Part shown: piece by piece, positions 1 to 64,000 of the stretch | Position numbering within the stretch: position 1 is the first letter of the stretch | Layout of the letters: each line of letters begins with the position of its first letter | Origin: Podarcis cretensis | Lineage: Eukaryota | DNA length: 64,000 nt | Direction: 5' to 3' | Assembly (NCBI GenBank): GCA_951804945.1 | Contig: OX638158.1 | Location: forward strand, 44,764,001-44,828,000 | Position numbers and translations under genes: made by a program | Notes under the pieces: model-generated | Seen by the model: only the letters and a program-made list of their open reading frames with translations | What the model was told of the DNA's origin: nothing | Database searches by the model: none

Positions 1-121
1 AAACCAAAATAAAACAACAGGGCAATGAATATGGGATATGCTCTGTGGCTACAGAATGCTGATTGACATTTAGGGGAGAAAAATGGGAAATGGTGGCAGA
101 GGGACTACAATGGAATGACTA

Positions 122-393
122 GAAATATGAACAGAACCCTCGACTCTGCTGCACATTTGAAGATCATGGGTTTCTCTGAGGAAGATACTGGGGTTTACTC
201 ATGTGAAGCCATGTTTCCTCTAGGCGCAAGAAAAGGCGAAGTGTCTCTCAAAGTTCTCACCTATATGACACCCCTCAAGCCATTTCTTGCAATAGCTGCT
301 GAAGTTGTCCTTTTTGTTGCTGTTATTTTTGCCTATGAAGCGTGCACCAAAAAGAAAGAATTTCAAGTTGAAGAAGTTGAAAAATAATTTTAG
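122..393 (+). pseudogene. EMB: Embigin-like (basigin family) pseudogene fragment: end of Ig domain 2, TM helix and start of cytoplasmic tail; probably processed
   Basis: Translation HLKIMGFSEEDTGVYSCEAMFPLGARKGEVSLKVLTYMTPLKPFLAIAAEVVLFVAVIFAYE aligns by eye with embigin (LKI..EED..Y.C.A.F.LG......L.VL.Y..PLKPFL.I.AEV), including the family's intramembrane Glu. No splice acceptor upstream. In-frame stops TAA 385-387 and TAG 391-393. Confidence 0.8.
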
Positions 394-1398
394 TTTGGTT
401 TCCTTTGGAAGAAGTTTACTGAAGACTTATTGGGGGGGGGGTTGTAATATTTGTGTATATATTACAAATATACAAGTTTGGCATAGGAAGGTACACAACC
501 TAACCACTCCAAAAGGCACCTGAAGTCCACTGCTTCCACAGATCTTCTTCTTCTATTATTCTTATTCTTATTATTGTTATTATTAATATTATTATTACTG
601 TATATCCCACAGCAGCTTACAGATAATATAAGCTAAAAATGTAGGGGGGTCAATTAAAAGCAATTAAACATTAATAGAATTAAAGATATATACATAGAAA
701 ATGTTTATTAAAAACATACAGATAATTACAATAAGAACAGCAAGGCACCAGCCATTTCGTTAAAGGCTGTCAGGTCCCAAAAGCCTATCTCTAGGGGGAT
801 AATCAGTACTCTAAGATACTTACATAGCAACAACTATTCGCAAACCCTCAGTTCTCTGTATCTTTCTTAATCTTATCATTTTGTTTTCTTTTGCACAGGC
901 ACCCTGTCCTTCCTCCTAGCTAAGGAGGGAAAAGGCATGCCCTTTTGATAAAATGGCTCTTAACCAACAATTAGTTTCCATAGCAACATATCATAGGATA
1001 TATTAGTTTACCTAACATCGGATGTGTCCAGCCATACCTGTCCAATTTCACAAATTATTTGTTGTTTTTAGTAAATTGCACAGACTTATCTGCACACATA
1101 CAAAGCGGGAATATCTTGTCGTTATTTTAAATTGAGCAATGCTTACAAATACATGAGAGTTTGCATGTTCCATGCTGTAAGAACTTGGGCTGACCAGAAG
1201 GGAGGTGGCAGAAAACAGGTGTCTTCTAATCCTCTCCCATCAACCCACACTCAGTGGCAGACCTTGGGGTCTCAAAAACTTTGGTCCCCCCTATCTCTTG
1301 CCTTCCACTCTACATCATAGTTGCAGTGCCCCCTGCAGCACTTCTGAGCTTGCACAGCCAATCTTCACGAGACTGGTGGCAGAGGGCCTCCTCTGACG

Positions 1399-1530
1399 TT
1401 TAGAAGACATCTGAAGGCAGCCCTGTTTAGGGAAGTTTTTAATGACTGGTGTTTTAATGTATTTTTAATCTTTTGTTGGAAGCCACCCAGAGTGGCTGGG
1501 GAAACCCATCCAGATGGGTGGGTATAAATA

Positions 1531-1571
<41 letters not shown>
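1399..1571 (+). mobile_element. L2-type LINE 3' end with (TAT)n tail
   Basis: tttagaagacatctgaaggcagccctg...gccacccagagtggctggggaaaccc...ataaata followed by (tat)n; near-identical copy at 55972-56140. Confidence 0.75.
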
Positions 1572-1574
<3 letters not shown>

Positions 1575-2119
1575 CCCTAAATCTGCCTCTGCCACAGCTC
1601 CTCCACAGAGAAATCAGGATGATGTTTGCACACATGCCATACAAAGGGAAATATTGGGGCTCCATTCTGGGATCCATCTTTCAAAAGAGCCAACTTTTTT
1701 TTGCTAAAGAATGCTGGTACGTTATTCTGGAATACTAGCTGAATAATGATGACATCATGTGGTGACATTCCAAAAGTTAAAACAAAACAAAACTAGCAAC
1801 TATACCACCAAGAAGGGCTGCAGATTCAGTGATAGTACTGAAAACAATTGCCCCATGTCTCATTCTCCCTTCTCTACCTCCTAACACCAAGGGTTCATGA
1901 ATGAAGGATCTGAAACAACAGCCCGTTAAACAGAGCTGGATAGAGAGAGGAGACATAGAGTTCTTGTCTTCACCAATTTCAGATGCCATAGCATCTATTT
2001 CCATCCTGCAGCCTCCAAAACAGTAAATGTAGTTGTTTGAAGTTCACAGTGAGAGAAGCCCTCTATACATACAGTATAGCTATTGTGGCTTCATAATTAA
2101 GCATATGCTTAGGTGGGAT

Positions 2120-2398
2120 ATAATTCAGATGATCACCAAATCAGGATACGCAATATATAGAAACTGAACCGGTGTGGTGAGAGAGAGGGAGAAAGGTCTT
2201 GCAGGCCGGGGATTTATCCTTGTCCCAGGCACGGAGCCAAGCATCGCTATTGGTCGGTTGTTCCTGCGCCCAGGGCGATGTCCCCAAATTCCTGCCGCTA
2301 TTGGTCGATTTGGCAGCAGTAGGGCAATCCAGCCTCCAATAAGCCAATTCACAGAGGAGGCCCGGGGCCATTGACCCCTTCTGAGAAGGGGTAAATGG
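2120..2398 (-). mobile_element. Unclassified retroelement-like promoter cassette (5' hairpin, two CCAAT boxes, GATAAA, pyrimidine-rich initiator)
   Basis: Hairpin 2368-2398; exact 12-mer cgctattggtcg at 2245-2256 and 2296-2307 (CCAAT on - strand); TTTATC 2213-2218; CpG-rich relative to flanks. Confidence 0.45.
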
Positions 2399-2589
2399 AC
2401 ATATAGAAATTGAAGGAAATAGTTTAGTGGAAAACTGACTTATGGATTGAATCTTTTCCCCAGCTTTAGGGTAAACAGAGGCTACAGCTGCAATAGCCCT
2501 CCTGCACTCCTCGGTTATCTAAATTTCCCCTATGTTGGGAACACTGTTTTATTGCTGTTGCGTGCATCTGTGCTACAGAAGTGGGACTA

Positions 2590-3068
2590 GGATAGATAGA
2601 TAATTTATTGTGGTTGAAGACCAGCTTATAAAACACACTTCGGGGTACAATCCCAGAAAGAAAACAAACAGTTAAAACAACGTACAACAGTAAATATAGA
2701 CACTTAGAACTTTAAGATAAGCTACCGCATAGATATGACCCAGAGTCACCCACGGAACCGAGTTTGGGGATTTTCTTCATGAACTAGTTTTAGTCGGGGG
2801 ATGGTCTGCGCCTACAGATCTGTCCACAGAATCTGGCGACCATCCAGGTCATCTTCTGATCTTTGCCTAACAGGAAAAGGTCAAATTGTTCTTTTCTGGG
2901 AGGTCAGCGAGCCTCACCAGTAGGGGATCAATGGTCTTACCACGTGCCTCTTCATAAAAGGAACATCTAAAGAACAAGTGCTCTGGGCTTCCTATATCCC
3001 CCAAAGAACAGGCGCAAAGTCTCTGAGCATATGGGACTTTTTTAAAGGCTCCTTTCAGGACCGGCGAG
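2590..3068 (-). mobile_element. 5'-truncated LINE (RTE-X-like): ORF2 C-terminal zinc knuckle plus 3' UTR
   Basis: 13-bp TSD AGAAGTGGGACTA (2577-2589 / 3069-3081); - strand peptide RLCACSLGDIGSPEHLFFRCSFYEEAR; ends in aataaa plus (tatc)n. Confidence 0.8.
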
Positions 3069-4732
3069 AGAAGTGGGACTATGCAGATAATCCTTCTTAT
3101 GATAAAGTACAAAGGGCTCTTGACATATGAGTGGTCCGCTGAACAGCAGCACAGCTATTCATCAGTACCAGTTTCCTCCACCTCAGTGTGTGGACAGAGG
3201 CTTATTTGTCTCAGGGTCACAACAACAGGACTGCCCCCATGTGACAACTTGGAATGCCAGTGCCTAATTCTTGCCCTATTCCCCTGAGCATCAGAGGAAC
3301 AGTGTGCTAGGCTGCTGTAAGAGCATATTAAGTGTTTTTACTGGGAACAATTGTAGAAAAGCAACTTAGAATTTTTAAGTGACACAATGATATTTAACGT
3401 ACACTATGGCCTTCTCCTTTCCTCTCTCTGATTCCATATCAAAAGTTTTATTTCTCCCTTAACAAGTACCTTCTATTATTATCATTACAGAGCTGTTTTC
3501 ACCAATATTCAGATGAATGGGAAATGCTTTCTCTATCCCATGATTTGAATTTCAACTCAAACTAAAGTAATCCATGGAATTTGCCTTGTCCCAAGGACTT
3601 TTTCAAGTAAACTCTCTGAGATGGTCATGCTATTGCATAGTGTATGTAAACAATGCAATTACATTATTATTGAGGAGGTCCCATGACACAACCAAGTTGA
3701 ACAATATTGGAGTTCAAGATCCATTTTTAGGAACTGCCCAGTTATTCATAACCGCAGTGCCATCTTTGGCACTTTTTCTTAATCCACTCTTCACTATAAT
3801 CCACCACTGTCCTGTACACATGTAAGCTGTCAGAGTATCTGCAAACTGTTATTAAAAATAACAGCAGAGGAGATGTTAGAGTTCCAGCAAAAACTAATTT
3901 ACCTCCTGCCAGGTAAATAATAATGGTTTTCATGGAACAAAGAATAGCCAATCAGGATGCAGCTTATTTGCAAGTATAATGTAGTTGCCTGACTTCAGGC
4001 TTCATTATTCACTACTCAAAACATAAAAGAGGGAAATCTTACAAACGCCACATGAACATTTTCAGTCTATCATAAATCAGGATTGCTTTCCTAGATACTT
4101 TTAGTCAACTAATGAGAGGATCATGTTTTCTTTAATAGGGCTCTTATCAGAGCTGCAATTGGCAACAAAAGCATCCAGATCATTTTTTTAAAATTTCATA
4201 TTATTTTGTTTTGTGGTGGGTTTTGTAACTTGCTATAACAGATGGGTCAACTTGCACAGTTTTCTTCTTGGCAGAAAAGCATGAAAGTCTCCATTTTATA
4301 TAAGAAAGTCTTCCTGATAAGGTAAACAAGCAAACAACACCCCCCCACACACACACATAAGTACATAAGATATGATATCTGTTGATTTCGCGTGCCCCCC
4401 CCTCTGTTTGAGAACTAGGATAAATGCCTTTGCACGTAGTCAAACTCCTCAAACAGAAATGAAAAGCAGACCTAGAAGGCAGAGCAAGTTGAATTGGCTC
4501 CCACTTGTGCTTACAAATGCATGAAAACTGTTGGGTCACTTCAGACATTTATGGGTCTTTAACACATGAGGTATATATCATAGTGCTTCACGCAACTGAA
4601 AAGTAACAAATCCTTAGGCAAAAATTGAGTCAAGGCTCTGAGTGAGAACACATTTCAGTGGCAAGGCACAGGTTTAAGATGAGTGAATTAATACAGCTGG
4701 GTATTGATAACTGGCCCCCACATATCTGTACT

Positions 4733-4733
<1 letters not shown>

Positions 4734-4767
<34 letters not shown>
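4734..4767. repeat. (TTA)n microsatellite
   Basis: Visible trinucleotide run. Confidence 0.95.
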
Positions 4768-4769
<2 letters not shown>

Positions 4770-4869
4770 TCCATTTATTAATTGTGCAGAATAATATTGT
4801 GTCTGCTTTGGTTCTATGGAATCTGCTCTTAGTTCCTGTCTGGTATATATTTTATTTCTAGAGTTCTAC

Positions 4870-5170
4870 AAGCAAACCAGCTGAACCTGAATTCAGATAA
4901 GGCTGAATTAATAATAGTCTGGAAATCTTGTGACCTAGAGACTCTGACACATGTCTCTAAAACATGTGTCTCCTGTAGCTTCTCCTTTTTACCAGCTTCA
5001 TACAAATCAGAAGGCTAGGCCTACCATCTCTTCAGATTCAGACTGAGACATGGTTATTCATGCCCTTGTAACTGCAGAGTTTAACTGCGTTAATGTGCTG
5101 TCTTCAGGGCTTCCTTTGTGACTGCTTGACATTAATGGCTGTTTGGAGGCTGCCGATGGTGCAGAATGAA
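4870..5170 (+). mobile_element. Degraded L2 LINE ORF2 fragment
   Basis: gcaaaccagctgaacctgaattcagataaggctgaa encodes ANQLNLNSDKAE, resembling the L2 motif NKLKLNPDKTE. Confidence 0.55.
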
Positions 5171-5503
5171 ATGACCCAACTATTGTAAATGTCCTTTTAA
5201 AAACTTTATTGAGGAAAGCATTTACAACAGGCAGCTCAAGTTCAGTTTCACTTTCCCCTTTCTTTCCTCCCTTATTTTTTGCTGTTATTTGTGTTTCTCT
5301 TGGAACCTAATACTTGTGTGGAATGTTATGACCCAATCCTAAAATTTATGATGGAACGGTCACCTCAACAAGTGTTTAAATTATGGTTTGGGGAGAGCAC
5401 TTTGGGGAGCTGATTCTGTTGTGACATGCTGATACAGTAAACAACCACAGACAAAACCAATGGGATACAAAGCTGTACAAGAAGATGACATCTGAGGAAA
5501 ATA

Positions 5504-5855
5504 AGTAAAGGTAAAGGGACCCCTGACCATTAGGTCCAGTCGTTACTGACTCTGGGGTTGCGGTGCTCATCTCGCTTTATTGGCCAAGGCAGCCGGCGTA
5601 CAGCTTCTGGGTCATGTGGCCAGCATGACTAAGCTGCTTCTGGTGAACCAGAGCAGCGCACGGAAACGCCGTTTACCTTCCCGCCTGAGCGGTACCTATT
5701 TATCTACTTGCACTTTGTGCTTTCAAACTGCTAGGTTGGCAGGAGCAGGGACTGGGCAACGGGAGCTCACCGCATTGCGGGGATTCGAACTGCCAACCTT
5801 ATGATCAGCAAGCCCTAAGATCTGTGGTTTAACCCACAGCGCCACCCGCATCCCT
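5504..5855 (-). mobile_element. Sauria SINE (Squam1), full length
   Basis: Typical body and (acctt) tail; 13-bp TSD TCTGAGGAAAATA (5491-5503 / 5856-5868). Confidence 0.92.
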
Positions 5856-5976
5856 TCTGAGGAAAATAGCAAGACAATATATCACAGCAATTAAAGTACA
5901 AGGGGAATGGAATTGTATGGCAACATATAACAACAATGGTAGATAAAAACACACACCCAAAATACAAAATTTTTTA

Positions 5977-6082
5977 TCTTGGGGCTGTGGGTCCGAGCCC
6001 CACATTGGGTGAAAGATTCCTGCATTGCAGGGTGTTAGACTAGATGATCCTTGTAGTCCCTTCCAGTGCTATGATTCTATGA
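5977..6082 (+). mobile_element. 5'-truncated tRNA-Lys-derived SINE with CR1-like tail
   Basis: gagccccacattgggtgaaagattcctgcattgcaggg...atgattctatga; same family as 19655-20522. Confidence 0.75.
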
Positions 6083-6248
6083 AGCTGAATCAATACTAAA
6101 TGCACTGCAGAATTGTTGGCTAGTTCTATGGATGATATCTTATGTCATTACATTGTCAAAACCATTTTAGCAATTAGGGACTTCCCACAGTTTGCAGCTA
6201 AAAATAACCTGCTATCCTCTTACGTGTTTCCTCCCAAAAAAAGTATTA

Positions 6249-6481
6249 CAGTGGTACCTCGGGTTAAGTACTTAATTCGTTCCGGAGGTCTGTTCTTAAC
6301 CTGAAACTGCTCTTAACCTGAGGCACTAATGGGCCCTGCTGCTGCTGCCACGCCGCCGGAGCACGATTTCTGTTCTCATCCTGAAGCAAAGTTCTTTACC
6401 CGAGGTAATATTTCTGGGTTAGCGGAGTCTGTAACCTGAAGCGTATGTAACTTGAAGCGTACGTAACCCGAGGTACCACTG
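6249..6481. mobile_element. Tc1/mariner-type MITE
   Basis: TIRs CAGTGGTACCTCGGGTTA / TAACCCGAGGTACCACTG with TA on both sides. Confidence 0.92.
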
Positions 6482-8308
6482 TATCTTACAACCAATTAAA
6501 CTGAACAATATACCAAATCTGGCAATATAAAACTGCCAAGACGAATGACAAACCTAGTGTGAATTATCCCAAATAACCAGCAGAGCTTGTCGAACATCCC
6601 CTTTCCCGTTGTGACCAACCAGGTATCTATGGAAAGGTCATCAGCAGGACCTGAGAGCGGCCTTCCTCTCCCACTGTGCTTTTCCCTTTCTCATATTCTG
6701 ATATATATGCTGCCAACCCTCCATGCCTCTTAGTTTGAAACCACAGTAGTGTTTAGATCTGTTTGAGTTGTGGGAAATAACTAATTGTTTTATTGCAATC
6801 ACATCCAGCATCTGGAAAGCTATTTGCTAAAAAATTGTTACACAAAGTAGTATACGTGACTCTAGGACCACATGGCTCTTAATCTGAAATTTTGTTATGT
6901 AAACAAAATGGGCAGATTACTCACGAAAAAATCATACAATTAACATTTACCTGACACATTATTATTGAATAATTCTGGAAGACCACATATTCCTCAATTA
7001 TTTTTGACCAGTGTGCTTTAAGCATGTATCATTTAATATCCGGATTGGGGGGGGGGGGGTCTGCCACTTCAAAACATCTAAGAAGAAACATAAAAGCATC
7101 CGGGAAGAACATTTTCTTTGTAATGCTCTCCGGTGCTTTCATTTCTCTGCTAAATTGATCTGTATAAATCTTCTAAAGAAAAAGGTATCCATCTATGCAA
7201 AATAAATAAATAAATATACTAAAGATACTGTATTGAGGGGAAAAGTAAATGATACGTTCTCCAGAAGACCTAGACTGTTAAGCTTCTGCAGTATTTAAGT
7301 ATTAGAAATGTACACAAATACATATATACAAAGCCTAGGAAAAATTACTCTCATTCCATTTATAATCCCCAAGTGAAACACACACATACATTCACACTCT
7401 CTCTGCAGGTATTGCGGCTTATTTTATTTTAGCATTTATTGAACTGCACACTGTGTCATTTACACACTGTGTGATTTGGCAGAGTAAACATAAAACAACT
7501 ATCATTTAATACAGGTTTTCCAGTTGAAAATTACGATTCCATTTACTTTTTGTTTCAGTACTATAAAACGTGATATTGTTTCCCCAGAAATTTAAACTTC
7601 CTATTTTAAAGGACATGGCTCCTCCTCCTCCTTACTCTCCTCCTCCTCCTTCTATAAACAAATTTGGAGCATGGATGCTGATTGTTACCTGAAGGTACCA
7701 AGGAAGCATTAGGTGCTTCTTGACAACTGTGCCAGAACTACACAATGGCCCTTTAATTTCTTAACAGCAAAGACATCTTGCGCCACAGAAACTGTGCTGT
7801 AAACTTTCCTAACTTCCAAAATCTGGTCATCAGGTGACTTGACTGGCAATGCCGATTAGTTTGGCAGAAGAGTGAAGGCTATATGAATACAGACTGGGGT
7901 ACAAACTACACCAGGTGACATTAAATGCCTATTTGCCTCTAATGCACAGTTTTTAAATTCAAATTGGCACCAGTGGAACGTTTCTCCTGCAAATAACTAG
8001 CATCTGAAAAAGGATTTTCTGGCCACAGGTGCAACCTAGGCATTCAGGTGCAGGTACACCATCCTTTGCAGCAGTTCCTTCAAGGGGAGTGTGGCTCCAT
8101 GATACTCCATTCAGAACAGAGAAATCACATACTCCCAGATCTTGATGTTCACCACCATCATTGTTGCAGTCTTATCTAGATTCATTGTAAGTTTATTCAC
8201 TCTTATGTAGCTTGTCAGGGTCTCCACACTCCTATGGTGTCATGGCAGGCTGCTGGAGATTAAAAATATAGCTGAGTACCACCTCTGTGCCTTTTAGTAA
8301 TCTTTCTT

Positions 8309-8373
8309 TTCCTTCCTTCCTTCCTTCCTTCCTTCCTTCCTTCCTTCCTTCCTTCCTTCCTTCCTTCCTTCCT
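8309..8373. repeat. (CCTT)n microsatellite
   Basis: Visible tetranucleotide run. Confidence 0.95.
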
Positions 8374-8549
8374 TTTACAGTGCAGGCACACTGCAAAGTG
8401 CCAACCAAAGTTGCAGCTGCCTATAATCTTCTTTCCCACAAAATGCATTTGGGGAAGGCCAGAAGCATTCTGGTAAGATGGGAATAGTGGGTTGGTACAA
8501 TTTTAGCCAGTGCTCCACTTCCCATTTTCAATTGTCCATGTTTCTGTTG

Positions 8550-8552
<3 letters not shown>

Positions 8553-8589
<37 letters not shown>
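8553..8589. repeat. (GT)n microsatellite
   Basis: Visible dinucleotide run; another at 13038-13068. Confidence 0.95.
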
Positions 8590-8594
<5 letters not shown>

Positions 8595-8759
8595 TAGATC
8601 CTCATGAACTTTTGTCAGCATTTTGGTGTCATTTCTCCTCATAAACAAGTTTATGTATACAGTTTTAACTAATACACATTTTTGCAAACAATTTCCCCTA
8701 AGATAAGGCATTTTTATGCTACTTTCACTAATATTTTATGTACACTTTCTCCAAATATA

Positions 8760-8979
8760 CAGTGGTACTTTGGGTTACAGACGCTTCAGGTTACAGACTC
8801 CACTAACCCAGAAATAGTACCTCAGGTGAAGAACTTTGCTTCAGGATGAGAACAGAAATTGTGTGACGGCGGCAGCAGCAGGAGGCCCCATTAGCTAAAG
8901 TGGTACCTCAGTTAAGAACAGTTTCAGGTTAAGAACGGAACTCCAGAACGAATTAAGTTCGTAACCAGAGGTACCACTG
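8760..8979. mobile_element. Tc1/mariner-type MITE (same family as 6249)
   Basis: CAGTGGTAC...GGTACCACTG TIRs, TA flanks. Confidence 0.9.
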
Positions 8980-9149
8980 TATGCAATTTTTCACATTGCT
9001 TTGTTGGAGAGCTGCATTGCACAATTCAGAGAAGTGAAAATTTCAAAGGATGACTGTGTTTCAGTTCTTGAATTCAAACAAGAAGTGCAAATTAGGTAGG
9101 TTCTCATTAAAATATTTTTTTTAATTAACATTTCCTCCCATCTCTATAC

Positions 9150-9560
9150 TCAGGCTACTGTAGGCATCAGTAGACTGATGCACTCCAAACTCCAAAACCT
9201 TGGGTGATCTCTCCCAAGGGCTTCCTATCAACATTAGCCAGCAAAGGAAAGAAAATAGAACTTTAGAGTACCCCATGAGATAAACCCCAAAGGACAAAAG
9301 ACTATTCCAGTACCACTTTCCAAACCTGTCATGTGAGATTACTGAAGAACCATTTCAAAAGAGTGTCCCCAACCTAACCTCCATCTTCTGTAGATGGTCC
9401 AGCAATATCTGGTAAGCTATGATTTTTTTAAAAGTCACTGAGGGGTTTAGAAGAATCAGAACAGTTACTCTTCCCCTATCCTTTAGATATCAGGACCACC
9501 AATATGGCTTCTATCTCAAAACATGGTTGGAAGCCAGACTGAGGCAGTATTCGTATGAAC
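9150..9560 (-). mobile_element. Degraded L2 LINE reverse-transcriptase fragment
   Basis: - strand reads QSGFQPCFEIEAILVVL, resembling the L2 RT motif QSGFRPGxGTETAL; boundaries approximate. Confidence 0.5.
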
Positions 9561-9896
9561 AAGCGAAGATAATAGCTTAGCTGTGACAACTTCTGCATTT
9601 GTCTAAACTCAGAATATCTATCACAAAGAATTCAGGAGTTCCAAGGCTTATATCTGAAAGCTTTGTTGGCTGTTTATGCATAATTGGCATAACTGGCCAT
9701 GTTTGGTTCAGTTTTGAATAGTTCTGTGCCGCTCAAAGACTTGTCTATAGCCGTCACTCCAAAGAAAAATATTAATGGGCAAAGTAATCGTAAACATAGG
9801 AAACTGGTGGAATTTCCAGTGGCTTAACTGAAACCGGCATAAATTACCACTATTCCAAAAGCCATTCAAGATTAGGGATACTCTAACAGGTGATTT

Positions 9897-10065
9897 GGGT
9901 GGAATCTACACACATATAAAAAAACACTGTGAAAATGTTTTAAGAAACGCTTTGAAAAATACATTAAATTTTGCATAGCTCGCTTTCACCATCTAGTGTC
10001 ACATTTGTATATTGCACTTTACAACACATTTAAAATGTTTTATTTGTAGCTGTGTAGATGAGCCC
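9897..10065. mobile_element. PIF/Harbinger-like MITE
   Basis: Imperfect TIRs gggtggaatctacac / gtgtagatgagccc. Confidence 0.55.
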
Positions 10066-12636
10066 TTGGCCTGAGCATGACTGAGGAAAAACAAGCCTAT
10101 CAAATTGAGTTTGACTTTTACCGTCCTTTTTGTCAGTGCATATTCTCCTGGGCTGCCAGATCACACGACTGAAATGAAAGAGGTTTGGAATAAGTCTCTC
10201 CTTTCATTTCCTGCCCCTGAAATCCCCCTTCTGGGGGACTTGTGCTGGCATATGTTCCACCAGCTGAGCCCTGGCTAAACAGCATAGTACTGGTTCAGCC
10301 AGACTGAGGGATTTATGTTGGCATATTCCCTTTTGAGCCAGGCTGAGAGAGTTATGCTAGCATAGCCCTAATTGAGGCCTGACTCAGTTGGAACATCCCA
10401 AGATCCACCTATTATACACTCACACATTTTGATGAATCTTGGATTTGGATCAGATGTAACTCACCTTCTCATTTTTTAGGTAAGATTTTGTGTATGGTCT
10501 ACAAAAAAAAAACCTGCAGTCTGACTCTGATACGCAGCTTTATTTATCTGGAAGGTGGAGAGTAATAACAGTTTCTCAAATGCACTTGGCTTGCAAGAGT
10601 ATATAAAACCTTCTCAGTTGATAAAGTTAACTGATCATAAAAGAATATTAGTTCTACAGGATTTTTTAAGGAGTAAATGAGGTAATGAGAGGTGGGATTT
10701 GACAAAAAGAAAGTGTGAAGGAATCTAATAAGCGGCCCCCATTTTTCCTTATTACATTACCAGTAAAAATGCAAAGAGGATAATTTTAATAACGGAGATG
10801 TTGGCTGCAGTCAACCTTCCTTCGTCTCAGAGGTGAAATCTCAAAAAGGCAAACGAGCATGAGAATGATGCAGCCCCCGTTAAAGTGATTTCAAATTTAA
10901 GCATAAATTTTGTTAATACCATGGAGCAACGGGAATAATTAGAAAGGTTTCAATAATGCTGGAGATTTGAATAATTAAAGACACAAGATTAATTTCAGAA
11001 GAGGCATCATTACCCTAAATCAAATATTAGATTTCTTGAAAAAAGGAAGGAGGCCTAGGCAATAACCATGTTTTTTCCAGTTAGGGAGGCTCATTAAATA
11101 CTATGGTTTTCATTTCCTTCTGTACCCTCAGGATTCACTTGCATGAATATTAAATGAATATGTATCGGATATAAGCCCTTAAATCCCATGGTAAGGCCCA
11201 ACATTTTTGTAGTATGTAAAAGTATTAATTGAATAAGCTTGACATTACTCAAAATGGAAAACAGTTCTAGAAAGGTCACTTTCATTTTTAATGGGGAAAA
11301 TATACATATAGGTATCCAAAGCGATTCTTTTCCATCTGTCACAGTGATACATTTCTCACCCAAACGTTTTTGTCCATGTACCAGTGTCGTATCTGGCTTT
11401 CTTTAGGGAAAATGGCAATGCTTTCTGAAGCCAGAGCACAACAATATAAACATATCACTCGGCATTGTAGATTGCAGATGTCTCCATCTGTGCTGGATAA
11501 AAGGCTGGTGAACTGACGTCTTCTTTAAATGCCTAAACAACAACCAAAGCTGCATTCCTGAGAATTAAATACAATAAACCGCATCCATGATAGGTTTAAT
11601 ATTTTTGTAGCAACAGGAAAACACAACACTTCATAAATATTGATTCATTTCCCCCAAGATGCATGTCTTCCTATAAATATCAGAATTTGGTAATGAATGC
11701 TTGAAGTACTCATTATTTCTCTGCTTCCAAATTTTAATGAATAGAAGTACATTTATTATATGGAAATCTATCTACCTCTTGTGCCTTTGATGAAGACAGT
11801 CCCTGATTTGAAATTTTAGCCACGATTAATAATATGCACATCATTAATGATCTGCTTTGGGAATTTATTAATGCATTCATTAGACCCTAATTTTCTCCTG
11901 TCTGCATTGTTTAGGCATCTGCTCATTTTTAATTCTCCCCTTTACCTTGTATCCCCCCTCCTTCTCAATGGGATCCCGATATTAAAGAAAATATTTTGAA
12001 ACTTAAAAAAAAATTGCATTTATGGCATGTCACCTGTGAGCAGCTAATTGTACATCTCATATTGATAATTTTTCAAGGTTTGGAAGATAATTGCTTAATA
12101 TATTGGTTTTCCTTTAGCTCCTAAAAGCTAAATCATGTTCTACATAATTTTCTGCATGTTACAACACCTTCTGTCAGAGCAACGATATGGTTCTGGTGGT
12201 GAGGGTCTGCTGCACTTTCTAAACCCTGCTGCCTTGTTACTGCCAGGGTGGGAGCAGGATACATTTTTCCCTCACCTATTTCTGCCATTATTTCCCCTCT
12301 CCCAAGAAAAGGAGGGTGAATGAGGGGGGTTGGGGATTCTGCAGTTTCTAGGCAAGGGCAGACACACACACCCATGCGCTGTTCCTACATTTTCCAACTG
12401 GCAAAGCATCATCAGTGTGTTATCTTCCCTGGGAACCTTAATGGATGGTTCTTAACATAAGAACCATCTCATCAGTGGGATTACGTCTCTGTCAGCTGAG
12501 CAGCACTTACATGACATCCAGTAAGCTGGATTTGAGATGACTTTAGAATGCACCCTAAATTAAGTTTTCTATCAAAAGTTTTCTTTAATATGTTGTTCAA
12601 TCCCTTAATAGTTAATGATGCCACGAGTGCTTAATT

Positions 12637-12992
12637 CAGAGGTCGACAACCTAAGGCCCATGGGCTGGAAGCCGCCCATGAGGGTTGCTTAACCGGCCCA
12701 TGAGCCATCCCCAAACTGAGCTGTCTGCTCGCCGAGTCCCTGCACACTGTGCTAAGCTGGCACAACACGGCGCACAACTATGGCTCCGGAAATTGCTTCT
12801 GCGCATGCCCAGACGCTGAAAACTGCTTCTGCACAGGCACAATTTTTGGCATTTGGGCATGCGCAGAAGCGATTCCCAGCATAGCGGACATAGGCAGACA
12901 TGATTTTTGATGATGCGCTGCACCGGTCTGGCCCACGGAGGATCTCCACGGGAGTGATCCGGTCCATGCCCGGTAAGCCTTGCCGACCCCTG
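12637..12992. mobile_element. hAT-family non-autonomous DNA transposon
   Basis: TIRs CAGAGGTCGACAA / TTGCCGACCCCTG; perfect 8-bp TSD GCTTAATT. Confidence 0.9.
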
Positions 12993-13035
12993 GCTTAATT
13001 GTTCACGAGTGTCATGGCATAAATGCCAGACTTAG

Positions 13036-13069
<34 letters not shown>

Positions 13070-13408
13070 ACATAGTCTTCAGCGTAAGCCTTTGGTGTGT
13101 TTTTTTTAAAATTTTGCAATTTCAGTAAGAGACAATAAAAGACAGAGACAAACCGGACTTCAACATCCAACAGTATTTCTAACATATTTCCTCCAGGAAC
13201 ATAAATGAGGCTTCGGAGGTATTAGAAATGTCCAAAGTAGGCACCCCCCCCCCAGCTTTGGCAAAGCATAAGCTTATATTCCCTATCCCCAAAGCACAGG
13301 TTCCCTCCCTTTTCTCCCCATTGGCTGGGTACTGCAAGGTTTACAGCCTATCATGACATCCTAATTACCCTACTAACATTATTTATTATTTCCCTTATTT
13401 GGTCTATA

Positions 13409-13653
13409 AAAGGTAAAGGTACCCCTGCCCGTACGGGCCAGTCTTGACAGACTCTGGGGTTGTGCGTCCATCTCACTTAAGAGGCCAGGGGCCAGCGCTG
13501 TCCGGAGACACTTCCAGGTCACGTGGCCAGCGTGACATCGCTGCTCTGGCCAGAGCCAGAGCCGCACACGGAAACGCCATTTACCTTCCCGCTGGTAAGC
13601 GGTCCCTATTTATCTACTTGCACCTGGAGGTGCTTTCGAACTGCTAGGTTTGC
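13409..13653 (-). mobile_element. Sauria SINE, variant subfamily, 5'-truncated
   Basis: Nearly identical to the copies at 27847 and 54843. Confidence 0.88.
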
Positions 13654-13888
13654 AATTACTTGCTAAGCCAAGCAAAAATACATCTCCAGTTAACAAGTGT
13701 GATTCGATCTGGACTGCTGGCGCATGTCTACTTATTACAACCACATCCTGACCGCAAGCTCTAAATATGTCCAGTTGTCTGGGCTGCTGACATTTGTCTA
13801 GCTGTTACATTTGTATGTAACAAAGCAACATCCTCATTCCACACAGGAGGTATGGTGGAAAGACTCCAGGATGCCCATCTGTGGCTGT

Positions 13889-14140
13889 GAGAGCCAGTGT
13901 GGTGTAGTGGTTAAGAGCGGTAGTCTCGTAATCTGGGGAACTGGGTTCGCGTCTCCGCTCCTCCACATGCAGCTGCTGGGTGATCTTGGGCTAGTCACAC
14001 TTCTTTAAAGTCTCTCAGCCCCACTCACCTCACAGAGTGTTTGTTGGGGGCGAGGAAGGGAAAGGAGAATGTTAGCCGCTTTGAGACTCCTTCGGGTAGT
14101 GATAAAGCGGGATATCAAATCCAAACTCCTCCTCTTCTTC
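13889..14140 (+). mobile_element. tRNA-derived SINE (Squam3-like)
   Basis: A box ggtgtagtggttaag, B box gggttcgcgtc, (ctt)n tail; second copy at 48117-48366 on - strand. Confidence 0.8.
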
Positions 14141-17100
14141 TCTTGTTTCCATTCTGCTGTTCTTGAGAACTTCCACAGGCATGCTGGAAAGAAACCCCAG
14201 AACCCAAATGCCCTTCACCTGAGTCAGTAAAGCATTTTAGTGGTTTGTGGTTAGTTCTATAGAGTAGCTAATTAAGTACACCAAACAGCCCTGCTGGTCA
14301 AGGGACTATCTTTAACTGACCTAGATGGGCCATTGGTTTCACTTGAGATAAGGCAGCTTCCTCAAAGACATGAGAAAATATCACCACTAGGAAGTCAATG
14401 TGAAGGTATATGGGCACATCAGTGGTAGGGTTTATAACTACCTCATGCAAGGTGCAAGTTGTTATTATCATTTATTAATTAAATTTCTATCTCGCCCTTC
14501 ATCTGAGGATCACAAGTCAGTTTACAATACAAAAACACAAAAATACATAACAAGCAAAAACAATAGCCCCAACCCCAACCACCAGTTTAATGATCATATA
14601 TGCCTTTTAAACAATTATGGCCTATTTAATCCTAGCTATCGGTATGTGTCTCTTTATTGCCCCCTCCATTCCTGCAAAGCAACCTTCATTGCTCCATTCA
14701 GGTAGCAGCTTAAAACAAAAAGGTGGGTGTTTACTTGCAAGCAGGTGTCTCAGTTTGCTGCTTTAGATGATTATTGGAGCACTTACCTGTAAATAAACCT
14801 ACGTAAGTGCCCCAGTCTGCCATTTCAAATAAGAAACCTTGAGCATCTTTGCCAAGCATCGTGTGTTGTAACCAGAATCTTTAACTCGCCTTATAATCAA
14901 ATTATAAAAGAAAAACAGCAGGATTGAAAAGAAAACTGAAATAAATGCAATGCAAACAGATATGGCATGCTGAATTGGATAAAAAGATGTTCCAGAAGCA
15001 ATTCTCAGAATTTCTATGGTTTGAGTTAAAAATTCAGTCTTGAAGCAAAGGTGATATGCTATCAAGGGAGATGCTGTAACAGTAACCCATATTTTCAGCA
15101 AACCAGGTACTTCCTCTGGTCAAAAGCCGAGTCTGAGGTCCACAGAATCTGCAGTCACAAATGGGCCACTGCTGTGTTAATGCAATATGTGACATGCTGA
15201 TCGCCGATCTGGGAATATCCAGAGGTGAAAGAACAAACGTCTCCCCTGCCTGAGCATAAGCGTCAGCTTTGCAGTGATTCTGTAATGTTCTTATCCCCTC
15301 GGTGGCTTGAATGTTGATGGCAATACGCACTTAGATAACCTTTTGGGACACTGCCAACATAATGATTGCCTTGTGGAATTATTAGTGGGGCGGTAAAATC
15401 TGGGGAGGATCGTTTGTTAAGGGAAGAAGATGTATGAGCAGGATACTAGATAGTGGCCGTGAATCTTTTATGAGAAAGCCATGAAGACAGTCAGCTTTCA
15501 TCTGGCCTTTTTATGTGTGTCTCATAAGGCGGCCAGCTGGTACAGTGGCTGGAGCGGCTGATTCAGACTTAGGAAAATCCCTGTATAACTATCAAACTTG
15601 CTGGGTTCTTTGGTAAAGCCATTGTTTTTAAGGCTAATCATAGCAAACAGGATTGTTGAGGATAAAGGGGACAAACTTGTATGCTATGTCCCCCAAATTC
15701 CTTGGAGAGTGGGATAGGAATTTGATAATTAAGCGGGAAAAGTCACTCATATGTTTTTATTGAGGCCCAGCTTCCCCTCCCTTCATTCCTCTCCAGCCTT
15801 TGCATCCACACACACCCCACTTTCATTCTTAAAAACTGCCACATTCCCATCCAGCATGTCCAGATCTATATTTTAATGAACAACACAGCACTAAAAAGGT
15901 CCGTGCGCTCTAATTAGTGTCTGGTCAGCACCTCTGCCTCTCCCTGTGAATCAGTTTCAGCATAAGCTTAAAGATCAATAGCTGCTGATGTTAGCCTCCT
16001 GTCATCCAGCTACTTTACCAGACTGGCTGGCACACTGAAAGAGCTCCGCTTGTTCTCCCTCGGGCATTTGTATTTTTAGCCCCTCCTCAGTCACCTTCAC
16101 TGTCATCATTAAGCTCAGACACAGCGATTGCCCACACGTCTCCACAGCATCACCAGCAGCAGATCCTGAAATAAACAGCTGAATCAAACCCATGCCTTTG
16201 TCCCAGTTACTGAACAAATGTAAGGACTACTCACTTTTCCTGCAGTTGGCAGACACGTAATTGTGCCAGCAGTGGAGGTGAGCTACATTATTGGACGGAT
16301 GCCCACCTAGTTTTCAAAGTCTGGCCCTCGTTGCACAGGTGAGCTACTTAAGCCCACACAGCTTTATACTTCCAAGCTGATAGAAACTCCAGAACAATGT
16401 TATCAGATTTACTTTCTTTCAGGCAGAGAGATTTAATGGTATTAAAATAAGTGAATAAGCAGGCAAGCAGAAGACAGAGGAATCAAACAGCACTTCTACA
16501 GCAGGCAGCAGATCCCAAGAAGACACATACGTAGCCCATTCTCCAAGCTCTCAGCTCTTCTAAAAACTACAAAGTTGTGCTGGCCCAAGACATTTTGCCG
16601 CCTGAAGTGCCCCATTCTGCAACCAATTCCACCAGCATGCTGCTGCCTAAGGAGATTGCTCCACCCAGATGGAGATTCCCAGTTATCAGAAGACAACCTC
16701 CTAGTAGCTGGTGATCCTTGATTGTAATAGCCAGCAGTTGTAACTGAGGCTGTGTCTAACCTTCATATGATATCTTATTTAGATTGTTGAAGATGGCTAG
16801 AGGCCAAACAAAGATGTTTCCCAAATGGCAGTGGGGGTGGCAGTGGGGCGGTTGCCCCAGGGGCAAAAGTATCGGGGGGGGGGATTTAAACACCTGGTGC
16901 TGCTTCAATACAGCTGCTTCTGTCACTGGGCTCTGTTGAAAATGGCTTCTCCATGCAAACCAGGAAGTGACCTCTTCAGACTATGGAATGACTCTTCTTT
17001 TCTTTTCAGCTGCAATCTCCTGGGTGACACAGACACCATTAGGCAGTTGAATGCGCATGAGCACTCTGTCCACTTCCTTCCCTCTCACCCAACCATGCAG

Positions 17101-18159
17101 CCCCGGGCACTGGCCACCCACGCCACATCACTGGAGCGTGTAGAACTTTTCTCTCCCCCACAAAAATTATACGGAACTTGGCAGGGAGGGGGTTATGCAA
17201 TATCACATGGTCATTTAGGAAAGGCCTGCTTAACCCCAACGAGCCCTGCACCACTGCAAGGGCAAACCTGGTTTTGGGGCGGATGGGGGTTGGTAAGGAG
17301 ATTCTTTGGCCAGGTTAATATGGTAAGCACAGTCTCCATTTGGTCCCATAAAAAAGAGCTCTTTCTGCTTTAAAAACTTTAGAAAAGCCCCCTTTGCTCT
17401 AGTAGCAAAAAGGAGCTCTCAAAAAGCAAAAAAGAAACCCCACGAATGTGAATGCCCTGACTTGCTGTGGAGAAGAAAATCAATCACTGACAAGAGCAAT
17501 CCTTGCTTGACTCAGCTGTATGATGTTAATAGAATGACACAAACAGACATTAGATCAGAATGATTCTCCTAGTTTAGCAGCAGTTCTGAAACCAATACAG
17601 GCCTTCTTTGCGTGTTAGTTGTATGAAGGGGCAGCCACACAACCAAGGGGCAATAGGGCTGTGCAATGGCCCTGCCTCTAGATCATACAGCAGGGAACAG
17701 CAGCGGGCTGTTGTTGCAGGCTTCCCATGAACATGAGATTGGCCACTCCAGGGAAGAGGATGCTGGATTAGATAGGCCTTTTGTTCTCCTGTATTCAGGC
17801 CCAACACCTACACATTGGGAGTCGATTTTCGCACATGAAGCGTATATGTTTCAATGTGAGAGAGGCTATACTCTTGCTAATTTCAAAGAAACTAAATCAG
17901 GTTTTGCATCAAGTGAACTGATGGGTAAATGAGGTGACAGACAGCAGCCAGTGAGGTGGTGGACCAGTCAGAATCCATGGCAACCATTTTGAGGAAGTTG
18001 AAGGGGAAATGGAATTTTTGGCAAGTCTGTAAGGACCAGAAACACTGCGGGAGCAACTCATTCCAAGTAGCTTACTATTTTCCTAAATTAAATGGGTTAT
18101 CATGTTCCCAGAGACTTGTTTTTGGCTATTGTTGCAGACATGCTGTCCAATGCATAATA

Positions 18160-18355
18160 CAGTAATACTTCAGGTTACAGATACTTGAGGTTACAGACCA
18201 GATATAGTACCTCGGGTTATGAACTTTGCTTCAGGATGAGAACAGAAATCATGTGGGAGGCCCCATTAGCTAAAGTGGTACCTCAGGTTAAGAACAGTTT
18301 CAGCTTAAGAACAGACCTCCACAATGAATTAAGTTCTTAACCCGAGGTACCACTG
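18160..18355. mobile_element. Tc1/mariner-type MITE, internally deleted
   Basis: Right TIR GAGGTACCACTG+TA; degraded left TIR. Confidence 0.85.
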
Positions 18356-19654
18356 TAGTTCTCCTTGAGGCATTGCATCATTCTCAACAATCATTCACAG
18401 CAGTTAATCTGGTCTGCCTGATGAAATCATGAGAGGTACTGGGTGTAGTGGCTAGAGGGTGCTTCCTGGTTTAATATAGCTTCCATGCTGCTCGTGGATT
18501 GAGGTTGGGTTTGTTTGCTTGCTATTTTTTTATTTTTTGCAGAGTCCATAACAAAATGTCACCCCTTATATATATATCTTCCCTTCTATATAATCAAGAT
18601 TTGCCATTTGCGTGGTTTTTTCAGATTTATCCAATTTTCTGTTGAAATGGTAAATCTGGGTTAAGTGGAGAAATATTATGGGGTGGCATTTTGATGGAGG
18701 CATGCTGATGCTATGCAAAACTTGGCAGTACCAAGCCCACAATAAACTGCCATGTGGAAGTACTCAGAGTGTCGGACTGGGAAGATCCAGGTTCGAATGT
18801 GTGCTCCACCAGGACAGTCACTATTGCTTAGCTGGACTCATCGCAAAGGATTCTTCGGTGTGGGGGCGGGGAGTGGTGAATCCATGCATGCTGTCTTGAG
18901 TTCCTCTGAGGAAAGGGAGGACATAAATAAAGAAGTAATCAGATTGACGTTGTTGGAGATTGCAACAGAATCTGTCCTGGGGCCCTGGTGATGATAGAGG
19001 TGACACTGCTCACGGTTAGAGGGTACATGGCTGCCCATGTACTGTCTGTTCAACCCCTGTATTTGTATTACATTGATACTGAGAGACTGTACTACAATCT
19101 CCTCAAAAGCAAAGGAAGTCAGTCAAGCCTTTCCTTGGGGAAGGCAGAGGGGTGAAAACAACATATTTAGCGCTGCCTCCTGAAATCCTGCACACTGGAT
19201 GATGACACCGTTCCTATACACAACGGAATTGCCATCGATCTTGTGTTTACTAGCAGCATTGGGGGGGGGGTGGGACGGAATCCCAAATCTGCCCAGAATG
19301 AGGAACTAGTTTCTATTAGGATACAGAAAGCAAAGGCTTTCTGTTTCCTAAATGCCTTGTAATTGAATGAAGCTTAACTCTGACAGAGAAACATAAAGAA
19401 ATATCAAGGGATGTGAAAAGTGCTCCAGTTTGTTGTGACCACTTGGACAATTTCCGTGACCACCTAAGGCATGTTTCAGAAAAGATTGGAGGGAAGCAAT
19501 CAGTAGCACTTAGCAAAAAGTGCTGGGGAAATGGGTAAGATGTACAATAATGTCTATGATTCAGTTTCTCCACAAATTAGAGGGGGGAAGCGAAACAAAA
19601 AGGTTTGAACCACCCCATTTTGGGCATATTTCCTTTGGCAGTTGCCTATAGTTG

Positions 19655-20522
19655 CACTGGATAGCTCAGTTGGTAGAGCATGGGACTCTTAATCCCAGGC
19701 TCATGGGTTCAAGCCAGACATTAGGTGAAAGATTCCTGCATTGTTGCAGTTAGGGAAAATGTACAAAACTAGTTCAAATATATGTTGGAAGTGTAAGGAA
19801 AAGGAGGGGACATTTTATCATATGTGGTGGGATTGTAAGGTAATTAAAACAATTTGGGAAATGATATACAACGAATTGAAGAAAATGTTCCATTTAACAT
19901 TTGTTAGAAAACCTGAGGCATTTTTGTTGGGGATTGTAGGGAAAGACCTGGCAAAAAAGTTGAAAAACATCTTCATGCATGCGATAATGGCTGCAAGAGT
20001 TCTGGTAGCACAAGGATGGAAGATTGAAGAAACCCCAACTAAAGCATCATGGCATAAAAATTGATGGACTATGCAGAACTGGCAAAACTGACATATAAGC
20101 TACGGGACAAGGATAACTGTGACTTTAAGGATGAATGGGAACCTTTCACAAAGTATCTGAAGATGCAACAAAGCGAACTGGACTCCTATCCTAGGCAGGT
20201 TTTGAATAAACATTCACAAACTCTTTATTGATAATAATCAGCTAAATAGTTTGAGGATCTATACAACTTTGTAACATGCAGAAAACAGAATTATTGGAGA
20301 AACCAAAGACTGGAACTGAGGGAAGTTGGGGGGTGGGTGGGTTTTGTGTGGGAGGGGTGGAGGGAGGAAAAATGGGGGGGCAAGGATGATATGTTTTTGG
20401 ATAATATGTCTTGTTATAATTCTGAATTAAAAAAAGAACCAGGAGACAAAAGGGGGGGCAAAGAAAGATTCCTGCATTGCAGGGGGTTGGTTGTGACCCC
20501 TTCCAACTCTACAATTCTATGA
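19655..20522 (+). mobile_element. tRNA-Lys-derived, CR1-tailed SINE interrupted by an L1 insertion
   Basis: Head gatagctcagttggtagagcatgggactcttaatcccagg resembles tRNA-Lys(CTT); tail cccttccaactctacaattctatga resumes after 20479. Confidence 0.85.
19744..20462 (+). mobile_element. 5'-truncated L1-clade LINE (ORF2 C-terminus plus 3' UTR)
   Basis: CWKCKEKEGTFYHMWWDC zinc knuckle; 17-bp TSD GAAAGATTCCTGCATTG (19727-19743 / 20463-20479); frameshift near 20050. Confidence 0.9.
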
Positions 20523-21503
20523 AAAGGCAGCAGTGCTTTTGTAGCCACCTGTTGCTGGTAGGAACTAGATCCCAGCAGGGCATTCAGACCTTGATTTACA
20601 GGGGAAACTAGGTTGAAAACACTTTTATCAGTCACACTGAGCATTAAAAGTTTGCTTAGCAACACAGCTGATGATCAATAATGAAGGCGGGAATGCTGAC
20701 ACAGAATGATTATTCCCACAAGATAAAATTCTGAGATTTATTTTATTGTTATATTTTTCCTGTGGTTGACATATAACCATGATGGTTGAAACAACAACAA
20801 TAAACAATCTATTTTCCTTTTATTGTCTATCAAAGTATTTCTATACCACCCTTTAAATAATGGGCCGAAACAACAAGTTTTTGAACTGGACAAAACATTT
20901 TCTGAAATCCAAGAGAAGTTGAAAAAGGATGGGTAGAAGTTACCATTCTATTAGTTAATTGTGATATACCCTCTTTGCACCTCTTCATTCAGTGAATATT
21001 CAAAGTGCAGGTTATTGACTTGATGGAATAACAGCTTTTGCCATGTCAGTGCATATGTATGTTTCCTCTAGTGTACTTATTATTGATCCTCTAAACCCTA
21101 ATGGATCTGGAATACTTAAGGACTCTTTCAAAGATGCACTATTGACATAAGAGATTGTGTCTTGTGTTCAGAGGTCTTCCCACACACCCTCTAAAACATG
21201 GTTATTGACAAGAAGATACATCATAACAAGCCCTCTGGAGACCTCCCAGTCTTTTGTGTCAAAGCTACTTCCACCAAGAAACATTTGAAGCTTCTTCAGA
21301 TATACTTAACAGTCCATTTGAAGCTTAAGTAAAAGTTATTTCATCTCAAAACAGAATGTTGCTGTTCTCATTATTGATAAATGTACTATTAAAAGATATT
21401 CCTGCTACCCACCCATATGCTAAAAATAAGTGTGGTGGTGTTCATTAGAACCTTGAACCTTCTACACTCTACACACAAAGAGGGTACATGAGATTTAAAA
21501 ACC

Positions 21504-21504
<1 letters not shown>

Positions 21505-21541
<37 letters not shown>

Positions 21542-22215
21542 TTTATACCCCACCCATGTTGGCCAACCTTGACAGGCACCAGTACAGTTTATGTATCCCT
21601 TTCTATAATTATTAGTCCATCTCCTCCTTTAATACTGTCCTTTCAAACCAGGTAATATTATTATTAATATTAATAATAATATTCTTATTTGTACTCCACC
21701 CATCTGACTGGGTTGTCCCAGCCACTCTGCGTGGCTTCCAACACATATAAAAACATAATAAAATTCCAAAGATTAAAAACTTCTCAATACAGGGTTGTCT
21801 TGAGATGTCTTCTAAAAGTTGTAAACTTATTTATCTCCTTGACTTTTGATGGGAGGGTGTTTCCCAGGATGGGCGCCACTACCAAAAAGGTCCTCTGCCT
21901 GGTTCCCTTTACCTTCTCTTTTCACAGTGAGGGAACTGCCAGAAGGCCCTGGAAGCTGGAGCTTAGTGTCTGGGGTGAACAATGAGGGTGGAGACACTCC
22001 TTCAGGTATACAGGGTCAAAGCCATTTAAGGCTTTAAAGGACAGCACCAACACTTTGAATTGCACTCAGAAATGTACTATGAGTGTAGATCCTTTAAGGT
22101 CCTCTGCTTGGTTCCCTGTAACCTCACTTCTTGCAGTGAGGGAACCACCAGAAGGCCCTTAGAGCTTGTCCTTAAGTGTCCAGACTGAACGATGGGGTGG
22201 AGATGCTGCGCCACT
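21505..22215 (-). mobile_element. L2-type LINE 3' fragments with (AAT)n tails
   Basis: (aat)n+tttataccccaccc at 21505-21560 and a longer L2-like 3' end at 21660-22215. Confidence 0.7.
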
Positions 22216-23278
22216 TTAATATAAGCCAAAGGTGCTCCATCACCTCTGGAGCAATTAGTGGTCTCGTAAAGTTCAAGAAATACATATCTCAGACCCTTAT
22301 TTTTATCCAAATAAGCAATGCATTTTTATTTATTTATTTATTTTGAAAAAACAGCCTGCAATATCAGTAAAGCCATTCTTCAGATGCTTCACATCCCATA
22401 GCTATACATCTGGATGTAATGCTGATGTGTTGATTCAGTTCTGGGAGATCTAGCAAACAATGTTCTAGACTTTGCTTTTTGAAGCAGCAGTCTGGCGCAT
22501 ATTACTTTTATTCACATCTCCATTTTAGAGATGAACAGCATAAATAGATAAGTCAATACTCACTGATTTCAACATGGATGTAAGCCATAACCTAATTAGA
22601 TGCATTCTCATGAGCCTAGCAAATCCTGCAGTATATGCAAATAATTTATTCAATTTATGTCTGGAGACGTTAAAATATACATGACTGAACAAAAGTTTAA
22701 CCTTTTTTATATTGCTTATTAAACAGAAAGCTGAAAATTTAAGCTTCCCAGAATATCACAATTTCTTTATATTTAATACAAATAACATTTCTAGTATTCA
22801 GCGCATGGATCTAACGGATTATTTGAGCCTGCTGCTTTACTGAAACATGAAAGCATTATGCCTTCCCCTTTTTTATTTAGGCACCTGCACACCATAATGG
22901 CATTAGTACATATCATTATGCAGAAGCATAAAAGGACCCGGAACTAGAAAGGGGGAGATTGAAGCTCTTTGACGTCTCACCTTGTTATTCTCTAAGCCTT
23001 TTCTATAAGCTACTCCCCTTTTCCTTTCCAATAGGAGAGGAGATGTGATCCACAGGTAGGAAGAGAATATCTCTGTTAAAGCAATTGGAAAGATGAGGAA
23101 TGGTTAAGGAGAAAACACATGCCCAGGCCTGTGTCGGGAGATAGGGAGCAGCCAGGTACACTTGCCCCGAGCCACGGAGGGCTAAGTCGACAAGGCCCCC
23201 CCCCCACCAAGGACTGGCTGCCTTTCTGTTTCATTTCATAATTTTATTCTAACAAGATTACCACCCCGGGCCTCAGAC

Positions 23279-23348
23279 CTTATGCTAAGTTTTCTTTCTA
23301 GTCCTTATGCTAAGTTTTCTAGTCCTTATGCTAAGTTTTCTTTCTAGT
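23279..23348. repeat. Short tandem repeat, three units of about 21-25 bp (ttatgctaagttttctttctagtcc)
   Basis: Three consecutive units visible. Confidence 0.85.
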
Positions 23349-23363
23349 AATGCTGATTACTAT

Positions 23364-23729
23364 GGTGGCACTGTGGTCGAAACCACTGAGCCTCTTGGGC
23401 TTGCCGATCGGAAGGTCAGCAGTTCGGATCCCCGCGACGGGGTGAGCTCCTGTTGCTCTGTCCCAGCTCCTGCCAACCTAGCAGTTCAAAAGCACACCAG
23501 TGCAAGTAGATAAATAGCTACCCCTGTGGCAAGAAGGTAAACGGTGTTTCCTTGCGCTCTGGTTTCCATCTGTTGTGCCAGAAGTGGTTTAGTCATGCTG
23601 GCCACATGACCCAGAAAGCTGACTGTGGACAAACGCTGGCTCCCTCAGCATGAAAGCAAGATGAGCGCCACAACCCCATAGTCGCCTCTGACTGGACTTA
23701 ACTGTCCAGGAGTCTTTTACCTTTTACCT
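23364..23729 (+). mobile_element. Sauria SINE, older subfamily
   Basis: ggtggcactgtggtc...gtgcaagtagataaata...ttttacctttt. Confidence 0.88.
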
Positions 23730-24512
23730 TACTATGGAAACTGGGAGAAAAGTCTTCCAGACATAGGAAGCAGGGATCATTACAAATACCATGCCCCCCC
23801 CCCCACGGAGGAGGATAGAGAGGCCTGTTCCATCTGTGGCAGACCCTCCTCTTTCTCAACAGCCCCCCGCCCTCTGTCCACTGAAAGGAGAGGGAGTTGC
23901 TTGAGAAGAGGGTGAAAGGAACAAAAGCAGGAAGGGGGACATACATCACTCATTTGTGTGTTTTTGTCCAGGCTTTTTCTTAAGAATACCAAAGAAGGAT
24001 TCCCAAAAGGCCAGGGTGATTAGGTCTAGTGCTTTATCAGAAGAAAGTGTAAACTTACAAAAGCCTGCAAAGCCTTGCTGCCTTGACTCAGGGCAAGCAT
24101 TTGTCATGACTGTTCGCAAGAGTATGTTAAGCGTTACTGCTATAAAAGGCAAGCAGCATAAGCTGGCATCAATAGCCCAATTAACTCACCCCTTCCTATC
24201 TTTCATCCATCTCTCAGATAAGGGAGAAGCTGACAGACAGACAGTGTCAGAAGCCTCCCCTCTCCCAAGGAGCTGAACCAAAACTAAGGCTCCACAACTT
24301 CAAAGCAAGCAGATAGGCATATGTGATCTCATTCTTGCAGCAAATAGCAATTAGTCCAGGGATAATCTTGGCCACCAACATGGCGTCTACAGGCTTCCTG
24401 GAATATTTTCTCTGTTTGGATCCGCACACTGTAATATTGGAGTCCCAACTGCTGTGGAGCTGCATCTGCAGACCCTGCAACATTTCTCTGATGGAAGTAA
24501 GGACCTCCTATT

Positions 24513-24513
24513 T

Positions 24514-24555
<42 letters not shown>

Positions 24556-24690
24556 ACCCCGTCCATCTAAGTGGGTTGCCTCAGCCACTCTGGGTGGCTT
24601 CCAACATATATAAAAACAGAATAAAATATTAAACATCGAAAACTTTCCTATACAGGGTTGCCCTCAGATGTTTTATAAAATTGTATAGCT
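24513..24690 (-). mobile_element. L2-type 3' end with (ACA)n tail
   Basis: (aca)n followed by cagccactctgggtggcttccaac. Confidence 0.7.
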
Positions 24691-24695
24691 ACTTA

Positions 24696-25045
24696 CCGTA
24701 CTTTTCTGTGTATAATATACCAGTTTTTTACTAAAAAGGGGGAGGCTCGTCTTATGCACAGATAGTGCCTAGGGGGAATGTGTGATTGATTGCTGCGGAG
24801 ATTATCAGTGGCAATGGGACAGAGGATAGATTGATAACGTGACGCGTACAGAGGATAGATTGATAACGTGACGCATACAGAGGATAGATTGATAACGTGA
24901 CGTGTACTAGCGGCAGAGTAGGTCTGGTGGTTGAGTGACTTTTAGGCCATTTCCCCTAAAAAAAAGTCTGGGCAATCTCCCCCCATTTTCTTAATTAGGA
25001 GTCCCCCAAAATAGGGAGTGTCTTATACATGGCGGCGTGTTATAC
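24696..25045. mobile_element. CCGTA-TIR (Tc2/pogo-like) MITE fragment containing a 29-bp x3 minisatellite
   Basis: TA+CCGTACTTTTC start; unit acagaggatagattgataacgtgacgcgt repeated three times at 24819-24905. Confidence 0.6.
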
Positions 25046-25867
25046 CTCCTTTGCTCAGGGGTTGCATCACTCCATATTCTCCAACATTTCGAGATGAAAA
25101 TAGGGATGTCCTAAGGAAAAGCGGGACATTCTGGGATCAAATCAGAAACTGGGACAGCTTTTGTAATTCCGGAATTTTCCCTTGGAAAAAGGGACACTTG
25201 GAGGTCTGCATCGATGATACGCCTTTCCCAGGGACACTCACCTTTCTGGCTCCAGTCCACGAGAAGACCTTTTTATTTGCCCAGCCGTTCCAGTACATTA
25301 TCTGTTTTACTGGACTCCTGGCTTCATTTAATTTAATTTCCTTATTCGTTTGCCACCTCAGGAGCTCTGAAAACTAATGGGTGGCATAGACGTTATTACA
25401 TGAATAAACATTTCAAGGGCACTGATAATAAGAGATACATCTGGGCATAAAAGGCCTGCCATGTTTTTAACTAGTATGTGCACTCAACACCTACAGGATT
25501 CCCACCTTGCTATTATTTTTCAGCAGGCAGTAGTATATTGTAAATCTCTAATTGTCCATTTAAGTAATAATGATCAACCTTCAGGGCATTTCCTGGAGAA
25601 TTAATGACCATAGGGGAAGGTTTTAACAGCCTGAGGCACAACAAGAAGCCATTAACCAGAGCCTGCCATTTAACCACTTAAGCACTGATGAACATTCCAG
25701 ACGCAGAAGTCAGGAAAATTATCGGGTATGCTCTCCTATGCAGATAGATAAATCACTTTAAGGCACCCCAAATCAGTGCAGTATTGATTAGAACAGAATA
25801 GAACTACTGCATATAGTGCCTCTGAATCTAAAGATACCTTTAAATATATCAGAACTAAAAAGGGACA

Positions 25868-26659
25868 TGGTAAAGCGTGTTCTCCCTAGCAGAGAGCACA
25901 TGTTGCGGTGGGAGCCTGCAGGCCACCCCACTGTTGCTGGGTGGGTGTTTGGTGGGACACAGGCAGTGATTGGCTAAATTGGGCTCTGGGGAGATTTCCT
26001 TGTTGCCAATTTGGAGGAGGGGTCAGAGGTTTTAAATACTGGACGCCCAGCTTTGGGCGTCCTTTTGGGCTGCTTACACCGGATCACCTGCCCACTCTCC
26101 TTGAATTGGGGGGGGGGGGTTGCTTTGACCTTACTATGCCTGTCATGGGGACGTCTGCTTTAGAGGCAGGGGCCTGGTAGGAATTTTGTCCATTTGGCTG
26201 ATTGGCTGGTGCCATTTGGTTTTTGCCTACTGCATAGCAAATCGTGACAACTTGTAAGGTTGGCGGTTAGGCATTGGTTAAAATTGGTTGGTGGAGGCAC
26301 GGTGGTGCTGTGAGGGAATTCCGTTAAAGGAATTAGGGGCTTGCCATCCTTTTCGTCCTAGTCCCTGGTTTCGGGCTTGGGCCTTGCAAGCCCCCAGGAG
26401 CATGCAGGTGAGAAGTGAGGGTCTGGTGCCCAGCTTCATTTCTCCCCAATATTGTTTTCCCAGACTGGCTTCCTCTGGAATCCAGAAGTCAGTTCTGTCC
26501 CTGGGGCAAGGACAGATAGTTGTAACCAATGCCTAAGCAACCACTCACATGTGCGTATTTAAATAAAGTTGTGGCCAAAATCGTGCCAAAAACCTTAAAC
26601 AAAATTTGATGTGTGATGTGTGAGTTATTTGGGGTGGCTTGGGGACCTCGACACACAAC
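25868..26659 (+). mobile_element. ~0.8-kb TSD-less structured retroelement cassette, copy 1 (possible Ngaro/DIRS solo repeat)
   Basis: Homologous to 44392-45170 and 46689-47506; 5' hairpin, CCAAT-like motifs, TTTAAATA 26031, AATAAAGTTGTGGCC 26562; no TSD found. Confidence 0.6.
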
Positions 26660-27129
26660 ATTTGTATTCTTCCATCGAAGATCTCTAGCCAGTCCTCACT
26701 TACCTGACACTACATATTGTCAAACATTATCCTCCACTTTGCAGACATTAACACTGCAATAGCTTTTTGCTCTGCTGACCAAGGCTGTAAACCTCTACCT
26801 GCTTACCTTCTCATTTTCATGCCACACAGCACTGCCCACTGTGCAGTGTATGTATGCTAGTATAACTGGGAACTGCAGGAGGCATCCCTCAATTTTTGCG
26901 GATCTGCTTTTGAAAGTGCAAATGGTCTCACACTACCTATCCAGATCCTTGCTTCTTGTTCATGTGAGAATTATTGCACATCGTGGATATATATATATAA
27001 GGATGGGGGGGGGATCCCAGATGGATGCTCCAGATAACTATGCAATCAGTTGGTTGGAAGGCAACAAATAAATCATCTGCCCAGTTCATATCTGGCTAGC
27101 CATCTAACCTGCTTTCTAAATTCTCAAAA

Positions 27130-27670
27130 TCTCAAAGCTTCCCTATGTATCCTGTTCCTCTTCTAGTTTTTTCTAATGCTTAGCCTACATTTAAATAATG
27201 CCTATTAATTTTCCTTTAATTAATCTATTCTTTTCTTTTTGCTCACATATTTTACATCGTAAAATTCCCCATTTGAACATTTTTCTTCCTATACATTTTA
27301 AACCCCACCCGGTTGTTTCAACATTCCTTATAAGATTGGTCTCTCAGGCCTTTTATTATCTTCATCTGCCTATTCTTTCCATTCTCAATCTCCAGCGTCC
27401 TTCTTGAACTATAGTGCCCAGAACCCAGCACATTTCTCCAGATGACCTCTTTCCAAGGCTGAAGCAATATCATTTCTTTAGGGAATCTTTGATACAATCT
27501 CCCTGTAATACAGCCTCAGATGAAATATCGTTTTGTGTTTCACAAAAACCACATTACTGAATCATCCCATGGCTACAAAATCTTTCTCAGCAGCCCTGTT
27601 GCTTCCTCTGGAGCAGTCAGTAAACCCTTTCTTAAATTTGGCCAGTTCTCTTATATTGATAACAAGGGCA
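27130..27670 (-). mobile_element. Old degraded CR1-like LINE fragment
   Basis: gtgcccagaacccagcacatttctccaga resembles the reverse complement of the CR1 EYCVQFW region; boundaries approximate. Confidence 0.4.
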
Positions 27671-27846
27671 ATGATAGACATGTAAAGCACTACAAAAATG
27701 GGGCAATGTTTGCTTTACAGCTCAATCTCTGTAATATGAAAGCAAAGGTAATACTGTGAAAGATTTGCTAGACCCAATGAAGTTGGTATGGAGAACCAGG
27801 ACTGGATTAAATGCAGGGACCTTATATGTAACTGTACCTTCCAAAT

Positions 27847-28210
27847 GGAGGGACGCAGGTGGCGCTGTGGGTTAAAGCCTCAGCGCCTAGGACTTGCCGA
27901 TCGAAAGGTCGGCGGTTCGAATCCCTGCGGCGGGGTGCGCTCCCGCTGCTCGGTCCCAGCGCCTGCCAACCTAGCAGTTCGAAAGCACCTCCGGGTGCAA
28001 GTAGATAAATAGGGACCATTTACCAGCGGGAAGGTAAACGGCGTTTCCGTGTGCGGCTCTGGCTCGCCAGAGCAGCGATGTCACGCTGGCCACGTGACCC
28101 GGAAGTGTCTCCGGACAGCGCTGGCCCCTGGCCTCTTAAGTGAGATGGGCGCACAACCCCAGAGTCTGTCAAGACTGGCCCGTACGGGCAGGGGTACCTT
28201 TACCTTTTTT
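27847..28210 (+). mobile_element. Sauria SINE, variant (young) subfamily, full length
   Basis: 12-bp TSD TACCTTCCAAAT (27835-27846 / 28211-28222). Confidence 0.92.
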
Positions 28211-28294
28211 TACCTTCCAAATAGCTGGTGCCTTGCCTTGTGCCTGTCTTTCTCACTTCCAAACATGTAATGGTGACTGTACAATGATCTAGGG

Positions 28295-28399
28295 CAAGGT
28301 TTCCCAAACTTGGGTCTGCAACTGTTGTTGGAGGGACCAGTGGTCAGGGATGATGGGAACTGTAGTCCAAAAACTGTAGTCCAAGTTTGGGAAACCCTG
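28295..28399. mobile_element. Small palindromic hAT MITE
   Basis: TIRs caaggtttcccaaact / agtttgggaaaccctg; degenerate 8-bp TSD atctaggg/atatagga. Confidence 0.7.
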
Positions 28400-28665
28400 A
28401 TATAGGAGATGTTCACACGTATCACACAACAAGAATAGAATCTGTGTACGTCTGTACACAAGCAGCTGAGATGTACCGCCATATCGTTCTTCATCTGTAA
28501 TGTTCAATGTGTGCCCCAAACCTTGAAAATTGCTGAGGGTCTTGATGGACCACTTAATGATTTTTCTGCCTGGTGTAGCAATTATGGTAGATACTGCATG
28601 GTTTCTTAATTGTACTTTTACAGGCATGCCATGTAACCACTTGAATGAACCATGGTTTGGGAATA

Positions 28666-28876
28666 CAGTGGTACCTCGGGTTAAAAACTTAATTCGTTCT
28701 GGAGGTCCGTTCTTAACCTCAGGTACCACTTTAGCTAATGGGGCCTCCCGCTGCCCTGCAATTTTTGTTCTCATCCTGAAGTAAAGTTCTTAACCCAAGG
28801 TACTATTTCTGGGTTAGTGGAGTCTATAAACTGAAGTGTCTGTAACCTGAAGCATCTGTAACCTGAGGTACCACTG
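28666..28876. mobile_element. Tc1/mariner-type MITE
   Basis: CAGTGGTACCTC / GAGGTACCACTG TIRs, TA flanks. Confidence 0.92.
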
Positions 28877-30599
28877 TATTTAAGCTGTACAAATCAACAA
28901 GCGTACCCTCTTTTTTATTCTTCTTCTTTGATTTATTTATCTGTTCATTTTTTTTCATCCTGCCCTTCTTTCCAAAGGAACCCAGGGCAAAAAGCACTTT
29001 CAAACAAGCACTTTTACACATGTAGATAACTTGCATCTGTGTTCAGTGTAATGCAAAAACCGGTATCTACTGTCTGAGTAACAAGCAAGCTTGTCAAAAA
29101 AATTTTAAAGAAAATAAAGAAGACAGAGCAGGCCAGACTACCACCTCACTGACCACTTTCCAGCACCAGACAAGCAGCAGGACACCAAACCAGACCCAGC
29201 TTGAAATACTGGGCTGGTATTGAAATACTGGGCCATTTGGTATGATAGACTACACCCTAAGTGAAGGCCACAACACTGCTCCTCTTTTTGCCACTTACAA
29301 CTGGTGATCTTTAGCAAAAGGGTGCAGGTGCCAAGTGATGTGCCAAGAGCTCCTGACAAGTGAGTCCAAACTTCAGAAAAGTGCACAATTTCCAAATTAG
29401 GAAGTTCATGCTGTGAACATGCCGATTCTGAACTTCAGCTGCAGTGCTGCTGTGACACTCTTAACATAATAATTAATTGATGGAAAGACACATTTGCACT
29501 TCCAAGATTTCATGAACAGCGAACCACGGCCACGTTTTTGCAGGAAACAAGCGAAGAAAAAAGGCTCCCCTGTGCCGGAGAATTCAAAACAAGAATTTTA
29601 GCTGGTATTTGCTGAACATTCCTAGATAAATAACCATGCTGTATATTAACCTGTCACGTTGCTTGAATTACTTTTCAACATCCCACCCACCTTATCACCA
29701 CGATTGCCTTAACTTTGCATCAGAGAACTATGAAGGGTTTCATTTGTTTAAGGTTTTTATTAACGAAAAAGAAATTGCATACAGAAAATTGCACACTGTT
29801 GCTTAGCTTAAGAATGGGACAGAGCACTAGGAAAATACCAGATGCACACAAAAGGAGAAAGATTTACCTTTTTAATTTCTCTGGCTTTGAACTGAAACAA
29901 GTTCATATAATTACAATTTTACTGTTGCTATGGGAACATTTGTCTGTGAAGATAAACAGGAAAAGATACCTGGTTGAAAGTAATGGAGTTAGTCAGAATT
30001 TACACACTAAACCTCCAAAGTAAGGTCAAAATCCAGTTCTGTACCCCTGGCTCTTCTTCGCATTAATAACGCAACGCTGCGCATGTTTGTGCTGAAGTGT
30101 TTCACTGCCTCCTCCACTCCCTCGCTGTGTTCAGTGAGACTTACTCCTAGGAAACTGTATAAGATTGCAGCCTTAGAAAAATTGTGATAGTATTTCCATA
30201 TATAGGTTAAAGTGCTCAGGGGAAGGTTTAGCTCTCTCAGCACAGACCAAATTGTTTCTGTTAGAAACTCTTCTTTGACATGTATTCAGGCCTGGAAGAA
30301 ATATTTTTGCTCTATGAAAATCTGAAATGGAGACAGTCGGTTTGATGGGAGAAGTTAAATACCTCTTGACATGCTGTGGGAAAGAAAAAGACATTGGCAC
30401 TCAGGATAATGATTTTTTCAATGAAGTCACTTTACTATTACTTGAATATGTATTTTAACTCCGCTGAACCTATGTTTATTATTGCATTTTTACAATTACA
30501 ATGAGTTTTTATGGTATTTTAAAGTGAAAATATGACTGAAATAAATTATTTCCTGTATTCATGAACCAAGGCATTTTTTTCTGGCGGTACTCAACAGTA

Positions 30600-30825
30600 C
30601 AGTGGTACCTCGGGTTAAGTACTTAATTCATTCCGGAGGTCCATTCTTAACCTGAAACTGTTCTTAACCTGAAGCACCACTTTAGCTAATGGGGCCTCCT
30701 GCTGCTGCAGCGCCGCCGGAGCACGATTTCTGTTCTTATCCTGAAGCAAAGTTCTTAACCTGAAGCACTATTTCTGGGTTAGTGGAGTGTGTAACCTGAA
30801 GCGTATGTAACCTGAGGTACCACTG
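30600..30825. mobile_element. Tc1/mariner-type MITE nested in a small hAT-like MITE (about 30568-30867)
   Basis: Perfect TIRs with TA flanks; host ends gcattttttttctgg...ggaaaaactgcactg. Confidence 0.88.
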
Positions 30826-31422
30826 TATGTAGTACCGGCACCATTTTTTCTAGGAAAAACTGCACTGAAACTAACCTTTATTATTACTCTGTTGAAGTTA
30901 TATTAAATGTGTTGGGTCGATGCACCAGTAAACTTATGCTGAGTGTAGTTGAGGACCTGACCTGTAAATACTAACAATTTATTTCTGCCAAAGAAACAAC
31001 CCAAACCCAGAGTGTACCAGGATATAGAAATTACCAAGTAGCGACCATGGATGCAATGGTACCACTGAGGACATCCGTCAGCAACCACCAAGTATTTTGA
31101 AACCCACTCCTTGCTGCTGTCTTCACCTTGAGGTGATGAGGGTGGTAAGCTTTCCCTTCTTGAAAACAGAAATAAATTGGTTCCCACTTCCTCTTTCAGC
31201 ACGGTGTGCTTTTCAAGGCTTGGATTGGCAACTGAGCAGCTGAACAGAAAGTGCAGTAAACAAGGAGAGGGAAAGGAAGGAGGACAAGAACGTAAGAAGA
31301 GGCAACTGGATCACCTGTTAAACAGGAAGGAAGGGAAAAAGTAGTCCTCATAGCATCTCTAAAATAGTACCTACATTTCTTTCTAAAATAGATAAATGTG
31401 TTTTTCTGTTCGTAATTTTTAG

Positions 31423-32083
31423 CAGTGCTTTTTTCTGGGGGGGGGATGCAGGACTATGTGTACCCCTAAACATTTTGTGACTCTAACAGGAGAAGAAACA
31501 AACAAACAAAATAGTTTATTCTCTAGCATAGTGAATCGTCAGTTCCGTTGCTACCCCTAATGGCGGCCTCATTCCCTGTCACAGTGTTTCCTGAGTCTCA
31601 TATGGAAGCAAGTGTTTAATGTGTGAAGCAGTGTGGAATGTGGGCTGTGTGGTGTTTTACTGATGAAAGTTTGGCCTCACTGAAGGGCAATATTTCAATA
31701 TAGGTAGGAAAATTACTAACAATTTTTCATCATCACAGCCAGCAAAGAAGTGTAAAGTTAATGATGCCAATGTGGAAGTTACTGTGAGCTGTCAGCTGTG
31801 TTATATGAGGTAATGCATGTTCATTGTACTTTTGTCCACTTACTGCAGACATGGGCAAACTCCAGCCCTCCAGATGTTTGGGACTACAGTTCCCATCATC
31901 CCTAGCTAACAGAACCAGTGGTCAGGGATGATGAGAATTGTAGTCCCAAACATCTGGAGGGCCGGAGTTTGCCTATGCCTGACTTACTGTATTTATTTTT
32001 CCCGATTTGAACTATAAAATGGTGATTTTCTTGAGTCAAAATGAGACTACCCCTAAACAATTTTTGTTAGAAAAAAAGCACTG
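31423..32083. mobile_element. hAT-family non-autonomous transposon
   Basis: TIRs CAGTGCTTTTTTCT / AGAAAAAAAGCACTG; 8-bp TSD ATTTTTAG. Confidence 0.9.
31846..31981. mobile_element. Palindromic hAT (MER20/Charlie-like) MITE nested in 31423-32083
   Basis: Near-perfect 136-bp fold-back; 8-bp TSD ACTTACTG. Confidence 0.9.
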
Positions 32084-33032
32084 ATTTTTAGGCCCTGTAA
32101 AACATCTTCACAGATCCAGAACAGGATGGGCTTGCTTGGGGCCACTAACAGGCATGGGATGTGTATGGATCTAGACTATTCTATCCCTAGTTCAGAGTGG
32201 ATAATTAAAAAGGAAAAAGAAAGAAAATGAAATGTAATATAAAATATAAGGAAATAATAGAGGAAAGTTAATTGCTACCATTTCCCCTCTTGGTTCACTT
32301 TCAAGAAGCTTAAAATAATCATGATTTTATTGAAGGCTTGTGTCTATTATGCTTTGGCTCACTGAACTGTACTTTTATTAGACTTACTGGAGAGGGCTTC
32401 GAAAATTTGCAGCCGAAATCTCTCAAGTGACCTTATTTTGTATAATTTGGGGAGGGGGGGAATTGCTTTTTCCTACAAAATTGTAGTTATTCATGCAGTG
32501 ACAAGGAAATGGAGGGCAGTTACTTCACCCAAAAATATCTGCTAGGAGGGTTGGGGTTTTTTTTGGGTAATTGCCTGTCTGCTTTTGTTAATTTTCCTAA
32601 TGAACCTCCAGCCAGCTGTGTGTATACTACTGGGATTTTCAAGAAAATTGCAGCTTGCTTCACTGCAACTAAATTGATACTAAAGTTTAAATACAGCCCT
32701 TTAACCAATAACAGCTGAAATATTTTCATTATTAAGCTTGCCATACAACAATTTTAAGTGTACAAAGCAATGCATAATCTTGACGCATTGTGTTCTGTGC
32801 TTACTCACAAGTATTCACTGTATTTTAAATTTGGTGCCAAATGCACCTCTTGCTGGGATTGGGTCCACTGCAGTAGCTGCTCATCAGAGCTCCCAAAAGT
32901 ATGGCTTGCAGTCAGCAGTAATTGGCTGCAAGTCCCTCTGGCAGGGGCTGCACTTAGTAGTTTCCAATTATGAACTCCTGCGGCCAATCCCTGCTGATAG
33001 TGGGGCTTGCGGTTGCCACTGATCAGCTAAAT

Positions 33033-33362
33033 CAGGGGTCAGCAAACTTTTTCAGCAGGGGGCCGGTCCACTGTCCCTCAGACCTTGTGGGGGTCCGGAT
33101 TATATTTTGGAAAAAATAATGAATGAATTCCTATGCCCCACAAATAACCCAGAGATGCATTTTAAACTAAAAGCACATATTCTACTCATGTAAAAACACC
33201 AGGCAGGCCCTGCAAATAACCCAGAGATGCATTTTAAATACAAGGATACATTCTACTCATGTAAAAACACACATGATCACCCATTCCCAGACTGTCCGCG
33301 GGCCAGATTTAGAAGGCAATTGGGCCACATCCGGCCCCTGGGCCTTAGGTTGCCCACCCCTG
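33033..33362. mobile_element. hAT-family MITE with an internal tandem duplication
   Basis: TIRs CAGGGGTCAGCAA / TTGCCCACCCCTG; 8-bp TSD AGCTAAAT; start of a related copy at 63965-64000. Confidence 0.9.
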
Positions 33363-33447
33363 AGCTAAATGGTCCTGACTGCAAGCCCCTTTGGGATCAA
33401 TTGCACTTGGGAATTCCCAAAAGAGAGCTCCCCAGTGTATCAGTGTA

Positions 33448-34197
33448 AAAAGGTAAAAAAGGTAAAGGACGCCTGGACCGTTAAGTCCAGTCAAAGGTGA
33501 CTATGGGGTTGCAACACTCATCTCACTTTCAGGCTGGCATTTGTCCACAGACAGCTTTCCAGGTCATGTGGCCAGCATGACTAAACAGCTTCTGGTGCAA
33601 TGGAACACTGTTATGGAAACCAGAGTGCACCGAAACTATGAGGAGAATCAGAACTTACAAGGTTAAACAGTTCTGTGTGACGTCTCACATTCTGAGGCGT
33701 GGTTATGTTCACATACGGGAATCTTTCTTTGTGTGTGAGCTTCCTTTCGTTTTTGGCTGAGAGACAAAAGGATGTCCGCTCTCTCTCCAGGCTGAGTTAC
33801 GATGTTTTTCTACTCATTAAAAGACTGTTCAAGATTAGCAAGAAGCCTGCATTCAGTCTGATTTATTATCCACACACAAGGCAACAGTTTCTCCCGCTGC
33901 TGAACTCTGCTAGGACTATGCTAAGAGAGCTAAGGGAGCTTACGTTTTCTATCGGCACGGACGTCCATCGGCGCAGCAGAAGCGTACTGGGCGCCATCTT
34001 ATCTAACATGTTTACCTTCCCGCCACAGCGGTACCTATTTATCTACTTGCACTGGTATGCTTTCGAACTGCTAGGTTGGCAGGAGCTGGGAAGAGCAATA
34101 GGAGCTCACCCCGTCGCAAGAATTCGAACCACTGACCTTCTGATCAGCAAGCCCAAGAGGCTCAGTGGTTTAGACCACAGCGCCACCCACATCCCAC
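33448..34197 (-). mobile_element. Sauria SINE split by an LTR-like insertion
   Basis: SINE halves 33448-33636 and 34009-34197 are colinear; TSD gtatcagtgta/gtatcaatgta. Confidence 0.85.
33637..34008 (+). mobile_element. LTR-like fragment (ERV-type solo LTR, probably missing its 5' end)
   Basis: Foreign 372-bp block inside a SINE; ATTAAA poly(A)-like signal near 33816; ends ...ctaaCA; no TSD recovered. Confidence 0.55.
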
Positions 34198-36051
34198 GTA
34201 TCAATGTATGTGGAACTAAGTAAGAGGGTTAGGACAGCAGTCAGGCAGAGACACTTGGTGACAAAGAGGGAGGAACCACTAACAGGAATTGACTGGGCAC
34301 AAACAGTATAGAGACAGATCAGGCAGGACAGAAAAGGTTAGCAGTTTGATGGATGCTTGTTTAAAGAAAGTTCTTTGTTTTATATTACTCCTGCTTGATT
34401 ATTAATATAACTAACACTGCTTAAAACACCCAGTGCGGCTGGTTTATGCAAGAAGAATACTCCCACTTTAAGAAGGGTTTTCCTTTGCAACCTGGCTTTT
34501 TGCAAATAATTCCCCACCTCCCACCCCCAAGTGTGGTTTGAAGCCATGCATGCAAAGGAAGAAGGAAAGGAAAGGAAAGGTTGGTTTTCTGTGAAGTTGG
34601 GTCATTTGATATCATAGTGGTGCCAGGTGATTGATAGGTGGCATATTTGAAAGTAGCCCACAGGGTTGGAGTGGAGACTCAGGATTCAGCCTGCCCGCTG
34701 GATTCTTCCCCTCACCCCTGTCACAGATGGATGTGCACTCAGTGGAAGCACAGGTCAATTATTTGCTCTGTATGCAAAAATGTCCTTATTATAGTATTCT
34801 GTGAAGAAGCCGCATTGCTGATTATCAAGAGAGATTGCATTACCAATGTTTAAGTAAAGATGGGGGGAGAAGCACCCTCCAATGCAGACACAAAGACTGG
34901 ATTAGTTAATCACATTGATGGTCTGCATGAATTAATCCTTGTGCCAAGCTTTTATTTAGAAATAAGAAACTTCATTTCCATATCAATGCTTAACTTTTCT
35001 AGCCATGGCAATTATTCATAACATTTGAACTCTTGCTTCTTCTTTTTCCCCTTACGCATATTGGCATACAAAAAAGAGAGAGGCTTTTTTGCCTTTCCAA
35101 AGATAAACTTTTCAGAACTCAAAGAGGTAAATGCAATTGAAAGTTTGAAAGAAGTTTTTTTAAAAAAAAAATTGAGAGTTTGTACTCTGGAGCAGCACTG
35201 AATTCAGTAAGACTGGGCTAGAATAAATGATTTGAGGATGGCAACTTGAAATCAGTTGTGCATAAAACTAAACAAATTGTCGCTTGTGGCAGTTGACAGT
35301 TTCCCACAGATATTTGTTATAATCCTTTAAAAAATGCTTTTAGAGTTGGGGGGGGGGTATCTAGGAAACATGATTATGGCATGTACGGTACTTTGCACAG
35401 TATTTTCTATGTAAGGAGAAGATAGGTAGTAACATACCCAAAGGTTCACAAAACAACTATGATGAGAGTGAAAGGTGTAGGAAGGACCAAATAGATTCAA
35501 GGTAGAGATGGGATCAGTGTTTTGACATCTTTGGTACTTGATGTGAAAAGTACACACAGGTTCCCATATCCCCGTTTCCCATCTTTTGACTGGTTCCCAT
35601 CTCTGACTGTTCATTTTTATTCATTTATCTTGCAACACAAAATGATGTTCAGTCTGTGGAATTTGCTGTCTGGTCTGGCTGATCTGTCTTTATAGTAAAA
35701 ATAGCCTTCATGGGGAAAAGGAAGAGAAGAAATTGAAGGCTGCAGAGATTCAGAAACATTTCAGTGAACTTTTGATTACAGAATGGTGAAAATGGCAGGA
35801 AAAGGAACTTTGGGAAACGCTTAGGGATATAAGGTAATCTCTAGAATCGGTGCTTTGAATGTTTCATGGCACAGTGGAAAGTGGCACAAAGGCAAAGTTT
35901 ATTGTTACAGTGGTCACCATCCACACTATACGCTTAAAGCACTCTTACACTATTTTAAAAGTAATGGCTTCCCCCAAAGAACCCTGGAAACTGTAGTTAA
36001 GTAACTATAGTTACTCATGTTTAGCACTGAAATCATTGGAGCTTAAGCTAG

Positions 36052-36877
36052 TGTCAGAGCTGCCTCTAGATCCCAGCTCACAGAGGACCAACGCTAGGCT
36101 GTAGTAATGTACAAAAGTCTTTATTGAAGTTCAGTTTCCATTTCAAAGCCACAGCGTGCAGCCCTACGTCTTAAACCCTAGATCGGCGAAGTCCCGTCTG
36201 AGTCTCCTCCCCTATGACACCAGTTTAAGATCCTAGCCCTGCTCCACCTTTTACGCTGCTCTCTCCTCCTCTGGGTCCCCCTGCCCGCTGGGGCATTGCC
36301 CTTTCTGGACTCTTCCGACGCTGAGTCGCTTAGCTCCTCCCCCTCCCTCCGGCGGGCTTTAGGACCCGGTTCCCAATCCTCATTCTCTGCTGTCCCGCGC
36401 TCCTGTACATTTGAACTTGCCTCTCGCGCCAACCCAGTGACCTTTCTCCTAACCGTTACACTACTTCGGTCACTGCTTCCCTCTTCCGGGACACTGGCCG
36501 GATCTGACCTCTCCTCCGTTGTCCGACTTTCTGATGGAGGCGTGGTCAGCCCTGCCTTATCTTCTCTCCCTGGTGGGGAATGCACTGGCCCCGATCCTTG
36601 GGACTCTTCCCCCCCACTCTGCTCTGGTGGGGAAGCTGGTCCTGATTTCCAGCTACTGCTCTGGGAGTCCCTGCTGCCCCCTTGCTCCTGGGGCGTTCCC
36701 CTTGGGAACCCCCTACCCCTGGCCACTGGCGCCCCCTTCTGTGAATCTTCCGATTCGCTGGAGAGGCTCATGGAATCCCTCGGTCCACTGTCCTCTTCTC
36801 CTACGCTCCCCTCGGATTCTTCCCCTTCGCTCTCCATCTCCTCTCTTCCCTGTGCCTCTGCTCCTGAGCCCCTGACA
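36052..36877 (-). mobile_element. Solo LTR (826 bp, Gypsy-like) with an ORF in U3
   Basis: Termini TGTCAG...CTGACA; perfect 5-bp TSD GCTAG (36047-36051 / 36878-36882); AATAAA on - strand at 36120-36125. Confidence 0.9.
36178..36837 (-). CDS. LTR-internal ORF, 219 aa from ATG (frame open to the LTR edge); Ser/Glu/Gly-rich with an Arg-rich C-terminal motif; function unknown
   Basis: ORF track; I read 13 further stop-free codons (VRGSGAEAQGREE) up to 36876. Expression unproven. Confidence 0.4.
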   Translation of the reverse strand: MESEGEESEGSVGEEDSGPRDSMSLSSESEDSQKGAPVARGRGFPRGTPQEQGGSRDSQSSSWKSGPASPPEQSGGEESQGSGPVHSPPGREDKAGLTTPPSESRTTEERSDPASVPEEGSSDRSSVTVRRKVTGLAREASSNVQERGTAENEDWEPGPKARRREGEELSDSASEESRKGNAPAGRGTQRRREQRKRWSRARILNWCHRGGDSDGTSPI

Positions 36878-38800
36878 GCTAGTAATTATTTCAAATGGAC
36901 TACTCTAAGCATATCTGAATCGAACCCTTGAGTACAAGGTGGCCTGGGAGCAAGTCTTACGCAAGCCCGTCTAGTTGTCGAAAGAAGATGCATGCTTCTG
37001 AGACACAAGGGCAATTCTTCATAGCAACTAAACTGAGCCTTCATGTTCTGCTGATTAGCAAACACCAGGGACTACTGGGATTACCGTATACCCTCCTTGT
37101 GAGTTCTCTGTTGGACTAAGCTGCTTTCAGCGCAACCTAGCAAGGCACCTTTTCTGAGTGCAATTGAGTCCCTAATGCATCCAGGCAGGTGGACCTTAGC
37201 AACACGGATATGTATCTGAATTAATTAGCATGATAAAGAAAGAGAGGGAGCTATTCATAGAAGGATCCAATGAAAGTGGAGCGTGTTTAGCCTGCATTCG
37301 GCTGGCACAGAGGCAGACCTTCTGTTAATCCCCTGCATCCTGCACCTGAGATGGTTCGTTATGCTACTACTGCCTTGGCTCCTTTCGCTGTTCTCAGACA
37401 ACAGGTCTTCTGAGATTGGACAACACAGAGAGCTGGGGAGAGAGCTATTAAAGAGTGTGAAGGAAAGAACTCATAAACAGCAGGAAAGCTGGTGGTGAGT
37501 CACTCTAGCATGAGTGCATTAAGAGAAATCCCCTTAGGGGTTGTTTCAGAAGCATCATCTACAGGGAAAGAACCATATCAGACAAACCTATTCTGCTAAG
37601 ATGCCGACAAAGCCACTATTACAGTGCTTTATTATGCCTGCTTGTTGTATGCCAAGACCTTACCTCATTAGGATACACGTACTGAGTATCCACAAGAGAA
37701 GACAAACAAAAGGAGCAAAACTCTCGGCAAATATCTTTATGGCTGAAATTCATTCATTCAGTTCTGCCTGGCTGTATTCCCAGGACTCCTTCGTCTGTAC
37801 ATTAGGATCTGCATATTGCATCCACTTAAAGGCCTTTTTTATGTACCGTTGTTCTTTTTATGACTTTCTTTCTGGAGCACTGTGGGGAAAGCATTTGTTC
37901 TCATTGCTTCCACACCTATGAATTAAGTGTTAAATAATAAGGACAGAAGAGTTCCCTGGGAAGAAATGTGCACCGTTCCATCCATTGGCAGTTTAGGCGT
38001 TTATCAGGATTTAATTCAGTCACTGTTAGCAATCGGTTATTATTATTTATTAAATTTCTATACAATATAAAACCACAAAAATACATAGCATAGTAATAAA
38101 CACACCCACACACCAGTTTAAAAGGCCATAGAATGTTTAATTACCTAAAGACCTGGGAGAAGATGAATATTTTTGCCTGGCATCTAAAAATATGCTCCAT
38201 GCCTGACAAAGTCTGGATCTAACCCACTGAATGATTTGGCCAGTTTCAGAAGAACCTCCTGCTTACTGAGTAAACAGGACTGCCACGGACTGTAAATTAA
38301 CAGAATTTCTATGTAGCTCAGGCAATTAATTTTCAGAAGATGGAATCCGTGGTTCTTTAAAATAAATAATTTTGCCCTTGCTGTTTTACTGTTGACACCT
38401 GCAGTCATAGTTATTTGAGATTATCAATACTGAAGTAGTTAAGCTAAAGATTTATCTCATGGTGAATTAACATTCTTAATGTGGGAATAATATTCTGCCT
38501 AGCTGTAAAATGCCTGAATTAAAGCATGTCCTATGGGAGGCTATGCTTTATTATAAATGCATTAGAATCTGTTGCTTAGAAATCAATAAACATCTCTGCA
38601 AAGTCTGAGATACCAGTAAGATGGAAATCATTGCATCATTTTAACTAATTGTGGTAAGTATGATATATGGTCACTTTAGACATCATAGGAGACTGGCGTT
38701 AAGCACACACAGCAAGTGAGGAAGAGGAATGAGAGTGTTTGGATATTAATGGAATCTCAAGTCAAAAAACTAAGAAGTGCTTATTTAAGCAGTGGCTACT

Positions 38801-39088
38801 GAATCCCCGCGACAGGGTGAGTTCCCGTTGCTCGGTCCCTGCTCCTGCCCACCTAGCAGTTCGAAAGCACGTCAAAGTGCAAGTAGATAAATAGGTACTG
38901 CTCCGGCAGGAAGGTAAACGGCGTTTCCGTGCGCTGCTCTGATTCGCCAGAAGCGGCTTGGTCATGCTGGCCACATGACCCGAAGCTGTACACTGGCTCC
39001 CTCGGCCAATAAAGCAAGATGAGTGCCTCAACCCCAGAGTCAGCCACAACTGGACCTAATGGTTAGGGGTCCCTTTACCTTTACCTTA
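38801..39088 (+). mobile_element. Sauria SINE, 5'-truncated
   Basis: gaatccccgcgacagggtgag...ccctttacctttacctt. Confidence 0.88.
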
Positions 39089-39409
39089 CTGTAGCCAAGA
39101 TCTATTAATTATATGAGTTGATGGTGTCAGATTTGAGATCCAACCTAGTTCTCACTAAACCAGCCTGCTAGTCTAAAATGCCACCAAAATGCTATCGTGA
39201 CAAAGTCAACAAAACTGGAAAGGATCCAAGCAGCAGGCAGACCTAACTCGAGTTGCTGCAGCATACCTGCAGCTTCTGTGGGCATGTTGCACTGTGCAGC
39301 GCAGACTCTGCAGCCAGGTCCTAAATATTCCACTGGTAGGAGTTCCTTACTAGAGAGCCTTTTGCAGTTTCCACCATAATTAATATTTCCCAGCATTATA
39401 ACCTGAACT

Positions 39410-39533
39410 CAGTGATATTTTTCTTGAAAAAGGTGCCGGAACTCACCATGAACACCTCCCTTTTTCTCTTATAATGGCAATGGCGCCTACCTGAGAGGTG
39501 CTGGAACCAATTTCCGGCTGAAAAAAAGCCCTA
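39410..39533. mobile_element. Small hAT-like MITE
   Basis: cagtgatattttt...aaaaaaagcccta; degenerate 8-bp TSD cctgaact/catgaacc. Confidence 0.6.
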
Positions 39534-40547
39534 CATGAACCTATAGTCATTCTACATTGTACAATTCTACATTGTACATTCTACAATGTCTGCTGCTATA
39601 TCAGTGTTGCAACAGAGGACAACATTAATGGGGGAGGGGCACGCGTAGGATATTTATATAAGGGTTAGATTTCCATTGAAGGCAAATAATTGCTGATCCA
39701 ACAGCTGTACCATGTAGCTTTCTGTGTTTCTTTGGCTTTTCTGGCTGTATCAGACATAACTTTCCCTGTGATTAAGCATTCCTGACATTTCTTCGGAAAT
39801 TATGGCCTTAGCTTTGTTTGGGACCTATCCTGACAGTTTATGTTTTCTCGCCATTCTGATTTTATTCCACCCATTGTCTTGTGAGCTTCCTCTAAGTTAG
39901 CAGGACTCACAAACTCATAAAGGGAAGCTAAACTGCACTATTGCAACCATTGTTGTTGTTGTTGTTGTTGTTATTCCTTTCATTTCCATACCGCTTTATA
40001 TTTTAAAGAAAAATCTCAAAGCAGTTTACAACACATTAAGACATCAAATTAAACAATCCAGAATAAAACATTCCTGAAGAAAGCTGTATGTAAAGTATAC
40101 ATTCAAAGCAACTTTATTAAGAGCAAACAAAAATATCAGCCTAAGTGTTTCAAAATAAAATATTACAAAGGAGATCAGCTACAGAATGCACATTAAATGC
40201 AGCAAATGTAACAAAAAAAATTATCCTAAACATTTCAAAAGAAAACATTACTAAAGGAAGTGAAGTATAAAATACACATTTAAAACAGCATAATTAAACA
40301 AGAAAATTAAATGTGATAATTAGCTAGGATATATCTGCTACTGTTGCTGCCAATCCTGCCAATGGTGGGCGGCTGGCTGTGGAAGCTCAAGCTTGATGAC
40401 CTGGGTCTGTACTAAGAAACATCCAACATTTTAAATCTTAATATGTTGCCCCTTAAGCAGTTATACAAGGATTTTGTACCATGCTGTGACCTCTGTTTTG
40501 AAAGGGAACAAAATGAATTAGAAACTAGGAGCTGCTAAGCAAAATTA

Positions 40548-40886
40548 GTAAAGGTAAAGGTACCCCTGACCATTAGGTCCAGTCACAGATGACTGTGGGG
40601 TTGCGGCGCTCATCTCGCTTTACTGGCTGCAGTGTTTGTCTGCAGACAGCTTCCGGGTCATGTGGCCAGCATGACTAAGCCGCTTCTAGCGAACCAGAGC
40701 AGAGCACGGAAACGCCATTTACCTTCCCGCCACAGCAGTACTTATTTATCTACTTGCACTGCTAGGTGGGCAGGAGGTGGGACTGAACAATGGGAGCTCA
40801 CCCCGTCGCAGGGATTCAAACCGCCGACCTTCCGATCGGCAAGCCCTAGGCTCTGTGGTTTAGACTACAGTGCCACCCGCGTCCTT
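40548..40886 (-). mobile_element. Sauria SINE
   Basis: Full body; TSD caaaattagt/caaaatcagt. Confidence 0.88.
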
Positions 40887-42099
40887 CAAAATCAGTGGAC
40901 TTGAATTCCTTAGTGTTACTATTTACTTAGAACCATTGAGGCCTCCAGACAGATGGTTGCTGTCATTCTCTACTGATCCTCCTTCCTCCCATACTTCTCC
41001 TGGAGGGTTCTTGATGAAAGTAGAAAGATGCCATTTGGTGTGAGTTTGATTCTCACAGGTTGAAATCACTGTGGTTACTGAAGGAAGAAATCAGATTGAG
41101 CTATCTACTCTCTGTTCATCTCAGTGAATAGTTACCATTCAGTCTTGGGGAAGAAAACAGTTTATATTGGGGAACAAAATAGCTTATATTGGGGATATTT
41201 ATTGTGATCTGCCCTCCTACCTTTCCACTGGGCAACCCTTGAGGTGCAGATGACTCATATGGAGAGCCCACAGGAATGTTCCGCACAACATCTCTTGCAA
41301 TAGCCAAGATCACCCCTTTTACACATTCCTGTCTTTTATAGTGACAGGCATTTTGCTAGTCTTGAATACTGCCATCTTGACAGCCAAAGAGATTCCTGCT
41401 TTAGAACTTAAGCTATTATTATTTTTTTACCATAATAGCCTGTACTATCAGATCATGACAGATGTAAATTTTCAGCAAAAACTGTTGCTTTTCAATTTTT
41501 AAGGAACATGTCCTGACCCCTATAGATATCATCTCTTCCTTCTCTTTTAAGAAGCTGTAGGGCAAATGAAAGATCGGCAGCACTTTTGACTGGGGAGCTT
41601 AACAATAGTAGTTTATGATCTGGGTTATATAAGAGCCTTGTGAATCCTGTTAGGAGTATAAAAGAGCCCAAGACCCAGAAGCAGCTTTCATTTGCTTTTC
41701 TTTCTCAGACAGCTATTCTTTACTTAATGCTTCTTTTTGTACTGAGTGCTTGAACTTTGGGAGTCTGTTTGTTGAGGCAGGAATGCAATTTCAACTAAGA
41801 AACTGTAGATTCAATACAGGCGATGGCCATTTCGCGCGGGAGTTTCATTCCCGGCCACCGTGTGCATCGGCGGAGTTTGTATAAGTGCGCCCCGACCCTA
41901 TTCTGCCTTGTTCTGGGTTCTGTGCATCGACGAATGAGCATCAGTTGGATGTGCCTAAAATGGCTGCTCCCTGTATTGTAATTTTCTGGAGAACAGAACT
42001 GCTCAACTTAGCCATTTTCTCTCTGGTGTTATGTTGTATACATTTGAGCCCTGCATAGAAATGTCACGTCCCTTTGGCCCTTTGTATTTGAGTTGGGCC

Positions 42100-42484
42100 C
42101 AGTGGTGGAGGAAGGGGGGCAGGGGTGGCCCGCCTTGGGTGCCATTTCTGAGGGGGTGGCAAGAAGGCACCCCTCAGGAGGCTCACTCCACCACGCCGGG
42201 CGCGGTGGCATGAGCCGCCGCCATCACGCCGCCTCAGCCGCATGTGGAGGATCCCGCCACCACTGCCGCCATGAGCAGAGGATCTTGCCACCATCCATAC
42301 AGCGCTCGAGTGGCGCCGTTGGCAAACCACCCAGCAGCGCATGCACGGTGCCGCTACATATGGTGCGTGCAGCATATATAGCGCCGTCGCACATGTGCCA
42401 GACGTACGGCATGCACACATGCACCACTGGGCAGTTTGTCCCAACACCCCGCACCGAGGGCCGGTTAGCCTTCCTTCGCCCCTG
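42100..42484. mobile_element. CpG-rich hAT-family non-autonomous transposon
   Basis: TIRs CAGTGGTGGAGGAAGG / CCTTCCTTCGCCCCTG; perfect 8-bp TSD GTTGGGCC. Confidence 0.88.
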
Positions 42485-42809
42485 GTTGGGCCTCTACTAT
42501 ATACAAAGGAAAAATATCTCTGTGCCATGGATATAGATAGATAAACTCTAGATAAATGTACACACCGCTTATAACCCGTTGTGCATCTGGCAAAGTAAGC
42601 TGTAGTCCAAGGACAAGAAACCTGTGGCTCTCCATTGTCAGTGTTGTTGGAATACAATTCCCATCATCCCTGATCCATTGGCCACACTTCCTGCAGCAGG
42701 GAGAAACTGGAGTCAAATAACATCTGGAGCCCAGCTCTGATCCAAGAAATTTCATCCTGCAATAAATCTGAATGCTTGAGGACTTATTAAGGGCATCAAA
42801 GTGGTTGAA

Positions 42810-43030
42810 ATGGTGTGATATACCAGTAGACAGTGATTTCACTAGCAGACTGAGACATGAAGACCCAAATTCAGTTCTCAACCATGAAGCTCACTGGGTG
42901 ATCTTGGGCCAATCACTATCTCTTAGTAACCTACCTCACAGGGTTGTTGTGAATAAAAAATAAAGCTAGTAGAGCCATGTATGATGCCTTAATCTCCTCA
43001 GAGGAAAGTTGGATGTAGATGCAATAAAAA
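42810..43030 (+). mobile_element. Old MIR/Squam3-like SINE relic
   Basis: gctcactgggtgatcttgggccaatcac...acctacctcacagggttgttgtg; similar relics near 15530-15730 and 18760-18930. Confidence 0.6.
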
Positions 43031-44391
43031 ATAAATCAGTATCACTTCACTTGCTCACTTAAAAATGTAAGATTTAAAAATCTCTCAGCGGGTAGGGGGC
43101 TGTTTGAGATTAATTCCAGCCTTCTAAAAATTTAAAGCAATGTAATATAGTGCAACCAACATTATGATTTGAGTGGGTGGGTGGGTGCGGGGAGGAGGAC
43201 AGAGAGAGACTTCCCATCCCAAGTGTTATGCAAAAAAATATTTGCAGATTGGTGACCGATTTCTGGCTTAAACTGCAAGTAGTGTTCATGTCACCAGTAA
43301 TATAATTTCACATACATGGAATAAACATCTGTAATTAGATTTTAATGTCATCGTAACAGTAAATTTTGCATTTTAATGTGCAGAGAAAAGATTTTGAGTT
43401 GAACCTTTAGACCCTATAACTTATACATCATCTCCCAAACTGGCCTGCATTCTTCAAAACACGGATGGGCTTCTTTGCCCTTCCTTCCAAATTAAATTAA
43501 GGGTGAAGTGGGGGTGAGCACAATTTCCTCATTTAAATAATTAGTTGGAAACCGATAAAATATATATGAGAAGAGGGCAGAAGGGAATAGAAAGTTCTCT
43601 TTGCTCTAAGTGGTTCCCATTCCGATCCTGCTTTTATATCAAAATAATAGCAGGCATCTCAGTTTCTTAGTGGAAGAAGGAAGAGCTTCCTGGTCAGGTC
43701 AGAAGACATAATTTTGCAATGGAATATAAATATGGAAAACTAATGGTTGAGACCATCTCTCAAACTTCTTATTTCCCTCATCTTCTGCTCCTCCCAAAAT
43801 GTCTGCAGACTCAATACCTTTTCCACATATTTGTAAAGCTGAGTGGGCTTTTCCCAGTAAGTTTTAAGTTGTTTCTACTTTTCCTTTGTTTCTACCTTGA
43901 TGACTGATGTTTGGTTCTTTTACCCAGTTAATCAGCTGAAGAGGAAAGTACTAATCAATAGACTGGGAGTTAGTGTTAATCACTCAGGACTGTGATGCAT
44001 ATATTTAGAACCCAGTATCTCCTTGTGTTCCAGCCCAGATCTGCCAGGGGTTTAGGTCAAGGTGTGGGGCTATGGATTTGTGTATTATAATCACTGCAGC
44101 AGTTGTGTCATACTGTGGTTGTGTCAGACTGTGGTTATATGAACATACAATGTGTTCCCTCTGTGTTGAGGGGTTTCATAGTGATTCCCTCTAATCTTCA
44201 AGTTATCTGGGTCAGTTTCCTCCTCTCTCAGGTACTTAAGCAGGGAGGTGGTTGGTGAGGAATCGAATGACGATTGTTTCTGGAACATCACCCTACTCAG
44301 CTTAAAGTGTAAAGCTTACAGTTGTTTCCCTGGACTTGTACCACTTAATTCAGCTAAATGTACAAACTGGCTGTTAGAAAAAAACTTTTGT

Positions 44392-45170
44392 TTGTGCCCC
44401 GAGGCCCCCAAGCCCTTCCCCAGTAAATTAATTCAAATGGACACATAATTTTAATTTAAGTTTTGGGGCAAAATTTGGCCACAACTTTATTGATTACAAA
44501 ACAAATTGAGTGGTATTGGCCTAGGCATTGGTCAGACACTATAACTGATTCCAGCCTCTCTGGCTGGCAGTCTGAAAGGGTAAACACCAAACAAGGGAGC
44601 AACATTGGTGAAGATTGATTGAAGCTCACCCCGGGGTTCCTGTGGTTCTGGCATGCCCCTAGCCCCTCAAGTGGACTTCGGACGAGATCCAGGACCCCCA
44701 GATTCCTTTACCGGAATACCCTAATTCTGGAGAGGCAGGTGATGGCCACACCTCACCTCCCGCACATTTCTATAAACCAATGCCTAACCGCCAAACCTTA
44801 CAAAGTTGTGACGATTGCTAAGGAGGTAGGCAAAAACCAAGTGGCCAAAGCCAATCTGTCAAATGGAAAAATTCCTACCCAGCCCCTGCTCCAAAGTAGG
44901 CGACTCAATCCAAAGCAAGGCCAAAGCAGCAGCACCAAATTGGGGGGGAGGTGTTCGGCAGCGCGAAGCAAGTGCCCCACCCACGTCGCACTGCCTCATT
45001 TATAGGACCCCGGGATCGCACCACCTGCCCCAACTGGCCCAAACGGCCAGGCACGATCCCAGGGCCCAACTGGCAAGGCTTGGGCCACACATAGTAACAA
45101 CTCACCCTGTGGGGGTGGCTTAAGGGGTCTGAGTGCAACCAGGACCCTCAATTTAGGAGGATCCCATTCA
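44392..45170 (-). mobile_element. ~0.8-kb TSD-less structured retroelement cassette, copy 2 (most diverged)
   Basis: Shares core 44770-44930 and AATAAAGTTGTGGCC with copies 1 and 3; TATAAA on - strand near 45000; 5' hairpin 45142-45164. Confidence 0.6.
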
Positions 45171-46688
45171 TCTGCAGAACATAATCTCAGAACCCACTTA
45201 CCAGGACTGTGTTGCTGCTGCTGATTTTGTTACGAAGCACTCCTAAAACTCCCAGCTTTTGCGATGGTAGCCTGCACTTGAAGCTCTGTTTTGTCCTGGA
45301 GCAGCAAAGAGAGGGAGACTCGAAGCCAAGTTGGAACACCTAAATCAATCGGATGCTGTCTCTTTCACTGTAAATCTCTGCCAACCTCCTGCATTATGTG
45401 TAAATTAAATAAAATGTCACTCTTACCTCCCTCGCTCCCAATTACTAGAAAATAGTCTGAGGTTCCTGGCTGTAGAACCCAAAAATATGTTAATCTCTTT
45501 TCTCCTACTTATTAGGAAAGCAGATTAAGGTGCATTTTCAGAGGCAGTTTCCCAAAGATCTTAGACAAACTTTTCCTAACTGCCATAATTTAAAAACTTT
45601 TAACACCCGTTCACTGCCAGGAAGACATGATTTAAACTAAATAGGGGGAGAAACAGCAATACTCTGTTCTGGGCCAGATGCATCTTTTGGGAGGAAATTG
45701 AGCTGCTTAAAGGCAGTCTTGAAGGCAAGATGGATGCCATGGACCAGTCTTGAGCAGCAAAACAAGCAGCTTAAAAACAGACTGAAAGACAAAATGGAGG
45801 CCTCCAACATGCAGCTGATAAAGAGTGCGACTTTCCCACATAAGGAGAGGAGAGCTATGCCTGATCGAACATGACAGGGGGTTCAAACTGACCCAGCATC
45901 TCAGCTGCAAGAGTGCCCAGAAAGATGTTTACTTAGAAAGAGATGGGTTGTGCCCCCTTGAGTGCAGAGTGGAGCTAATCAGGAGGCCAAGACATCCTCT
46001 GATGGAACCAGTTTGAACATACGGTATCTGCATAATCCCCATTGAGGATTTTAGCCCTCAATTTGAGGGCAAGTTCAGAATCTGGGAAGTCATTGATGGC
46101 AGCACAAGTGGACTTCTTTGTGTCTTTCACTAATGCCCCACCCTTCCACTCTAGCGTACCACCAAACTTCTTCCGGTGGGAATTAGGTCTCCATTCCCAA
46201 CCAGTCCAGAAGACCCATCAAATCTTCTCCCTGCCCCCATGACACTCCAGCAAGGCATCTCTGTCATAATCCAAGCTAGACTGTTATGTACTTAGTTGAA
46301 TAGGACATTCTATTTGTTTGCACTTGGTCATGAGGCACATGCTTTTATATATTTAGGGGAAAGAGCATGTTCTTGTCTAAGCTTTGAGTAGAATTTTTTT
46401 TTAATAAAAATTCTATCAAATCATAATAATTAGGGCTCCACAATTTGTGCACAAAATCCCTCCAAATACCTGTCAAGAATACTCTCATGCCTGACCCAAT
46501 GAAAAAGAATTACTCTGAGATTTCACAGTAAATCTTACAGGCTACAAATTTAATCCTCATAATATTCAGGAAATTGCAAAGGCACAGGCATTAGAAGTTA
46601 CAACCTTTGTTTTGGCTCTGACTTGAAAAGAAGTGCTGCAAGATTTTATTTCATGATCTTTTGAAAGAAGTCTGGCTTTTGAATATAT

Positions 46689-47506
46689 ATTTGCGTGTCG
46701 AGGTCCCCAGGTCCACCCCAATAACTCACACATCACACAGAAATTTATGTTTAAGATTTTTGGCATAATTTTGGCCACAACTTTATTAAAATACAAATTT
46801 GTGAGTGGTTGCGTAGGCATTGGTTGCAACTATCTGCCCCCAACATGGGGGACAGACTGACATTCCGCACAATGCGAAAGTCAGAATGGGGGAATACACT
46901 TGGGGGTTACGTGGAGCAGGGAACCTGCCCTCACCCCAAATGCAACCAGGAGCTCATTGCTATGGCCCGAGCCCCCTTGACAGAGTGGACAAGCAGTAGT
47001 TAGCTCCCAATTCCTTTAATGGAATCCCTTGCAGCAGCAGCATTAGAGGGGCAGGCACAGCCAATCCATGCCCCTCAACCAACCAAACCATAAACCAATG
47101 CCTAACTGCGAACCTTACAAGTTGTGACGATTTGCTACGCAGTAGGCAAACACCAAATGGCCCCAGCCAATCAGCCAGATGGACAAAATTCCTACCAGGC
47201 CCCCGCTCCAAAGCAGACGACCCCATGACAGGCGTAGCAAGGTCAAAGCGAACAACCCTATTCTAGGGAGGGAGGGACGGGCAATCCAATGCACGGGCGA
47301 AAAGAGGAAGCCCTAGCCTCGTGCAAGGAGTTTTACTATTTCTGGCTGTCAATCAATAAATGGCAACATTAACTTCTTCCCAACAACAAGGGAAGCCCCA
47401 ATCGCATCAGTGGCCAACGATCAATTAGCCCGCCCCCCAACTTTGGAGTGTCCTGGCGGCCCCCACCGCAACACGTGCTCTCCATGAAGGAGAACACGCT
47501 TTCTCA
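46689..47506 (-). mobile_element. ~0.8-kb TSD-less structured retroelement cassette, copy 3
   Basis: Both ends match copy 1 (aaagcgtgttctcc...ggggacctcgacac); conserved core at 47090-47250. Confidence 0.62.
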
Positions 47507-48116
47507 AAGGCAGCCATGATTAAGGCAACACCAAAGGCTTCACATGCTAAAGAATACTTACTACAAACCATTTTATAAACTCAACCTTACCACCATATAC
47601 ACAAAGTATTCCCAGAGATGGCAGCTATCCATCCTGGCAGCCACAACCTAGCAAATAATCTGTTCAAAGGAACAAAAGAACGCAACTGCCTGAAATGCCA
47701 AACGGTTGTAACTACACAGAGCACATGTCAGTCTTTAAAATTTGCCAGCGTACAGCCTGCACATTCCAAATGAACCAACTTCACCTGAGGGAAATAGGAA
47801 GTGAATAAGATTTATTTACAAATGTAGGATTTATACAAGGATTAGTTACTAAGCTCCACACAAATTTTAGATATTGCAAGAGATTCGGCATATGTTTGTT
47901 TGGAGGAAGTGTAGTGCTTTACACAAAATTAACACAAAATTCTTTGCAATGCCTAATGCCTACTCTTTTGGCTCAAATTGGGGTAAATTTGAAGGGCCCC
48001 AGTCCTTCATATAATCCACAAAATGCCTCATTTCACTGCTTGAAATGTGGGCAGCAAAATGGGGGTGGGTATCTCAGCTCGGTGCTAATGAAGACATATG
48101 CAAAGACTGCACAATG

Positions 48117-48366
48117 AGAAGAAGAGGAGGAGTTTGGATTTGATATCCCGCTTTATCACTACCCAAAGGAGTCTCAAAGCGGCTAACAATCTCCTTTCCC
48201 TTCCTCCCCCACAACAAACACTCTGTGAGGTGAGTGGGGCTGAGAGGCTTCAGAGAAGTGTGACTAGCCCAAGGTCACCCAGCAGCTGCATGTGGAGGAG
48301 CGGAGACGCGAACCCAGTTCACCAGATTACAAGACTACCGCTTTTAACCACTACATCACGCTGGCC
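48117..48366 (-). mobile_element. tRNA-derived SINE (Squam3-like)
   Basis: Reverse complement of the 13889-14140 family. Confidence 0.8.
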
Positions 48367-50617
48367 ATTATACAATGTCCTCCCATCAGGCACATGTTTC
48401 CATGCCTGTATTCATATGCCAGGTGGAATGAGAGGAGAATAAAGGTTCTTTTGAGCTCTGTTTCCATGAGAAGAGAAGCAGTTTATGCTCATATTGGGAA
48501 GGACCTGTAGACGCCAGAGGCAAAGAGTCTAATTTAGCTTGCTAGTTTTCTCTGTATAAGGATTTTTGTTTGGATTTGGGAGAGGAGGGGGGCAGAGATG
48601 CATTGGATCATGTGATCACTTCATCTGCAGTCTGAAGGGATTCAGTACAGAAGACATTTACCCACCTCACCTGTTGCCTGCGAAAAACAGGCCTATAAAA
48701 GACCAGCTTCCATATAAAATGAAATGACTGCCTCATCGCACCATGAAAATTAGGAGAAGTGAAATGAGGAAAGGCATAAATGGGAATAATTTCTTCTTCT
48801 TCGAGTAACGGTGGGCTGTGCAGAAGGTTGCAAGGGTGTTTATGTGCAGCTCTTCAACTTCACAGTTATATTGGTAGGTCCCACAACTCATATTTCGCTG
48901 AGCAGCTCCACTAATTATGTACTCGCACATGAGTTAATCATAGAACAGTATTAGTGTATTTCACATTACATGGTTCTTTGTTCTAAAACTTTTATCTGAA
49001 ATAGACTACTGGTGATAAACTATTTTTTTAAAAAAAATACAAAAACAAAATCAATTTCTCCTCAGTGCAGCCAGTCTCCCTTGTAATTGGTATTTACAAG
49101 CTAATAATTATTCTCTTGAAATCTATAAAAAAGCATGGTAAATGGTACACATTAGATTTTTCATCATTTGCATGCTACGCATTCATATCTATGCACTTTA
49201 CCCAAACCACAATAGGTGGACAGTGATTTCTAGATTATTTTCCATTCAGTTTTCTCACAGCCTTTTGTGCTCAAGTCATATGTTTTTTCCTGAGGTTTTC
49301 AGCTTAAATAGGTACCTGTCAGCTCCATCTTTAACAGGACAGCTTTAAGTGAATTAGTAAGGCACCCCCCCCCCCGAACGTTGAGCATTCCAAAAATATT
49401 GTACATTTCAAGAACACCCAGTTGTTCCAAATGAGCAGCAGACAGAATGGACAGCGCAGGCAAGTGGGCAGCCCAGGTCAGCTGGGGGAGGGGTCTGGCG
49501 AGTTCTAAGTGGAGGGGTGGTTTGGCTGAGTTTTATGGCAGGGGTTGCTGAGGTGTAAAAGGGGGAGGGATGGTCATTGGTGAGGCTGGCTGGCTGCCAG
49601 GAGAGTGGAGCTGGTGAACAAAGTGATCAGGGGTTCAGCATCTACTAATGAAATATTACTGATAAGGCTCTCATCAAATGAGCATCGTTAACAAAACAAA
49701 ATGATACTCGGTGCAGCCTTGTCCTCTATTATGAATAAGTTAAATCTGCTAGAATCAATGGACCTTATGAATGAGTAAGAGCAGGCATTGTCTTCTGTGA
49801 TTCACTGACAATTAGTTTCCTGCAGCCAAGAGCTAAACTAAATGGTAAATTCTTTTGACAGAAGGCAATTTCATCTCTTTAGCGTAATGAAATCGTAATG
49901 AGTACCAAAGGTTTCTTTGAGTTGTGCAGTAATAACCTCAAATGTTTGTGATTGAAAATAACTTGTTCTGAAAATGAGAAAGTAAAGGAAGCGGGTATTC
50001 GCATAATTCACAGTCAGACTCTGGACAAATCTTCAGCAGTATAGTCAGATGTGTTCAAATAATCCATGGCACACGTTCACTCCACCACTCATGCCCATCC
50101 TGTGACTGTTCAGCTATTGGAATAGAACATTTGTGCACTTGGGGTATCTTTGCCTTTGTAGTGTAAAGGATTTCAGGGGGAGCACAAAAGCAGGATTGAA
50201 GAACAAGCCATCCAAGGAAAGAAAGGCCCTGGAGTAAATTGCACTTTGCAGTTTCACAATTTTGCACAGCAGGTTCCTATTGAAAATCTGCATTCTAATT
50301 GGAATTTTGTTGAGTTCTAAGTTGTGAATCTATGACTCTGTTAATTCAGTATTACCAATTGTTCACGTTAAATAAAAAACTGTTTCTATTCCTGTTTAGT
50401 TTTGCTCAGAGCTGATCAGCATCACAAGTTTTGTAGTTTTAAAGATATAAAAATGCTTAGTTGTCCTTACGCACTGGTGTCCAGATAAAACACCTGTGAA
50501 GATATATGAAGTGATACTAAATGGTTAGAAAATTACCAGAATACATAAAAGAAAGATCATTTTCTGTAAGTGGATTCTTCAAATGCACCACAGATTTTGG
50601 AATCTCCACCAGAATGA

Positions 50618-50977
50618 TCAGATCAGGGTTTGAAGGGCCAAAATCATCATATTCAGTGGTAACACTGTTTTAGTAATGCTTTTGACTTGCACCCCCATCT
50701 CTTGGCTTTTAAACCCCTCTAGGAGTTGTAGCTTTGTGAGGAAAATAGGGGTCTCCTAACAATGCTCAGCACTAGTGCTTTTTTCTGGAGGTACTCAAGG
50801 GTTCAAGTCAAAGGCATTACTAAAACAGTGTTACCACTGAATATGATGATTTTGGCCCTTCAACCCCTGATCTGACTATTTCTGAGTACCTCCAGAAAAA
50901 AACACTGGGCTGAGCATTGTTAGGAGATCCCTATTGTCCTCACAGAGCTACAACTCCTACAGGGGTTTAAAAGCCAA
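50618..50977. repeat. Interleaved inverted repeats A-B-A'-B'
   Basis: A 50618-50694 pairs with A' 50799-50875 (3 mismatches in 77); B 50702-50797 pairs with B' 50883-50977 (about 6-7 differences). Confidence 0.92.
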
Positions 50978-52716
50978 TTCATCTTTGCAAGAAACTCGGG
51001 GAATTGTAGTTCTGTGAGGAGAATAGAGGTCTTCTTTTTGGTTCAGGAGAAAAATATGAATAAAGAGAATTCCTGGATGCCAATATCCAAGTTTGGGGCA
51101 AGTACTCTTTGGTGATAGTACCCCAACAGAGAGTACATCAATTCTTCAAAGGTGTGATTCGTGTGTTTTTCATACAGCATTCAGAAAAAGTTTTACAAGC
51201 ATTGGTATAGGAACTCAAGAGTGGCTTATGAGAGCCATGTGGTCTGAACTGGAGCAACCAGCTCAAACCTCTTTATACACTGAGCTTCTCAGGTAGACTG
51301 AAGGAACAAAGGCTTGATTACCTAGTTCCTCCCTAAAGGAGCTGAACCTGGCAGGACAGCTTACTTGTAAGGTCTTAACCCCTTCATGCATTAATTAGAC
51401 TTAAGCATGTTGCTTATATGAGGCTTGCTGTCCTATACTTCTAACTACTCCCAGCACCCCATATGAGAGCTGCAGGCTCACTGCACACTTCAAAATGGAA
51501 GAGAACAACAACAACAGATGCAGAGCTAAAGGCGCAATTTGATGGCCCCATTCTACTCATGTTGTTCCTTTATGGCAGTAATACCCTATGAGGGCTCCTT
51601 GTGTGACTGGAGTACAGTGTCACTCTGTACATTGGCTGAGCTGCCTGTGATATCATGGAAAGTTCACAACAGCTTTGACTGTCGAGCGTCAACACAGTGT
51701 TAACAAGCAGTGTAGCTACTTTAAGATAAATTTAAAAAGTTGGCTGAGATGGGAGGGAAGAATTGTGTACTGCTGCTCTCTATTTTAGTAATATTTCACA
51801 GATTTTAGGATTCTCAATTTTAGCACAGAGACTGGAGGTTTAATCTGGATGTGCAATAAAAAATGTTCGCAGAACAAGATGCACCACATTAGCTATCTGA
51901 TGTCATCGTGTTTATTTACAGACTCGAAACATGGACAAGCCATATGCAGTGCTCCCCCTTTTTGTGAGTCACGCTAGCCTGAACTTTTGCTCATTTCATT
52001 TCAATATGTTCCTCTCAAAGGGTGCATATTAGGCATCTGTCTTTATTAATATACTTTAATTAGGAGCTTGAGAAGTGAGTAATAATCTGGCTAAGGGTTT
52101 GGGGGGGAGGGTTTGCCTCAGAGACTACAATCAAAGGACAAGTTAAGTGTTGGTAGAGAGGCATGCAGCAAAAATGATAAGCCTTTGATGAACTGTAATT
52201 AGTAATTAAATTATTTCACTCGCTGTGCATGACACTGGGCTTCCAAATCCCACATTGCTTGTTTATATATTGACACATGTACTTTCTGCTAGATGATATA
52301 ATGTGGGTCATTAGCGCCCCCTTTTACAGCCTCAGCCTCTTTGGATCAAGACAGCTGAATATACCCAGTCATCCACCACCAACTCTGCCAAGTGCCCTGT
52401 TCCTGCAGCCACAAGATGTGTAGCCTCGCACTCTGTTACTGCCTGAGTGCATTTGAACATGGTGTTGTGTTTAAGAACTAAAAAGAGTCTGTTGGATCAG
52501 GCCAATAGCCCCTCTGCTCCAGAATGCTGTTCTGTCTTCATTTTGGCCAAGCCTATGCCAATAGAATCTGGTTCAATTCCTAACTCTCTCTGTCCCTCCT
52601 GCTCTGTCTCTGACCTGTTTGTGCCAAGTCACTTCCTAGTATCTGTGCCTTCCCCTCAGTGTCACTAAATTTCTTTCCCTGTGTGCTGCCCTAGCCCTCT
52701 TACTTAGTTCCACATA

Positions 52717-52943
52717 CAGTGGTACCTCTGGTTACGAACTTAATTCATTCCGGAGGTCCATTCTTAACCTGAAACCATTCTTAACCTGAGGTACCACTTT
52801 AGCTAATGGGGCCTCCCACAGCGCATGATTTCTGTTCTTATCCTGAGGTAAAGTTCTCAACCCGAGGTACTGCTTCTGGGTTAGCGGAACCTGTAACCTG
52901 AGGTGTTTGTAACCCAGGGTGTTTGAAACCTGAGGTACCACTG
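52717..52943. mobile_element. Tc1/mariner-type MITE abutting a second copy
   Basis: TIRs intact; separated from the next MITE by only 2 bp (TC). Confidence 0.9.
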
Positions 52944-52945
52944 TC

Positions 52946-54531
52946 CAGTGGTACCTCGGGTTACATACGCTTCAGGTTACATACCCTTCAGGTTACAGAC
53001 TCTGTTAACCCAGAAATATTGCTTCAGGTTAAGAACTTTGCTTCAGGAGGGAACCACATTTTCAGGAATTCGTTAGTAGAAGTATGGGACAGGTATAAAA
53101 ATCTTTTGGAACCAAGAGTTCCACACTGGCTATCCCCATTGGAGGTTATGAGTGTAAAGAAAATTAATATGAGAGGCAAATGGGTTACGTATGGTGAATT
53201 GGTAATTAAAGAAGGAGGAAAATGGAAATTAAAACCATATGAACAAGTTAAAGATCATGTATATGATTGGTTGCATTATTTCCAGGTAAATGAAATGTTT
53301 AAAAAAGACATAAAAGAAAATGGTTATGTAGAAAAAGATTCAAAGTTCCAAATAGATATAATAAATAATGAATGCAAAATTTTGTCAAAAATGTTTAAGA
53401 TATTGTTGGAATGGTATACGAAAGATGAAGAGGTTAAATCGGTAATGATACAATGGGCCAAAGATTTTGGGTATAATATTCAATTTGATGATTGGGGAAA
53501 ACTGTGGAAAGAAAACTTAAAATTTACTGCATGCACGGCATTGAAGGAAAATGTTACGAAAATGTTGTATAGATGGTACATCACACTGGTAAAACTTGCA
53601 AAAATATATAAGACATGTAATAAGTGTTGGAAATGTAAAGAAAAAGAAGGAACGTTTTATCATATGTGGTGGGAATGTAAGAAAGTGAAGAGTTTCTGGG
53701 AAGCGATATATAATGAATTGAAAAAGATGTTAAAATATACTTTTGTAAAGAAACCAGAAGCTTTTCTTTTAGGGATTACAGGAAAAGAAATAAGAAGAAA
53801 GGATTGTAAACTTTTTCAGTATGCAGTTACAGCAGCAAGAATTTTAGTGGCCCAGAAATGGAAACAAGAGGAAGCTTTTCTTTTAGGGATTACAGGAAAA
53901 GAAATAAGAAGAAAGGATTGTAAACTTTTTCAGTATGCAGTTACAGCAGCAAGAATTTTAGTGGCCCAGAAATGGAAACAAGAGGAAATACCGACGATAC
54001 AAGAATGGAGAATGAAACTGACAGACTATGCAGAACTGGATAAACTAACTGGGAAAATTAGATATGTGTGAAATCAAAAGTTCATCGAAGACTGGGGAAA
54101 GTTTGTAGAATATCTGAAAAATGTATGTGAGGTGCAAACAATGCTAGTGGGGTTTCAAGAAGCACTGTAAAAGTTTAAGATGTATTGTTAAAAAGAAATA
54201 TAAAGGGGAGGGAAGTCAAATGGCAATACAATGAAGGGAATGCGTATTGAAGAATAATTATGGATGATTACCAGAGAAGCTGAAGGAAGTCCAAAAAGAA
54301 TTAATTTGTTAAAATTTGGATAAAATTGTATAATTGTGTTGGAAAATTAATAAAAATTTATATGAAAAAAAAAAAAGAACTTTGCTTCAGGACAAGAACA
54401 GAAATTGTGCTCCGGCGGCGCAGTGGCAGCAGGAGGCCCCATTAGCTAAAGTGGTGCTTCAGGTTAAGCACAGTTTCAGGTTAAGTACGGACCTCTGGAA
54501 CAAATTAAGTACTTAACCTGAGGTACCACTG
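52946..54531. mobile_element. Tc1/mariner-type MITE interrupted by L1
   Basis: Halves 52946-53048 and 54375-54531 are colinear with the family. Confidence 0.9.
53049..54374 (+). mobile_element. 5'-truncated L1-clade LINE (ORF2 C-terminal part, 3' UTR, poly-A)
   Basis: 18-bp TSD AAGAACTTTGCTTCAGGA (53031-53048 / 54375-54392) at a TT|AAGA site; CWKCKEKEGTFYHMWWEC; AATAAA plus poly-A; TGA at 54069 interrupts a frame that continues to about 54169. Confidence 0.93.
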
Positions 54532-54842
54532 TACATTGTTACAATTAATAGTATTTTTTATTACAGCTGGAAGGAGCTAAACCATTTAATAGGTAAAAAA
54601 AACCCAATTGGTCACATTGGAGTTTTTCACAACAGGGAGCCTCTGTGGATACCATAGCACTGTTGGATTCCTGATCAATCTAGATGGAGGAAGTCCAGAT
54701 CTTACAGCATGGTCATTTCAAAGAGGAGCTTGTTCCCCACAGCAGTGCAGCGTTGGAGTCCAAGGCATCTCTCCCATCCTGCCTTCAGCCAGCCTGCCAA
54801 AGAAGAAGACTCTGTCTTGGTTCTCCCTTCTCCTTCCCATAA

Positions 54843-55198
54843 AGGTAAAGGTACCCCTGCCCGTACGGGCCAGTCTTGACAGACTCTGGGGTTGTGCGCC
54901 CATCTCACTTAAGAGGCCAGGGGCCAGCGCTGTCCGGAGACACTTCCGGGTCACGTGGCCAGCGTGACATCGCTGCTCTGGCAAGCCAGAGCCACACACG
55001 GAAACGCCGTTTACCTTCCCGCTGGTAAGCGGTCCCTATTTATCTACTTGCACCCGGAGGTGCTTTCAAACTGCTAGGTTGGCAGGCGCTGGGACCGAGC
55101 AGCGGGAGCGCACCCCGCCGCAGGGATTCGAACCGCCGACCTTTCGATCGGCAAGTCCTAGGCGCTGAGGCTTTAACCCACAGCGCCACCTGCGTCCC
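54843..55198 (-). mobile_element. Sauria SINE, variant (young) subfamily, full length
   Basis: Near-identical to 27847-28210; TSD TTCCCATAA. Confidence 0.92.
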
Positions 55199-55971
55199 TT
55201 CCCATAACACCTTGCTAAAGACACTCTTTTCCTGCCACCACTCTCACACACCCCATAACTTTGGTACCCTTGGTCTGCCCAGGCCCCTCTTAGATGAACA
55301 CCTTTTGTAATGTCAACACCTTGGCTTATCCCTGGGGCTAGTCCTGTGAAGCTGCCTGGGCTTGTGGTCCTAAATGGAAAGCAACAGTGCTTGGCTTAGT
55401 TTTAATTGACCGAACTTTGCTTACTTCATGAATTTATTAGTTTGCTCAAATTTTAGCTCTTTGCTGACTCTAGAGATTATGGTGAGTCCCCTTCCACAAA
55501 CACATAACAGATGCTTACAGTTGTACATGTCAATGACAAAATGTGTAATTTCTTTAAATTTCTTTTTATATTGTCCCCTTACAACACCTACCCTAGACTC
55601 CTAGTCTGTCCTCCTAGTCTGGCAGCCTTGATATACCTGGCAATCTGTCACTCCCATGTAAAATCTTGTTCTGGCATCACCAGTTTACTTTGGAACCTAC
55701 ATACAGTGCAGAACAGAATCCTTCATGCAGTATTCTTCCTGGATTTTTTCATAATTCCATGGGGTATGTATTGTATAGAACAATAACACCAGCCCACTCA
55801 CTCCTTTGCCAACATAATTCTACCCTAAAGTTCAATTACTGTGAACTTACTTAAGTTACCTTACGTTCCAAACCAGTATCTCTAAAATTGTAGCATGTTC
55901 AAAGTAAAGGTTGTCTGTGTTCTGAGACTACCATAGACTATAGGCATGATCCATATAAACAACTATCTGAC

Positions 55972-56104
55972 TTTTAGAAGACATCTGAAGGCAGCCTTTT
56001 TTAGGGAAGCTTTTAATATTTGATGAATTATTTTATTTTAATATTTTGCTGGAAGCTGCCCAAAGTGGCTGGGGAAACCCAGCCAGATGGGCGGGTGTAA
56101 ATAA

Positions 56105-56140
<36 letters not shown>
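55972..56140 (+). mobile_element. L2-type 3' end with (TTA)n tail
   Basis: Homologous to 1399-1571. Confidence 0.75.
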
Positions 56141-56141
<1 letters not shown>

Positions 56142-56922
56142 GCCATAAGAACTGCCATGCTTCAATCCCACAGATTTCACAGAGATCTAAGCAAACACCC
56201 TCCTATTGAGATAAATTGTAATTCACTTTGGCTAGATCGAGCCCCTTTGCTTGACAGATGCTTTATTCATGCTGATACTTTCTCATTTGTTTGTCATTCT
56301 ACACACCATTTGAAAAAGTTTAAATAAATCCTAGCACAATGTGCTTGATATAGGGACATATGGGGATAAGAGGCACAACTAATGTATAATTAGAATGGAC
56401 GGTTTTAGCTTCTCTCACCAGTCACTCAGAATTTGTGACAGTTGCATCTAAGAGCAACTCAACACTATAGACCATGAGAAAGGTGATTAGAGGGGAACGC
56501 TCTACTCTCTTTGCTCAAATAATGAAATGATTAGAAACTGAGCCTGAACAAACAGCTCAGAAAGTGCAGCTCTTTTATTTAGACTAGTGAGGTTAGTTCA
56601 CACCAAACCTTTCAAACAAGACAAATTCTCATTCTTGTCAAAAATGTGAGAGAGTGAACAAAAGAACAGTACAATATGAAAATCATGTTACAGAGGGAAA
56701 TCGCATAAAAGGAACCTCTTTGCTCTCTCATGACCACTGAAACATAGATGTCTCTTACCCAGTAATTACCTGAATATAACTGATGGATTGAATGTGTGCT
56801 CTGAATAAAAAAATGAGAGCATGCATAAGACTAGTAAAGAATACTAACGGGGGGAAAGCTGGAGCCATCTTCTAATATGTAATGCATCTTATTAAGGAAC
56901 TCTGTTTTATTTCTGTGTTTCT

Positions 56923-57363
56923 TTTTTAAATAAATTTTATTAAGGTTTATAGAGAAAAATACCAAATGTAATACCCTTTCCATTTTTTAAAAAACCAAAT
57001 CAAGACTTTAATCTATATACAATAAAAACACCAAGGGGGTGGGGAAGAGGAAGAAAAATATTTTTTTAAAAAACAATAATAGCAAAGAGGTTAAAAGAGA
57101 AATATAGAAAAATAAGATTCAGAAAATAAAGAACTTCCAATTCTTCATCTGTCCACTATATAAAAGCAACATTCACCTTGTCCAATACATATAACATCCA
57201 ACAAAGCCACTTTCTATAAACAAACATTATCTTCAATCCTCAAATCCAGATATCAGTATTTCTTCTTCACGCAAAAAGTCTATGAGAGGTTTCCAATCTT
57301 TAACAAATGTTAACAATGACTTTTCCCTGATTAAACAAGTCAATTTTGCCATATCAGCTAAGC
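56923..57363 (-). mobile_element. L1-clade LINE extreme 3' end
   Basis: - strand LADMAKLTCLIREKSLLTFVKDWKPLIDF resembles the ORF2 tails at 20.1 and 54.0 kb; T-rich left end; TSD GTGTTTCT. Confidence 0.8.
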
Positions 57364-57950
57364 GTGTTTCTGATATTGTATTAAGATGTGTCAGAACTGA
57401 AAACTGCCATTTCCACTATGCAATGGTGCCATCATCTCAGAAGAACTGACTTGAAGGTAACCCCTTAATATCCATCTAGCCCATAATTTCTTTCCAACAT
57501 TAAACATAAGAGGAGTCCTGCTGAATCAAACCGAAGGCCAGTATTCTGTTCTCACAGTGGCCATCCAAATGCCTATGGGGAAGGGAATGAGGGCAAAAGC
57601 ACTCTCCCACTGTTGATTCAGAAGCAAGATGCAAGGTTATATATCAGTAGTGATGAGTAGAAGCCATTGTCCTTAGTAAATTTGTCTAATCCTTTTGTAA
57701 GCCCTTTTTAGAAAGTTCACAAGGGGGCAGGGTTCCTTGTTCGTGTTCAGCATCTGATTGTCAAATACGTTTAGCTTTTGAACGTGGAAGTTCAGTGGCT
57801 ATCATGGAATTTCCCTTATATTATCATGGCTAGCTATCAGGCATCATTGACAGCAGTATTCTCCATGAGTATGCTCAATAATTTAAAAAGCTATCTAAGC
57901 TAATGACCATTCTGTGCCAGTGGATTTAATAAGTTCTATGTGTTGCTTGA

Positions 57951-58303
57951 GGGACATGGGTGGCACTGTGGGTTAAACCACAGAGCCTAGGACTTGCCGA
58001 TCAGAAGGTCGGCGGTTCGAATCCTTGCAACGGGGTGAACTCCCGTTGCTCAGTGCCTGCTCCTGCCAACCTAGCAGTTCAAAAGCACGTCAAAGTGCAA
58101 GTAGATAAATAGGTACTACTCTGGCGGGAAGGTAAACGGCGTTTCTGTGCGCTGCTCTGGTTCGCCAGAAGAGGCTTAGTCATGCTGGCCACATGACCCG
58201 GAAGCTGTACGCCAGCTCCCTCAGCCAATAAGGCAAGATGAGCGCCGCAACCCCAGAGTCGGCCACAAATGGACCTAATGGTCAGGGGTCCCTTTACCTT
58301 TAC
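57951..58303 (+). mobile_element. Sauria SINE, full length, inside an old CR1-like fragment
   Basis: 15-bp TSD CTATGTGTTGCTTGA (57936-57950 / 58304-58318). Confidence 0.92.
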
Positions 58304-60087
58304 CTATGTGTTGCTTGAAGATAATTGTCATTTTGTTTGTCCTGGGCCTGCTAGAAATCAATATTTATCATCCTTTCTCTTACAAGTTCTTCTTTTAAAC
58401 TGAATCTCCCAAGCTTTTATTTGAATTGCACATACCACTGCTGCACTGATCATTGCATTTGTCCTATTATATTTGTCCTGCAATATACTTTTTTGAAACA
58501 GGACAACCATATTTGATGCATATACAGCTCCTGCTTTTGCTTTACTACTGCTCTTCAGACGATACAGATCCATAGGCATTGAGTACTGGATAGCACCAGA
58601 AATTTAAGGATAGATTGCCAAGTTCTATATATATATGTATAGTCAAGTATGCTGTGGTCAACAAAGGCCCTTTTCTCTTGAACTAAGTTTCTTAAGATGT
58701 TTGATAAAGCAGGGGGTTCTTTTCACTCACGATTCACCAATTAGTTTATACTTATTGTCCAGCTTAAACAGCAATACAAGATACTTCAGCATGGTGTGAA
58801 CAGTAGTTGAACTTTAATCTATCACTGGACATCGCTCATTTCTGCTGGACTATAAATTACTTGCTGGTTGCTAGAATTTTTGCTGCCCAAGGCGGGCCTA
58901 GTTCTAATTGAAGAAAGCACTTCTTCTGTTCTTAAGCTTTAATGTACAGGCAAGATGCTTTATGAGTTGACTTTTTAAGAGGTCCTGGGCATATACTTTT
59001 GCTTGGTACATTTAAAATACATCAATAGATCATAGAGGTTCTAGTAAGAAAAAAGAAAAGAAAGATACACCCTGCAGGACTGAAGTCAGTCCACCTCTCC
59101 CTTAGCATACTGAGAATCAAGGGCCTCCATTAAATTAAAGCTGTGAAGAATAGCAAGGGGAGGAAATCCTTCTGAAGCATATTGATTCAAAGTTGTTAGT
59201 GTCTCATCTAATTTAAAATCTATTCTAAACTCAATAACAGACAAGTGTACATAAGATAACTGCTAATGAATGTCATCTAGGCTTGAAAAGGAAAAGGAGG
59301 CTAATATTATCTGAGATCATGAATTCTGGGTAAAGAGAGAAGTGCTTGGTTTCTACAATGATAGAAGCTTGGTTTAGAAACTGAAACTGCATGCACAAAG
59401 AGTTATGTATCAGGTCAAGGACCAAGCCTATTTTGTATTAACATAAACAAGCAGAGCAAGGCAAATCCTCCACAAACACCAGAATTTTCTACAGTCTTAA
59501 AATAACTTTTACACAAGTACCACTTAGTCCTTGATGCTGTTGAACTATGAATTGAACAGATGAACCAAGCAATGTGATATTGTGGCAACACTGAGGTGGG
59601 CTTTCTCACTTGTGGCCCCAAGGTCGTGGAATTCTTGTCCTGCTGAAATATGAGAGGCCCCATCAGTATTGGCATTCTGCCGGCTTTGAAGACACATGTG
59701 TTTACACAAGACTTCAAGCTCCTGTTTTAATTGCTGTTTTAACTTCAAATCATTGTCCTATTTTATTTGGCATGTTTTATTGCACCTTTTAATTGTGCAT
59801 GTTTATTTTAACATTTTGATGAAATTGTTTTATTGTGTATTTTAATTAATGTGTTTCTTGTAACTGGTTTCACATTTGTAAATAGCTTAGAGGTCACTTT
59901 GGCAATTAAGAGGTATATAAATTAATAAATCAGTTTCAGGCTATGTTACATCATAACAGATTGGAATACTGGGAACAGTTTGTACTGCCTTTACTTCATA
60001 ATTGTCAGCCAGCGGAATTATGAATACTTGGGTGCTGTTCTCTTGATCTGGGTTTACTCCCTATGATACTCAGCTCCACAATAATTA

Positions 60088-60275
60088 CAGTGGTACCTCA
60101 GGTTACAGACACTTCAGGTTATGTGATTTTGGGTTGCGCACTGCGCCAAACCCAGAAGTACCGGAACGGGTTACTTCCAGGTTTTGGTGCTAGCGCATGC
60201 ACAAAAGCACTAAATTGTGCTTTGTGCATGCACAGAAGCACCAAATCATGACCCTTGCAACCCAAAGTTCCACTG
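60088..60275. mobile_element. Tc1/mariner-type MITE, different internal subfamily
   Basis: TA+CAGTGGTACCTCAGGTTAC; degenerate right TIR caaagttccactg. Confidence 0.75.
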
Positions 60276-60289
60276 GAATTTAAAATGGT

Positions 60290-60815
60290 ATTTAAAAAAT
60301 CAGTAAAACATCAATATGGTATAAAAAGAGCACATAAATAGTTCACCTGCTGCTTTTCAATATTGGCCTAGAAGATGACTCTTCTTCTCCATCAAAAACT
60401 TGGGGGAAGAGGTGAGTGCAGAAACTGCACAGTATCAGGACCAGCTGAATCACAAGAAGGTCATTCCACAACTGGGGTTCCACCACTGAGAAGACCCTTT
60501 CCCACATAATTGAACTGTGAATACCACTTATGAGATGGGACAAGGAAAATGGCCCCACTGGCAGATCTTAAAGCCTAAGCAGGACAATAAATGCTCTGTC
60601 AGCTAACTAGGCACTATGTCATTCAGGTCATCACTAAAACCTTGAGTTGGGCTTGGAAGCATCGTGCAACCAGTTGAGAAATAATATAGTTCCAGGTGGC
60701 TGAACCAATAAAAAACCTTTGCAGTTACATTTTGAACCAGTTGCACCTTCTAAACCATTTTCAAGTGCAGCTCTACATAGAGTGGATTGCAGAAATCTAA
60801 ACTGAAGGTTACTAT
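60290..60815 (-). mobile_element. Degraded L2 LINE 3' region
   Basis: ttccacaactggggttccaccactgagaagaccc and gcagttacattttgaaccagttgca resemble reverse-strand L2 sequence. Confidence 0.55.
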
Positions 60816-62486
60816 AGCTGGATCACTGTGCTTTCCTTTTTAACATCTTGTGACATGATCTAGACCACGCTTCAGTTGCACTAATCATATATTATACAAT
60901 ACCATACCTCTCTGGAAACTGCCTTCCAGGACAAACTTAGCAGTCTGTCTTCTCCTGTCATTAACACCACAATCTGTTTAGTAACGAGAGAGATGAAACA
61001 TTTCAAGGCCTATATGATTCTTTCTGCTACTTGATCTCTGGATACTTCTCATTTCAAACTCAACTCCTAAACAGTTCTACTTTTTGCTTGCCTTTATTTG
61101 ATTAGGGGAGGAAAGCCTAATATTTGCAAGACTCTAGGCCTATCTGCAGAAGCATGCTATGTACGATACTTCACTTCCTTTATGCCATAAGTAATGTAAC
61201 AATTCCCAGGAGAGAAAAAAGTTAAAAGTTGTTTTGAAATATATTTTTATCTTCTCTCTTGTTCAGACAAATAGAAGGACCTTAAAGCATGCAGCAGGAA
61301 GGGAAGCTGTACTGTTAAACCCAGACTTAAACAGGCCATAAACAAATATAAAGGACTTGGTTTAGCAAGGTGAGCTTTGGATCTTAATAACTGTGCCCTT
61401 GTGATACATTTTGAAGCATGCAGTATTTCTAGAACCCTGAAGTGCTGTTATGAAAAGAACAACATATGACAGAATTCTGCAGAGATTGGAGCCTTTGGCT
61501 CTCTGTGGTCACATAATGAGCCTACACTGAGCCATTCTACCTGTAAAAAGCAGATTTGTTGCATTTTATTTAATGTAATGGAAAGTCTGAGGTCTTTCTT
61601 TTTCTCCAGGTTAGAAAGAATGGCACATTCCATTTTAATAATTCATTCCTTCAGTTTCTTTTAAAATAATCATATATTTTTTTAATTTCCAAAGAGAGAA
61701 AAAGAAAGCTCTTGTATACACTCTACAGTGATTTCTGAAACTAGCAGGCTTTGCGACTGCCATTCGGCAAAGACTGCATGGAGAAATCAGTTGTAGTCTT
61801 CTTTTTAATAAGTCTTGTTACCACTGAGATTGTATACAAACAGAAAGCCTGGAAAACTGGGAAAGCAAGGATACTTTTGTAGGGGACTGGAGAGCATGAC
61901 TAGTGCAAATCACCCTTAAAAAGAATATTTGTTTATTCCAGCGGGAAGTGATTGAAGAAAACTTCTCCCTGTTGCCTCCTAGTTGAAATGGAAGATTTGG
62001 AAGATGACAATATCTTAAAGAATCTTAATTTACACACCAGCATAATTCAGTTAAAATATTAAGCACTTTTAAGACACACTGAAGAAAGTTAAACAGCTGT
62101 TTTCATATCCCACCTCCTAACAGAAATATATGAGACTTGAAAGTTCTGGCTGGATCATCATGCTCCATCTCAGGGCAATTGCCAAAATCTTTGATTACAT
62201 GGTGTATTTGCATTAAAACAGTCATGGCACTCTGAAGTGGCAACTGAAACAAGGATAGACAGCATGCCTCTGCAAACCAAGAGCTGGAGAATTCCCCCGA
62301 CACACACTTTTTTTGGTGAGGAAATACTTTCAGTAACCTTGCTTATGGAAGAAAAGGATTCCAGACTTCTAGAAAGATTACAATATATATCTACGTGGTT
62401 CTACCTTGGGCATTCAGTATTGTAGTGTGCCATTAAGTTACCCTAAACTAAAGAAAGTCTGAGAAAATATATTATGAACCAAGCTA

Positions 62487-62731
62487 CCGTATTTTTTGCT
62501 CTATAAGACTCATGTTTTCCCTCCTAAAAAGTAAGGGGAAATGTGTGTGAGTCTTATGGAGCGAATGCAGGCTGTGTAGCTATCCCAGAAGCCAGAACAG
62601 CAAGAGGGATTGCTGCTTTCACTCTTGTTGTTCTGGCTTCTGAGATTCAGAATATTTTTTTTCTTGTTTACCTCCTCCAAAAACTAGGTGCTTCTTATGG
62701 TGTGGTGCATCTTATAGAGCAAAAAATACGG
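62487..62731. mobile_element. CCGTA-TIR (Tc2/pogo-like) MITE
   Basis: TIRs CCGTATTTTTTGCTCTATAAGA / TCTTATAGAGCAAAAAATACGG; TA flanks. Confidence 0.9.
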
Positions 62732-63499
62732 TAATCACTTTAGCTAAAGGAATAAATCATAACAAGACTCCTCAAGATTTATACAGAAGCCAGCAAAAAG
62801 CATATAAGCATTAAGCAACACAATCTGAAAACCTTCCACACATGAAAGTGTTTACTGTGGCAATCATCAATGCGAGCACTGTGACAGGCGTCAAGATCAT
62901 TTATTTTATTTCATTTCTAAAAGTATTTATATACCCCCCAATTCATAAAATATTAGGGTGATGTACAGCAACATGTAAACAGTAAAAGATGAAAAACCAT
63001 GAAAACGGTAGAGAAAAACCAAACTGTGATTCATGTGAATCAAGATTCACAGTTTCTGAATCTAGGTTTGTGATCTATTAACCTTTGAAATAAGCCACTT
63101 AAGGCTGCAGAGTAGAGAAAGAATGTGTAGTATTGATCTATCTGATCCTGGAATAGTTCCACCACCACACTACTTTCCAGGCAGCTCATTAGCTCCTCAC
63201 GACCTGGTGAAGTTATAAATACTTCCAAGGAAGGGCAGCCATTAGGCCCTGTCCTTGCTGGTTCACCTCCCTAGCCACTCCAGATGTGGCTTTTCCTTTT
63301 TCCTGATCCTCGCTTCACTTTCATCTGTCACATTTGTGTTGCATCAGGCTTCTTTACACATTTTTGTCTACTTGAAGAAGCCATGGTCCGATCTGAAAAA
63401 TACAAATATTTAGGTTACAAAACTGTAAAAAGAAAGAAAAATTAAGTTTGCAAAACAATAATTAACATGTGGTTAGGGTAGATCAACGTTTCAGTGTCT

Positions 63500-63670
63500 A
63501 CTTATCCCCAGTGTAAATATGACATATTGGCAAAAGTCGGAAATTGGAAGATAACTATAGCATGTACATGAAAATCGATTTCAGATTTGAAATCAGCATT
63601 GAAAGAACGTATAAGAACAGTTGAAAAATCTCATGCAAAAGAAAATGCAAAAAAAAATTGTTCCCCAGTA
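63500..63670. mobile_element. Possible Chapaev-like DNA transposon end
   Basis: cagatttgaaatcagca...aaaaaattgttccccagt resembles, from memory, Chapaev3 subterminal and terminal sequence; unverified. Confidence 0.3.
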
Positions 63671-64000
63671 TACTGTGTATCCCAAGGGAATACATTTTTT
63701 TGCATACCTCCAACTGTACATAGAGATACATGTCATTTTCAATGCTACACATGTCATGTTCAATGCTATATAAGTCACTTACATTTATGCTCATATTGTA
63801 CTACTTTGGCTATGTGTTTAATAAAACATTGAATTCTTGCATTGTGAAAAACAAAGATTATGGTGAAAAGTGAAAAACATGAATTACAAAAAAACCTAGA
63901 GCTTACAGAACAAAACCAACTTCAGATAAGAAATCAGCACGTTGAAATTAGGTTAGAACAACTGCAGGTGTTCAGCAGGGGGCCAGTCCGCTGTCCCTCA

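Follow-up and report, generated by a model that had tools for sequence, protein, structure and literature searches.

The long open frame of a lizard solo LTR is very probably the tail of a chromovirus pol gene

The window, a 64,000-nucleotide stretch of contig OX638158.1 of Podarcis cretensis, contains on its minus strand a solo LTR with the ends TGTCAG and CTGACA, flanked on both sides by GCTAG as read on the plus strand (Table 1). The first-pass annotation, made from the letters alone, had described a clean solo LTR with this 5-bp target-site duplication (TSD) and, on its sense strand, a stop-free frame of about 232 codons that ends shortly before AATAAA and holds an in-frame ATG at 36837; all of these features, with their coordinates, are borne out. 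The frame runs to a TAG at 36180–36178, covers 85% of the LTR, and is separated from the AATAAA by 52 nt. It is open also for 3 codons of flank, and has a second in-frame ATG at 36771. The basic stretch GTQRRREQRKRWSRAR corresponds to codons 200–215; its first position is G in the window copy and R in most other copies displayed.

Table 1. Features of the solo LTR and its flanks (window coordinates).
Feature	Position	Strand	Detail
Solo LTR, Tf1/sushi-type chromovirus, subfamily A	36052..36877	-	826 bp
Target-site duplication, copy 1	36047..36051	.	GCTAG
Target-site duplication, copy 2	36878..36882	.	GCTAG
232-codon frame plus stop	36178..36876	-	In a 3' LTR, very probably the end of pol (C-terminal tail of integrase); an orphan in the solo copy
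Basic motif ending RRExRKRxS...LxW	36220..36279	-	Predicted helix; also in a lineage with 60% Pol identity
In-frame ATG	36835..36837	-	Codon 14; upstream of the putative transcription start
TATA-like TTAAA	36224..36228	-	29 nt before the putative transcription start
11-nt self-primer	36189..36199	-	Complementary to the PBS behind 5' LTRs; putative start of R and of the transcript
AATAAA polyadenylation signal	36120..36125	-	
237-codon antisense frame	36218..36931	+	Shares third positions with the sense ORF

On the opposite strand, a 211-aa ORF had been reported. A long frame is indeed present there, but its length is 237 codons from stop to stop. Antisense frames of at least 211 codons arose in 50 of 3000 dinucleotide shuffles, and the natural one is broken by stops in subfamilies A, A2 and B1. 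It has the same N/S ratio as the sense ORF, the third positions being common to both, and is a by-product of that ORF. Elsewhere, the window is crowded with many older SINE and MITE-like repeats. It also holds young SINE-like copies, 98–99% alike and in both orientations, at 27849–28207, 54841–55199 and 13409–13553, and a 389-codon open frame at 52902–54071 (+), which we take to resemble the 3' end of a LINE ORF2 and which contains a 114-bp exact tandem duplication at 53757–53984.

The LTR belongs to a Ty3/gypsy chromovirus of the Tf1/sushi type in a lacertid lizard; the family is young, has a high copy number and lacks env. A search of the genome with the LTR met 2411 candidates; 40 of them were scored, and all of these are at least 99% identical. 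Across the first 30 loci, a 5-bp TSD accompanies 23 of 31 LTRs and a PPT lies upstream of 2 of 31; four of the 23 TSD-bearing LTRs represent one insertion within a tandem duplication. At that site (G000:C6:48.55–48.61 Mb, L031–L038), a single solo-LTR insertion recurs four times at a spacing of about 14.5–14.8 kb, in a tandem duplication of host DNA. Further subfamilies lie 7–19% from the window copy, with LTRs of 757–830 bp. In keeping with a lacertid host, relatives carry Podarcis labels, and a PSIP1 exon in the same genome has 99% identity with a protein labelled Podarcis muralis.

Whole elements measure 6.5–6.7 kb. Gag (377 codons in intact copies) and pol occupy two overlapping frames, with a −1 overlap that carries GGGAAAC/T; Gag-Pol would be made by −1 frameshifting at GGGAAAC. 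The pol order is PR-RT-RH-IN, an SH3/GPY region, a weak chromodomain and an acidic linker, followed by the PPT and the 3' LTR, and no env frame was seen in the whole elements examined. The chromodomain behind the integrase matches PF00385 with an E-value of 2.8e-4 and 21.2 bits, under the 25.1 cut-off, and in a weak alignment to CDYL2 (E 0.32) its cage aromatics are replaced; from its sequence, it appears to be a decayed chromodomain that has lost the aromatic cage. Beyond it Pol extends by about 410 residues, 232 of them LTR-encoded. Domain order, the position of the putative chromodomain after the integrase and the lack of env are shared with the Tf1/sushi chromoviruses (V-clade: Sushi-ichi, Amn-ichi/ni/san; Metaviridae), as is an LTR 5' end of the form TGTYANR, given in PMC3601003. 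The lizard family differs from them by the apparent loss of the cage and by the long, partly LTR-encoded extension. Our tree of Pol relatives comprised lizard-type rows only. One copy of subfamily C (L207) combines a C-type linker and LTR with an integrase and chromodomain near those of subfamily A, a mosaic which suggests that recombination may swap tails; the same alignment included L195 and L208.

In six natural copies (L289–L292, L294 and L301), picked for a long frame, a single open pol of 1563 or 1591 codons ends inside the 3' LTR. The first two elements read are out of frame at the PPT; others are continuous. For a junction census we picked copies by their upstream pol tail, which avoids junction bias, and 92 of 100 loci were scored. 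The junction was in frame in 15 of 30 subfamily A copies, 23 of 36 in B and 11 of 26 in C, this being the commonest state in each; after four segmental duplicates were dropped, 48 of 88 junctions were in frame (p = 6e-5 against one third). Shifted junctions are off by one to a few bases, in differing G runs, and junction and LTR frame are both intact in only 27 of the 92 copies. The same Pol-LTR fusion is found in the Podarcis muralis-labelled proteins P0008 and P0009, at 60–65% identity, and the shifted form in P0011 and P0013. The first-pass annotation had taken the ORF to be, probably, the end of a gene with its start within the element and a frame that crosses the PPT, and had proposed full-length elements as the check; the census and the six whole copies agree with it, the gene being pol and the tail an integrase extension. 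We hold with high confidence that, in full-length copies, the LTR ORF supplies the final 232 codons of Pol and is as such a part of the element's anatomy. A separate observation concerns L105 (G000:C16:24.94 Mb), an LTR that is not preceded by a PPT and whose frame extends, uninterrupted, 466 codons into the flank; this is a chance in-frame fusion with sequence at the insertion site.

Shifted copies are no more diverged from their nearest neighbour than in-frame ones (median 0.017 for both), a result that gives no sign of the tail being required in cis. Segmental duplicates of one insertion differ in G-run length, and an internal G run differed between the 5' and 3' LTR in two of four flagged elements, a third pair sharing the longer run. 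Because duplicates, and the LTRs of one element, differ in this way, much of the G-run shifting postdates insertion or stems from assembly. Short-read contigs over the PPT junction gave no indel at a 1% share and are too short to split real G-run changes from assembly error. Mobile masters with a short tail were considered and rejected: nearest neighbours share their frame state in 49 of 92 cases against a null of 46 (p = 0.33). Shifted siblings form only one cluster, which goes back to one insertion that segmental duplication has multiplied and whose copies vary in run length.

The LTR ORF is under purifying selection. A codon model fitted to 25 intact LTRs gave an omega of 0.43 (2dlnL of 64 against omega 1). 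This equals the value for the acidic linker (0.43), and is a much weaker constraint than that on the integrase (0.18); the chromodomain scored 0.21, these three being estimated on 14 copies. Third positions are the most divergent, and the 0-fold/4-fold ratio is 0.35–0.72 in the ORF frame versus 0.70–1.85 in the other two sense frames. Because the LTRs of the codon model had been chosen as intact, we added the tail-selected copies to the selection test and compared shared with private changes in 83 of the 92, dropping four duplicates and five copies with large deletions or interruptions. Private changes, at 135 N (8 of them stops) to 56 S, are near neutral (transitions 0.95, transversions 0.71), whereas those common to at least three copies number 124 N, with no stop, to 129 S (0.39 and 0.34, respectively; Fisher p = 4.7e-6 for shared versus private N/S). 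Subfamily-wide indels, though few, measure 3 and 63 nt within the ORF and 1–2 nt behind it. Both measures singled out by the first-pass annotation, dN/dS and the frame bias of indels, come out on the side of a coding sequence.

These results also bear on whether the frame is a by-product of the purine-rich, T-poor U3 of a young family. The U3 is 68% purine and 11% T, the antisense frame is long too, and shuffled frames are themselves long, with a mean of 118 codons; even so, when the first 700 nt were dinucleotide-shuffled 3000 times, the length of the sense frame was reached in only 11 cases. A compositional origin is further opposed by the three-base periodicity, the omega value and the contrast between shared and private changes, and by the occurrence of the same build in three lineages whose LTRs are mutually unalignable. 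We consider it extremely improbable.

Behind the 5' LTRs, an 11-nt complement of LTR bases 679–689 takes the place of a tRNA PBS. It pairs with the LTR at 11 of 11 positions in 10 of 12 elements, PBS and 5' R co-vary in four sequence variants, and TTAAA lies 29 nt upstream of the self-primer in 11 of 12 elements and 28 nt in one. In this the family is again like Tf1/sushi elements, whose PBS pairs with the 5' end of the RNA rather than with a tRNA, according to PMC4600332 and PMC6317226. From the base pairing, we infer a transcription start at LTR base 679, window position 36199; the first 11 nt of the RNA would pair with the PBS and prime reverse transcription, and U3 would act as promoter in the 5' LTR and as coding region in the 3' LTR. 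The ATG at 36837 lies 638 nt upstream of position 36199, and since the putative start precedes the stop codon by only 19 nt, the ORF would be U3 and the ATG would lie off the LTR's own RNA. The first-pass annotation had proposed that this ATG could let solo LTRs express the peptide; with the start so placed, the solo LTR probably cannot make it by itself. Such a copy would be born by LTR-LTR recombination, its frame kept only through youth.

A different source for the peptide would be a separate accessory protein that could bind RNA like Rev or Rex, either translated from an ATG in the PPT, by way of splicing or of an internal RNA start, or cut out of Pol by the protease. In nearly all copies of subfamilies A, B and C, the PPT does contain an in-frame ATG, 4 nt short of the 3' LTR, which would be immune to G-run shifts. 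A splice-donor-like GTAAGT follows the 5' LTR. However, the ATG and GTAAGT belong to the PPT and the PBS, a related lineage (E/F, below) has GTG in place of the ATG and no donor-like word, and in intact copies pol and the LTR frame form one uninterrupted frame. HIV Rev and HTLV Rex contain an arginine-rich motif, and HIV nef and MMTV sag are ORFs that overlap U3. The LTR peptide resembles these in its short Arg-rich predicted helix and in coding that overlaps U3, but differs in that it is the end of pol, shows no Leu-rich export signal, belongs to a chromovirus rather than a retrovirus, and has no sequence match to Rev or Rex in Pfam or the PDB. The 'Rev-like' label of the first-pass annotation is therefore unsupported, and the likeness, as far as sequence can tell, stays compositional only. 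We regard a separate accessory protein as quite improbable.

The tail (copy L301) is 17% Ser, 13% Glu and 14% Gly, with 12% hydrophobic residues. A low-confidence single-sequence fold (mean pLDDT 43) gave its LTR-encoded part no structure except a helix over the basic motif. The LTR peptide as a whole matched nothing in Pfam or the PDB, and the ESM Atlas returned only chromodomain look-alikes scoring below 0.8.

A genome search with a distant relative found two further groups, E/F and D. Lineages E/F (L360–L374), another young group of chromoviruses, mostly show 99–100% identity between paired LTRs. They share about 60% Pol identity with the window-LTR family and have LTRs of about 400–410 bp. 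In 14 of 14 elements, chosen for long frames, Pol extends, in the same register, into the 3' LTR by about 100 codons, and the 11-nt PBS complement is present in 13 of the 14. Their tails end in RRExRRRxSxKxLLCW or a close variant. This basic motif aligns ungapped to RREQRKRWSRARILNW of the window family, at the same distance from the self-primer, and uses different codons (for example AGC versus TCC for Ser); over the last 45 residues the likeness has a shuffle p of 0.002 for F and 0.02 for E, and over the whole peptide it is not significant for E. Lineage D (L306–L335, L356–L357) has about 50% Pol identity and an intact chromodomain cage. Its Pol enters the 3' LTR for 115–120 codons (also given as 117) and has PRRSARLKA at its end; of 26 junctions scored, 13 keep the frame, the query having included the junction. 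The tails of two Anolis-labelled proteins and of P0014 resemble read-through, as judged from protein alone, and one Anolis-labelled tail has no full match in the Podarcis cretensis genome.

The conserved basic motif helps to weigh the possibility that the tail, while being the end of pol, is a near-passive spacer, with selection acting only to keep it open and poor in hydrophobic residues and with terminal conservation that reflects the TATA box and self-primer. Over seven windows, omega ranges from 0.27 in the basic motif, the lowest, to 0.67, with two windows at 0.60–0.67; in-frame deletions are tolerated, a 63-nt and a 36-nt block being absent in some subfamilies, and about half of the junctions are shifted. 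Because the TATA-like box and self-primer share their bases with a conserved Leu and the final codons, part of the conservation is at the DNA or RNA level. The basic motif, however, lies upstream of the TATA-like box and is kept at 60% Pol identity with different codons, and the changes common to at least three copies include zero stops. On balance a passive spacer seems unlikely.

Between the chromodomain and the PPT, subfamilies A and C have a single F-x(7-10)-FxGF stretch (6 of 4000 shuffles) with a Ser/Thr-rich linker; the accompanying helix is predicted with low confidence, and FxGF also occurs in RT. Lineages E/F have two such stretches after the chromodomain, with acidic linkers (0 of 4000 shuffles), and the two Anolis-labelled proteins one each; D and P0014 have none in this interval. 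The layout is like that of TND-interacting motifs (TIMs), which bind LEDGF/HRP2 and comprise a helix, an acidic or phosphorylatable linker of 8–16 residues and FxGF, as set out in PMC9987994. The window family, whose one stretch is upstream of the LTR, differs from TIMs in that its linker is not acidic. Among five lineages, FxGF is found in three whose chromodomain is damaged or missing, and is absent from the one with a full cage; P0014, with a partly damaged chromodomain yet no FxGF, breaks this pattern. RRSARLKA in the LTR-encoded tail of lineage D agrees in 7 of 8 letters with the HMGN nucleosome motif RRSARLSA (PMC12487698), and the window-family peptide contains no RRSARL.

Copies bearing internal sequence are concentrated near contig ends. 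Within 1 Mb of an end, and at both ends, lie 57 of 135 scored pol-tail hits, against an expected 2.4%; the figure for LTR-peptide hits is 17 of 134. These counts drew on 149 and 147, respectively, of 150 rows, with contigs C15 and C19 unscored, and some end-proximal pol-tail hits are subtelomeric segmental duplicates. Centromere targeting was considered, but internal-bearing copies lie near both contig ends, and subtelomeric retention or duplication explains this equally well.

That Pol can run into the 3' LTR is known from plant CRM elements and some Bingo families, according to PMC3059260 and PMC3605345. The closest known case is plant CRM (group A; Beetle, CRR/CRM), in which the LTR encodes the CR targeting motif. 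CRM has a plant host and a tRNA-Met PBS, whereas the present family has a lizard host, a self-priming PBS, the remnant of a chromodomain ahead of its PPT and copies that cluster at both contig ends, not one; in a Pfam search, which included no CR profile, the LTR peptide had no hit that would tie it to the CR motif. Ty1 integrase has a large disordered C-terminal half (PMC8487063), which is reported to carry nuclear-import and tethering motifs (PMC7459421; bioRxiv 10.1101/2019.12.18.879569). Ty1, however, is a copia element whose tail is not LTR-encoded and whose partner is RNA polymerase III. A literature search outside most subscription papers, supplements and Repbase (original Sushi/Amn descriptions) found no report of LTR-encoded tails or FxGF in vertebrate chromoviruses, and the accessible parts of PMC3601003 and PMC11011659 make no mention of an LTR-encoded tail. 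Apart from a real coding overlap under selection, which varies a design already known, the solo LTR is ordinary.

By analogy with the Ty1 integrase tail and the CRM CR motif, the lizard tail would stay on the integrase, its terminal basic helix being predicted to serve nuclear import and chromatin tethering. Such a putative role for an LTR-encoded, disordered integrase tail is one that we favour by a narrow measure; the reading as a whole, of an LTR-encoded disordered integrase tail acting in import and tethering, we consider likely. More speculatively, squamate chromoviruses may have swapped chromodomain targeting for a modular disordered tail, in which a TIM-mimicking FxGF recruits LEDGF/HRP2, the lentiviral tether, and an LTR-encoded basic helix, HMGN-like in one lineage, anchors to nucleosomes; we offer this tentatively, as the less probable outcome.

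The insertion-site choice of vertebrate chromoviruses, the source of RTL1 and PEG10, is largely untested. Three lizard lineages place 100–232 Pol codons in U3, and their candidate host-binding motifs are readable as short peptides. Pol coding in the LTR explains the long ORFs in thousands of solo LTRs, which gene predictors call proteins, and every solo LTR, with its frame open from base 2 onward, offers a substrate for fusion with host genes. If the LEDGF/HRP2 reading of the tail were true, vertebrates would have a counterpart of the CRM CR motif, and these elements would have come to LEDGF independently.
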